From a virus (Duplodnaviria > Caudoviricetes): a stretch of DNA of 41,986 bases. Below the pieces are notes generated by a model. It was not told the DNA's origin. It searched no databases and saw only the letters and a program-made list of their open reading frames with translations. Below, piece after piece: positions 1-41,986 of the stretch (its first letter is position 1; each line of letters opens with the position of its first letter). A program made the translations under genes and the position numbers. Where the stretch lies: the IMG/VR virus record IMGVR_UViG_3300033076_000121, positions 1 through 41,986 of that record. The stretch is one strand, 5' to 3'.

Positions 1-1
1 G

Positions 2-376
2 TCATGTGTTCTTCTCCTTGAGTTTGGCTTCGATGGCTCGGGCAAAGCCTGCGTAGCCGTTTGGTTGTCTTAATGGGACAGCTTCAACCTCATCATCCGT
101 CAGCCCAGCCCATGTGCGCTGTGCTGGTGGGGATGTGTAGAGGGGCGTCTTTGTTACTTCCCCGCCGTGATCTACCCCGTTCCGGCCAAAAGGTTCACAT
201 CTTGTGTCCCAGTTCACGCTGGTGAATTTTTCATTGACGACTTGACCTTCAACAATCAGTTCATAAAGGTAGCCAAGAGGCTCCTGCGGCTGTGCTGGCT
301 GCTTTGGGATACACCCGTGGCTGGTGCAGTGCGCGACTGTTTCGCATTCGTTACAGATCATTTTAAGTTCATCCAA
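2..376 (-). CDS. Early hypothetical protein (PLYTSPP...FARAIEAKLKEKNT module)
   Basis: ORF with ATGA overlap to the next gene; shares modules with 504-722 and 41488-41986. Start uncertain (376 or 361). Confidence 0.75.
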   Translation of the reverse strand: MDELKMICNECETVAHCTSHGCIPKQPAQPQEPLGYLYELIVEGQVVNEKFTSVNWDTRCEPFGRNGVDHGGEVTKTPLYTSPPAQRTWAGLTDDEVEAVPLRQPNGYAGFARAIEAKLKEKNT

Positions 377-507
377 AGCCCAACCTGGGCAAAAGCATAG
401 CCAGTCCAGACCATCCCGTTTGGGAGGTCACCCTTGGTCCACTGCAGGACACCCACGATCAGGTATCCCACGCCTGTGGTGGCGACGATGATGTGTTCGA
501 GGCTCAT
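358..507 (-). CDS. Small membrane protein, 49 aa (MSLEHIIVATTGVGYLIVGVLQW...LWMNLK)
   Basis: Read manually, below the ORF-track cutoff. ATGA overlap with 504-722; two hydrophobic segments. Confidence 0.75.
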   Translation of the reverse strand: MSLEHIIVATTGVGYLIVGVLQWTKGDLPNGMVWTGYAFAQVGLWMNLK

Positions 508-722
508 GCTGCCTTCTCCATGAGTTTTGCTTCTATGGCTCGGGCAAAGGACCTAAAGTCATCCCCACCGTACCCTGCGCTTTCTTTGAATACCTGCTCT
601 ATTTCATCGTCCGTCAGCCTTGACTCTTCCTTGGCTGTAAAGTCTTTGCAGGATGTGTTGTTGTTCAACCCGAAGTACACACAGTCGGACTGTGTGCAGT
701 CTTTGCAATTCACCTTTGTCAC
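504..722 (-). CDS. Early hypothetical protein, Cys-rich N-terminus plus LTDDEI...FARAIEAKL module
   Basis: GTG start overlapping the upstream stop; GGAGG upstream. Confidence 0.7.
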   Translation of the reverse strand: MTKVNCKDCTQSDCVYFGLNNNTSCKDFTAKEESRLTDDEIEQVFKESAGYGGDDFRSFARAIEAKLMEKAA

Positions 723-847
723 AGCAAGGCCTCCTCAGCTTCCTCCAACCGCTGGCCCTCAATTGTCTTGAGTAGCTTTGCCATCGCTTTGGGCGACAGG
801 CGGGTGAAGGGCCATGTGGGCCATCCGCTGGTGTAGATAGATTTCAT
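719..847 (-). CDS. Small early hypothetical protein (MKSIYTSGWPTWPF...)
   Basis: GGAG RBS before the ATG at 847. The longer ORF start lies within an RNA hairpin. Confidence 0.65.
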   Translation of the reverse strand: MKSIYTSGWPTWPFTRLSPKAMAKLLKTIEGQRLEEAEEALL

Positions 848-848
848 T

Positions 849-925
849 TTGAATCTCCAATGGCAAAACCACGGAAACCCCACAAGCCCAATGCTTGAGA
901 GGTCCATGGTTTTGATCTTGGGGAT
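849..925 (-). promoter_or_regulatory. Long irregular hairpin, candidate RNase III processing site
   Basis: AATCCCCAA..CAAAACCATGGA pairs with TCCGTGGTTTTG..TTGGAGATT. T7 early mRNA is processed at such stems. Confidence 0.55.
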
Positions 926-961
926 TGTTAAAGAGCTTCAGACACAGGTGCGATCACCTGG
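926..961 (-). promoter_or_regulatory. boxB-like hairpin plus boxA antitermination site
   Basis: GCTCTTTAACA (936-926) matches rrn boxA TGCTCTTTAACA and is preceded by hairpin CAGGTG-ATCG-CACCTG. Confidence 0.75.
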
Positions 962-971
962 GCTGTGCGTG

Positions 972-980
972 AGTATAGCA
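972..980 (-). promoter_or_regulatory. Host sigma70 extended -10 promoter
   Basis: TGcTATACT in an intergenic gap directly upstream of the boxB/boxA site. Confidence 0.6.
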
Positions 981-1035
981 CACACCAAAAGGCCCAATGC
1001 ATCAGCGGATGCGTAAGGCCCTTCAGTTTGTGGGG

Positions 1036-1233
1036 TCATTGACCCTGTTTCCAGACCGAATAGTCGTCCGTGAATTCCAGATAGGGGTCTCGAGGTGTGG
1101 CCCTAGGTTTCTCAGAAGGCCCAATGCCAGGCCCGACAACAGGCGCAGGCCTCTGGGGCTGTGGGCCGTGCCTCACCCGGCCACCATGGGCCAGGGCGAA
1201 GGCCTCCAGCTGGGCCAGGAGATCGGCGCTCAC
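1036..1233 (-). CDS. Early hypothetical protein
   Basis: GTGA overlap with the upstream ORF; GGAGG RBS. Confidence 0.6.
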   Translation of the reverse strand: MSADLLAQLEAFALAHGGRVRHGPQPQRPAPVVGPGIGPSEKPRATPRDPYLEFTDDYSVWKQGQ

Positions 1234-1445
1234 GGGTTGGCCTCCCGGCGCATCCCTGAGGCCAAGGTTGACGCATACAGCCTAGCGTCACTCCAGGCAA
1301 AGTCGAAGGTGTGATCGAAGGCTCGCACATCGTGCCAGTCTCCTGACACATCCGACCACCTCTGCACCACCAGGTCGTGGTCTGGCCCAGGGCCACGATA
1401 GGCGATGCGCACAGAGGCACCAAAATATGTGTGAGGGTGAGGCAT
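1230..1445 (-). CDS. Early hypothetical protein (MPHPHTYFG...)
   Basis: GGAG RBS before the ATG at 1445. Confidence 0.65.
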   Translation of the reverse strand: MPHPHTYFGASVRIAYRGPGPDHDLVVQRWSDVSGDWHDVRAFDHTFDFAWSDARLYASTLASGMRREANP

Positions 1446-1520
1446 ACAGTCTCCAGGTGACAGGGCAGGATCGCCCACAGTTGCCCTCTGGTGATCCAGA
1501 TGGGCAACTATTGGAAATCG

Positions 1521-1534
1521 TTGTCAGATGGTAA
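1521..1534. promoter_or_regulatory. Putative repressor operator TTGTCAGATGGTAA
   Basis: Intergenic; near-identical context to 2218-2242. Confidence 0.6.
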
Positions 1535-1538
1535 GGGT

Positions 1539-2189
1539 TCAGGCAGCGAGAGCGATCCGGACAACCTTACTCATGCTGCGACCATGGGCCAGGTAAGCGA
1601 CCACAGGGACAGCCTTAGAGTAACAGGCCCTGCATCCGTTGCACTTGCCTGCATTCTTGAAGGCCTCACACAGTTTTGCACCCTCTGGGACTGCATCCTC
1701 TGTGGGAACGATGACGCTCCCGTGAGTTCCTGGGAGATACTCACCAGTCACGCTGTCAGAGCTAGGGCGGACCATCACATTAGGGAGAGCCTGCATAGCC
1801 TCCAGCACAGCGCGGAATTTAGGGAACTTGTGCATTCTCGTGGGCAACCAATGATTGCACCAGGGTGTCCGCTGCATGATCTCTAGGATCTTCTCAGCGA
1901 GAGGCAGTGCATACATGTCACCACTATCGAACCACCGGAAATAACGGGAATCATCCAGGGCCTGGACCATGTCATCTGTCCAGTCGAGACGCTGCCAGTC
2001 GAGCCTGTTGGCCTCTCTAGGTGTCTTCACGTTATCAAAACGATAGTTGCCCTGGGTTGCATAGCATCCCTTGCAGGCATCCACGAGGACACCAGGAGAG
2101 CCGAAAGATCCAGGGCATGTATCACGAGCCTGGAGAGACCAGGACTTGATACCGTCGAGCTTGGAGGTTTTAGAGAGGTTCACGGGCAT
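1539..2189 (-). CDS. Gp88-family Cys-rich (radical-SAM-like) phage protein
   Basis: SKTSKL..SWSL...TCPG...CxxCYA, FRWFDSGD, HWLPTR and KCxxCRACY motifs, recalled as typical of the 'gene product 88' family; AGGAG RBS. Confidence 0.7.
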   Translation of the reverse strand: MPVNLSKTSKLDGIKSWSLQARDTCPGSFGSPGVLVDACKGCYATQGNYRFDNVKTPREANRLDWQRLDWTDDMVQALDDSRYFRWFDSGDMYALPLAEKILEIMQRTPWCNHWLPTRMHKFPKFRAVLEAMQALPNVMVRPSSDSVTGEYLPGTHGSVIVPTEDAVPEGAKLCEAFKNAGKCNGCRACYSKAVPVVAYLAHGRSMSKVVRIALAA

Positions 2190-2227
2190 GGTAGAGCTCC
2201 TGTTGAATGATTGACTGTTGGAAATGA

Positions 2228-2241
2228 TTGTCAGATGGCAA
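2228..2241. promoter_or_regulatory. Putative repressor operator TTGTCAGATGGCAA (degenerate partner at 2211-2224)
   Basis: Pseudo-palindrome upstream of the Gp88-like gene, in a 17-bp-phased tandem. Confidence 0.6.
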
Positions 2242-2249
2242 GCGTGAGA

Positions 2250-2384
2250 TCAAGCGAAAAGAGCGTCACACCAGTGGAGGAGACCACCACAGAGCGCGAG
2301 ACCGATCACGATGGCTAACAGAACGTCAAGAATGCGCTCTGTCAGTGTGGGCTTAGATTCGGTGAAGATGTTACGGTTAAACAT
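2250..2384 (-). CDS. First early gene: 44-aa single-pass membrane protein (MFNRNIFTESK...LLAIVIGLALCGGLLHW)
   Basis: Read manually; TAAGGA RBS; one hydrophobic helix. Confidence 0.7.
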   Translation of the reverse strand: MFNRNIFTESKPTLTERILDVLLAIVIGLALCGGLLHWCDALFA

Positions 2385-2524
2385 GATGTGTAGTCCTTAG
2401 GTTGGGTTGTTGATGTAGCGTAGTGTACAGCATCCAAACCACAAAAACTCACCGATCAACAATTATTTTCTAGGGACAAACCCTAGGATCAGAAAAAAAG
2501 CCCCACAGTCTACGTAATGTAGGT

Positions 2525-2586
2525 GTGAGGCTTGAGGTTGTCTTGAAGTGTGACTTGAGGAGATCTTGAGGTTGTCTTGAGGGTGT
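2525..2586 (-). repeat. Short repeat array (CCTCAAG-like x5), analogous to the T7 SRL CCTAAAG repeats
   Basis: cttgagg/cttgaag recurring at ~11-nt spacing. Confidence 0.7.
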
Positions 2587-2605
2587 GAATATCGGCCAGG
2601 TAACA

Positions 2606-2621
2606 CTGGATGAACGTACAG
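2606..2621. promoter_or_regulatory. LexA (SOS) box
   Basis: aCTGgatgaacgtaCAGta fits CTG-N10-CAG with consensus flanks; lies in non-coding DNA upstream of the early genes. Confidence 0.65.
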
Positions 2622-2671
2622 TAATCCTTAGGTTCTAAAGTTTCAAAGCGCACTGATGCACAAGCACAGGC

Positions 2672-2691
2672 TGTGGATAACCTGTGGATAA
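2672..2691 (-). promoter_or_regulatory. Two perfect tandem DnaA boxes (TTATCCACA)
   Basis: tgtggataa at 2672-2680 and 2683-2691; degenerate box at 2693-2701. Confidence 0.7.
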
Positions 2692-2772
2692 CTTATGCAC
2701 CAGTATGGATGACCCTTAGATCACCCTCAGATGGCCCTAGATCTAGCTTCACGAGCTAGTGGAAACCCAATA

Positions 2773-2815
2773 AAATCAATCACTTAGAGGGCATTGTGTC
2801 ACCCTCTGTGACACT
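2773..2815. promoter_or_regulatory. IHF site plus GTGTCAC/GTGACAC repeats shared with attP
   Basis: AATCAAtcacTTA fits WATCAANNNNTTR; 15-, 12- and 10-bp identities to 39376-39390, 39389-39400 (inverted) and 39161-39170. Confidence 0.65.
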
Positions 2816-2909
2816 TTCGGTCAGACAACGGGAAAACTTGAGGGGTACACGGGGGAAGCCGCAACGCTCTTACCGCGAGTAGGGCTTTCAAATTTTTGGG
2901 GTGGATTAT

Positions 2910-3126
2910 TTCACCCCTAGAGTCTCACCTAGAGTCCCACCTCAAGTCTCACCAAGACACCTTCTAGAGCCACACCCGCATGAACCTAATCACTTGGCGA
3001 GGGTCTTACCTGAAGATGTCCTGAAGAGAACCGGGAGTTGTCTCTAACATAGACCTGTATTGTTATATCATTGGTGATACTAACCCTAGAGATGTCACCT
3101 AGAGACATCCTAAAGATACCTAAAGT
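2910..3126 (+). repeat. Short repeat arrays (CACCTAGAG/CCTAAAG-like) flanking the probable terminal repeat/packaging site
   Basis: Clusters at 2910-2970 and 3082-3126, inverted relative to the 2525-2586 array, in non-coding DNA after terminase. Confidence 0.6.
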
Positions 3127-3364
3127 CTAATTCTTAGTACTTATAACTATATGCTAGCCATATAGGCTTCTAGAGCTTCCCCCCCTACCCCCCATAGTTA
3201 TCTACAGGTACGATAGGTGGTGATGCTCATGAGGCCTATACAGCTAGGAGACAGTGGTACTGACTACATGCTGAGCACACATGAGGATCTAGTCTGGTCC
3301 AAAGACCAGAACCTCATTGGACCGAGTGTGCCCAGATGAGATAGTTCCCCCAGAAGAAGTATCT

Positions 3365-3379
3365 TCCAATTGGGCAACC
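3365..3379 (-). promoter_or_regulatory. Putative phage RNAP promoter GGTTGCCCAATTGGA (phiOR-like position)
   Basis: One of five near-identical 15-mers; immediately after the terminase gene. Confidence 0.65.
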
Positions 3380-5040
3380 TATGCACGTACCATCCATGTG
3401 GTCTGTTGCTTGGAGGTCATCCCAAAGACATTCTTGTGGAAGTTCTTGAGTTCCTTATCCATGGCAGACCCCATGATCTCTGCAGCTGCCTTGTTGTTGT
3501 CCCGTGCCATTGACTCGGTCCAATAGGCTACAGCGATGGCTAGGGCATCCAGTCTATCGTCATGGACCAGGGCACCACGATCTCTCGTGAGTCTGGTCAT
3601 CTGATAGAACAGGGAGTACTTCACATCCTTGGCTGTGTCGAAGTCCTTCTGGATCACCCTCTGGTCAACTATGAGTCTATGCGTGGACATCACAGGTTCC
3701 AGGGTGTCGATGATACGGGCTTCCTTCTGGGTGGAGTGCTTCACCTCCTCCACAGTGCAGGGATAGATCCTCTGCAAGACAGGCTTCAGGAGCTGGGTGA
3801 ACATACCATCACCGAAGTTAGCCTCGATGATGATGGCCTTGACCTGGTTCCTCTTGGCTGCATAGGCCAGAGCCTCAAGGGTCTCGAGTTCATAGCCTCC
3901 GGAGATTCCTCCAGCCTCTGTGAGGAAAAGGTTCCCTGCCAGGTGCTTCACACAGGCATAGCCGGTCTCGTCCTTGCCACGGCCACTGGGGTCGATGGAC
4001 ATGACAGCTCCGGTGTACTCAGACATATCGTCGGAGTGCCACATGGGGCGGTAGAACCTGTCCCCCGTGAGAGCCACATTGGGTAGATCGTTGATGCACA
4101 GCTCAGGTGCTGCAGCCCAGGCCAGCTTCAGGTGACCCATGGTGGGTCCAAGGTTCTGCACAATGAGGTCCTGGACCTTCAGGGGGTACCTGTCGCCATC
4201 ACTGAGGCTGGTGTCGAGCATGAACTGCAGGGCAAAGCCAGCACGTCCATAGGAGGCCTTACGCTCCATCAGGTCAGCCTCATCGAAGCGTTTGCTGTCG
4301 GTGGGCATCCCTGCGTTGCTGGAGTCAGTCTCGAGGGCCTTGGTCACCATGGGTGCCAGACTGCCCTTGTAGCTCTCCACCTTGTTCAGTTCAGGGTACA
4401 GAGCAGGCCAGACTCGGATCTCATAGCCACGCTCAGGCAGCTGGTTGTACAGGGACATCTCAGTCTGGGGTGTACCCAGGTAGATGATCCGACCACCAGG
4501 CTTCAAGATAGCGTCGAATTCCTTGACAGACTCCGAGAGCTTGTCTCGCATCATCTGTGTGGCTGAGTTGTTGGGGACCTCTACGTCATCGGCAATCAGT
4601 ACGTCCGCACGGGAACCGGTAATCTGACCGGTGATACCCACAGACTTGACAGACGGGGAATGGTCCGGGGTGGCTGGTCCAACATCGAATGCGATAACGG
4701 AGTCACGCTGACCGTCACTGGGCCGTAAATGGTGGAGTACTGGTATCTCATTGATCAATCGCTTGACGAATGTGGAGAAAGCATCAGCTCGTTCCTTCGA
4801 GGCAGACACCACGAGGATCTTCAGTTGAGGGTTGTTGAGCAGGAGCCAGCACACAAAGGCACTGGTCAGCCAGGACTTGCCGACCCCTCGAAAGGCTTCG
4901 ATGACGGAGCGTCGAGGTCCGTTCTGTAGGTAAGAGGCAATGTCGTACTGAACCGGAGTCGGGTCAGGTAAGTTGAGATGTTTCCAGACTAAGTAGGTGA
5001 ACTTGCGGAAATCTTTAAGTACAGGGTGTTTGTTATCCAT
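3379..5040 (-). CDS. terL: Terminase large subunit (T7 gp19-like)
   Basis: AFRGVGKS Walker A, IADDVE Walker B, LGTPQ, IDPSGRGKDE and HDDRLDAL nuclease motifs. Confidence 0.97.
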   Translation of the reverse strand: MDNKHPVLKDFRKFTYLVWKHLNLPDPTPVQYDIASYLQNGPRRSVIEAFRGVGKSWLTSAFVCWLLLNNPQLKILVVSASKERADAFSTFVKRLINEIPVLHHLRPSDGQRDSVIAFDVGPATPDHSPSVKSVGITGQITGSRADVLIADDVEVPNNSATQMMRDKLSESVKEFDAILKPGGRIIYLGTPQTEMSLYNQLPERGYEIRVWPALYPELNKVESYKGSLAPMVTKALETDSSNAGMPTDSKRFDEADLMERKASYGRAGFALQFMLDTSLSDGDRYPLKVQDLIVQNLGPTMGHLKLAWAAAPELCINDLPNVALTGDRFYRPMWHSDDMSEYTGAVMSIDPSGRGKDETGYACVKHLAGNLFLTEAGGISGGYELETLEALAYAAKRNQVKAIIIEANFGDGMFTQLLKPVLQRIYPCTVEEVKHSTQKEARIIDTLEPVMSTHRLIVDQRVIQKDFDTAKDVKYSLFYQMTRLTRDRGALVHDDRLDALAIAVAYWTESMARDNNKAAAEIMGSAMDKELKNFHKNVFGMTSKQQTTWMVRA

Positions 5041-5132
5041 CTAAAATCGATTTAAAGGGGTCGAGGAGACGTTTTCCAAGGGTACCTAAGGGGTTAGCCT
5101 AGGTAACCTCAGAAAAAGCCTTGTGAGCTCTT

Positions 5133-5357
5133 TTATTCAGCCAGGTGAGCTTTTAGCTCCTCCAGGCCACCAAGGTGAGTATCCTCCCAGAAAACCTGAG
5201 GGACAGTCTTGAAGCCCTTGCTGAGGAACTCTTGAAGCTCACCCTTGGGCAGAGCCATGACATCCACATAGGTGAACTCATGGCCCTTGGAGGAAAGGAG
5301 GTCTTTAGCTGTCTTGCAGGGCTGACAGCCGGATCGCCCGTAGATCGTGTATGTCAT
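5133..5357 (-). CDS. Glutaredoxin / NrdH-like redoxin
   Basis: CQPC active site, TVPQVF and LGG motifs; start at MTYTIYG (TAATG overlap). Confidence 0.9.
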   Translation of the reverse strand: MTYTIYGRSGCQPCKTAKDLLSSKGHEFTYVDVMALPKGELQEFLSKGFKTVPQVFWEDTHLGGLEELKAHLAE

Positions 5358-5581
5358 TAACCGGCTTGCTGACCCACGATCTCGGGGTTTGCCATGAGAT
5401 AGTAGGTGTGAGTGGTAGAGACAGTGCTCACGAACTTGATGACACCGCAGCGAGTCCACTCAGAGACAGTCTGCTTGATACCATTGATGGTGAGGGTGTC
5501 GGTGCCCACAGGAGCGGTAGCATTGGTAACGGTGAAGGGCTGGCCTGGAGATTCAAAGCCAGAGACGGTAAAAGAAGCCAT
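5357..5581 (-). CDS. Hypothetical protein
   Basis: TAAGGA RBS; tightly packed between neighbours. Confidence 0.7.
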   Translation of the reverse strand: MASFTVSGFESPGQPFTVTNATAPVGTDTLTINGIKQTVSEWTRCGVIKFVSTVSTTHTYYLMANPEIVGQQAG

Positions 5582-5590
5582 TGGTAATCC

Positions 5591-5944
5591 TTAAGATAGA
5601 TTCTTGAGTTTATAGAGGACTGACTGGTAGGTCGCCACGATGTTCTGGTAGAGGTTGTCCAGGGATTCATTTTCCTTGGTACACCCATCACAGTTCTCAT
5701 TGAGCCATGCCAGCTCGTCCTCAAGGAACGAGGTGATCTCAGCCTTGGCAGGAGCCTTCAGAGGCACGTTGCCGATCAGACCAAACTGACCCTGGTAGGC
5801 TTCTACAAGGGCATCGATCTGGTCGATGATTGAGTCGTAGAAGTCACCCAAAGCCACATGCTGAGCGTAGCTCTTGGTCTTCCAGTGAGCTAGGTGAGCC
5901 ACGTTCCGTGCAGTGAAGGCACGGGAGACAAGTTCTTCAATCAT
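5591..5944 (-). CDS. Ferritin/Dps-like four-helix protein (DUF5856-like)
   Basis: HLAHW..KSYAQHVALGDFYD...D.LVEAYQG resembles the Dps ferroxidase signature. Confidence 0.75.
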   Translation of the reverse strand: MIEELVSRAFTARNVAHLAHWKTKSYAQHVALGDFYDSIIDQIDALVEAYQGQFGLIGNVPLKAPAKAEITSFLEDELAWLNENCDGCTKENESLDNLYQNIVATYQSVLYKLKNLS

Positions 5945-6210
5945 TTGGTTTTCCTAAAGGGGACAACTGTCTCGTCTTCGAAGACAGGGAGATCGGCAAG
6001 GTCAGCCAGAGGGGAACCCTGAGCAGCCACTGCCTCAATCTTGTTGTCCTTCAGAAACTGTCGGGCAACGTTGAGGATGGCTGCAGGGGGTGGAAGGGGG
6101 AGCCCTGTGTCAGGATCAGTGTAGTCCTGACTCAGAGCGTCCTTCAGAACCTCTGCCAGCTTGCCATGAAGGCTACCTAGAGCCTTCTCGTCAGCTTTGT
6201 TCATGGTCAT
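5941..6210 (-). CDS. terS: Terminase small subunit (T7 gp18-like)
   Basis: LH..LA..L and AAILNVARQFLKDNKI motifs; position before terL. Confidence 0.85.
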   Translation of the reverse strand: MTMNKADEKALGSLHGKLAEVLKDALSQDYTDPDTGLPLPPPAAILNVARQFLKDNKIEAVAAQGSPLADLADLPVFEDETVVPFRKTK

Positions 6211-6773
6211 GTCTTGATGATGTAGTTCAGGACGATTGTCGGTTGGGTGTTGTTGTGAGCAGTACCGCCACCCGTAGCATTGACCGCAGGGGACAAAGCG
6301 TTGGCTGTACGGTTCTTGATCAGGACCTGGTCCGTACCAGCACCTGAGGTATTACGGTCTGTGTAGCCGTTGCCGGTGTGGTCGTGAGAAGGCATCTGAG
6401 AGATGCTCAGTGTGTGCGTCTCAGCGCCACCGTTGGCACCCAGGGTTGCCCCATCGACACCAGAGCCACCCGTGGTCAACCGAGAGGCAGCGGTGCCACC
6501 CATGTTGTCCTTGCCGCCAGGGACACGGCCACGGAGATCCGGTAGTGTAAATGTGGTCGTACCATCGCCTGCTCCGTGGGTCGTCCCAAGGACAGCGAAA
6601 AGATCAGCATAGGTGGCCCGGGAGACTGACTGGCCATAGCAAAGGAGCCAACCTACAGGTGCGGAAGATCCAGCAAATGGTAGGGTAACCCCTGAAGGGA
6701 CAAACCCACTGCGATTACTTTGCGTGGCTAAGGTTGCCGCCGGGAGAGTTGCAAGCGTTCTAGCATTGCTCAT
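6207..6773 (-). CDS. Tail collar domain protein (short tail fibre)
   Basis: PSGVTLPFAG..APVGWLLCYGQSVSRATYADLF...FTLPDLRGR, plus C-terminal QPTIVLNYIIK. Confidence 0.9.
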   Translation of the reverse strand: MSNARTLATLPAATLATQSNRSGFVPSGVTLPFAGSSAPVGWLLCYGQSVSRATYADLFAVLGTTHGAGDGTTTFTLPDLRGRVPGGKDNMGGTAASRLTTGGSGVDGATLGANGGAETHTLSISQMPSHDHTGNGYTDRNTSGAGTDQVLIKNRTANALSPAVNATGGGTAHNNTQPTIVLNYIIKT

Positions 6774-6781
6774 AAATTCCT

Positions 6782-6813
6782 TTCAGAAAGGCAGGGGCCG
6801 AAGCCCCTACCCG
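6782..6813 (-). terminator. UUCG-tetraloop hairpin, weak terminator or stabiliser
   Basis: GGGTAGGGGC-TTCG-GCCCCTGCCT followed by TTCT. Confidence 0.55.
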
Positions 6814-6814
6814 A

Positions 6815-7030
6815 TTACAGAAACAGCTTGATGGCCTTGTCAATGCCAACGGACTGAGCCACGACAACAGCTACAGCACCCATTGCTAGGTACTTGATCT
6901 GGGCGAGGGTTTTCTCGATCCCAGCCAGGGACTTGCGAAGATCCGAAGAGATGTCCTGGAGCTTCTTAAGTTCGTCTTGGTGATCGTCCACACGAAGCTC
7001 AAGTTTGATAATGCGATGTTCAAGTTCCAT
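6815..7030 (-). CDS. Coiled-coil protein with C-terminal TM helix (XhlA-like, lysis-associated)
   Basis: Heptad-rich N-terminus and hydrophobic C-terminus; occupies the T7 gp17.5 position. Confidence 0.6.
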   Translation of the reverse strand: MELEHRIIKLELRVDDHQDELKKLQDISSDLRKSLAGIEKTLAQIKYLAMGAVAVVVAQSVGIDKAIKLFL

Positions 7031-7052
7031 GATTACGTTTAATTCGGTTAGT

Positions 7053-9842
7053 TTACATGTTCAACTTGCTACGCAGGTAAGCACACTCAAGTACCAGGGC
7101 TTCTTCGTAGCGGATGCCGTACATATTACCGGCAGGACGAACCAGCCGCTTCTCTCCGGTTGCTCGAGTCTCCGTCGTTTTAGATTCGTTGCCATCTTCG
7201 TCAACGGTAACGACCTCCACATCCTCGAACACATCCTCGTATTGAGCCTCAAATTCGTCGTAACAAAGCAGGCCATACATGAATGCATCCAGACCTTCGG
7301 ACTCAAATGCGGCCTTCACGTGTTGAGCAATTACACCGAAATGCCAGCGAGCACCGTCCGGTCCTTTTTTCTCAACCGCATCGTTGAACTTGAATTGCTG
7401 GAACTTTACCTTCCCCCATGCGCGAAGCACTGCATCGTCGATGTCTTGCACCTGTTGCTTTGTGCGCTCGTCAGAGGTGTTGATAGTGGCAGTTCCCGCG
7501 TACACAACCGACCAGCGTAGGCCAGATGCTCCAAGGGTGAACGAGTTATCCGTAGATGGAGCCACCACCCCCTTGAAATACCAATTCGTTGGGCCGTTCG
7601 CTGCATCAAAGTAGACAAAGTGACCGCCACCAGAGTTGTTAGTCTGGAAGTAATGGGTGTTAGCAGCGGACTTAAAGAACGACAAAGTTCCTGTAGTCGT
7701 GGCGTTGACGGTTTTTAGAATTCCGTAACTTGCACCATCGTTCAGCGTGATCTGATCCGGTGTTACGTAGCCCTTGACTCGGACGTCATGCCGGTTCGTT
7801 CCGTTGAAGTGATCGAATGTTGTCAGAGAATCAGCATTACTGCTCGCCTCAAATACTCGATAGCTTCGTGTGCCAACTTTCTCGACGCTGAGTGAGCCTG
7901 CTGTTCCATCACTGTTGTTGATGTACAGACCTTTCCCGGCACCGCCTTGGAAGTTTGTCTTACCTTTGAACTCGCGGACGTAATCGGCCTGTGCGTTGTG
8001 GTAGGAGATGAGGCTCGATCCACTTACATCGGTAAAGCCACCGGCCTCGACAACGACAACGTGATTGCCTTTGCCGTAGGTATCAATGTAGATATCCTTT
8101 GTTGTGTTAGCTTCTGCATAGACGACCACGTGGTTGTTGCGGGTTCCAAGATAAACGCCGTAACGTCCGTTCTGTTGTGTAACCACGAGATCGCACGAGT
8201 TGGTGCGAGGTGCGTTCGGGTCAGAAGCACTGGAGCCTGCAGCAAAGTTTAAACCATCGCGTGTATTACCACGAAGGTCAATTACACCCTCCAGCTTCCA
8301 AGCGTTGTTGTCCGCTGTTTCAATCGTAAAGTTAATTCCGTCTTGACCGTTATTTGTACACACCACGTCTCGGATAGTTCCGAGATTGCCGTTGCGAACG
8401 CAGATCCCGTTCAGACCTGCACCGTGTACCCAAATGTCCTCGATGACCATGCGGCCACCACCACTTGTTGGTGTTCCTGCATCGACGCCGTTGTTGGTGT
8501 GGGTGCCAGTTCTGATAACTTTGAACCCACGAAACTTTGAGAAGGTGGATAGCTCCACTCCGACCACGTCAGCCGCAATGGTGAGTGTGGTCACAAAGCG
8601 TCCGTCACCAAAGAACTCGACCCCAGCGGGAATGGTCAACTTCGAAGTGATTTTATAGCCAGAACCTGGGGCGTAAACGCGCAAGGCACCACTGCTCAGT
8701 GCGGCAGTAATCGCGGCTGTATCGTCAGTCACACCGTCACCAATCGCACCGAAGTCTTTGACGCTGACGGTCTCCTTCAGTTTTGATTCCACAAACCGGG
8801 CAGTCGAGCCCGTTCCACCTTGGGAATAAGTGACATTGGATGCCTGAATATTCGCCACGTTGAAATTGGAGAATGCCTGGATCTGCACCTCGTCACCTGC
8901 GGATGCAGCAGCGGTCAGTGTGACGCTGGAACCACCGGACATCGTGTAGTCAACCGTAGGACGCAGCTCAAGACCGTTCAGGGAAACAATGATGTACGGA
9001 GCCACAAAGGTAAGGCTTGAGCCGTTCGCATCGTTACCAGAGAACGTGGTCTGGCCTGCAGTTGCCACATAGACATAGGTCTTCATGGTGGCAACCTGGG
9101 CCGAGCTGGCGTTGATCCAGCCAGAGCCAGTGTACACACGCATCGCACCATCGGCGGTGTTGTAGTACAGGGCACCCGTCACGAGGGCGTTGCCGTCATT
9201 ATCCACTGAGGGATCGCTGGCCTTTTGGCCGAGGTAGCGATCATCGAAGTTATCCAGAGCCGTAGCAGCAGCAGCCGCAGAGTTGGCTGCAGAGACAGCT
9301 GAGGCAGCAGCATTGTTGGCCTGAGTGGTGGCCGTAGAGGCAGACCCAGCAGCGGCCAAAGCACTAGATGCCGCATCTAGAGCGATGGCTTCGATCTCGT
9401 CGGTGTAGGTGGTCTCGATCCAGTTCTTGGTGACAGCATCCTGGGCATCCACAGGGTCAGCCACATTGATGATGCGCTTGTTAAGAGCATCGAACTGACC
9501 CAGAGAGTTCTGCTGGATCGAGTTGTCGAGACCGTCCTTAGTCTCCTGTGCCAAGTAAAGGTCGTAGGTAGCCAACAGGTCCAGATCACGCTCCAGGAGC
9601 ACCGAGCCGTCCGTGAAGTTCACGATGGTCGAGTCCTTAGGGGTCTCACGGCGGATCTCAATGACAGCACCGTTGGCGGGAGCCGACAGAAACTGGATGG
9701 TGCTGGAGTTCAGGAACGACCAGGTCGTGACCAGTGTGCCATCCACACGGACCTTGATGTGGTCCGAAGAAATGTAGGGGAACGAAAAAGTGTAATTCGT
9801 GGTACTGCCGTTGCCGGTGTACCGAACGTAAGAATACGCCAC
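7053..9842 (-). CDS. Tail fibre/tailspike (gp17-like): T7 N-terminal adaptor, beta-helix, C-terminal intramolecular chaperone
   Basis: Adaptor-like N-terminus (YTGNGSTTNYTFSFPY...IRRETP); VSVKDFGAIGDGVTDDTAAI beta-helix start; NTSDERTK...HFGVIAQ...YGIRYEE peptidase S74-type chaperone. Confidence 0.92.
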   Translation of the reverse strand: MAYSYVRYTGNGSTTNYTFSFPYISSDHIKVRVDGTLVTTWSFLNSSTIQFLSAPANGAVIEIRRETPKDSTIVNFTDGSVLLERDLDLLATYDLYLAQETKDGLDNSIQQNSLGQFDALNKRIINVADPVDAQDAVTKNWIETTYTDEIEAIALDAASSALAAAGSASTATTQANNAAASAVSAANSAAAAATALDNFDDRYLGQKASDPSVDNDGNALVTGALYYNTADGAMRVYTGSGWINASSAQVATMKTYVYVATAGQTTFSGNDANGSSLTFVAPYIIVSLNGLELRPTVDYTMSGGSSVTLTAAASAGDEVQIQAFSNFNVANIQASNVTYSQGGTGSTARFVESKLKETVSVKDFGAIGDGVTDDTAAITAALSSGALRVYAPGSGYKITSKLTIPAGVEFFGDGRFVTTLTIAADVVGVELSTFSKFRGFKVIRTGTHTNNGVDAGTPTSGGGRMVIEDIWVHGAGLNGICVRNGNLGTIRDVVCTNNGQDGINFTIETADNNAWKLEGVIDLRGNTRDGLNFAAGSSASDPNAPRTNSCDLVVTQQNGRYGVYLGTRNNHVVVYAEANTTKDIYIDTYGKGNHVVVVEAGGFTDVSGSSLISYHNAQADYVREFKGKTNFQGGAGKGLYINNSDGTAGSLSVEKVGTRSYRVFEASSNADSLTTFDHFNGTNRHDVRVKGYVTPDQITLNDGASYGILKTVNATTTGTLSFFKSAANTHYFQTNNSGGGHFVYFDAANGPTNWYFKGVVAPSTDNSFTLGASGLRWSVVYAGTATINTSDERTKQQVQDIDDAVLRAWGKVKFQQFKFNDAVEKKGPDGARWHFGVIAQHVKAAFESEGLDAFMYGLLCYDEFEAQYEDVFEDVEVVTVDEDGNESKTTETRATGEKRLVRPAGNMYGIRYEEALVLECAYLRSKLNM

Positions 9843-9854
9843 TTGGGAATCTCC

Positions 9855-9885
9855 AAAAGAAACCCCTAGGTGTTACCCTAGGGGA
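9855..9885 (-). terminator. Intrinsic terminator between internal virion protein D and tail fibre
   Basis: CCCCTAGG-GTAACA-CCTAGGGG followed by TTTCTTTT. Confidence 0.75.
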
Positions 9886-9891
9886 GAATGC

Positions 9892-12800
9892 TTAGTAAGG
9901 TCGCTTGGAATCAAACAGGCCAGCTTTGGCCTTGCTCTCATCAATGATGCGCTGTCTATATCGCTCGATGATGTCCTCTTCTTGAGCCATCATCTTCCAG
10001 AAAGCGTTGTCTTGCAGATCCTTAATGGTCTGCTGGACGAGTTCAACTCGAGCTGCCTTGTACTTGAATGTGCCGTCAGGCATCTCCTCCTTGAGGATCG
10101 GATAGAGGATCTTGTCAGGCTCCATGGCCTGATAGTTCTTCTGCCAGACATCGTAGAGGGTGCTCTTGCCGTCCGAGGCCAGCATGGTGCGGAGATCGAG
10201 CTCTCCCAGTTCGCTGTTCTTGGTAGGTGCCTTGAAGGTTGCCCCTGTCACACGAGCCAGACGATCCAGCTCCTGCATCACGAACTTGCCTTCCTCAGAC
10301 ATCCCCCTGCCCCGCTCTTCCACCGAGGCGGTCGAGAAGACATTCCAGAGAGATCCTGTGTCGGCCAGCTTACGGACGTTCCCGAGGACATCGTAGGAGT
10401 ACGGTGTCTTGATGTCGTCACGCCCGAAGGGTCGAAGGAGCTTCTCCTCGACCACCTGCCAGAAGGTCACCGGGTCCTTGATCGTAGGATCATTATCCTT
10501 GGCGATCTTGTGGAGGGTGTTGGGGACCAACAGGAAGAGCTTCTCACCGACCATCTTGAGGAAGGCATCTTCCTTCCGTTCAGGGTCAGCCAGGTTCTCG
10601 AAGAACTTGATCGTGCCATCGATACCCGCCACCAGGTTGGCATCACGGATGGCCGAGGCAACAGCGGTGGTACCCACAGTCAGGTAGGCCATCGCCTTGT
10701 CGAACTCATCCTTGTTCACGAACTCGCCCTGTGACTCACGCATGTGCAGGCGATCCATCCGCTCCAGACCGTTGATCATGATCTTGATCGGGGTAGCGAG
10801 AGGATCGAAGCTCCGGTAGCTCCAAGTGGAACCATCGGAGAATACGATGGAGTACGGAGGTGGCAGAGGACCATCCTCACGGGTACGTCCCTGCTTCCAA
10901 TCGGAGTAGGCACCGTCACCAGTGATCTTGCCCTGGCCGTACAGAGACAGCACAGCGCCAGCGATAGCCAGGGAGGACATAGCCTCAGACTGGGCACGGA
11001 CCTGACGGAGCGTACCGTTCTTGCCTGCGAGGTCAGAGATGAAGTTTGGAGCCAGCAGTTGTAGGCCTGGAGTCAACCTCACGCCCTCCTCGAACACCCG
11101 AATGGGGGTACGGAAGAACAGTTGGCCCACCACAAGCTTGAGCGAAGGGAACTTCTTGAGCGTCTCTTCGTACTGGATCGCAGCTTTGGAGGCTGCACCT
11201 TCACCAGAGAAGCCTCGCTTGTAGAGAACATCCCTCACGAAGGCCAAAGCCTCCTCATCGGTCCCCTTTCGGAGGGCCTCAGGGTTCTTCACAGCTTCCT
11301 TTTCGACCCACTTGAAGAGGTCATCCCCGGTTAGACCGAGGTTCACACCCTTGTTGATGATGGGTTGGACCAGTTCGTCACCCTTAGCGACCTCTCGAGA
11401 GGTTCTAAGAGCTGCTTTGACAGCCTTATCGACCGCTTCGTCCAGAGCTTTGCCTGTTTTCCCAGCTTCCGTGGCCTTCATTGCCGCCTCAGCCGCAGCT
11501 CGACCAGCGATGAAGCTGTCGTAGTTGATGCGAGAGAGGAATTCATCGGAGGCATTGAGGATACGGGGGAAGATTCGGAGACCTCCACCCAGTTTGCCGG
11601 TCATTGCCAGCTCACCTTCCACCAGACGGGTACCGTCACGGGTCAAGAGAGCCTGTTCATACTTGAAACCAGCCTTAGCAGCCTGCAGGGCAGCACCGAA
11701 GGAGGACCTCATGGCACTGTAGGAGGCCATGGCTTCGACTCGAGCGACCTTGCTGAGGGGATCGGTAGCAATCAGCTTCAATCCAGGGATCACCAGGGTC
11801 TTGAGACCGGAGGGGATCAAGTTCACCAGCACCGTCTTGAACGAGAACACGTTGGAGATGGCAAACTCAGTCAGCTTCTGGATGAAGGAGGCACCACCGG
11901 GCACCGCCTGGTCAGCCATAGAGGACAACTCACGGGACTTCTGGACAGCCAGCTTGGCAGCGTCGAGGAGGTTCCCCTTGCCGATCGCTTCGGTGATCTT
12001 CGAGTCATACCCAGAGGCCACCTTCTCGGCAGCTGCAGTCTTCTCGGCCTTGCTCACCATGTCAGACCAGACCTGCTGGGCTTCAGCCTTGGTCAGGTTC
12101 TGCTCTTTCATGATGGACTCGACGGTCACACCCTGGACACCTGGCAGGCCTTCCTGACGTTGACGCAGGATCGAACCGGCCATGGAGCCAAAGGCATCGT
12201 CGGCCAACTCCATGGGAGCCAGACGAGCATCCAGGGCTTCCACCTTGGCGGACAGCTCTGCCAGACGTTCAGCGGGGACACCGGCGTTGATCTCCTTCAG
12301 GAGTTCAGCCTTGGTGATCCGCAGCTCATCAGCGGCAATCTGCACACCACGAGCCACGATACGGGTTTCCTCGAAGGGGAGAGAACCAGTGCGGAGTTGC
12401 TCGAGTGCCTTGGGGAGATCCTCGTTACTCAGGGAGCGGATCTGGGTAGCGACCTTCTCACCAAGACCCGTCAGTTCCTCCATGGACATGGGGGTGGACC
12501 GGAGGCCGGTGTTCATCTGAGGGACATCGATGGGGATGTCCTCTTTGCCAGCCACGTTGGGGACCACGTTGTCAGCTTCGAGTCGGCCCTTCTGTTTCCT
12601 TGCGGTGGCCTCAGCGATCTCTGCGGGGGTCAGAGTGGACCCTAGGTTGGGATCACGGACAGCCGAGGGAGAACTTTCCCTGGCAGCTTTTCGAGCATCC
12701 CGAGCCTCACGAAACAGACGACCAGCTTCACTCTGGCCGCCTACCTGATCAAACGGCTGCCCGATAACCTTCCCTTCAATGAAATCGTAGACTGCGTTCG

Positions 12801-15258
12801 CAATCCCCTTTCGCTGAAATTCCGGATCAACACTGACGCCGGAAACCTTCCACTCGCCAAGGGGGGTCTGCATGTAGCTGATCGCCCCAATCTTTTTACC
12901 GTCAGGAGTTATGAACGAGTACTTTCCCTTCCAGTCACGCTGGACGGTGAACTCGAACCCACTGTCGGTTTTGAGGGAGGCACTAACCGGCTCTGCCGTT
13001 TGGGCAAATCCGGGCTTCACTTCCTCAGAAACGCTAAGGACAGTCTCCGGGCTTCTAGATGCTGGGACAGGATTGTCGTTGGCAGCAACCTTCTTAGGTG
13101 AGTTTGCAATCTCAGAGATCTTATCATCTACCTGGTTCCGCTTCTTAAGCAGATCAGAGATGGAGTCTAAGAACTTCTTAGCTTCATCATATCGGTCACC
13201 ATACTGCTTTCTGGCGTAATCATAGTTCGACTTGGAGATCGGGTCATCCTTGCCTGCATACTCTTCCACCCTCTTAACGATGTATTGTGCATCATTAAGG
13301 TAGCTATACCCGGCAGCTTTCACCCTCTGGTCGATCTCGGCTGCGATCTCCCTGCGACTCTCCATGAGAGGACCAAGGGTGGAATCCGCACCGCCTACCT
13401 TGACACCCTTCTCAGGGGCAAAGTGGACTACCTGGTTCATCAGGGCCGCTTCGAAACCGTTACCGTGAAGTTCTGGTCCGAGGATGCCTTTTGCCTGGAG
13501 TTCTTGGACCGTTTTGGTTGCAATGTCGCCATTGAAGCCACGAACAATTACGCCATCATACCCCTTCTCCTTGAACGCCTTAACCAAGTCATCTTCGAAT
13601 TCGACACCCTTGATGCCCAGCTTTTCAAACACACCAATAGTTGTCTCAGGCGTGAGAACAGCAGCCTTCTTAAAATCGTTAGTGACCTCTGTCGCATGGC
13701 TGTATTCCGTCATGCGAATCTCACTGCCACGGAACCAACTATAGTCCCCCTTCTCAGCAGAGTAGAACCCGTCTCCCCACACGCCCCCAGTGCTGTCGTA
13801 GCGCATCTCTTCGGGAATAGCGGCAGAGCCTGTCACCTTCTCAATCGGGCGCTCGCTCCCATGGACACCGGGAAGTGTCCCAGAGAATGTATCTGACTGG
13901 GCGGAAGGTACTTCTTGTACGGGCTTAGGATTCAGGAGCTCGTCAGCCTTCTTCTCAGCACTCTTGGCGACACCAGAGACACTTGGAGTCTCGGCAGGCT
14001 TAGGCTCAGGGACAGCCTTACCGGCACCTCCGACCTCACCACGGATGATCTTGAAGATCTTACTCGCAGCAGCATCTGCAGCCGTCCCTAGGACAGCACC
14101 TGCGACTGCGCTGGTACCAGTGGCAATGCCGATCTTGGCAATGTCATATTCCTCACGACGACCAGCGGCGATCTCAATGCCCTGCTTGGTTGTCTCCTGG
14201 GCAGCACCAGCCACGCCAGCATCGATACCGGCCACCAGACCCGTACGGGCCAGGGACTTGATGATCGATTCCTTGACAGCCTCGACAGCAGCCTTGCGAC
14301 CGAGGAACTTACCTGCGGTTGCAACACCCAGAGTGCCGATACCCACCAGGTTGGTAGGATCAGTCAGGGCAGCTTTCGTTGCGCGGCCAGCACCTTCCCA
14401 CGACATGTTCGTGTTGTCGTAGGTGTCCAGCATGTACAGGAAAGCCTGCTGCTGCTCAGGGCTGGCGTTGGTCACCGCATGGGCAATCTCAGCCATCGAC
14501 ACCAGGTCGAAGTTGAAGTTCGCCATGCCGGTCTTGCCGTAGTCAGCGAGCTCGTCCTGTGTGCCTTGGAAGGGCTTACGCTCGAACAGCTCGAACATCA
14601 TCTGGGAAGCACGGAGCCAGTCAGCGTCATCCCGGAGAGACTTCTGGTCCACGTTGGTCCGCACAGGGGCGAACTGCTGGTAACCAGGAGGAGGAGTCTG
14701 GCCGTTCAGGACAGCCAGAGACCACTCCATAGACTTCTTAGGTTGGTTGTAGGGGGAGCTGGGGAGGGAAGCCCATGTCCCACCCAGCTTATTGATAGCT
14801 GCGTTCCAGTTGCCCTGAGCGACATCCTGGAGAGCACCGTTACGGCGGATCAGCTCAATGGCGATCTGGTCCTGACTGCGCTCAGAGAAGTCCTTGATGC
14901 CCAGTTTGGAGGCCACATCATCATAGGTGGTTGACGTGATCTGGTAGGCACCAGCAGCAGTGCTGGGACCATCCTTCGTTACCAAGCCTACGATCCGAGG
15001 ATGCTTGGAGAAATCGTTGAACGATCCACCACCCACCACGGTGTTGTAGGAGGCACCCTCAGCCTTCGAGAGGAAGTTGAGGAACTTGCGGACGTTGGAG
15101 TCTGGGTTCCCCATTGTTGAGGGTGCTGGCGCAGGAGCCTGGCTGACAGGAGCTGCAGCCCATGAGGGCACAGCTTCCGTTGTAGCGGGAGCAGATGCCC
15201 AGGCTGGTGCATCAGAAGGAGGCTTCTGTAGTGCCCAAGCTGGAGTATCGTTAGCCAT
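9892..15258 (-). CDS. Internal virion protein D (gp16-like), multidomain: lambda-R-type lysozyme, ART-like, GNAT
   Basis: Size and position of gp16; AEG..Y...HP...STAAGAYQI...W.SLP lysozyme; HG/GDGFY/GYDGVI ART-like motifs; VDPEFQRKGIA GNAT motif A. Confidence 0.85.
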   Translation of the reverse strand: MANDTPAWALQKPPSDAPAWASAPATTEAVPSWAAAPVSQAPAPAPSTMGNPDSNVRKFLNFLSKAEGASYNTVVGGGSFNDFSKHPRIVGLVTKDGPSTAAGAYQITSTTYDDVASKLGIKDFSERSQDQIAIELIRRNGALQDVAQGNWNAAINKLGGTWASLPSSPYNQPKKSMEWSLAVLNGQTPPPGYQQFAPVRTNVDQKSLRDDADWLRASQMMFELFERKPFQGTQDELADYGKTGMANFNFDLVSMAEIAHAVTNASPEQQQAFLYMLDTYDNTNMSWEGAGRATKAALTDPTNLVGIGTLGVATAGKFLGRKAAVEAVKESIIKSLARTGLVAGIDAGVAGAAQETTKQGIEIAAGRREEYDIAKIGIATGTSAVAGAVLGTAADAAASKIFKIIRGEVGGAGKAVPEPKPAETPSVSGVAKSAEKKADELLNPKPVQEVPSAQSDTFSGTLPGVHGSERPIEKVTGSAAIPEEMRYDSTGGVWGDGFYSAEKGDYSWFRGSEIRMTEYSHATEVTNDFKKAAVLTPETTIGVFEKLGIKGVEFEDDLVKAFKEKGYDGVIVRGFNGDIATKTVQELQAKGILGPELHGNGFEAALMNQVVHFAPEKGVKVGGADSTLGPLMESRREIAAEIDQRVKAAGYSYLNDAQYIVKRVEEYAGKDDPISKSNYDYARKQYGDRYDEAKKFLDSISDLLKKRNQVDDKISEIANSPKKVAANDNPVPASRSPETVLSVSEEVKPGFAQTAEPVSASLKTDSGFEFTVQRDWKGKYSFITPDGKKIGAISYMQTPLGEWKVSGVSVDPEFQRKGIANAVYDFIEGKVIGQPFDQVGGQSEAGRLFREARDARKAARESSPSAVRDPNLGSTLTPAEIAEATARKQKGRLEADNVVPNVAGKEDIPIDVPQMNTGLRSTPMSMEELTGLGEKVATQIRSLSNEDLPKALEQLRTGSLPFEETRIVARGVQIAADELRITKAELLKEINAGVPAERLAELSAKVEALDARLAPMELADDAFGSMAGSILRQRQEGLPGVQGVTVESIMKEQNLTKAEAQQVWSDMVSKAEKTAAAEKVASGYDSKITEAIGKGNLLDAAKLAVQKSRELSSMADQAVPGGASFIQKLTEFAISNVFSFKTVLVNLIPSGLKTLVIPGLKLIATDPLSKVARVEAMASYSAMRSSFGAALQAAKAGFKYEQALLTRDGTRLVEGELAMTGKLGGGLRIFPRILNASDEFLSRINYDSFIAGRAAAEAAMKATEAGKTGKALDEAVDKAVKAALRTSREVAKGDELVQPIINKGVNLGLTGDDLFKWVEKEAVKNPEALRKGTDEEALAFVRDVLYKRGFSGEGAASKAAIQYEETLKKFPSLKLVVGQLFFRTPIRVFEEGVRLTPGLQLLAPNFISDLAGKNGTLRQVRAQSEAMSSLAIAGAVLSLYGQGKITGDGAYSDWKQGRTREDGPLPPPYSIVFSDGSTWSYRSFDPLATPIKIMINGLERMDRLHMRESQGEFVNKDEFDKAMAYLTVGTTAVASAIRDANLVAGIDGTIKFFENLADPERKEDAFLKMVGEKLFLLVPNTLHKIAKDNDPTIKDPVTFWQVVEEKLLRPFGRDDIKTPYSYDVLGNVRKLADTGSLWNVFSTASVEERGRGMSEEGKFVMQELDRLARVTGATFKAPTKNSELGELDLRTMLASDGKSTLYDVWQKNYQAMEPDKILYPILKEEMPDGTFKYKAARVELVQQTIKDLQDNAFWKMMAQEEDIIERYRQRIIDESKAKAGLFDSKRPY

Positions 15259-16913
15259 TAAGGCTCCCTTCCAAATGTATTAATAAACTGTTGCTTGTAA
15301 GCAGGGTTCTTCTTGACGAAGTCGATGTCTGCCTGAGTCGGTGTGGGCTTAGCTGCGGGGGAAGCACCACGACCAGCCTGGGTACCAGGGGTCGGAGCTA
15401 CCTTGGCAGGAGCTGCCTCACCACCACCGCCAATGCGGGTACGGGATTCGATGAACTTGTCAGCCTTCTCGATCTCACGGTCCACGATGTCCTGCTTGGC
15501 TCGACCAACAGGCCACTTGCCGTTCTCTTCGTAGTAGGCGTTGAACCCGGCACGGATGCCGTAGTCGAACATGGAGACAGCCTGCGAACGCAGGTTGGTC
15601 CCCGTGACAATCGAGGCGATCCTCTGGTTGGGGCTCTTCTCGAGAGCGTCCAGACTGGAGCCAATGCGAGCTGTGAATGCAGACTTGACCATGTCATCCT
15701 GCATCGCGATCACACCCTCGAGGAGCTTGGGGGTCTCATCGATCAGGCGCTTCTTGTCAGCGTTGTTCAGACCCTTGTTGTTCAGGATACCGTTGATCAC
15801 CTGGTCCTGATCCAGACCAGCCGTGGTGGCACCTGAGAGGATCGTGGAGCGGACCTTCTGGAGGTTCGCGGTGCTGGTAGCCTGAGGGATACGATCAGCG
15901 TCCTTGAGGCTCAGAGCCTTCTGGAAGGACTCAGGGCGACCACGGTATTCTGCAGGGTCAACATTCTCACCAGCAACGACCTTGTTGATCATATCGATCT
16001 CGTCTTTGCGGGTAGCTTCCTTCTCCTGGATGCCTTTGAGGAACTCAGCGTCACGCACGGTTGTCATGCGCTTCTCTTGGATCAGGAGCTTCGTCTTCTG
16101 GATATCTGCCCGAGTCTCAGCGTTCAGGAACCGCGTGGGGATCTTGTCCAGCAGGGCTGGGTTATCCGTACCGAAGGCTTCACGGGTGACCGTATCGACC
16201 ACCAGCTTGTTGCGATCCAGGTTGCTCAGGGAGCTGGAGCTCTTCCATTGGGCATCCAAAGCCTCCATGGCCTTGGCAGGATCAGAGGTGCTCAGGGCCT
16301 CTACGATCTTCCCAGAGAAGTCCTTGGCCTGCACTTCCTTGTGGTAGGCAGCAGTCTTAGCCAGCCACTGGTTCTCGTACTGGCCCAGTTCCTTATCCAC
16401 CGCTGAGATGTAGCCCGAGGAATAGAACTCGTTACCGGGGCCGATCTTACCGACCAGCTCTTCACGCTTCTTCTTCAGGAAGGCTGTGCGAGCCTCTGTG
16501 TTGGTCTGGAGGTCAGAGTTTTGCATCACCTCCTGGATGATCCCTTGGACAGCATTGCGGCCCTGCTCAGAGCCAATACCCTCAGCGATACGGGCACGGA
16601 CCACAGGGACAGTCTCAGGGAAACGCTCGCCAATCTGTGCGGCGGACACTGGACCCTCTTGGGCATCCCTCTGGAACTGTGTCTTGTAGGAATCGATCTT
16701 CATGTTCTGAAGGATCGTCTCCTGGGCTTTCCTGCGTTCGTAGTCTTGGTTGAACTGATCGATGACCGGCTGTGCTTTCCCAAGGGCCTCAGCCAATTGG
16801 TAGGCGGAACTAGCACGGGGATCGAATCTAGCCTGCTCAGTGACAGCACTAGGAGAAGCTGTAGTCTGCAGCCCCTCAGGGCGTGGGTCATACCCAGCTT
16901 GAACTCGTGGCAT
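15258..16913 (-). CDS. Internal virion protein C (gp15-like)
   Basis: Position between gp14- and gp16-like genes; helical, QLAEAL-type N-terminus. Confidence 0.75.
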   Translation of the reverse strand: MPRVQAGYDPRPEGLQTTASPSAVTEQARFDPRASSAYQLAEALGKAQPVIDQFNQDYERRKAQETILQNMKIDSYKTQFQRDAQEGPVSAAQIGERFPETVPVVRARIAEGIGSEQGRNAVQGIIQEVMQNSDLQTNTEARTAFLKKKREELVGKIGPGNEFYSSGYISAVDKELGQYENQWLAKTAAYHKEVQAKDFSGKIVEALSTSDPAKAMEALDAQWKSSSSLSNLDRNKLVVDTVTREAFGTDNPALLDKIPTRFLNAETRADIQKTKLLIQEKRMTTVRDAEFLKGIQEKEATRKDEIDMINKVVAGENVDPAEYRGRPESFQKALSLKDADRIPQATSTANLQKVRSTILSGATTAGLDQDQVINGILNNKGLNNADKKRLIDETPKLLEGVIAMQDDMVKSAFTARIGSSLDALEKSPNQRIASIVTGTNLRSQAVSMFDYGIRAGFNAYYEENGKWPVGRAKQDIVDREIEKADKFIESRTRIGGGGEAAPAKVAPTPGTQAGRGASPAAKPTPTQADIDFVKKNPAYKQQFINTFGREP

Positions 16914-16922
16914 AAATATTCC

Positions 16923-17444
16923 TTAAGAAACTTGGGGAGCCATACCGTTCTGTTGACGGTAGACTGCGTTGCCAATCCTCAGACCGGCAGTAAAGTAGTC
17001 AGGCATCGCTGGAGTCTTGAGCTGATTGATCTGGCTCGCAGCGTTGGTGTTCACGTTCTCACGTTGGAGAGCGATAGCCGTGGAGGCACGGTCGTAGTTG
17101 GTATCGATGGAAGTCTGGAAGCGGTTGGACTTGTTGCCCACATCGGCCAGCAGGGCATCCACGGACAGACCGGAGACACCTGACTCACCTGCAGATACAC
17201 GAGCGGTAGAAGCACCGGCTCGAGCTGCGAGATCATTCTGCTCGAGCTTCTGCATCGCCCCTTCCCTCTCCTGCTGTTGAGCAAGGTTGGTCTGGTTGAT
17301 GTTGGTAGCTCGAGCTGCCATCGTGTTCTGGTACTGCCGCATGTTTGCAGCAGACTGAGCATCCGCAGCCTGAGACTGAGCGACAACCGTGCCCACAGCC
17401 GAGACGACTTGCAACGCCATCATTGCGGTGGCTGGTTCACACAT
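16923..17444 (-). CDS. Internal virion protein B (gp14-like)
   Basis: MCEP start, Ala/Gln-rich, AGESGVSGLSVDALL motif. Confidence 0.88.
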   Translation of the reverse strand: MCEPATAMMALQVVSAVGTVVAQSQAADAQSAANMRQYQNTMAARATNINQTNLAQQQEREGAMQKLEQNDLAARAGASTARVSAGESGVSGLSVDALLADVGNKSNRFQTSIDTNYDRASTAIALQRENVNTNAASQINQLKTPAMPDYFTAGLRIGNAVYRQQNGMAPQVS

Positions 17445-17445
17445 A

Positions 17446-17892
17446 TTAGGTCACCTTTGAAAATTCAATAAAGTATTCGTTATCCGGACCCATCTGCTTC
17501 GGAACCCCGAAGTCAAACCCTAGCCACTTGAGCCACTTGACGTGCTCATCGTTCTTGGTCCAGGCCACATTAAACAGGAGGGTGTAGTCCTTAGACATCT
17601 CCTTGAGAAACTCTCTGCACTCCCTGAGGAAGGGCTTGCGGATCTTCTTGAGGAGGTCCGAGGCCAGCATCCATGGGACACCGACCCCGCCCTTCTCTCC
17701 TCCCACGCCGAACATACAGACCACCTGGCCGTCGATAAGAACGACCCGGTTGTACTCACAGGCCTCGAAGGCAGCGCGAAGAGCATCCCCAGGAGAGACC
17801 CTGGCGAGGTGCCAGATCTCGTCCTTGTCCTCCTGACGCATGGTCACGGAGAGCTCGAGGATGTCCTTGTGGTGAGGCTCACGAACAAGGAT
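17446..17892 (-). CDS. Internal virion protein A (gp13-like, GNAT-fold); start codon uncertain
   Basis: MR..D..E, FGV...GVPWML, N..HVKWLKWLGF motifs; no ATG at the expected N-terminus. Confidence 0.8.
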   Translation of the reverse strand: MLVREPHHKDILELSVTMRQEDKDEIWHLARVSPGDALRAAFEACEYNRVVLIDGQVVCMFGVGGEKGGVGVPWMLASDLLKKIRKPFLRECREFLKEMSKDYTLLFNVAWTKNDEHVKWLKWLGFDFGVPKQMGPDNEYFIEFSKVT

Positions 17893-17893
17893 G

Positions 17894-20287
17894 TTAGATG
17901 GCCTGGCTGCGCTTGGTGTAGAAGCCTTCCCAGTCTGCGCTGAGGAATGTACTTGGGAGGGGACTGTCATTTTGAATTGTAATGATTGTGCCAATGTTTC
18001 GACTGACAACTGGGACAATGAATCGGCCAGTGGAGATGGAATAGCGACCAATGGTAGCTGAGGTCTGTCCTAGGACTCGCCCTGAGAAGACATACTCATA
18101 CGTACCTCGACCAGCAGGGGTTACCTGGACCTTGAAGTAGCCACTATCGGAGTAGTTGAAGGCAGTCTTACGAAGCTGTAGACGACCCTCAGTGTCACTC
18201 TTCTGACCACCTGACTGAGTGCTCTGACGCACCACAATCGTGGAGAGCTGGTAGGTGAAGGTGTACTTACGCCCGAAGGTGTAGGTTCCGCCTGTGATGT
18301 TCCCTGCCACCTTGGCATTGGTACCATCCCAGATCACGTCCATGATCTCTCCAGCCTTCAGGGTCGGATGGGACTTGACCACGAGCTGGTAAGAGCCAGC
18401 GCTTGGGGCGTAACCCAGAGCTGTCTGAGAGATCACCGTGTAGCCACCGGAGTAGTCCACGTTGCCCGCCACGAGCTGGACCTTGCGATCCAAGTGGACC
18501 GTGTAAGGTTCACCCGCTCCGATGTCACCGAGGGACACCGTCATCTTCTCGAGGTAAGCACCATCAGATCGATTCACGACCAGGTACATATCAGAGCCAA
18601 TGAAGTCCACGTTCAGGATCGTAGAGTCAGACCCTAGGGTCCACTTCGACCAGGAACTTTGGAGCTTATCGTTGTTGGCCCAGAAGTACTTGTAGATGTA
18701 GATCGAGTTAGTATCCTGCGTAGAGACAGCCACAAGGATGTCCTCGTTGGGAGCTGCAGCGATCTTGAAGATACCAGTGGGGATGTACTTTGGCAGGTGG
18801 GCAGTGATGTCCAGCGAGTCGTTCGTGATGTTGTTCAGGTCAACGAAGTACTCTCGGAATGCTGACCAGCTACCCTTCTCCACAGCAAAGTAGACGTTCT
18901 TGCCGATGCCGACAGGCTTAGCCACAACGTTCGCAGGGAACTCGGTAGCCACCTTAATACCCACAGACTTGGGGGTAAGGAGCTCGTTCTGTTCGATGAT
19001 GAACTGAGTCTGCTCAGAGAACAGCAGCAGCTGCTTGTTGAAGGGCACCGCATGTTTCAGCAGGGAGACCTTAGTGTGGCTTGCGTTCACGTCAATTGGA
19101 TCGGAGTCCAGCAGCTGGGTCACCGTGGTCCGCATGAAGTTGAAGTACTCTCCAGCCTCAGAGAAGATCACGGCCTCGTCTGCGAGGAAGCCCAGACGGT
19201 TCCGGTAGAAGAACACGTCAGCGATCTTACGGTTGACGAAGGACGGGAAAGGGTTGGACGTATCGTCACCAACGATCCGGTTCTTCCACGTGGCCTGCTT
19301 GAAGGTGAACGTACCGTCAGACTCACGGACCAACACGAAGGGCATCTTAGCTGCGTCTAGGTTGGCGGTGATTCCAGGCTTGGGACATTCCTTCCAGACA
19401 CCTACGCCTGACGAACCGTTGACCGTCTCGAACCGAACATAGTAACTGTCGAAGGGTGCGGTGCTGGCCTCACCAGATCCAGTCCCTGTGATCTCGACAA
19501 CGAAGCCGTTCACACTGGGGTTAGCTGGGAGATCAGCAAACTTCTGCAGTTTGCCCTTGATGGCAACCATGCCAGCACTGTTGAAGCCATCTTCGGTACG
19601 GATGGAGAAGTCTGCAGAGGACTTGGCGATGTAGATCACAGCACCATCTCTGGACACCGTCCAGCCGTTCGCGGAGGTAATACCGTTGGAAGCCAGGTCA
19701 CCAGCCAACACACCGGCAATGTAATCCGTAGAGATGTTGTTTACTTCGGACGAAGTAGAGCCATCAGGGGTGGTGTAGGAAGCTACAGTGCTGCCATTGA
19801 TGATGATCTTGTACCCCTTACCATAGTTGCCTGTCTTGACGTTCACCAAGGCTTCATAGGGACGAGCGGCGACCGTGGACGAACCAGAGGTCACCGTCAT
19901 GCTCTTGTTCACAAGGAACGTGTAGTCGGCCACAGTGACCGCAGAGAATGACGTAGAGGGGCTAGAGGCGGACAGGTAGCTCTTCCCATTGGGGAAAGCC
20001 ACGGTCTTCTCAGTGCCGTCGATACCATAGACCTTCAGATCACCATTGGTGACCACGGCGATGTATCGCTCAGTCTGGTCACGGTTGATCGTATGGATGA
20101 AACAGTTAGCCAGAGGGGAACTCTGGATTTTCTTGAGGTGTTGTGTGGGTGGTCTCTTCTTCAACCCCTGAGAGACAGTGGAAAGACCATTCTCTTGGAC
20201 TTCGCCCTGAGAGTTCAGTCGAAGAGTAAAGGGTTGCTGAGAGACACCGTTGACAAAGTTGGGGATTGAGGAAGAAACAAGTGCCAT
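17894..20287 (-). CDS. Tail tubular protein B / nozzle (gp12-like)
   Basis: NGVSQQP, GLKKRPP, FFYRNRLGFL, SDPIDV, QSSWSKW, GRLQLR motifs. Confidence 0.96.
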   Translation of the reverse strand: MALVSSSIPNFVNGVSQQPFTLRLNSQGEVQENGLSTVSQGLKKRPPTQHLKKIQSSPLANCFIHTINRDQTERYIAVVTNGDLKVYGIDGTEKTVAFPNGKSYLSASSPSTSFSAVTVADYTFLVNKSMTVTSGSSTVAARPYEALVNVKTGNYGKGYKIIINGSTVASYTTPDGSTSSEVNNISTDYIAGVLAGDLASNGITSANGWTVSRDGAVIYIAKSSADFSIRTEDGFNSAGMVAIKGKLQKFADLPANPSVNGFVVEITGTGSGEASTAPFDSYYVRFETVNGSSGVGVWKECPKPGITANLDAAKMPFVLVRESDGTFTFKQATWKNRIVGDDTSNPFPSFVNRKIADVFFYRNRLGFLADEAVIFSEAGEYFNFMRTTVTQLLDSDPIDVNASHTKVSLLKHAVPFNKQLLLFSEQTQFIIEQNELLTPKSVGIKVATEFPANVVAKPVGIGKNVYFAVEKGSWSAFREYFVDLNNITNDSLDITAHLPKYIPTGIFKIAAAPNEDILVAVSTQDTNSIYIYKYFWANNDKLQSSWSKWTLGSDSTILNVDFIGSDMYLVVNRSDGAYLEKMTVSLGDIGAGEPYTVHLDRKVQLVAGNVDYSGGYTVISQTALGYAPSAGSYQLVVKSHPTLKAGEIMDVIWDGTNAKVAGNITGGTYTFGRKYTFTYQLSTIVVRQSTQSGGQKSDTEGRLQLRKTAFNYSDSGYFKVQVTPAGRGTYEYVFSGRVLGQTSATIGRYSISTGRFIVPVVSRNIGTIITIQNDSPLPSTFLSADWEGFYTKRSQAI

Positions 20288-20289
20288 GA

Positions 20290-20874
20290 TTATCGATCAA
20301 GAACTCGCATCACCGAGTAGTTACTGGTGAGGATGTTGTAATCAGCGGTACGGGCCTCATAACGGCGCATAGACCGCAGAGCCCGTGCCTCGTCCTTCTC
20401 AGTGAAGGAGCCGAGAGTATCGGAACCCACCACTCGCTGCTGGAACACCCGAGCTGCACGAATGGTGATGTAGTGACGAGCTGCCTGGGGCAACTCATTG
20501 AATTCTAGGAGGACCGTCAGGTCACACTTGAGAGACTTTGTGAACTTGTAGGTCTTGTTGCCGCGGTCATAGAGACGCTGGCCTCGGATCGCTACGTCAA
20601 AGTCACGGTCGTAGGGGCTTGTATCGACTTCGATAGCATTAGCCGGGATGTAAATCTCTTGGGTATCCATGGAAGGAACGAGATCAAATTCTTCTTCCGT
20701 ATTGAAATGCCAGCCCTCTTCCTGAACCTGCACAGAGACTTCAGACAGGATTGAACGGGCAGTGACGGCATCAACTACGCCAGTCGCCGCATCAAGTGAG
20801 TTGATCGGGGACTCGCCAATCGTGCCCAGCATGATGTTGATTGCATCAAGCTCAGTGGTTGCAGTGAGAGCCAT
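20290..20874 (-). CDS. Tail tubular protein A / adaptor (gp11-like)
   Basis: TELDAINIML..IGESP, VQEEGWHFN, LP..AR.YI..RAAR.F motifs. Confidence 0.95.
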   Translation of the reverse strand: MALTATTELDAINIMLGTIGESPINSLDAATGVVDAVTARSILSEVSVQVQEEGWHFNTEEEFDLVPSMDTQEIYIPANAIEVDTSPYDRDFDVAIRGQRLYDRGNKTYKFTKSLKCDLTVLLEFNELPQAARHYITIRAARVFQQRVVGSDTLGSFTEKDEARALRSMRRYEARTADYNILTSNYSVMRVLDR

Positions 20875-20889
20875 AAGAAACCTATAAAT

Positions 20890-20925
20890 AAAAAAAAGGG
20901 CCACCCTAAAATAGAGTGACCCTTA
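20890..20925 (-). terminator. T-phi-like terminator after the capsid gene
   Basis: AAGGGTCACTCTA-TTT-TAGGGTGGCCC followed by a run of eight T. Confidence 0.88.
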
Positions 20926-20941
20926 TTGGATAAAGCCGTGA

Positions 20942-21895
20942 TTAGGCGGTCTTCAGTTCCACAGCAGCTGCGGGACGGAGAACACCGTGACCCATAGCGT
21001 ACTTGGCAACCATCAGAGTACCCTGACGGCGGATGTCGTACTGGCTTTCCATAGCCAGATCCATCAACTTCACAGTGCCGATAGCAGCCTTGTGAGAGAC
21101 CACGCCGATGGTGTTGGTGTACACGCCAGCGTAGGTATCGTTCGAACCGGAAGCCACGGTGCCAGTAGCAACGGTGGTACCGAAAGGAGCGTGGTTGGTC
21201 TTCACAACGTTCAGACCGGCAACACGCAGCACCTTAGCGCCAGCGTATTCGCCTTCGCCACCCCAGAAGCGGTTCATGATCTTCGTGTTCTGAGCCAGCA
21301 GGTAGTACGCTGCGGGGTTCAGGAAGACCCAACGGTCGTCTTCAGGGATGTACTTCTCGTCCAACTTCTGAGCAGCAGCGAACAGGGCGGCAACCAGTGC
21401 CTCACCAGTCGTGTCAGTCAACAGAGTAGCGGAAGTCACCGAGCCACCACCCAGTTCGCCAGACACAGGGCTGGAGCCACGGGCAGCGTTGATCAACAGC
21501 TGCAACTTGTGCTTGTCCATCTGGTAGGCCAGGGCCTTACCAATCTGGTCAGCGTAAGGACCACGAACGTCATAGTGGTTCATGGCTTCATCGATGTTGG
21601 CGATGAAAGCGTGGCTGATCAACAGGTTGTCGATGTTGACGATCTGCTCGTTGGCAGGCAGGTTCAGGCCGGTGATCTCAGCGCCAGGAGTGTGGTACTC
21701 GGCAGAAATCTTGCCCATGATGGGGAACTGGGCCGACTTGCCAGAAGCAATGTTGCGGACCATGAATTTGTCTTCGGTGACGGTTGCTTCCTTGAAAGCA
21801 GTCAGAACTTCACCAGCGAAAACTTTGAGAAACAGCGCCTTGGCATCACCAGAGTTGTTAACCTGGCCCAGGCGGCTGACAGTAGCGTTAGCCAT
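20942..21895 (-). CDS. Major capsid protein (gp10-like)
   Basis: ALFLKVFAGEVLTAF, GKSAQFP, YDVR and AMGHGVLRP motifs. Confidence 0.97.
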   Translation of the reverse strand: MANATVSRLGQVNNSGDAKALFLKVFAGEVLTAFKEATVTEDKFMVRNIASGKSAQFPIMGKISAEYHTPGAEITGLNLPANEQIVNIDNLLISHAFIANIDEAMNHYDVRGPYADQIGKALAYQMDKHKLQLLINAARGSSPVSGELGGGSVTSATLLTDTTGEALVAALFAAAQKLDEKYIPEDDRWVFLNPAAYYLLAQNTKIMNRFWGGEGEYAGAKVLRVAGLNVVKTNHAPFGTTVATGTVASGSNDTYAGVYTNTIGVVSHKAAIGTVKLMDLAMESQYDIRRQGTLMVAKYAMGHGVLRPAAAVELKTA

Positions 21896-21904
21896 AAAAT
21901 ATAT

Positions 21905-22132
21905 ACCTCGTGTAGAGTTGAAGAAAGGTTGTGCAACCTCCTAGAAACCCGACACACATCACGCAAAGTTATCTCCCGCAGGAGGCAAAGGTCGTGTAAT
22001 CAGTTCTTTAGAATTGCAATTCCACCGCAAAGAGTGCAGTGTGGAGCGTCTTCAATACATGAGAGGGGCCGGTCTTTCCCGGCTGTCAGACGCCTTTACG
22101 TAGCGACAACGTTCCTAAGGTAGTAGGATCTC
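21905..22132 (-). ncRNA. Structured ~230-nt intergenic RNA / capsid mRNA leader
   Basis: Several hairpins and a long-range TTGAAGA/TCTTCAA pairing in an otherwise tightly packed region. Confidence 0.5.
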
Positions 22133-22294
22133 TTAGCCCTTGGTGACAACACCAATCAGACCAGCCAGGCCAGTGCCTGCAGTCACGATGGGAGTGATCA
22201 GCTCAGGGGCGATGCCAACACCCAGAGATGTCAGCAGCAAAATAAAGCCACGCCAGGTAGACGGTTCCTGGAGGCGTTCAATAATATAGCGCAT
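22133..22294 (-). CDS. Putative holin, 53 aa (MRYIIERLQEPSTWRGFILLL...)
   Basis: Read manually; AAGGA RBS; two hydrophobic segments; RL.EPSTW.G motif recalled from small phage holin-like proteins. Confidence 0.7.
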   Translation of the reverse strand: MRYIIERLQEPSTWRGFILLLTSLGVGIAPELITPIVTAGTGLAGLIGVVTKG

Positions 22295-22302
22295 AGTAGT
22301 CC

Positions 22303-23094
22303 TTAAAAGACGTTTGAGCGGGACAGTTTAGCCTGTACCTTTGCTCGGAATGCAGGATCGTTCTTGTATCGAGGATCACGCATAGCCTCGGTCACCTGCT
22401 GGGTAGACTCAAAGGCATCCACAGAACCTGCAGTCTGACCACCCAACAGGCGAGCAGGCTCAGAGCCCACGGCCTTGCCGAACTTGGCGGACAGACCCAG
22501 AGCTGCCAGCTTGGCATGTTCAGGATTGCCCGAAGAGACTGCGCTGTTATACGCTTCGATCTCTGCAGGATTCAGGTTGGCCTTGGCCCACGTGACCATC
22601 TCGTTGTAGCGTTCATCACCACCGACTTCAGACTTGATCGTGCCCTCGAACTGAGCTGCACGGGCCTGCTGACCAGCGATGTAATTGTCTACGATGTCCT
22701 TGCTGAAGCCAGCCTTGGACAGTCGGTCGTAGCTCTCTGGGGACAGTTCACCCTTAGAGGCAAACTCCTGAGAGAACTCAGACATATCCAGGCCCTGCTT
22801 CTGCAGTTCAGCCTGGGGGTTCTCGGGCACCTTATCACTCGGAGTAGCATCGGCAGGAGGTGTAGGCTTTTGCCCACCCAACTTGCTCTCCAACTCGGCA
22901 TAGGCCTTAGCCATATCCTCGGGTGACTTGAACTTCTCTGGGAGCCACTGAGGGCGGTCTTCAGAAGAAGGCTGAGGGTCAGCCAGGTTGTCAGAAGCGA
23001 TCTGGGAGTTCTTGTCCACCAGATCAATCATCGCCTGATCGTGACCCTCAGGGGCACCAGGGTTTTCACTTGTAATAACTACAGTATCAACCAT
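22303..23094 (-). CDS. Capsid scaffolding protein (gp9-like)
   Basis: RPQWLPEKF, AYAELE, VGG..Y..M..WA and AMRDPRY..DPAFR motifs. Confidence 0.93.
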   Translation of the reverse strand: MVDTVVITSENPGAPEGHDQAMIDLVDKNSQIASDNLADPQPSSEDRPQWLPEKFKSPEDMAKAYAELESKLGGQKPTPPADATPSDKVPENPQAELQKQGLDMSEFSQEFASKGELSPESYDRLSKAGFSKDIVDNYIAGQQARAAQFEGTIKSEVGGDERYNEMVTWAKANLNPAEIEAYNSAVSSGNPEHAKLAALGLSAKFGKAVGSEPARLLGGQTAGSVDAFESTQQVTEAMRDPRYKNDPAFRAKVQAKLSRSNVF

Positions 23095-23104
23095 GTTTTT
23101 CCAA

Positions 23105-23269
23105 TTAGTAATCGACCAAAACAATACCCGAGCTGTACACCCGGATCAACTTAGCCTTGGGATCGACTTCGAATTTTACTTTGTCAGCACCGTCACCGAA
23201 ATACAGGATCTCAGGTGCTTTGTTTTCTTTAGGCTCATCGACGAGACGAGCCGGTTTAGCGTTAGCCAT
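23105..23269 (-). CDS. Hypothetical protein, 54 aa (MANAKPARLVDEPKENK...GIVLVDY)
   Basis: Read manually; AAGGA RBS; overlaps the portal stop and fills the gap to the scaffold gene. Confidence 0.7.
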   Translation of the reverse strand: MANAKPARLVDEPKENKAPEILYFGDGADKVKFEVDPKAKLIRVYSSGIVLVDY

Positions 23270-24860
23270 TATTTCCTTCGGTTGGTTGTGCCTGAGCTTG
23301 GTTAGCCATGTTCTGCTTCATCAACTGACCAGCTTGGGTGATCGCGGGGTTCAAACCCTGCTGTGCCAAAGCCATCATCTGCTGTTGCTGCATAGCCTGC
23401 TGGATCTCTTCAGGGCTCTTCACGAGACCCTTCATGTCAATTCCCAGCGAGGTACCAATGCGCTTCAAGGCATCATCCTTGTTGATCTCTGGGGGAAGCT
23501 GAGCCACTTGGGCTGCTGCCTGCAGGAACAACTGGATCTTGTTCATATCATTGCCACGACCCAGGGCTTCCATGCCGGTCACAATCACAGGCTTGACGGT
23601 ACCCTTAGGCAGGGTAGGCATCTTCTTCTTGCGCTCCATGGAGAACATGATGCGGTTCACCAAGGGGAGCTGCATCTCCTGCGAGAGGATCGAGTAGATA
23701 CCGCCGAGGGCAGCTTCGAGTTCACCCGCCATGTAGCGGATCTCTTCGGCTGTCACTCGTTCACCGTTGCGTTGGACAGCGGAGTTCAAGAGGAAGGCGA
23801 ACGACAAGCGTTCTTCAATTCGTGTGATTGTTTCTAGAGCAACTCGGAAGTCGTTGAACTTGTTGAGCTGTAGGGTCGAAACGTCCTGCTCATTTCCCTC
23901 AACGATGGCACCGTTGTCAGCTTCAGCAAGGGTTTGCTGGCTGGTTGTGCCGTTGGGGTTCACGAGGAACAGGACTTTGGCTGCAGCAGCCGAGCCTTCA
24001 ACGATGGCCTGAGAGAGACCTTCGAGGGACTTGATGTCACCCAGGTACTCCTCCACATAGCCACGACCGTAGTTCTCACCGTCGATCTTCGTGAATCGCA
24101 CAGGAATCCAAGGAGACTTGTCCTTGGGGTAGGTACCTTCAGAGCCAGGAACAACCTTGTTCTTGATCTCTTGGTACACATGCCAGCCACCATCCTCAAA
24201 CTCTACGTGCGTGTAGATGTCGCAGGTCTTCTCGTGGCTTGCCTCTTCCTGTTTCTCATCGTCACCCTCAGCGTAACCCAATAGCTCTTGCACATCGGGA
24301 GGAAGGGTGGCGGGAGAAACGGATTCCTTGACGACAATGTCGAGGACCTTACCCATGGGGTCACGACAGACCACATACTTCTCGAGCGGGAAGATCCGCA
24401 TACCGCCCTCATCGGGGGTGTACATCAGGCAGTTACCTGAGACGAGCAGATGCTTCATGCCCTCGAAGGCTGAGACACGGATGGCTCCAGCTTCGATCTC
24501 GGACTGGACGGATCGTTCGATCTTGTTCAGGCCCTCTTCGACCTGAGCTCGCATACCCTCCTGTTTCGTCAGCTGTTCCAGGGTGAAGTCATCAATCTGG
24601 AGACGGAAGAAGGGAGAGTTGGGAGGGAGAAGGGCGAGCAGGAGCTTGGATGCCAGGTTGTTGACACCACGAGCACCAATCGCCTGGTAGGGCGTGTAGT
24701 ACTTAGTGGCGTTGGAGTGACCCCGTGGGGGCACCAAGGTGGGGATTGTGTACTTGGAGCAATCCATGGCCCTCTGTAAGAAGGGCCAACGGTCAGACTC
24801 TAGCTTGGCGTAAAGGCCAGCTGCAGAGCCGTCTCGCTCCTTTTCGTTCTTCTCTTCCAT
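23262..24860 (-). CDS. Portal / head-tail connector (gp8-like)
   Basis: GARGVNNLASKL, GENYGRG.VEE and ERVTAEEIR motifs. Confidence 0.97.
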   Translation of the reverse strand: MEEKNEKERDGSAAGLYAKLESDRWPFLQRAMDCSKYTIPTLVPPRGHSNATKYYTPYQAIGARGVNNLASKLLLALLPPNSPFFRLQIDDFTLEQLTKQEGMRAQVEEGLNKIERSVQSEIEAGAIRVSAFEGMKHLLVSGNCLMYTPDEGGMRIFPLEKYVVCRDPMGKVLDIVVKESVSPATLPPDVQELLGYAEGDDEKQEEASHEKTCDIYTHVEFEDGGWHVYQEIKNKVVPGSEGTYPKDKSPWIPVRFTKIDGENYGRGYVEEYLGDIKSLEGLSQAIVEGSAAAAKVLFLVNPNGTTSQQTLAEADNGAIVEGNEQDVSTLQLNKFNDFRVALETITRIEERLSFAFLLNSAVQRNGERVTAEEIRYMAGELEAALGGIYSILSQEMQLPLVNRIMFSMERKKKMPTLPKGTVKPVIVTGMEALGRGNDMNKIQLFLQAAAQVAQLPPEINKDDALKRIGTSLGIDMKGLVKSPEEIQQAMQQQQMMALAQQGLNPAITQAGQLMKQNMANQAQAQPTEGNNG

Positions 24861-24868
24861 GAAATACC

Positions 24869-25081
24869 TTATGCGGGAATGTTCAGGCCAGAACCTGTCG
24901 AGCCAGTATCAGGCTGAGTACGGTCAATACGCAGGGAGCCACGGCCACGGTTGGCGGACAGGGCGCTTGCATCTTTACGGTTGATACCCTCAGCAGGGGC
25001 AACACGGGCCAGGTCAGGGGTTGGTACTGCTGGAGCTGGAGGTGGAGGCGGCGGAGGCGCATCCGGTGTCATCAGGCACAT
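24869..25081 (-). CDS. Small virion protein (gp6.7/7.3-like)
   Basis: MC start, Pro-rich, RG..SLRI...GLNI motif before the portal gene. Confidence 0.7.
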   Translation of the reverse strand: MCLMTPDAPPPPPPPAPAVPTPDLARVAPAEGINRKDASALSANRGRGSLRIDRTQPDTGSTGSGLNIPA

Positions 25082-25084
25082 AGT

Positions 25085-25273
25085 TTAGTTCTCCAGAATG
25101 TTCTGGTTCTGTAAATTGAATTGGTGTCGGAGAAGACGAATCACCTCTACCCTGCCCTGAATCAAAAGATAACTTTCGTATTCTCTGACATTATCAGGCA
25201 TTCGGTCGGGAAATCGCTTCTCTAACTCATCGAGTAATTCTTTAGATACTAAAGGAAACTTCAAGTTATCCAT
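25085..25273 (-). CDS. gp6.5-like conserved protein
   Basis: P.VSKELLDELEKRFPD...G...VI..L; position after a promoter motif. Confidence 0.65.
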   Translation of the reverse strand: MDNLKFPLVSKELLDELEKRFPDRMPDNVREYESYLLIQGRVEVIRLLRHQFNLQNQNILEN

Positions 25274-25278
25274 AGTCT

Positions 25279-25293
25279 TCCAATTGGGCAACC
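25279..25293 (-). promoter_or_regulatory. Putative phage RNAP promoter GGTTGCCCAATTGGA (phi6.5-like position)
   Basis: Conserved 15-mer at the start of the structural block. Confidence 0.7.
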
Positions 25294-25294
25294 A

Positions 25295-25975
25295 TTAGAT
25301 TCCAAGGCGATCAAAGGCCTTGACCCACATGGCGCAGATGTCAGAACGGACGATGTCATCCACAGAGAATTCCACGTGTTCGACGGGGAGTTTCTGCTTC
25401 TGGATCATCTCAATGATGGTCTTCAGACCTGAGGTCATCTTCAGGTCGGACTGCTTGATGTCACCATTCAGCAGGACCTGGGACTCCTCCCCAATGCGGG
25501 TCAGGAACATCTTCATCTCGGAAGGTGAGGTGTTCTGAGCCTCGTCCAGGATCACAAAGGCCCGGTTGAAGGTGCGGCCTCGCATCACTTCGAACGGGAC
25601 AATGTCGATCTGGCGCTTACGCATGGCGATCTCGTAGACCTCCTTGCCCAGGCAGGCCTCTAGGACATCCGTGAATGGGATCACCCACGGTGCCATCTTC
25701 TCCTCCATGGTTCCTGGGAAGAAACCCAGAGACCGTCCTGCAGCCACGTTGGGTCTGGTCAGGATGATCTTGTCGATCTGCCCCTTGGCAAACAGGGTGG
25801 CGGCATAGACAGACGCAATGTAGGTCTTGCCGGTCCCTGCTGGCCCCGTGACGATCACTTGGGGAGAGGATTTGAGGGCCTTGATGTAGGCAGCTTGCTT
25901 GTCGTTCTTTGGGAGGAGGATGACCTGACGGCCCTCCCCTTCCTTAGCACGGTACTTCGATGTGCGTTTTGTCAT
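25295..25975 (-). CDS. phoH: PhoH-family ATPase
   Basis: GPAGTGKT, LGFFPG, MRGRTF, ILDEAQN, LTRIG, GD..QSD and VRS motifs. Confidence 0.95.
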   Translation of the reverse strand: MTKRTSKYRAKEGEGRQVILLPKNDKQAAYIKALKSSPQVIVTGPAGTGKTYIASVYAATLFAKGQIDKIILTRPNVAAGRSLGFFPGTMEEKMAPWVIPFTDVLEACLGKEVYEIAMRKRQIDIVPFEVMRGRTFNRAFVILDEAQNTSPSEMKMFLTRIGEESQVLLNGDIKQSDLKMTSGLKTIIEMIQKQKLPVEHVEFSVDDIVRSDICAMWVKAFDRLGI

Positions 25976-27948
25976 TAACGAATAGGACAGGCCCCGGTCG
26001 CACACTCTTCCCCTTGGATTTCTTCAAAGGAATTTGCAGCTTCCAGGTTGATTGGTTGAAGGATCGAGGCGTATTCCTCGAACCGTTCCTTGGTGACTAC
26101 CTCTTGAGGAAGATACAAGTAACCTAATGCTTTAGCATCCTTTGTGGGATCAGCACGGAACAAGAAGCTCACACCCACGTAGACGTTCCAGTTCTCCATG
26201 AGCCAGTCGATGATGGCCGGGACCTCATCTACTGAGTAGGAGATGGTCGCAGAGACGTTCTGCTGGCACCAGTTCTCCATGATGAGCTTGTAACGCTCGA
26301 GCTGACTAATGGCCGACTCGAGGTTGACCTCCAGCTCCTTACCGTCACGGACTACCTTCTCGAAGGGTACGTCATCCCAGCTCACCGGGAAGGTGATCAG
26401 GACAGACTCAGCATCGGTCGGGTTGTCGATGACCTTGTAGCCAGAGGCACGGCACAGCGGTACCAGGGGGTCATGCTTGGAGAAGTTGACGTTGTTGAAG
26501 ACGTACTTCCCTAGTGGCTTGTGGACCCCTTCCGTAGTGTCCATGATTTTACTAAGAGTGCCTGAGGGTTTGATCGTTGTGACATTCTTAGGTCGTGGGG
26601 TTCCCAGCTCATCAGCCATGCTATAAGCGCCTGAAGTTGCTGTTCGTTGAAGCTCTGTGTAATCGTACGCTGCAAGGTCCGGTCGGCGGACAATACCAGT
26701 AAGGCCAACCCCGCATAGGCGTAGGAAGTCATTGTTGAGGTGCCATGCCTCCTGGAGAATACCGTCACGCAGATTGACACATGTCTGCCGGTAGTTAGCA
26801 CGGGCTGCAATGTGGACAGCTCTGCGAAGACCGGAGGAATCACCTTTGAATTTTCCAACATCCACCTCAGTCAGGTTACAGAAAGACTTGTTGCCCAGCA
26901 GGATCTCGGCACAGGGGTTGCAGCCCTTGAACCAGGGTGCTCGCTTGGCTGCAGTCTGACCGTTGATGAAGCCAGGCTCAGAGCCACCGGCCTCCACCAT
27001 CATGTCGAAGATCTGCTCGAGCTCGGAGCGCAGGGGCTTGGTCTTGAACAACAGGGAGTTGTTCGACTGAGCTCGCTGGATGTTGGTCACCCACCAGTCT
27101 TTCTTGGCGACTGCGAACTCTTGCCACTCATCCTCACCGTAAGTGAAGAGAGCAATCTCAGCAGAGCGCCGACTAGACAGGACAGTACCAAGCCAATTGA
27201 CAATATCAAGGATGTCAATGCGAGTAAGCAGACTACCAGCGCGGCGATTAAGTATGTGGAAAATAGCTTCATATGCTTTGGCGATGGCAGCATCACCAGA
27301 AGAGATCCAGCCGTAACCCTTCAGACGTTCACCAGCAGGACGAATCTGCGAGAAATCGAGTACAAGTTTACGGGCGGCATGTGGATGAGCGGCCAGCTTA
27401 CCGACTGACTTGGCCCAGGCTTCTGCGGAGTCTCCGACAGTGATGGTCCAGGTTCCGGTCTCGGGGTCCCAGCTTTCCTTGTTACCTTCGTGTCCACCTT
27501 TTTCTGTCCTCGTTGAACGGATTACTTCCAGTTCTTGGATTGGTTTCGGAAAGCCCGTAAGCTGCCCAATAATAGGAGCAAAGCCAACACCGCAGCCCTG
27601 CAGAAGGAGCCACAGGATGTCCACAAGATCTTGAACGGTTTCAGCATTTGTAAAACTACAGTTGAATTGAGAGGCCTCACGCTGCTTGGCAACCGAGGTA
27701 CCACCCAGCCACAGGGAGCGGCCAGACATCAGGACCTTGCGCTCCATCATCAGGGTACGGAGTTCTTCCAGCTCACTGTTGTCCACAGTGCTGGCACCTG
27801 CACGGTCCCAGAGCCAACGCTGGTGGTCGATCACTCGGTCTACAGTCTGTCCCCAGGATTCGAAATTCTTCCCGGAGTCATCGGTGGGGCGGTTGTATGT
27901 GCGGCGTGTAATCAGCTGCGCACGGAGGGATGGATTAGCGGTCGTCAC
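25975..27948 (-). CDS. nrdJ: Class II (adenosylcobalamin-dependent) ribonucleotide reductase
   Basis: RTY.R, FNC, RRSAEI, NPCAEI, FCNLTEV, TTIKPSGT and C-terminal CATGACP; no beta-subunit gene present. Confidence 0.93.
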   Translation of the reverse strand: MTTANPSLRAQLITRRTYNRPTDDSGKNFESWGQTVDRVIDHQRWLWDRAGASTVDNSELEELRTLMMERKVLMSGRSLWLGGTSVAKQREASQFNCSFTNAETVQDLVDILWLLLQGCGVGFAPIIGQLTGFPKPIQELEVIRSTRTEKGGHEGNKESWDPETGTWTITVGDSAEAWAKSVGKLAAHPHAARKLVLDFSQIRPAGERLKGYGWISSGDAAIAKAYEAIFHILNRRAGSLLTRIDILDIVNWLGTVLSSRRSAEIALFTYGEDEWQEFAVAKKDWWVTNIQRAQSNNSLLFKTKPLRSELEQIFDMMVEAGGSEPGFINGQTAAKRAPWFKGCNPCAEILLGNKSFCNLTEVDVGKFKGDSSGLRRAVHIAARANYRQTCVNLRDGILQEAWHLNNDFLRLCGVGLTGIVRRPDLAAYDYTELQRTATSGAYSMADELGTPRPKNVTTIKPSGTLSKIMDTTEGVHKPLGKYVFNNVNFSKHDPLVPLCRASGYKVIDNPTDAESVLITFPVSWDDVPFEKVVRDGKELEVNLESAISQLERYKLIMENWCQQNVSATISYSVDEVPAIIDWLMENWNVYVGVSFLFRADPTKDAKALGYLYLPQEVVTKERFEEYASILQPINLEAANSFEEIQGEECATGACPIR

Positions 27949-28249
27949 CTGAGCCTTTGATAGTGTTATTTGCCTTGCGGCGGGTTAGTTTGTCGATGTT
28001 ACCTTGGGCCACCTCATCGAGGTCAAAGCCGTTGTCTCGTGCAATCGCAGAGACGCACCACAGGATGTCACCAAGTTCCTTCTTGATGTTCTCTAAGTGG
28101 GTGCCAATGTTTCCACCATCACGGATCATCTTGGCTTCGTGAGACATCAGCTCACCGACCTCTCCTGCCAGGTTCAGCAGGGCGTACTGCTCATCGGCAG
28201 ACTTGAGGCGGAAAGACAGAGCGATGTCCTGATACTCATTGAACTTCAT
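27935..28249 (-). CDS. MazG-like nucleotide pyrophosphohydrolase
   Basis: LAGEVGE, KKELGDILW, NIDKL..R and GSGDDR motifs. Confidence 0.9.
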   Translation of the reverse strand: MKFNEYQDIALSFRLKSADEQYALLNLAGEVGELMSHEAKMIRDGGNIGTHLENIKKELGDILWCVSAIARDNGFDLDEVAQGNIDKLTRRKANNTIKGSGDDR

Positions 28250-28590
28250 AGTTTTTCCAGTTGAATCAGTAGGTCAATGTAATGCTTGGCCTTCTCCAGA
28301 TCCTTCTTGCCACCCTTGTCACGCCAGCGGGAGATGTACTTCACCACGTTGGCCTCACAGTAGCCAAGGTTGTTCTTGGTGATGTACTCGACAGGCTGAA
28401 TGGCCATGGACTTGTAGTGACCGCCACCAACCTGGACAGACAGGGGGTCAGTGCCAATGGCCTTGATGTAATCCTTCTGAGCCTTTGACAGGTCGTTGAA
28501 GGCCTCGTCCTCCTGTGGGGTAACCGGAGGATCAATCTCAGGGAACAGTGGCATCTGGCCACCAAAGAAGGCACGAGTCATGGGGTCCAT
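28246..28590 (-). CDS. DUF3310 / T7 gp1.7-like protein (putative nucleotide kinase)
   Basis: QVGGGHY, IQP.EY, NVVKY..R..KGG..DL.KA.HY motifs. Confidence 0.85.
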   Translation of the reverse strand: MDPMTRAFFGGQMPLFPEIDPPVTPQEDEAFNDLSKAQKDYIKAIGTDPLSVQVGGGHYKSMAIQPVEYITKNNLGYCEANVVKYISRWRDKGGKKDLEKAKHYIDLLIQLEKL

Positions 28591-29360
28591 AGAATTACTT
28601 TCTTCTGAATGTCGTCATAGTCTTGAGCACGGAGGATACGTGCCACACGGGCTTGGGTCAGAGCTTCCTCTTCGCCAAAGCCTGCCTTGTCGTAGGCCTT
28701 CACCACGTGCTTCCAATAGAGCTCACGGAGCTGCTGAGGGTTGGCCCATGGGGTGCCCTCATCGAGAGCAGCCTGGAGGATCTTCTCGGCTGTCTTAGGG
28801 CCGATCCCTGGGCAACCCGCATAGCCATCCGTGGTGTCCCCGGTGAGGGTCTGGATCATGTGCCACTTGTCAGCCTGGTGCTCAGAGATCTCAAAGAACT
28901 CATCGCGGCCAAAGTTGTAGTGCTTGCCAGGGATGGTCTTGAAGTCCTTATCCAAGGAACACACGATGATGTCTCGGACAGGGTCCAGCTTGGTGACTGT
29001 GGTGGCGTAGATGCCGATCACGTCATCGCCCTCGAGCTCAGGGATCGAGACACACTGGTGCTTCTTGAAGGCGTACTCACGGAGGAACTTCAGGAGCATC
29101 GGCTTGCGAGTGCCAGCACGGTTGCTCTTGTAGGTGGGAAGCACGGACTTCCTCCAGTTGTCCTTGTCGGAGAACACGAGGAGGTACTGGGTGGCTTCCA
29201 CTTTCTCGAGGAGAGAACTGAGAGATGACTCGAAGGCAGTGATGGCATCCTGCTCAAAGGCATGGAGTGTCCACAGGCCATCTTCCCAGTCTATGGGCTT
29301 CTCGCTTACGGCTGCTGCTTGGTAGGCGAGGATATCGGCATCGATGAGAGCAAGGCGCAC
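28578..29360 (-). CDS. 5'-3' exonuclease (gp6-like)
   Basis: LIDAD, YKSNR, LEGDD, DKDFKTIPG and GDTTDGYAGCPGIG motifs. Confidence 0.95.
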   Translation of the reverse strand: MRLALIDADILAYQAAAVSEKPIDWEDGLWTLHAFEQDAITAFESSLSSLLEKVEATQYLLVFSDKDNWRKSVLPTYKSNRAGTRKPMLLKFLREYAFKKHQCVSIPELEGDDVIGIYATTVTKLDPVRDIIVCSLDKDFKTIPGKHYNFGRDEFFEISEHQADKWHMIQTLTGDTTDGYAGCPGIGPKTAEKILQAALDEGTPWANPQQLRELYWKHVVKAYDKAGFGEEEALTQARVARILRAQDYDDIQKKVILWTP

Positions 29361-30022
29361 GGCTTTTCTTTCTGTTCAATATTCATCAAAAATTCCCAAG
29401 AGGTCGGGAACAACTCCCACATGGACTCATGAATCTTCTGAGCCACGTCTTGGGTTTCCTTCTGAGTATGCGAGTCCATACGGAGCTGGCACATGCGAGC
29501 CCAGGCGTAGAGGGTTCCGCTCCAGATCCACTCAGTCATGGTGTTCTGAGGGAGAACCATGCGAGCCTGCTCAGGGCAGACTCCTTGGGCCAAGAGGTTG
29601 TTGTATAGGGAGACAGTCTCACAGCCATGGTTAATGATGAAGCGATCATCACTTAAGGCCTGCTCGTCTGAGCTTCCCTGCTTCACATTCTCTGCAGCCT
29701 TGCGCCACACCTCAGGGAAGAAGAACTCAGGCTCAGAGTTCACATAGCGACGACTCACCTCGTTCCATGAGAAACCCACGGTGTGCTTGACGAGCTGTCG
29801 AGCCACGAAGATCGGAGCCTTGACACGGAAGGTTGCCGAGCAGTGAGCGAATGGGGACCAGTGGTTGTGCTTAGCCAGGTACTTGATCAGGCCACGGTCA
29901 GTGGCGTGGTCGAACTCTGAGTGCTCCTTGTCGAAGCTGACTCGAGCAGCGTTGACCACGGTAAGGTCGCTGCCCATATGGTCCATGTATTCAACGTCAA
30001 TGTCGGCAATCTTCATGTTCAT
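29306..30022 (-). CDS. thyX: FAD-dependent thymidylate synthase
   Basis: VNAARVS, HWSPF, ARQLVKH....WNEVSRRY and EQARMVLP motifs. Confidence 0.95.
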   Translation of the reverse strand: MNMKIADIDVEYMDHMGSDLTVVNAARVSFDKEHSEFDHATDRGLIKYLAKHNHWSPFAHCSATFRVKAPIFVARQLVKHTVGFSWNEVSRRYVNSEPEFFFPEVWRKAAENVKQGSSDEQALSDDRFIINHGCETVSLYNNLLAQGVCPEQARMVLPQNTMTEWIWSGTLYAWARMCQLRMDSHTQKETQDVAQKIHESMWELFPTSWEFLMNIEQKEKPCALLSSMPISSPTKQQP

Positions 30023-30225
30023 TCCTGAAAGGGTTTGTAGATAGTGTTGAGTGTTTCGAAGCTGCCATCATCATTCTTCTTGATGACGGAGCTGGTGCGG
30101 ACATCTTCCTGTCCCCACACGTAGTGGTTCACGGCTTGGACATGAGCAACCTCATGACCTGGGAACATCTTTGTGTCGAACCGTGCCTCACCAGTAAAGA
30201 AGACTTCTGGTTTACTCATGGTCAC
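30019..30225 (-). CDS. Hypothetical protein
   Basis: Overlapping start/stop with both neighbours; VRTS.V...FETLNTIY. Confidence 0.7.
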   Translation of the reverse strand: MTMSKPEVFFTGEARFDTKMFPGHEVAHVQAVNHYVWGQEDVRTSSVIKKNDDGSFETLNTIYKPFQE

Positions 30226-30620
30226 TCTTCAGTAATCTCTGTGGTGCTGGTTGTGGAAATAGCTGCGATGTATTGAGCCACATGTGGGTTCTCAACCATC
30301 AGCGAGGACATGCCAGTGGCAAGTCGGTGGACGATCATCTCTTCATCCACTTGGCCCATCATGATCCGCATGTAGTGCATGATCATGTGCAGGACCTCGT
30401 GCAGGAAGGTGTCCATCTCTTCGATGGGGGTCAGGCCATCCAGCACACGGATGCGCTGTTCCTTGGCGTAGAAATCACCATAGACATCAGATCCCCATGG
30501 GCCCTCTTCAATGAAGAGCACGGAGATGTTGCGGCCCAGGAACACCAGGCTGTCAGGTCGGTAGACCTTGTAGTCCAGCAGTTCTACTTCGTCGTCTTGA
30601 ACAACTTGTTCATCGCTCAT
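30222..30620 (-). CDS. Putative HExxH zinc metallopeptidase-like protein
   Basis: TFLHEVLH followed by EE..V..LA.G. Confidence 0.7.
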   Translation of the reverse strand: MSDEQVVQDDEVELLDYKVYRPDSLVFLGRNISVLFIEEGPWGSDVYGDFYAKEQRIRVLDGLTPIEEMDTFLHEVLHMIMHYMRIMMGQVDEEMIVHRLATGMSSLMVENPHVAQYIAAISTTSTTEITEE

Positions 30621-30829
30621 AAAAATCCTTCTTCACGGAGGAGGCCCAGACCCTCTTCAGTTATTCGCCAGATACGCCCGTATGAATGGGGGGCTTCTTT
30701 GGTTGTGATCAGGCCAAGGCTTGCCAGTGCGGCAACCTCTTGGTCGAACTGTCGGGCCACCTCTGACTGGAGAGATAGCCCACTGCGGTAGACCCTGTGG
30801 AGGATCTGGTTGATTGCATTGCGGTTCAT
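30617..30829 (-). CDS. T7 gp5.7-like winged-helix protein
   Basis: QS..AR....VA..AS.G.I....W.IT..G pattern; follows DNA polymerase. Confidence 0.8.
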   Translation of the reverse strand: MNRNAINQILHRVYRSGLSLQSEVARQFDQEVAALASLGLITTKEAPHSYGRIWRITEEGLGLLREEGFL

Positions 30830-32622
30830 CAGTGTGTGTCTGCCCAGTTCTTGCCGACCTTGGATTCACCTGCGAGGACACAGCGGAAACCGAAGTGCTC
30901 GCCAGCCTTGGTGACCATCTCTGGTGCAACCTTGGCTACGTACTCAGCGATCTCTGGAGTCCTGCAGGCGATCTGACATTCGTCGTGGGACCAGGCGCAG
31001 AACGCATAGTCACCATCCCAGCCGTGCTTGAACTTGGACGAGAGGTGCTCTTCGAGGAACACCAGCCACTGCTTACAGGCAATCGCACCGGCACCCTGCA
31101 GGAGGGTGTTCAGTGCAGCGTGTGAGCTGCGAACATGAATGTGCCGCCCGTCCAGCCCGACAAGGTAGCCACGCTTAGCAGCTCCCTGCACAGCTTCGAC
31201 AAGTCGTCCGAGGGCAGGCAACGAGCGAAGAAACTTCTGTTTGAGTTTTCGACCTGCACCTGCATCACCACCAACAATGGAACCAATCTTTGCGTCACCT
31301 GCGCCATAGAGGAATGCATAAATAAATGTCTTTGCCTGTGGCCGAGTCTCTAGACCAGCCGCCTTCTGGTTCTCCGTGTGGATGTCCCCACCTAGGAGGA
31401 CCTCGCCATACTTCCCACCATCCCACTTAGCCATAAAGTGAGCAAGGCAGCGTAGTTCAAGGCCTGAAGCATCAGAACCAACCAGAGTCCATCCCTCAGG
31501 GACAGTAAACAGCTCACGACATTCGTGGCCGTAGGGTGAACTAGAGGAAGGGACTTGTGAGATATTAGGATAAGAATGGGTTGCACGGCCAGTAACAGCG
31601 CCATTGGGATTGACTGATCCATGGATCTTTCCTTTCTTCTCGCACTTCATCCAGGCCTGACCTCCCTCGTTTAACTGGGAGATCCTCTTCTGGACTAGCA
31701 AGTATTCTGTGAGTTGTTTGCAAGGTGGGTAGCTGAGTTTCCCCAGCACCACTTCGTCCACCATGGGCTTGCCACCCTCAGTGAAGTCTTTGGGTTTCCA
31801 CCCATAGAGATTGATCAGGCGGTCAGCGATGTGGTCACGGGATGATGGGTTGAACTCCACCACCTTGACCTTCTTGACGGCCACACCCTTGGTGTACCCC
31901 AGCTTGGAGTTATTCACCTTCGGGATGAACTCGGGGAGCTGTACCTCCCATGACCCAAAGTAGTCACGGAGTTCCCTCTCCAGCTCCCCACGGCGTTGGA
32001 CCAGGCGAGTCAACAGGGCAGCAGCCTTTGGCATGTCGAAGTGGAAGCCATTGCGTTCCTGCTTCGCCATCAGCCAGGCCACCTGGTGCTCGAGGTCCAA
32101 GGCTTGCTGTGCGTAGTTCTTGTCGATGATCTTCTGGTACAGGGAGGCGGTGACCTCTACGTCCTGGACGCAGTAGTCGAGCATCTCCTGAGAGAACGTC
32201 TCCCAGCCACCCGAGTAGTCACCCTTGTAGTTGCCGAGGCGATAGCCCCATGCAGCCAGTGAGTGAGACCCGAAGAGTTTCCCTGGGAGTTTCTCCTGCT
32301 TGAGTAGAACGTTGTCTGTGTCCTTGACGTTCGCCCAGATCAGTCGCGTGGCAACCAATGTGTCGAAGACCTTGGCGGGATCAACCTTGAACCAAGGGTA
32401 GAGTTTCTGGATGACAGGGATGTCGTACTTGATCACGTTGTGACCAGCGATCAGATCGTTGGAGTTCATGAGCAGCTCGAGGCCTGGGCCTAGAGGCTGA
32501 TCGCAACCAACGGGACCGAAGGTCAGGGTCTTCCCTGTCTCGGTGCTCTTGATAACCAAACAATGTATCTTGCTTACTTCATCCAGCAATCCATCTGTTT
32601 CCAAATCGAATATAAGTGCCAC
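30829..32622 (-). CDS. Family A DNA polymerase (gp5-like)
   Basis: FDLETDG ExoI, DASGLELR motif A, AKTFIYAFLYG motif B, HDE motif C; GTG start with AAGGGA RBS. Confidence 0.97.
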   Translation of the reverse strand: MALIFDLETDGLLDEVSKIHCLVIKSTETGKTLTFGPVGCDQPLGPGLELLMNSNDLIAGHNVIKYDIPVIQKLYPWFKVDPAKVFDTLVATRLIWANVKDTDNVLLKQEKLPGKLFGSHSLAAWGYRLGNYKGDYSGGWETFSQEMLDYCVQDVEVTASLYQKIIDKNYAQQALDLEHQVAWLMAKQERNGFHFDMPKAAALLTRLVQRRGELERELRDYFGSWEVQLPEFIPKVNNSKLGYTKGVAVKKVKVVEFNPSSRDHIADRLINLYGWKPKDFTEGGKPMVDEVVLGKLSYPPCKQLTEYLLVQKRISQLNEGGQAWMKCEKKGKIHGSVNPNGAVTGRATHSYPNISQVPSSSSPYGHECRELFTVPEGWTLVGSDASGLELRCLAHFMAKWDGGKYGEVLLGGDIHTENQKAAGLETRPQAKTFIYAFLYGAGDAKIGSIVGGDAGAGRKLKQKFLRSLPALGRLVEAVQGAAKRGYLVGLDGRHIHVRSSHAALNTLLQGAGAIACKQWLVFLEEHLSSKFKHGWDGDYAFCAWSHDECQIACRTPEIAEYVAKVAPEMVTKAGEHFGFRCVLAGESKVGKNWADTH

Positions 32623-32653
32623 GCTGTCCCTTTCGACGTGCGTTAAATGTAGG

Positions 32654-32772
32654 TGGAGGCTTATCACCTCCGAGATGTCCGTAGACTTGTGCGTCCACAG
32701 GCTTCACTGGTAAATTCCAGCTATACCGTAGTGTTGACAGCCAGGCTTCAACACCAGAGGGCCGGACTATCT
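32654..32772 (-). ncRNA. Candidate multi-stem structured RNA upstream of DNA polymerase
   Basis: Closing stem AGATAGTCC/GGACATCT enclosing three hairpins, followed by a GGAGG/CCTCC hairpin. Confidence 0.5.
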
Positions 32773-32774
32773 AA

Positions 32775-32975
32775 TCACTTCTTCAGGACGTAGCGAGCGT
32801 AACGCTGGCCTGTCACTGGGTGCTTCTTGTGCTGGGTCTCGATGTTGAAACCCATGTCACGCAGCTCGCTGATACGTTTAGTCAGGGACTGGATGGAGTA
32901 ATCCACCAGAGCCTCACGCTGCGAAATGCTACGTGCCTTCTTGAAATGCTGAATGAGAATTTCGTTCTGTGTCAT
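32775..32975 (-). CDS. Small helix-turn-helix protein
   Basis: MTQ...I..H....SIS.REA...Y.I.SL..RISELR..G..I winged-HTH pattern. Confidence 0.8.
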   Translation of the reverse strand: MTQNEILIQHFKKARSISQREALVDYSIQSLTKRISELRDMGFNIETQHKKHPVTGQRYARYVLKK

Positions 32976-32976
32976 G

Positions 32977-34581
32977 TTAAAACTCTGAAGTTGTTTCATC
33001 TTGGAAATCACCAGTAGTCTCCGAGAGACGGCCAGTGTCACGATCATAAAGTAAATACCCTGCCTCACCTGTCTCACCACTAAAGCGGTTCTTCAGGACA
33101 CGCAGAGTTGTCACGTTGGGGTTCTTGCCTTGCTGGTCACGCTCGAGGCCGATCACCATATCACTGAGCTGAGCGATGGCATGGGAGCCACGCAGCTGGG
33201 ACAGCGAGGTCTTGGCCCCCTCCTCATGTCCTCGGCCATCCGAGGGACGCTTGAGGTGTGACACGAGGAACATCCCTACCCCTGTCTCTTCGACCAGGGT
33301 ACGGAGTAAGGTCATGGCGTTGTCGATAAGGCGGCGTTCGTCTCCGTCTCCAAGACCACTAACAACGATGCTGAGGTGATCCAGAATAATCCAATTGCAA
33401 CCACAGCCTTTGGCGAGGAACCGAACTCGAGATACAAGGTTATCGATGTCGCTAGAACCAAAGTGATTGTAAAGAAATAGACGGCCACTACCAACAGTCG
33501 CAGCAAAAGCCTTTTGAAGATTCTCTGCACTAACACCCTCTCTGCTCAGATGGAGCGGTTTGTTTAGATCAATACCCATGAGACCCAAGGCGGTACGCTT
33601 AGGGTTCTCCTCTAGCATGATCATGCCAACCGTCTCCCCCTTCTTCAGGAGGTGGTGAGCAATCTCTCGGACCACTGCGGACTTACCCACGCCTGACCCT
33701 GCGGTTAGCGTGACGAGCTCACCCTTGCGAGCACCTCGAGACTTCTCATTGAGTGAGTCCCATGGATACGGGACGGACTGAACCGTCTCCTCCTTGGACA
33801 CCTCTTCCCAGAGATCCTCCCCGGAGATGATTCCATCGGGTCGGTAGGCCTTGGCATTCCAGATGGCCGAGATGATCGCCTCGCCCTTGCCCTTCTGGAG
33901 GCACTCATTGGCATCCTTCAGGGGCAGGCTTGCGATCTTGGCCTTGCCTGGTTCGAAGAGCTCGACGCAGTCGGCTGCGGCCTTCTTGCCGGGCTCGTCC
34001 TGGTCGAACATGAAGATCACTTCCTCGAACCCGTTGAGGTACTCGAGGCTCTTCTGGACGGCCTTCTTGGCGGACTGTGCCCCACTGGGGATGGAGACCA
34101 CCGGCCACTTGTTGCCCTGCACCTGGCTGACGGAGAGACAGTCGATCTCTCCCTCCGTCACCACAATCTTCTTACCGGAGTTCCAGAGGTTCGCTCCGAA
34201 CAACTGGGCTGTGGAGATGTTCCCCAGGACAGAGAAACTCTTGTCCGCCCCACGGATCTTTTGGGCAATGAGGGCTCCAGTAGCATCGTAATAGGGGGCA
34301 ATCTGGACAACACGTCCGTTCAACTCGCCTACTTGATACCCAAACTTCCTGCAGGTGTCCTCGCGAATACCCCGCTTGATCAAATCCTGATAGGAACCTG
34401 AGATCAGTCCGTCTGCTTTCATACGTTTCGGCTGTGCTTCTAAACATTCACCGTCACCCTTGACGTGTGTGTTACATGCAAAACAGAACTGGTGCCCATC
34501 GCTGTACAAAGAGTTGGCATCGGACGAGCCGCAGTTCTCACAAGGTATGTGTCTCAGAAATGTACTTTCGTCCTTATCCAT
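32977..34581 (-). CDS. DNA primase-helicase (gp4-like)
   Basis: Cys4 zinc finger, TEGEID TOPRIM, AGSGVGKS, ILDHL, LRGS and KNRFSG motifs. Confidence 0.97.
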   Translation of the reverse strand: MDKDESTFLRHIPCENCGSSDANSLYSDGHQFCFACNTHVKGDGECLEAQPKRMKADGLISGSYQDLIKRGIREDTCRKFGYQVGELNGRVVQIAPYYDATGALIAQKIRGADKSFSVLGNISTAQLFGANLWNSGKKIVVTEGEIDCLSVSQVQGNKWPVVSIPSGAQSAKKAVQKSLEYLNGFEEVIFMFDQDEPGKKAAADCVELFEPGKAKIASLPLKDANECLQKGKGEAIISAIWNAKAYRPDGIISGEDLWEEVSKEETVQSVPYPWDSLNEKSRGARKGELVTLTAGSGVGKSAVVREIAHHLLKKGETVGMIMLEENPKRTALGLMGIDLNKPLHLSREGVSAENLQKAFAATVGSGRLFLYNHFGSSDIDNLVSRVRFLAKGCGCNWIILDHLSIVVSGLGDGDERRLIDNAMTLLRTLVEETGVGMFLVSHLKRPSDGRGHEEGAKTSLSQLRGSHAIAQLSDMVIGLERDQQGKNPNVTTLRVLKNRFSGETGEAGYLLYDRDTGRLSETTGDFQDETTSEF

Positions 34582-34593
34582 GAAATCCTTTGG

Positions 34594-35052
34594 TTAGTTA
34601 TCCAATTGTGCAACCTTAAGCCATTGTGCTACATCAAACGATGGGCAGGCCTTGGCTACTTTGGGGAAGTCTCGGTGACCCTGGATCTTTGCCTTGGGGT
34701 ATCGGTGCTTCAGGTCAATCAGCAGCTGCTTCAGGCTCTTGAACTGAGCCTCAGTGAAGTTGTTCTCTGCCTTGTTCACATCGTCAGCGTTGACACCACC
34801 GACCATGCAGATGCCGATGGAGACTGCGTTCCAGTTCTCCACGTGGGCACCAATGACGGACTCCTCACGCCCCTCCTCCACGGTACCGTCTCGACGGATC
34901 ACGTAGTGGTAGCCGATGCAGGCCCAGCCCTTGGCACGATGCCACTTGTCAATGTCCTTAGCGCCAATGTTCTGCTTAGAACTGGTGGCGCTGCAGTGAA
35001 TAGCGATGAAGTCAGTCTTCTCTCGCTTCTTGGTATTAGACTTGTATGCCAT
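34594..35052 (-). CDS. N-acetylmuramoyl-L-alanine amidase (T7 lysozyme gp3.5-like)
   Basis: IHCSAT, IGYH, GAH, GHRD and KACPSF motifs. Confidence 0.95.
   Translation of the reverse strand: MAYKSNTKKREKTDFIAIHCSATSSKQNIGAKDIDKWHRAKGWACIGYHYVIRRDGTVEEGREESVIGAHVENWNAVSIGICMVGGVNADDVNKAENNFTEAQFKSLKQLLIDLKHRYPKAKIQGHRDFPKVAKACPSFDVAQWLKVAQLDN
34601..34615 (-). promoter_or_regulatory. Putative phage RNAP promoter GGTTGCACAATTGGA
   Basis: Conserved 15-mer just upstream of primase-helicase. Confidence 0.7.
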
Positions 35053-35533
35053 TTCCTTTTTCCTTCAGCCACGCATTGGGAATCTCCTTGTCTGCGTAGA
35101 GAAAGCCATGTTTCTCACACCAGTCTGAATAGGTGGTCTTGCTTCTCTTCGAGATCTTGGTCTTCGAATTCGAGAAGACGAACCTAATGTCGTACTCTGG
35201 GTGTTGTTTCTGTACGAGCAAGTGCTTCTGTCGGTCCTCTGTGAGGAACCTGCCCTTGCTCTCAATGATGATGCCGTTCTCAAGCACGAAGTCTGGAGTG
35301 TACTTTGCGGGTTTCTCTGGTTTCACATAGGGGATAACCAGTTCCTCAAAAGAAAAGCCCACCCCTTTCGAGGTGAGCTCTTCTGCAATTCGTTCTTCCA
35401 GACCAGATCGGAACCCATATTTGAGTCCGACCTGTTGTCCTGAGAGTGGCTTCTTAGAAGTCGTCCGACGACCCGTTGTCTTCTTCGCTGAAGCCATTAC
35501 CTGTGGCAGAGTTGTCCTCTGCTTCGTAGCCAT
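35036..35533 (-). CDS. Endonuclease I / Holliday junction resolvase (gp3-like)
   Basis: FRSGLE, YTPDF, IIESKGRF and DIRFVF motifs; start uncertain. Confidence 0.95.
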   Translation of the reverse strand: MATKQRTTLPQVMASAKKTTGRRTTSKKPLSGQQVGLKYGFRSGLEERIAEELTSKGVGFSFEELVIPYVKPEKPAKYTPDFVLENGIIIESKGRFLTEDRQKHLLVQKQHPEYDIRFVFSNSKTKISKRSKTTYSDWCEKHGFLYADKEIPNAWLKEKGNGIQV

Positions 35534-36080
35534 CTTCTTCACCGAAGCCAAAGGCATCGGCACTTGCACCACCGCTGAACTCAACGAGGTCGATCACTTG
35601 GACTGCCTTCAGTCGCAGGGAGACACTTGCGCCCACCAGTGCGGTGTAGAAAGGGATCACCTCGTAGGCCACCTTGACCTTGGAGCCACCACCAATCTTT
35701 GCGTCCTTCTGCAGGGGCTTACCCTTTGCGTCGAAGATCGCAGGGCGCTGCTCGAAAGGTTCGCCGGTCTTGGGGCGGACAATGGCCTTCAGCTTGAAGC
35801 CTAGGGTCAGCTTGCCGGTGTCCTCATCCAGGTTGTAGGGAGCATCTCCCACCTTGATCTTCTTACCGGCGTTCTTCGGGTCCTTCTTTGCCAACTCGAC
35901 GGATTTCTCCATCTGTTCATCCAAAAAGGTGACGAGGGCTGCGTTGCCGCTGGCGTCAGAGACTTCCAGCTTCAGCTTGTACTCGCCATCAGGATTGAAC
36001 TTGGTGTCGGGCTTGGTGAGGTACGGGTACTGGGCGATGCCAGCAGGGGTTGTGTACCGGGGGTTCTTAGCTTTACTCAT
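35454..36080 (-). CDS. Single-stranded DNA-binding protein (gp2.5-like)
   Basis: P.L.KPD..F..G.YK, IGGGS, L.AVQVI.L.E; acidic tail ending in F. Confidence 0.93.
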   Translation of the reverse strand: MSKAKNPRYTTPAGIAQYPYLTKPDTKFNPDGEYKLKLEVSDASGNAALVTFLDEQMEKSVELAKKDPKNAGKKIKVGDAPYNLDEDTGKLTLGFKLKAIVRPKTGEPFEQRPAIFDAKGKPLQKDAKIGGGSKVKVAYEVIPFYTALVGASVSLRLKAVQVIDLVEFSGGASADAFGFGEEDGYEAEDNSATGNGFSEEDNGSSDDF

Positions 36081-36087
36081 AAAGTCC

Positions 36088-36201
36088 TTAGTTGTTGTAA
36101 TAGCCTTCGTAGGCTTCTTTCATCTCAGCAATCACAGCGTTGCGCTCAGCAACAGAGTGGGCAATACGGAAAGTACCGTCTGGGAGAATGATCTTGAACA
36201 T
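36088..36201 (-). CDS. Small hypothetical protein, 37 aa (MFKIILPDGTFRIAHS...)
   Basis: Read manually; GAGGA RBS; fills the gap exactly. Confidence 0.6.
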   Translation of the reverse strand: MFKIILPDGTFRIAHSVAERNAVIAEMKEAYEGYYNN

Positions 36202-36204
36202 GAA

Positions 36205-36414
36205 TTAATCCTCAAAGTCTTCGCAAACACTGTGGCAGTAAGATTCGATCTCTGCCCCGACATCCTCTTTGTCCAGGACGTAGCCCTGACCAACGAGAAA
36301 CTTGTAGAACTGGTATGCAATCGCATTCCAACCCGTTGTATCGCTGAATGATTCCTGAATAGAGACACAGGTGTGGCCCTCACGGAGGGTCATGGTGATT
36401 GTCTTGTTAGCCAT
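36205..36414 (-). CDS. Hypothetical protein
   Basis: AGGA RBS before MANKTIT; first gene after a promoter motif. Confidence 0.7.
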   Translation of the reverse strand: MANKTITMTLREGHTCVSIQESFSDTTGWNAIAYQFYKFLVGQGYVLDKEDVGAEIESYCHSVCEDFED

Positions 36415-36439
36415 TTGTTTCCTATAGAGGTTTGGGTAT

Positions 36440-36469
36440 TCCAATTGTGCAACCATTGCCAACTGGTAA
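36440..36469 (-). promoter_or_regulatory. Putative phage promoter (36440-36454) abutting putative operator TTGCCAACTGGTAA (36456-36469)
   Basis: Both recurring motifs sit side by side directly after the RNAP gene. Confidence 0.7.
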
Positions 36470-36473
36470 ACGT

Positions 36474-38987
36474 TCAGGCAAAGCAGTAGCGTGACTGCAT
36501 CACCTGCTCGAGCTCCAAGGTTCCTCGTTTAGGCAGAGCCTCGAGTTTCTCCTGGTTCTTGTCGCCAAGCTGCTGGACGATCTCATCCCTGAAGGACTCG
36601 ATCACATCCACCTCGCCGTACATCTCCACGAAGCTCTCTCGGACCACGTGGTAGAGGCCTTCGACATCCCCTGCGGTGGTCCCGAACGAGTCATGGATCA
36701 TCGCGAAGTTGTCGATGCCTGCCTGCTTGGCTCGCACCACAGTCAGCATCATGTGGGCTGCATCGCAGGAGTGGACAAAGTTGGGAGCGATCCCAGAGGA
36801 CTGCTTGCGGCGGTCTAGATTGTCCTTGTCCTGGTACATCGTGAGATACACCAGCTTGCCGTTGATCGCGGTCTTCACCTTGCGTTTCTCCAGATCGGCA
36901 TAGGCCTGCATCACAGGGAAACCCACGGGTGTCGTCCAGCGAACTGGGAGCTCCTCCGCAGCAGCCAGAGAGGCAGCATGCTGGAGCCACTTCATGGCCT
37001 CGCCAGCTTTCACCAGGACCTGGTTCACAGCCACCCAGATGGCCTTCGCCATGTACTGGGCACCTTGGTAGCCATCACCCTGGAAAGGGAACTCCTTGCC
37101 GCTCTGCTTGGCAGGACGGATGATGTCCTCCATGAGCTGCTCCTTGAAGCCATACTCCTTGGAGCCGTAGGCCAGCGTCATGACGGATCGCTTGGTCACC
37201 TTGCGGGTGATCCCGAAGGCCTTCCACTGGGCAGCGATGGTCTTGGTGCCCTGCTTGACGTAGGCCACACCCTCATCGGTGTGCCGCAGCTCGTCCTCAG
37301 TGCCGTTCAGAAGGTTGTCTTCGACCTGTTCCAGAACCTTGTTCGCCACGAGCTGGTAGACATCCGCAGGGAGGTCCCTGGGCATCAGGTTGACCGCAGC
37401 TCCGCCAACTTCGTCTCGCAGCATTGCAGAAAAGTGTTGAATTCCAGAGCATGAACCGTCCATAGCCACGGGCAGCTTTGATACGAACGACTCACCATGC
37501 TCAGTGAAACCTTGCCACTCGAAGCAAAACGCAAGGAACTGCCAGGGCTTGTCAATCTCAACACCGCCGACTGTTCCACACCACCCTCGGTGGTTATATG
37601 GATCTCTCGCAATACCAAGAATCTCTTCTTCATTATCCTGTACCCAATTGACACGGTCTTCAAAGCTGGCCTTGTCGAAGCCTGCTGTGTTGGCACCGTG
37701 GATAGCCAACCATTTCCATCCCTCACTGCCCAGAGGCTTGCCATTAGCGAACCGCAGCAGGGCCTTCTGATAGTCCGACCCCTGAGGATTCAGGTGAGGG
37801 ACTGCGTAGATGCGACCACGGAAGTCGAGCTGGTAGGGGAAGAAGACCTTGCGGAACTTCTCGTAGCGACGAGCGATGCCCAAGGCCATGTTGAAGCCGA
37901 TCCTCTGGCCCAACAGGGAGAGGTTCTGCACGTGGATCTTGGCAGCAGCGATGCGGTACTCCCGCTTGGCCTCCTCGTTGGTCTCGATGTCGAAGGGCTT
38001 GGAGGGCAGCTCCAGGCCTTCTCGAGGAGGCAGGCCAGCCATCTCTGAGCCGTTTTCCCACAGGGTGTCCATGACCTCGAGGACCTGGCTGTTGATCTGC
38101 CAGGCGGTACGCTGCAGAGCGTTCACTGCCTCGTACACGATGGGCATGTCGGTGTTCTTCAGCTCGTCCAGGTAGGCCCGGTTCTTCGTCTTCACCAGGC
38201 GCAGGGGCTTGATGTTGGAGGAGACGTAGCCACCGTTGAACGGCGTGGTCCAATCCTTGGGGATCACCACCATGGGCTCATAGACGGGACGCAGGAACTG
38301 GGTGACCTCGTTCTTGCTCTCGATCCACTCCAGCGTCTCAGGCAGGGCCTTCACGTACTTGATGGACTGGTCCTTATCGACCTTCTGGTGGGTCAGCTCG
38401 ACCAGGCCGATGGTCTGGATCAGGATGTCCAGCATCTTGATGCCAACGTGCAGGCGATCAGTGCGGACCCAACGCTGCCAGCCATCCTCGATTCGGTCAG
38501 CCTGACGGACTGCGTAGATGTGCCGGTAGTGGCCTGAGGTACGCTTCTTCGCCCCAATGAGGATCTTCTCGTACTGCTTGCGCTCGGTCTCACGGATCTT
38601 CGAGTAGCGCAGCTCGTCCTCGATGGCCGTGCCAATGGCGACACCCACGAACTGCAGGGTACGCAGCGAGGAGATGCCCGACAGCACTGCCTTGAGGGTC
38701 AGGAAGGCCAGCATGGTGGAGGGCACATCCTTGACCTTGGGGTAGGTCGCAGAGAACCGACCAGCGGCACCCTTGGAGCTTGTCTCCTTCCACTCATCGA
38801 TGGCCTTGGAGAGGATCTCCAGGCGATGGGACAGGATCGTGCTGCCATAGGCCGTGGACTCTTCCCGACCAGCTTGCACCGCCTTGGTGACATCCCGGAG
38901 GTACTTCTCAGCGCCTCGTTGGGTCATGCCTTCCTCCAGTTGAATCTGGATGGACATGAGGTCTTCCTCAGGATTGAAGTTCATCAT
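36474..38987 (-). CDS. Single-subunit DNA-directed RNA polymerase (T7 gp1-like)
   Basis: DFRGR.Y, DGSCSGIQH, R..TKR.VMT..YG, PNFVHS.DA and IHDSFGT motifs. Confidence 0.98.
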   Translation of the reverse strand: MMNFNPEEDLMSIQIQLEEGMTQRGAEKYLRDVTKAVQAGREESTAYGSTILSHRLEILSKAIDEWKETSSKGAAGRFSATYPKVKDVPSTMLAFLTLKAVLSGISSLRTLQFVGVAIGTAIEDELRYSKIRETERKQYEKILIGAKKRTSGHYRHIYAVRQADRIEDGWQRWVRTDRLHVGIKMLDILIQTIGLVELTHQKVDKDQSIKYVKALPETLEWIESKNEVTQFLRPVYEPMVVIPKDWTTPFNGGYVSSNIKPLRLVKTKNRAYLDELKNTDMPIVYEAVNALQRTAWQINSQVLEVMDTLWENGSEMAGLPPREGLELPSKPFDIETNEEAKREYRIAAAKIHVQNLSLLGQRIGFNMALGIARRYEKFRKVFFPYQLDFRGRIYAVPHLNPQGSDYQKALLRFANGKPLGSEGWKWLAIHGANTAGFDKASFEDRVNWVQDNEEEILGIARDPYNHRGWCGTVGGVEIDKPWQFLAFCFEWQGFTEHGESFVSKLPVAMDGSCSGIQHFSAMLRDEVGGAAVNLMPRDLPADVYQLVANKVLEQVEDNLLNGTEDELRHTDEGVAYVKQGTKTIAAQWKAFGITRKVTKRSVMTLAYGSKEYGFKEQLMEDIIRPAKQSGKEFPFQGDGYQGAQYMAKAIWVAVNQVLVKAGEAMKWLQHAASLAAAEELPVRWTTPVGFPVMQAYADLEKRKVKTAINGKLVYLTMYQDKDNLDRRKQSSGIAPNFVHSCDAAHMMLTVVRAKQAGIDNFAMIHDSFGTTAGDVEGLYHVVRESFVEMYGEVDVIESFRDEIVQQLGDKNQEKLEALPKRGTLELEQVMQSRYCFA

Positions 38988-39090
38988 TTCTTATGGTTCC
39001 TTTTAGAGTGGTAACTTAGTGTATGCATCTTTAAATATAACCTAGAGAAGATTATTCTAAAGATACTCTTAGAGATCTCTCTCTCGCCTA

Positions 39091-39105
39091 TCCAATTGTG
39101 CAACC
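39091..39105 (-). promoter_or_regulatory. Putative phage RNAP promoter upstream of the RNAP gene itself
   Basis: GGTTGCACAATTGGA, identical to the copies at 34601 and 36440. Confidence 0.65.
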
Positions 39106-39133
39106 AAAGGGTTCTCCCTCTGTTCTGAATTGG

Positions 39134-39238
39134 TTGTCTACTGGTAATCGATTGACACAGCTGTGACACTAAAAGTGTCACATACTTGTCTTTAGAATAC
39201 CTTTCCCGACTGACATTCATTGCCGTATGGCAATTATA
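39134..39238. promoter_or_regulatory. Control region: operators (39134-39147, 39203-39216, 39220-39233), GTGACACT/AGTGTCAC inverted repeat and minus-strand TATAAT (39238-39233)
   Basis: Motifs read directly from sequence between attP and the RNAP gene. Confidence 0.6.
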
Positions 39239-39242
39239 CCGT

Positions 39243-39284
39243 TAAAAACGGAGAGAACCCCCTGATTTCTCAGGAGGTTCTCTG
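39243..39284 (-). terminator. Intrinsic terminator downstream of the attP tRNA 3' end
   Basis: AGAGAACCTCCTGA-GAAA-TCAGGGGGTTCTCT followed by CCGTTTTT. Confidence 0.7.
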
Positions 39285-39305
39285 TCAGACTGTTTGTCTG
39301 GAAGC

Positions 39306-39361
39306 TGGTGCGGTCGAGAGGACTCGAACCTCCACGGATTTCTCCACTAGCACCTCAAGCT
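39306..39361 (-). other. attP core: 3' half of tRNA-Leu(GAG)
   Basis: AGC-TTGAGGT-GCTAG anticodon arm, long variable arm, GGTTCGAGTCC T-loop and CCA end; no D-arm or 5' acceptor strand; adjacent to integrase. Confidence 0.9.
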
Positions 39362-39375
39362 GAGTGCGTACAGAG

Positions 39376-39449
39376 AAATCAATCACTTAGGGTGACACAA
39401 CTCCAGAAAATCTGACGCTTTCTGACACAGCTCAATGGCCCGTGTCACC
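39376..39449. promoter_or_regulatory. IHF site and integrase arm-type-like TGACAC repeats of attP
   Basis: AATCAAtcacTTA; GTGACAC, CTGACAC and GTGTCAC repeats between the core and the int stop. Confidence 0.6.
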
Positions 39450-39454
39450 GGCAT

Positions 39455-40498
39455 TTACCCGTTCACAACCATGAGATGGGGCGTGGGCTTTACTTGCTCC
39501 AATGCTTCACGGCCTGCCTGCAGATTGCCGGGGGCCAGGTGGGCATAGCGCATGGTGGTGTTGATGGTGGAGTGGCCCATCCATGCCTGCACCACAGCCA
39601 GGGGAACCCCACGCTGGACCATCCGGGATGCACAGGTGTGCCTGAGCATGTGGACGAGGAACTGGGGGTCATCCTCGAGCCCCATGGCCGTCTTCAGGTC
39701 CCACCATTCCCTCCTGAGGCGGTGGAACGTGTAGTCGAAGAACCGCAGCTGGTTGGACCTACGGTGCAGGACCTCGGCCACCCTCTGGGTCACAGGGACA
39801 GCCCTGGCCTTGTCGGTCTTGGTCTGACCGGCATGGAGGTGGAGCATCCCGTTGACGTAGTCGTTGCGCCTGAGGCCCAGCAGCTCCGATCTCCGGAACC
39901 CTGTATCCACAGCCACGATGATGAGGTCCCTGAGCTGGTCCAGACCAAGCTGGGCACACAGGGCCAGAGCCTGGGCTTCCTCCTGCTCGTCCATCCACCG
40001 GATACGGTGCGTACCGGGCTTCCTACGAGGCAGCAGAGGCATCCCTTTGATCCACCCCCTCTGCATCGCCATGGTGAGCATGACGGATAGATGGGACAGC
40101 TTGTGGTTGACCGTCTGGCCCCCGTTGCCTTCCTCTTCCCAGGCCTCGACAGCCTCAAGGGCCATGTCGAAGGTAACCTCCGAGACCGGAGTGTTCTCAG
40201 GGATCTGCTCGAAGAGAGCCTTGATGAAGATCTTGTGGGTCTTCTGGCCGCTGGGTTTGTCCTGATTCCAACGGACCTTCCAAGCGAGGTCGTGGGCCTC
40301 TTTGAGGGTAGGGCCTAGGGAGGCCTTAGGTTGCACGGCTGTAGGCCGTTCTAAGGGGCTTCCTGAGGCTTTCTGACGGGTCAGGGCCTCGAGCTCAGCC
40401 AGCTCAGCTTCAGCTTTGGTCTTGTAGGACTTCCTGAAGCGGTTAGCTCCAGCTCCCACGCAGACCATGTAGCTGTTGCCACGTTCGTAGATTGGCAT
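39455..40498 (-). CDS. int: Tyrosine recombinase / phage integrase
   Basis: Catalytic R (TGFRRSEL), K (TKT), HxxR (HMLRH), GH and Y (TMRYAH). Confidence 0.96.
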   Translation of the reverse strand: MPIYERGNSYMVCVGAGANRFRKSYKTKAEAELAELEALTRQKASGSPLERPTAVQPKASLGPTLKEAHDLAWKVRWNQDKPSGQKTHKIFIKALFEQIPENTPVSEVTFDMALEAVEAWEEEGNGGQTVNHKLSHLSVMLTMAMQRGWIKGMPLLPRRKPGTHRIRWMDEQEEAQALALCAQLGLDQLRDLIIVAVDTGFRRSELLGLRRNDYVNGMLHLHAGQTKTDKARAVPVTQRVAEVLHRRSNQLRFFDYTFHRLRREWWDLKTAMGLEDDPQFLVHMLRHTCASRMVQRGVPLAVVQAWMGHSTINTTMRYAHLAPGNLQAGREALEQVKPTPHLMVVNG

Positions 40499-40499
40499 G

Positions 40500-40820
40500 T
40501 CAGTTATCTCCTAAAATCTTAGTCACGGTGATCCTGCCCTTCTTGGTGAGACGAATTATCTTTTTACGTCTCTCCATTGGGTCCTCGAATGACTCGATGA
40601 GTAGCAGTCCTTCCTCCCTCTTTCGGTTGATTTTTCCAAGAGCGCCAATATGGCGACTAGCAGTTGCCAGCCCTATACCGGCTCTTTTAGCGATCTCTGA
40701 GAGGGACATTCCTTCGTCACTCTCAGCGACTACGAACAGGCACTTGGCCTGGCCTAGCGGCATCTCTGGGTCTATTGCCGAGATGCCTGTGAGAAATCGG
40801 ATTGCGTCCTTAGGTGTCAT
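40500..40820 (-). CDS. MarR-type winged-HTH regulator, candidate repressor
   Basis: MSLSEIAKRAGIGLATASRHI HTH and DPMERRKKIIRLTKKG wing; AGGAG RBS; co-transcribed with int. Confidence 0.88.
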   Translation of the reverse strand: MTPKDAIRFLTGISAIDPEMPLGQAKCLFVVAESDEGMSLSEIAKRAGIGLATASRHIGALGKINRKREEGLLLIESFEDPMERRKKIIRLTKKGRITVTKILGDN

Positions 40821-40894
40821 GGGCTGGTCTGTCTCCTATGCGTCTTAGTGACGCTGGTGAGATTCTCACACCATGAGAGTCCGGTCAACAACAG

Positions 40895-40956
40895 TTTCCA
40901 CTTGGCAACTGTCTGTCCAAACGTAGGGTTACCTTACCCATTGACAATTGTTGCCC
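40895..40956. promoter_or_regulatory. Divergent promoter region with operators TTTCCACTTGGCAA (40895-40908) and TTACCCATTGACAA (40934-40947)
   Basis: Leftward TTGTCA-16-TACGTT and rightward TTGACA both overlap the second operator. Confidence 0.6.
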
Positions 40957-41004
40957 GACTCCACCACAACTGTAACGCAAAGTTTACAGAGGGAGGCACC
41001 AAGG

Positions 41005-41250
41005 ATGCGCTTGTCAAATGCCGTGTTAGAGGCAGTAAGAAGGGGTGGTGTCGAGGTCTATTTTGCAGACAGACATACCACAAGGGTCTGGAACGGCTTG
41101 AGGCTCCAAGGTGAACCCTTGAGGTATGGCGGCTGGTACTGGATGAGGAGATCCAAGGGACGCATCGTGCAGGCAGACGAAGACGGACCATTTAGGACCG
41201 AGTCCGCTGCCATACGTGATGCCTTTGTGAAGCTCCAGCTCAGAGGTTAG
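41005..41250 (+). CDS. Hypothetical protein, the only convincing plus-strand gene (81 aa)
   Basis: GGAGG/AAGG RBS; occupies a gap with no good minus-strand gene; GWYW...GPF.TESAA motif. Confidence 0.7.
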   Translation: MRLSNAVLEAVRRGGVEVYFADRHTTRVWNGLRLQGEPLRYGGWYWMRRSKGRIVQADEDGPFRTESAAIRDAFVKLQLRG

Positions 41251-41491
41251 AGGGAGTGTCCCCCGGCTCCTTCTTCAGGACCTTCGTCCAGGCGGCTACG
41301 AACGACACAGGGCCACCGTTGGTGATCTGTGCGTACATCCCGTCAACCTTGAGAAACTTCCAGAGTGACTCAGGGTCGATCTCTGGGGCTTCTGGTGGTG
41401 TTGTGAGGTCCTCTTCAGCAAACTTGAAGTGGTCTCCACGGTTGAGCTTGTAGAGCTCCGTCATGTGTTCAATGTCGATCTCTGAGATCAT
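41240..41491 (-). CDS. Early hypothetical protein
   Basis: AAGGAG RBS; ATGA overlap with the upstream gene. Confidence 0.75.
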   Translation of the reverse strand: MISEIDIEHMTELYKLNRGDHFKFAEEDLTTPPEAPEIDPESLWKFLKVDGMYAQITNGGPVSFVAAWTKVLKKEPGDTPSNL

Positions 41492-41986
41492 GTGTTCTTC
41501 TCCTTGATGCCGTGGGCGGCTTCGATGGCTGTGCCATAGGCGTTAACTCGATCCTTCAGGGTTGGCTTATCTCCGACACTGCTCCACAGTCTTTGCTTTT
41601 GGCCCAGCGTCAGCGGCTTGCGCTGTGCTGGCTCACCCGTGTAAAGCTCTTGCTTGATATGTTCTGCAAGTGCTTGCTGGTATTCCTCGTTTTGACACAA
41701 AGGAAACTTGCATTGGTGCTGTGCCAGCGATAACGATGGTGGGGATGTGTAGAGGGGAATGTCATCAGCGTTGTAAGGGCCGTGCAGATAAGTCATGTCG
41801 CGCTTTGCGTTCATCCATGCCACAGGCTCCTGCTTCTGTGCTATCGTGGCTACGCCACTGGGCTGCTCTATCGCTTCGCTGGCCAGTGCTTCGCGCAGGG
41901 CGGTGATTGCTTTCAGCACATCGGCTGTCACGTCCTCACAGCCTTTTAACGCCTCCAGCGCCAGCTTCAGTGCTTCTGTTTGTTTG
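41488..41986 (-). CDS. Early hypothetical protein spanning the circular junction (true start at nt 5)
   Basis: ATG ACC AAA CAA ACA GAA GCA reads across nt 5-1 and 41986; contains EPVAW, PLYTSPP and AIEAAHGIKEKNT modules. Confidence 0.8.
   Translation of the reverse strand, partial: KQTEALKLALEALKGCEDVTADVLKAITALREALASEAIEQPSGVATIAQKQEPVAWMNAKRDMTYLHGPYNADDIPLYTSPPSLSLAQHQCKFPLCQNEEYQQALAEHIKQELYTGEPAQRKPLTLGQKQRLWSSVGDKPTLKDRVNAYGTAIEAAHGIKEKNT

Follow-up and report, generated by a model that had tools for sequence, protein, structure and literature searches.

The locus described here raises the question of how a T7-like phage that carries both an integrase gene and a self-amplifying RNA polymerase (RNAP) could become dormant, T7-like phages being the textbook group of strictly lytic phages that is used in therapy and biocontrol. 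Such dormancy has been hypothesised before, and no test of it was found in the searched literature. The analysed window, i.e. the whole stretch of 41,986 nucleotides, contains in T7 gene order a marR-like gene directly before a tyrosine integrase gene and ahead of a gene for a T7-like RNAP:

40500 to 40820, minus strand: gene of a 106-aa winged-helix regulator with MarR fold (PHROG 9665, E 2e-19; Pfam, structure model and Foldseek)
39455 to 40498, minus strand: tyrosine integrase gene, int (Pfam PF00589, 87.5 bits; phrog_1)
36474 to 38987, minus strand: T7-like RNAP gene (phrog_414, E 1e-285), 65-70% identical to Gyeongsanvirus RNAPs

The integrase gene begins 1 bp past the marR stop codon, and the two genes likely form one operon. 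With respect to its control, the original prediction had placed 14-bp palindromes of the pattern TTGYCA-NN-TGGHAA at positions 1521, 2228, 36456, 39134, 39220, 40895 and 40934. Coordinates and letters were verified for all seven sites, none of which overlaps any of the seven genes checked, and the pattern turned out to be exact at four of them, with one mismatch each at 39134, 39220 and 40934.

These seven palindromes are genuine and not a product of chance. The pattern yielded 11 strand-hits in the window, compared with a shuffle mean of 0.96 and a maximum of 4; since it had been defined post hoc, held-out tests were relied on. In a leave-one-out matrix scan, each of the seven sites ranked in the top 7 of about 42,000 genome positions, and a blind palindrome finder applied to the 2,964 noncoding bases returned the seven-site motif as the best one, at 15.9 bits per site versus a null maximum of 13.6 in six shuffles. 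Moreover, when a matrix built solely from the seven sites of this phage was applied to 19 relatives, 78 sites reached at least 13 bits, mostly at matching control points, versus about 4.8 summed over shuffles. Control windows placed inside coding DNA contained no site even at 7 bits (marR, 0 of 28; int, 0 of 25; RNAP, 0 of 16). The counts for individual positions given below refer to 29 distinct relatives that were left of 35 loci after six near-duplicates had been dropped.

The region upstream of marR contains two divergent predicted promoters that share candidate operators and are kept in relatives, one reading into marR-int (40888-40860, minus strand) and the other (40941 onward, plus strand) into a gene termed orf81:

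40860 to 40888, minus strand: predicted host sigma70 promoter of marR-int, with TTGACC (40888-40883), a 17-bp spacer and GAATCT (40865-40860)
40895 to 40908: candidate operator O1, ending 6 bp upstream of the marR -35 element and centred at about -48
40934 to 40947: candidate operator O2, containing the TTGACA (40941-40946, plus strand) of the predicted orf81 promoter
40951 to 40964: half-site O3, located at a distance of 17 bp from O2 within the spacer of the predicted orf81 promoter (-10.4 bits, 98.4th percentile)
41005 to 41250, plus strand: orf81, a backward-facing 81-aa gene with a conserved frame, preceded by GGAGG at 40992-40996

O1 scored at least 13 bits in 26 of 28 relatives, TTGAC follows it after 6-7 bp in 25 of 27, and the -10 element nAnnnT of marR-int occurs at 17-bp spacing in 24 of 25. 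With respect to the proposed autoregulation of marR, the location of O1 upstream of the -35 element is an activator-like position, which suits repression no better than activation and possibly less well. This geometry is not universal, as the more distant marR-int phage LUZ100 has no strong site within 200 bp before marR (best, 2.1 bits). At O2, 24 of 26 relatives have the TTGACA, the remaining two having been cut off by the limits of the compared segment, and in 12 of the 24 TTGACA-bearing rows, among them that of this phage, a site scoring at least 10 bits lies beside it in 17-bp register. At the orf81 promoter position as a whole, 18 of 28 relatives reach at least 10 bits; because the half-site resembles TTGACA as well as the integrase arm word, part of the conservation at 40934 may reflect the promoter and not the operator.

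Neither orf81 nor its predicted promoter, with which the sites at 40934 and 40951 are associated, had figured in the original prediction. The gene was found in 24 of 26 relatives and has 142 homologues. Its modelled product (pLDDT 92.3) is an alpha/beta protein of the order helix-strand-helix-strand-strand-helix and not a helix-turn-helix protein. No PHROG, Pfam (including HTH) or PDB-sequence family was assigned to it, and Atlas matches stayed under 0.9. When YegP/DUF1508-like and dsRBD-like folds were compared, the best structural match was to HVO_2922 (VIA Z 5.3, rmsd 3.0, 49 aligned residues), followed by another at 4.7; Foldseek E values in the PDB were above 0.3, and those to DUF1508 phage proteins ranged from 0.12 to 0.44. 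A resemblance of orf81 to AP2/integrase arm-binding domains was not supported, with a probability of 0.1 against the N-terminus of the phage's own Int and no such structural match. The minus-strand ORF 40934-41191 was likewise discarded as a gene, as it has no family match and the conserved frame is that of the overlying plus-strand orf81.

Further candidate operators lie on both sides of the RNAP gene, those upstream of it within a region that resembles a phage attachment site:

36441 to 36455, minus strand: predicted first class II phage promoter, whose core (36439-36452) is in 17-bp register with the site at 36456
36456 to 36469: conserved candidate operator, 4 bp past the RNAP stop codon and at -27 to -14 of the first class II promoter
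39092 to 39106, minus strand: predicted autopromoter, a phage promoter located upstream of the RNAP gene, TGGTTGCACAATT followed by GG
39134 to 39147: candidate operator beside arm-type repeats, at -41 to -54 of the autopromoter and not overlapping it
39153 to 39448: TGTGAC/GTCACA repeats (39153-39181 and 39392-39448), likely integrase arm sites
39186 to 39233: three-site array with a period of 17 bp (39220 strong, 39203 and 39186 weak), directly past the attP terminator
39252 to 39283, minus strand: intrinsic terminator-like hairpin of 14 pairs past the attP core, kept in the alignment
39306 to 39361, minus strand: likely attP core, read from the sequence as the 3' portion of a tRNA-Leu-like gene, from the loop with the GAG anticodon to the CCA end
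39377 to 39389: IHF-like word, as judged by the IHF consensus

Repeated sites accordingly surround the promoter ahead of RNAP, with 39134 and 39186-39233 upstream of it and 36456 downstream of the gene. Among the relatives, at least 10 bits were reached in 15 of 23 at 39134, in 13 of 23 at the attP array, which is visible in the alignment and reaches at least 7 bits in 20 of 23, and in 13 of 16 at the site past RNAP. Since 39134 lies outside the autopromoter, a direct steric block is not evident there. A TATAAT promoter ahead of RNAP, which had been part of the original prediction, was rejected as a conserved element: the letters exist (39233-39238, minus strand) in one of 10 aligned phages, namely this one, and the promoter scan of the genome did not call them. 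The minus-strand ORF 38984-39220, which is devoid of any family match, was also rejected as a gene.

The attP core is 80-84% identical to repeated loci in Ralstonia and Azospirillum replicons, where they are unannotated, and no exact host match was found; ARAGORN called no whole tRNA at the core and Rfam did not call the fragment. A search for an integrated copy of the clade gave one short, weak and unrelated match in 185,579 species genomes, and none was recognised among 26 loci. The autopromoter word is one of five copies in the genome, all on the minus strand. Three of the five phage promoters, those of the primase and the late genes (34616, 25294 and 3380), have no operator palindrome beside them; control of replication would therefore be indirect. 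The phage promoter core TTGCACAATTGGAA is itself similar to the operator word, with 4 mismatches, and IHF-like and DnaA-like host words also occur in the phage genome.

In the early region, two groups of sites flank a gp88-like gene:

2224 to 2253, minus strand: likely host early promoter ahead of the gp88-like gene, with TTGATC (2253-2248) and AATCAT (2229-2224)
2211 to 2241: candidate operator pair 2228 and 2211, over this promoter
1504 to 1534: candidate operator 1521, located 4 bp past the gp88-like stop codon, with half-site 1504, followed by a phage-promoter-like word

Degenerate partners had been predicted at a distance of exactly 17 bp from the palindromes. As scored by a matrix built from relatives, the partner at 2211 is good (12.4 bits) and those at 39203 and 39186 are weak (2.6 and 1.6 bits), but 1504 and 40951 are half-sites only (-6.1 and -10.4 bits). 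The 17-bp register nevertheless recurs in the relatives, where 21 of 97 contexts scored at least 0 bits at offset +17 and 8 of 97 at offset -17, whereas the remaining offsets reached this score in 0.6% of contexts on average and in 3.1% at most. For this count, 13 of 110 contexts in which the neighbour was a phage promoter had been removed. Phased tandem binding is thus supported as a sequence geometry. The phage promoter core at 36439, located 17 bp from the site at 36456, was not part of the earlier prediction.

The 106-aa regulator is MarR-like, but by profile it is not a canonical member of the MarR family, as the curated thresholds were not passed (PF01047, 19.3 bits versus a cut-off of 24.6; PF12802, 16.9 versus 27). 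Its model (pLDDT 88.7) comprises helices 3-16, 22-32, 40-47 and 51-61, strands 75-79 and 87-91 and helix 93-103, i.e. a winged helix-turn-helix with flanking N- and C-terminal helices, in which L51-L61 (LATASRH...) represents the recognition helix. The top Foldseek matches were nearly all MarR-family proteins (best E 7e-5, probability 1.0), including Rv1404, PcaV, MexR and MepR, with TM values up to 0.75; the regulator is 30-40 residues shorter than these typical matches. No self-cleaving C-terminal peptidase domain is present, the winged-helix fold accounting for all 106 residues.

The seven palindromes are probably operators for dimers of this protein, which would act as a lysogeny repressor. 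Besides the conservation of the sites, two comparisons with other phages support this assignment. More distant marR-int phages contain different palindromes at a matching spot, +3 to +5 past the RNAP stop codon. In LUZ100, the word ATCCAC-NN-GCGCAT occurs in the spacers of the annotated promoters P1 and P2, before phi1 and at +5 past RNAP, and similar layouts were seen with TCTCGC-NN-CCGAGA in Limnohabitans phage YIMV22061, ATCCAC-NN-GTGAAT in RHEph01 and GACTCC-TA-GGAGTG in S-SRP02. All eight rows with glutamine at the position of L51, which come from phages of Pseudomonas, Rhizobium and Pelagibacter and from four marine contigs, have an ATSCAC half-site, and a LUZ100 matrix scored 9.0-17.2 bits on the other seven of them. 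Rows with another residue (leucine in this phage and YIMV22061, asparagine in S-SRP02) each have their own word and scored -15 to -18 bits. The predicted operator word tracks the recognition helix in these comparisons, a covariation that is based on three changes and for which a tree label test was not significant (values as low were obtained in 111 and 131 of 500 shuffles).

The second comparison concerns Gyeongsanvirus (Ralstonia phages vRsoP-WF2, RsoP1EGY, DU_RP_I and BOESR1 and Bordetella phage BB8; clade 99/99), which contains the closest named relatives by RNAP at 65-70% identity. The three genomes examined, vRsoP-WF2, BB8 and BOESR1, have kept int and a similar phage promoter word, GGTT(G/C)CACAATAGG, but contain no network of the present operator word, with 1, 0 and 0 sites, respectively, reaching 13 bits in the whole genome. 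The marR profile detected nothing in two of them and in BOESR1 merely the last 32 residues, without the helix-turn-helix. Of these phages, vRsoP-WF2 and BB8 are described as lytic and devoid of a lysogeny module (PMC8703784). Residual palindromes remain past RNAP in vRsoP-WF2 (5 of 6 at +5) and BB8 (4 of 6). A single-seed anchored test reached z values of at least 3 in 9 of 24 marR-bearing loci, found no network in P-SSP7 (z -1.2), CRP-227 (0.4) and HTVC019P (-0.5) and picked the wrong anchor in several loci (e.g. L010, L029 and L042); given this weakness in marR loci, the low z values of the three marR-less phages (0.9, 0.2 and 0.9) are not decisive alone. In HTVC019P, Lo5R7ANS, CRP-227 and the Gyeongsanvirus genomes, the repeats returned by the blind finder were not operators, and in P-SSP7 it gave no clear motif. 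Taken together, conservation, helix-motif covariation and co-loss with marR support well the core of the original prediction, namely MarR operators that silence the early genes, RNAP and class II entry, whereas the TATAAT element, the role of the marR site and the control of replication had to be revised.

Three other explanations were weighed. MarR might bind the sites and yet only time lytic growth, by early shut-off and RNAP damping, without being a lysogeny repressor. This would be consistent with the reports that stable LUZ100 lysogens were not obtained (PMC10134795), that expression of marR is high at an early stage of infection by HTVC022P and that the P-SSP7 MarR was read as redirecting transcription to the phage (both PMC12753301), and also with the lack of a detected prophage of the clade. 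However, marR likely forms one operon with int, which is intact and adjacent to a likely att core, lytic relatives lose the network along with marR, and pelagiphages of similar layout do integrate (10.1101/410191), so that a pure timing role appears improbable; the two roles are not mutually exclusive.

A host transcription factor, the host being probably betaproteobacterial, might read the sites and tie phage expression to the state of the cell. A single word throughout a close clade with probably related hosts, the host words noted above and the similar TTGCC...GGCAA core of the E. coli MarR operator speak for such a factor. It is very unlikely in view of the other word at matching places in YIMV22061, the lack of a network of this word in the marR-less Ralstonia and Bordetella phages and the common word of Pseudomonas, Rhizobium and Pelagibacter phages with a common helix. 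There is equally little probability that the binder is the integrase, the orf81 protein or RNAP and the 14-mers are recombination or promoter elements: TGACAA, the operator half-site, has letters in common with the arm-type word GTGACA, four of the sites are located in the attP region, the promoter core is operator-like and orf81 co-occurs in most relatives, but int and the promoter word survive without the network in the three Gyeongsanvirus genomes, two relatives (L015 and L023) keep the sites with no detectable orf81, orf81 had no match in 50,697 phage records including the network-bearing LUZ100 and RHEph01, and most phage promoters have no palindrome alongside.

With the MarR-fold protein as the repressor, the following course of events can be proposed. 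After entry, host RNA polymerase would fire three promoters, namely the early one in the 2228 region, that of marR-int and the divergent one of orf81. As the repressor accumulates, each dimer would read TT(G/A/T)CCA-NN-TGG(C/T/A)AA, and a second or third dimer would occupy a weaker site 17 bp off, roughly on the opposite face of the DNA and probably cooperatively. The pairs 2228/2211 and 1521/1504 would shut the early genes and O2/O3 would shut orf81, while the attP array and 39134 would block read-through into RNAP, the source of which would be marR-int prior to integration and the host tRNA promoter in the integrated state. The site at 36456 together with the promoter core at 36439 would prevent any phage RNAP made by leakage from using the first class II promoter. 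O1 would leave marR-int on or boost it, resulting in positive feedback and integration at tRNA-Leu. If RNAP were made first, the autopromoter (39106), overlapped by no operator, would amplify RNAP and lead to lysis. Induction would depend on a ligand or on an anti-repressor, the repressor being devoid of an autopeptidase domain, and orf81 is a local candidate for the latter function.

A more far-reaching version is speculative and on balance doubtful: a bistable switch with self-activation of the MarR-fold protein from O1, polymerisation on DNA in 17-bp steps, an attP array that insulates RNAP and gates integrase assembly, orf81 as a new anti-repressor or excision factor, a single helix residue that sets operator specificity and Gyeongsanvirus as a lytic lineage that arose after repressor loss. 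If true, one helix residue would set immunity groups across T7-like phages.

Systems of this kind are already known, and what is added here is a site-by-site map of candidate operators. The lambda cI/Cro switch combines the divergent promoters PRM and PR with the operators OR1-3 and cooperative tandem sites. The marR/orf81 region, as judged from its predicted promoters, would form a divergent switch of the lambda kind that lacks a Cro-type protein: the two promoters are separated by a short stretch with several candidate operators, which include tandem sites and one site from which the repressor's own promoter could be activated. In contrast to lambda, the repressor is a 106-aa MarR-fold protein devoid of an S24 autopeptidase domain, no helix-turn-helix protein is encoded in the place of Cro, the main lytic target would be the phage RNAP, and the sites are 14 bp long with a period of 17.

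LUZ100 resembles the present phage in its marR-int operon ahead of RNAP, the terminator between int and RNAP and the phage promoter ahead of RNAP (PMC10134795). The statement that operators of such phages have not been mapped proved half right, since MarR sites flanking the promoter upstream of RNAP were hypothesised in the model of MarR repression by Boeckman et al. 2022 (Virology 568:86), as cited in Putzeys et al. 2023 (PMC10134795), a likeness to the sites near the RNAP promoter described here. The main text of the latter paper uses neither 'operator' nor 'palindrom' and maps no sites; beyond this hypothesis, no mapped or tested operator was found for such phages in the literature searched, most subscription journals lying outside the search. 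The LUZ100 MarR is homologous to the 106-aa regulator (36% identity) but differs in recognition helix and operator word, and the present clade adds to the LUZ100 layout the divergent orf81 promoter, O1 upstream of the marR -35 element and the three-site attP array. HTVC019P-type pelagiphages and P-SSP7 share the marR-int-RNAP order (10.1101/410191, PMC12753301), and integration of pelagiphages into tRNA genes including tRNA-Leu has been demonstrated (10.1101/410191); their MarR helix reads Gln-Ser-Ser-Val-Ser-Arg, in contrast to the present one, and an ATGCAC-type site follows RNAP. The operator network may serve as a sequence marker by which live lysogeny modules could be distinguished from relics that retain only the integrase. 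The operator words, with their exact positions, their phasing and the predicted dependence of the motif on the recognition helix, are now open to assay, and one of the predicted words occurs in the cultured phage LUZ100 at mapped transcription starts.

The window represents a complete, circularly permuted record of a T7-like phage that is read on the minus strand in the following order:

3379-5040, minus strand: terminase, followed by the noncoding left end
40500-40820, minus strand: 106-aa regulator (marR), after early genes split across the two window ends
39455-40498, minus strand: tyrosine integrase (int), after the regulator and followed by an attP-like region
36474-38987, minus strand: RNA polymerase (RNAP), after the attP-like region and followed by ssb, endonuclease, amidase, primase and polymerase

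By RNAP identity, the closest named relatives are Gyeongsanvirus phages of Ralstonia and Bordetella (65-70%), followed by Limnohabitans phage YIMV22061 (54%), so that a betaproteobacterial host is likely. The phage promoter word (T/A)GGTTGC(A/C)CAATTGG occurs in five copies, all on the minus strand (39106, 36455, 34616, 25294 and 3380), and transcription was presumed, by analogy with T7, to start (+1) at the first of the two G that end the word.

The seven 14-bp palindromes of the original prediction (1521, 2228, 36456, 39134, 39220, 40895 and 40934) were all present as claimed, and none overlaps the genes that were checked. Since the predicted pattern had itself been drawn from these sites, held-out tests were used. 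With a matrix built from the seven window sites alone, 19 related contigs, the regulators of which are 56-92% identical, yielded 78 sites scoring 13 bits or more, versus about 4.8 in shuffled sequences. For positional counts, 16 further loci were added and 6 near-duplicates dropped, which retained 29 of 35. A site precedes marR in 26 of 28 relatives, and sites of at least 10 bits are located behind RNAP (13/16), ahead of the predicted phage promoter preceding RNAP, termed autopromoter (15/23), in the attP array (13/23) and at the promoter of orf81, an 81-aa gene (18/28). Control windows of like size yielded no site inside marR (0/28), int (0/25) or RNAP (0/16). The refined operator word reads TT(G/A/T)(C/T)CA-NN-TG(G/A)(C/T/A)AA. 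The predicted 17-bp spacing is a real register in the relatives: after removal of 13 promoter-adjacent contexts, 21 of 97 contexts have a partner scoring 0 bits or more at +17 and 8 of 97 at -17, with any other offset at 3.1% or less. The partners proposed in the window are nevertheless uneven, that at 2211 being good, those at 39203 and 39186 weak and those at 1504 and 40951 half-sites. The next-best matrix match (12.3 bits) is located at 23098-23111 between the portal and scaffold genes.

The model of the 106-aa protein is a winged helix with MarR fold, and the protein does not reach the Pfam MarR cut-off. In LUZ100, pelagiphages, P-SSP7 and Rhizobium phages, int is preceded by a homologue of this protein. 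A blind motif finder recovered the window word as well as different palindromes in LUZ100, YIMV22061, RHEph01 and S-SRP02, and each of these five words has a copy 4-5 bases past the RNAP stop codon. The spacers of the annotated LUZ100 promoters P1 and P2 are each filled by a palindrome copy. An ATSCAC half-site is common to all eight rows, from widely differing hosts, that have Gln at the position of L51, a recognition-helix residue of the window protein; three other words occur in the three rows lacking Gln. This helix-motif covariation comprises three changes only and was not significant in a tree label test.

Three Gyeongsanvirus genomes retain int and the promoter word, and contain one, zero and zero strong sites. 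No marR was detectable in two of them, and BOESR1 carries an unannotated remnant directly before int (L065:7378-7486) that specifies only the last 32 residues, comprising the wing and the last helix, and looks like a recent repressor loss. The phages vRsoP-WF2 and BB8 are termed lytic and are said to lack a lysogeny module (PMC8703784). Each of these two marR-less phages has a lone palindrome-like word at +5 past the RNAP stop (L063:8199-8212 and L064:9714-9727), possibly a relic operator or a promoter variant, and that of vRsoP-WF2 counts against the co-loss argument. An anchored test, which gave no positive result for 15 of 24 loci carrying marR (P-SSP7, CRP-227 and HTVC019P among them), counts against it as well. 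A non-palindromic repeat, CTCATCACTGGAGA, ahead of many early genes in the early regions of vRsoP-WF2 and BOESR1 may be a ribosome-site or RNA-processing element.

Two comparisons, covariation and co-loss, thus point to the 106-aa protein as the putative reader of the sites. Together with conservation they favour the MarR-operator interpretation of the original prediction, but its TATAAT promoter ahead of RNAP had to be abandoned, as this word is private to the window genome. We consider it quite probable that the 14-mers are operators of the MarR protein acting in lysogeny. A switch of this type has been hypothesised already for T7-like phages, of which the window clade would be a variant: co-transcription of marR and int was shown in LUZ100 (Putzeys et al. 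2023, PMC10134795), which also states the hypothesis of Boeckman et al. 2022 that RNAP is repressed via binding sites flanking its promoter. Pelagiphages with the marR-int-RNAP layout integrate at tRNA genes (10.1101/410191), and early marR expression is described for HTVC022P (PMC12753301). The literature searched yielded no tested operator for marR-int T7-like phages. Added here are a clade-specific operator word, the 17-bp phasing rule, the helix-motif covariation, the co-loss in lytic relatives and a predicted divergent promoter with a non-Cro gene.

With respect to individual control points, the 2228/2211 pair covers a likely host early promoter. In the first class II phage promoter, site 36456 takes up positions -27 to -14, and the promoter core occupies the +17 position of this site. 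The promoter core (36439-36452 and the other four copies) resembles the operator, with a common CAATTGG centre and a one-base shift, so that the repressor may bind only those promoter copies that adjoin a strong operator. The region from int to RNAP comprises, in this order, arm-like repeats, an IHF-like word, a tRNA-Leu-like core, a terminator, three phased sites, arm-like repeats, site 39134 and the autopromoter; site 39134 corresponds to -41 to -54 of the autopromoter and does not overlap it. The three-site array behind the terminator would act as a roadblock against read-through into the RNAP gene; LUZ100 RNAP is thought to be first expressed via read-through (PMC10134795). A word at 39455-39468 (10 bits) resembles the operator more weakly, as a possible eighth copy; it overlaps the int stop codon beside arm-like repeats, and similar words occur in L001, L002 and L010. 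If it is counted as a site, both attP arms would be bracketed by sites.

The region upstream of marR is a divergent control region with predicted promoters. The predicted marR-int promoter (TTGACN-17-nAnnnT) begins 6-7 bp after O1, the site at 40895-40908, in 25 of 27 relatives, and O1 is therefore centred near -48, where it could serve activation or exclusion of the alpha subunit. There is an even chance that this fixed spacing reflects contact of the repressor with RNA polymerase. On the opposite strand, a conserved TTGACA is directed at orf81 (41005-41250), which is present in 24 of 26 relatives. A strong site overlaps the orf81 -35 element (window, L001) or the start region 34 bp further (L008, L009, L017, L021), and this turnover within one register suggests that repression of orf81 matters, though only 12 of 24 orf81-promoter rows reach 10 bits in this register. 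The orf81 product has a confident fold, and searches returned no family and no helix-turn-helix. Because the repressor lacks an autopeptidase, orf81 is the local, if rather doubtful, candidate for a role in anti-repression or excision. In distant marR phages, genes annotated as Ant/BRO or KilA-N lie close to RNAP (L057:7853-8344, L061:6688-7296, L014:9260-9916), and these and the orf81 of the window clade may be interchangeable anti-repressors.

Near the left end of the genome, two tandem words at 2672-2691 on the minus strand (TTATCCACA) match the DnaA-box consensus perfectly. Of the 18 relative loci scanned, L001, L009, L017, L019 and L067 likewise have one or two such words; the three Gyeongsanvirus genomes have none. 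The words possibly mark an origin that depends on the host, or control coupled to replication. The IHF-like word of attP recurs at the left end as AATCAATCACTTA, accompanied by TGTCAC/GTGACA arm-like repeats (2774-2815). An IHF-like word lies at this place in every one of the 18 scanned relative loci with marR, often beside arm-like repeats, and is absent there from Gyeongsanvirus; word and repeats may assist in circularising or positioning the ends of the genome prior to integration. Host-like metabolic genes (25295-30022 and 5133-5944) encode PhoH, ribonucleotide reductase, MazG, a nucleotide kinase, thymidylate synthase and a thioredoxin domain, along with a 'starvation-inducible transcriptional regulator' (phrog_858).
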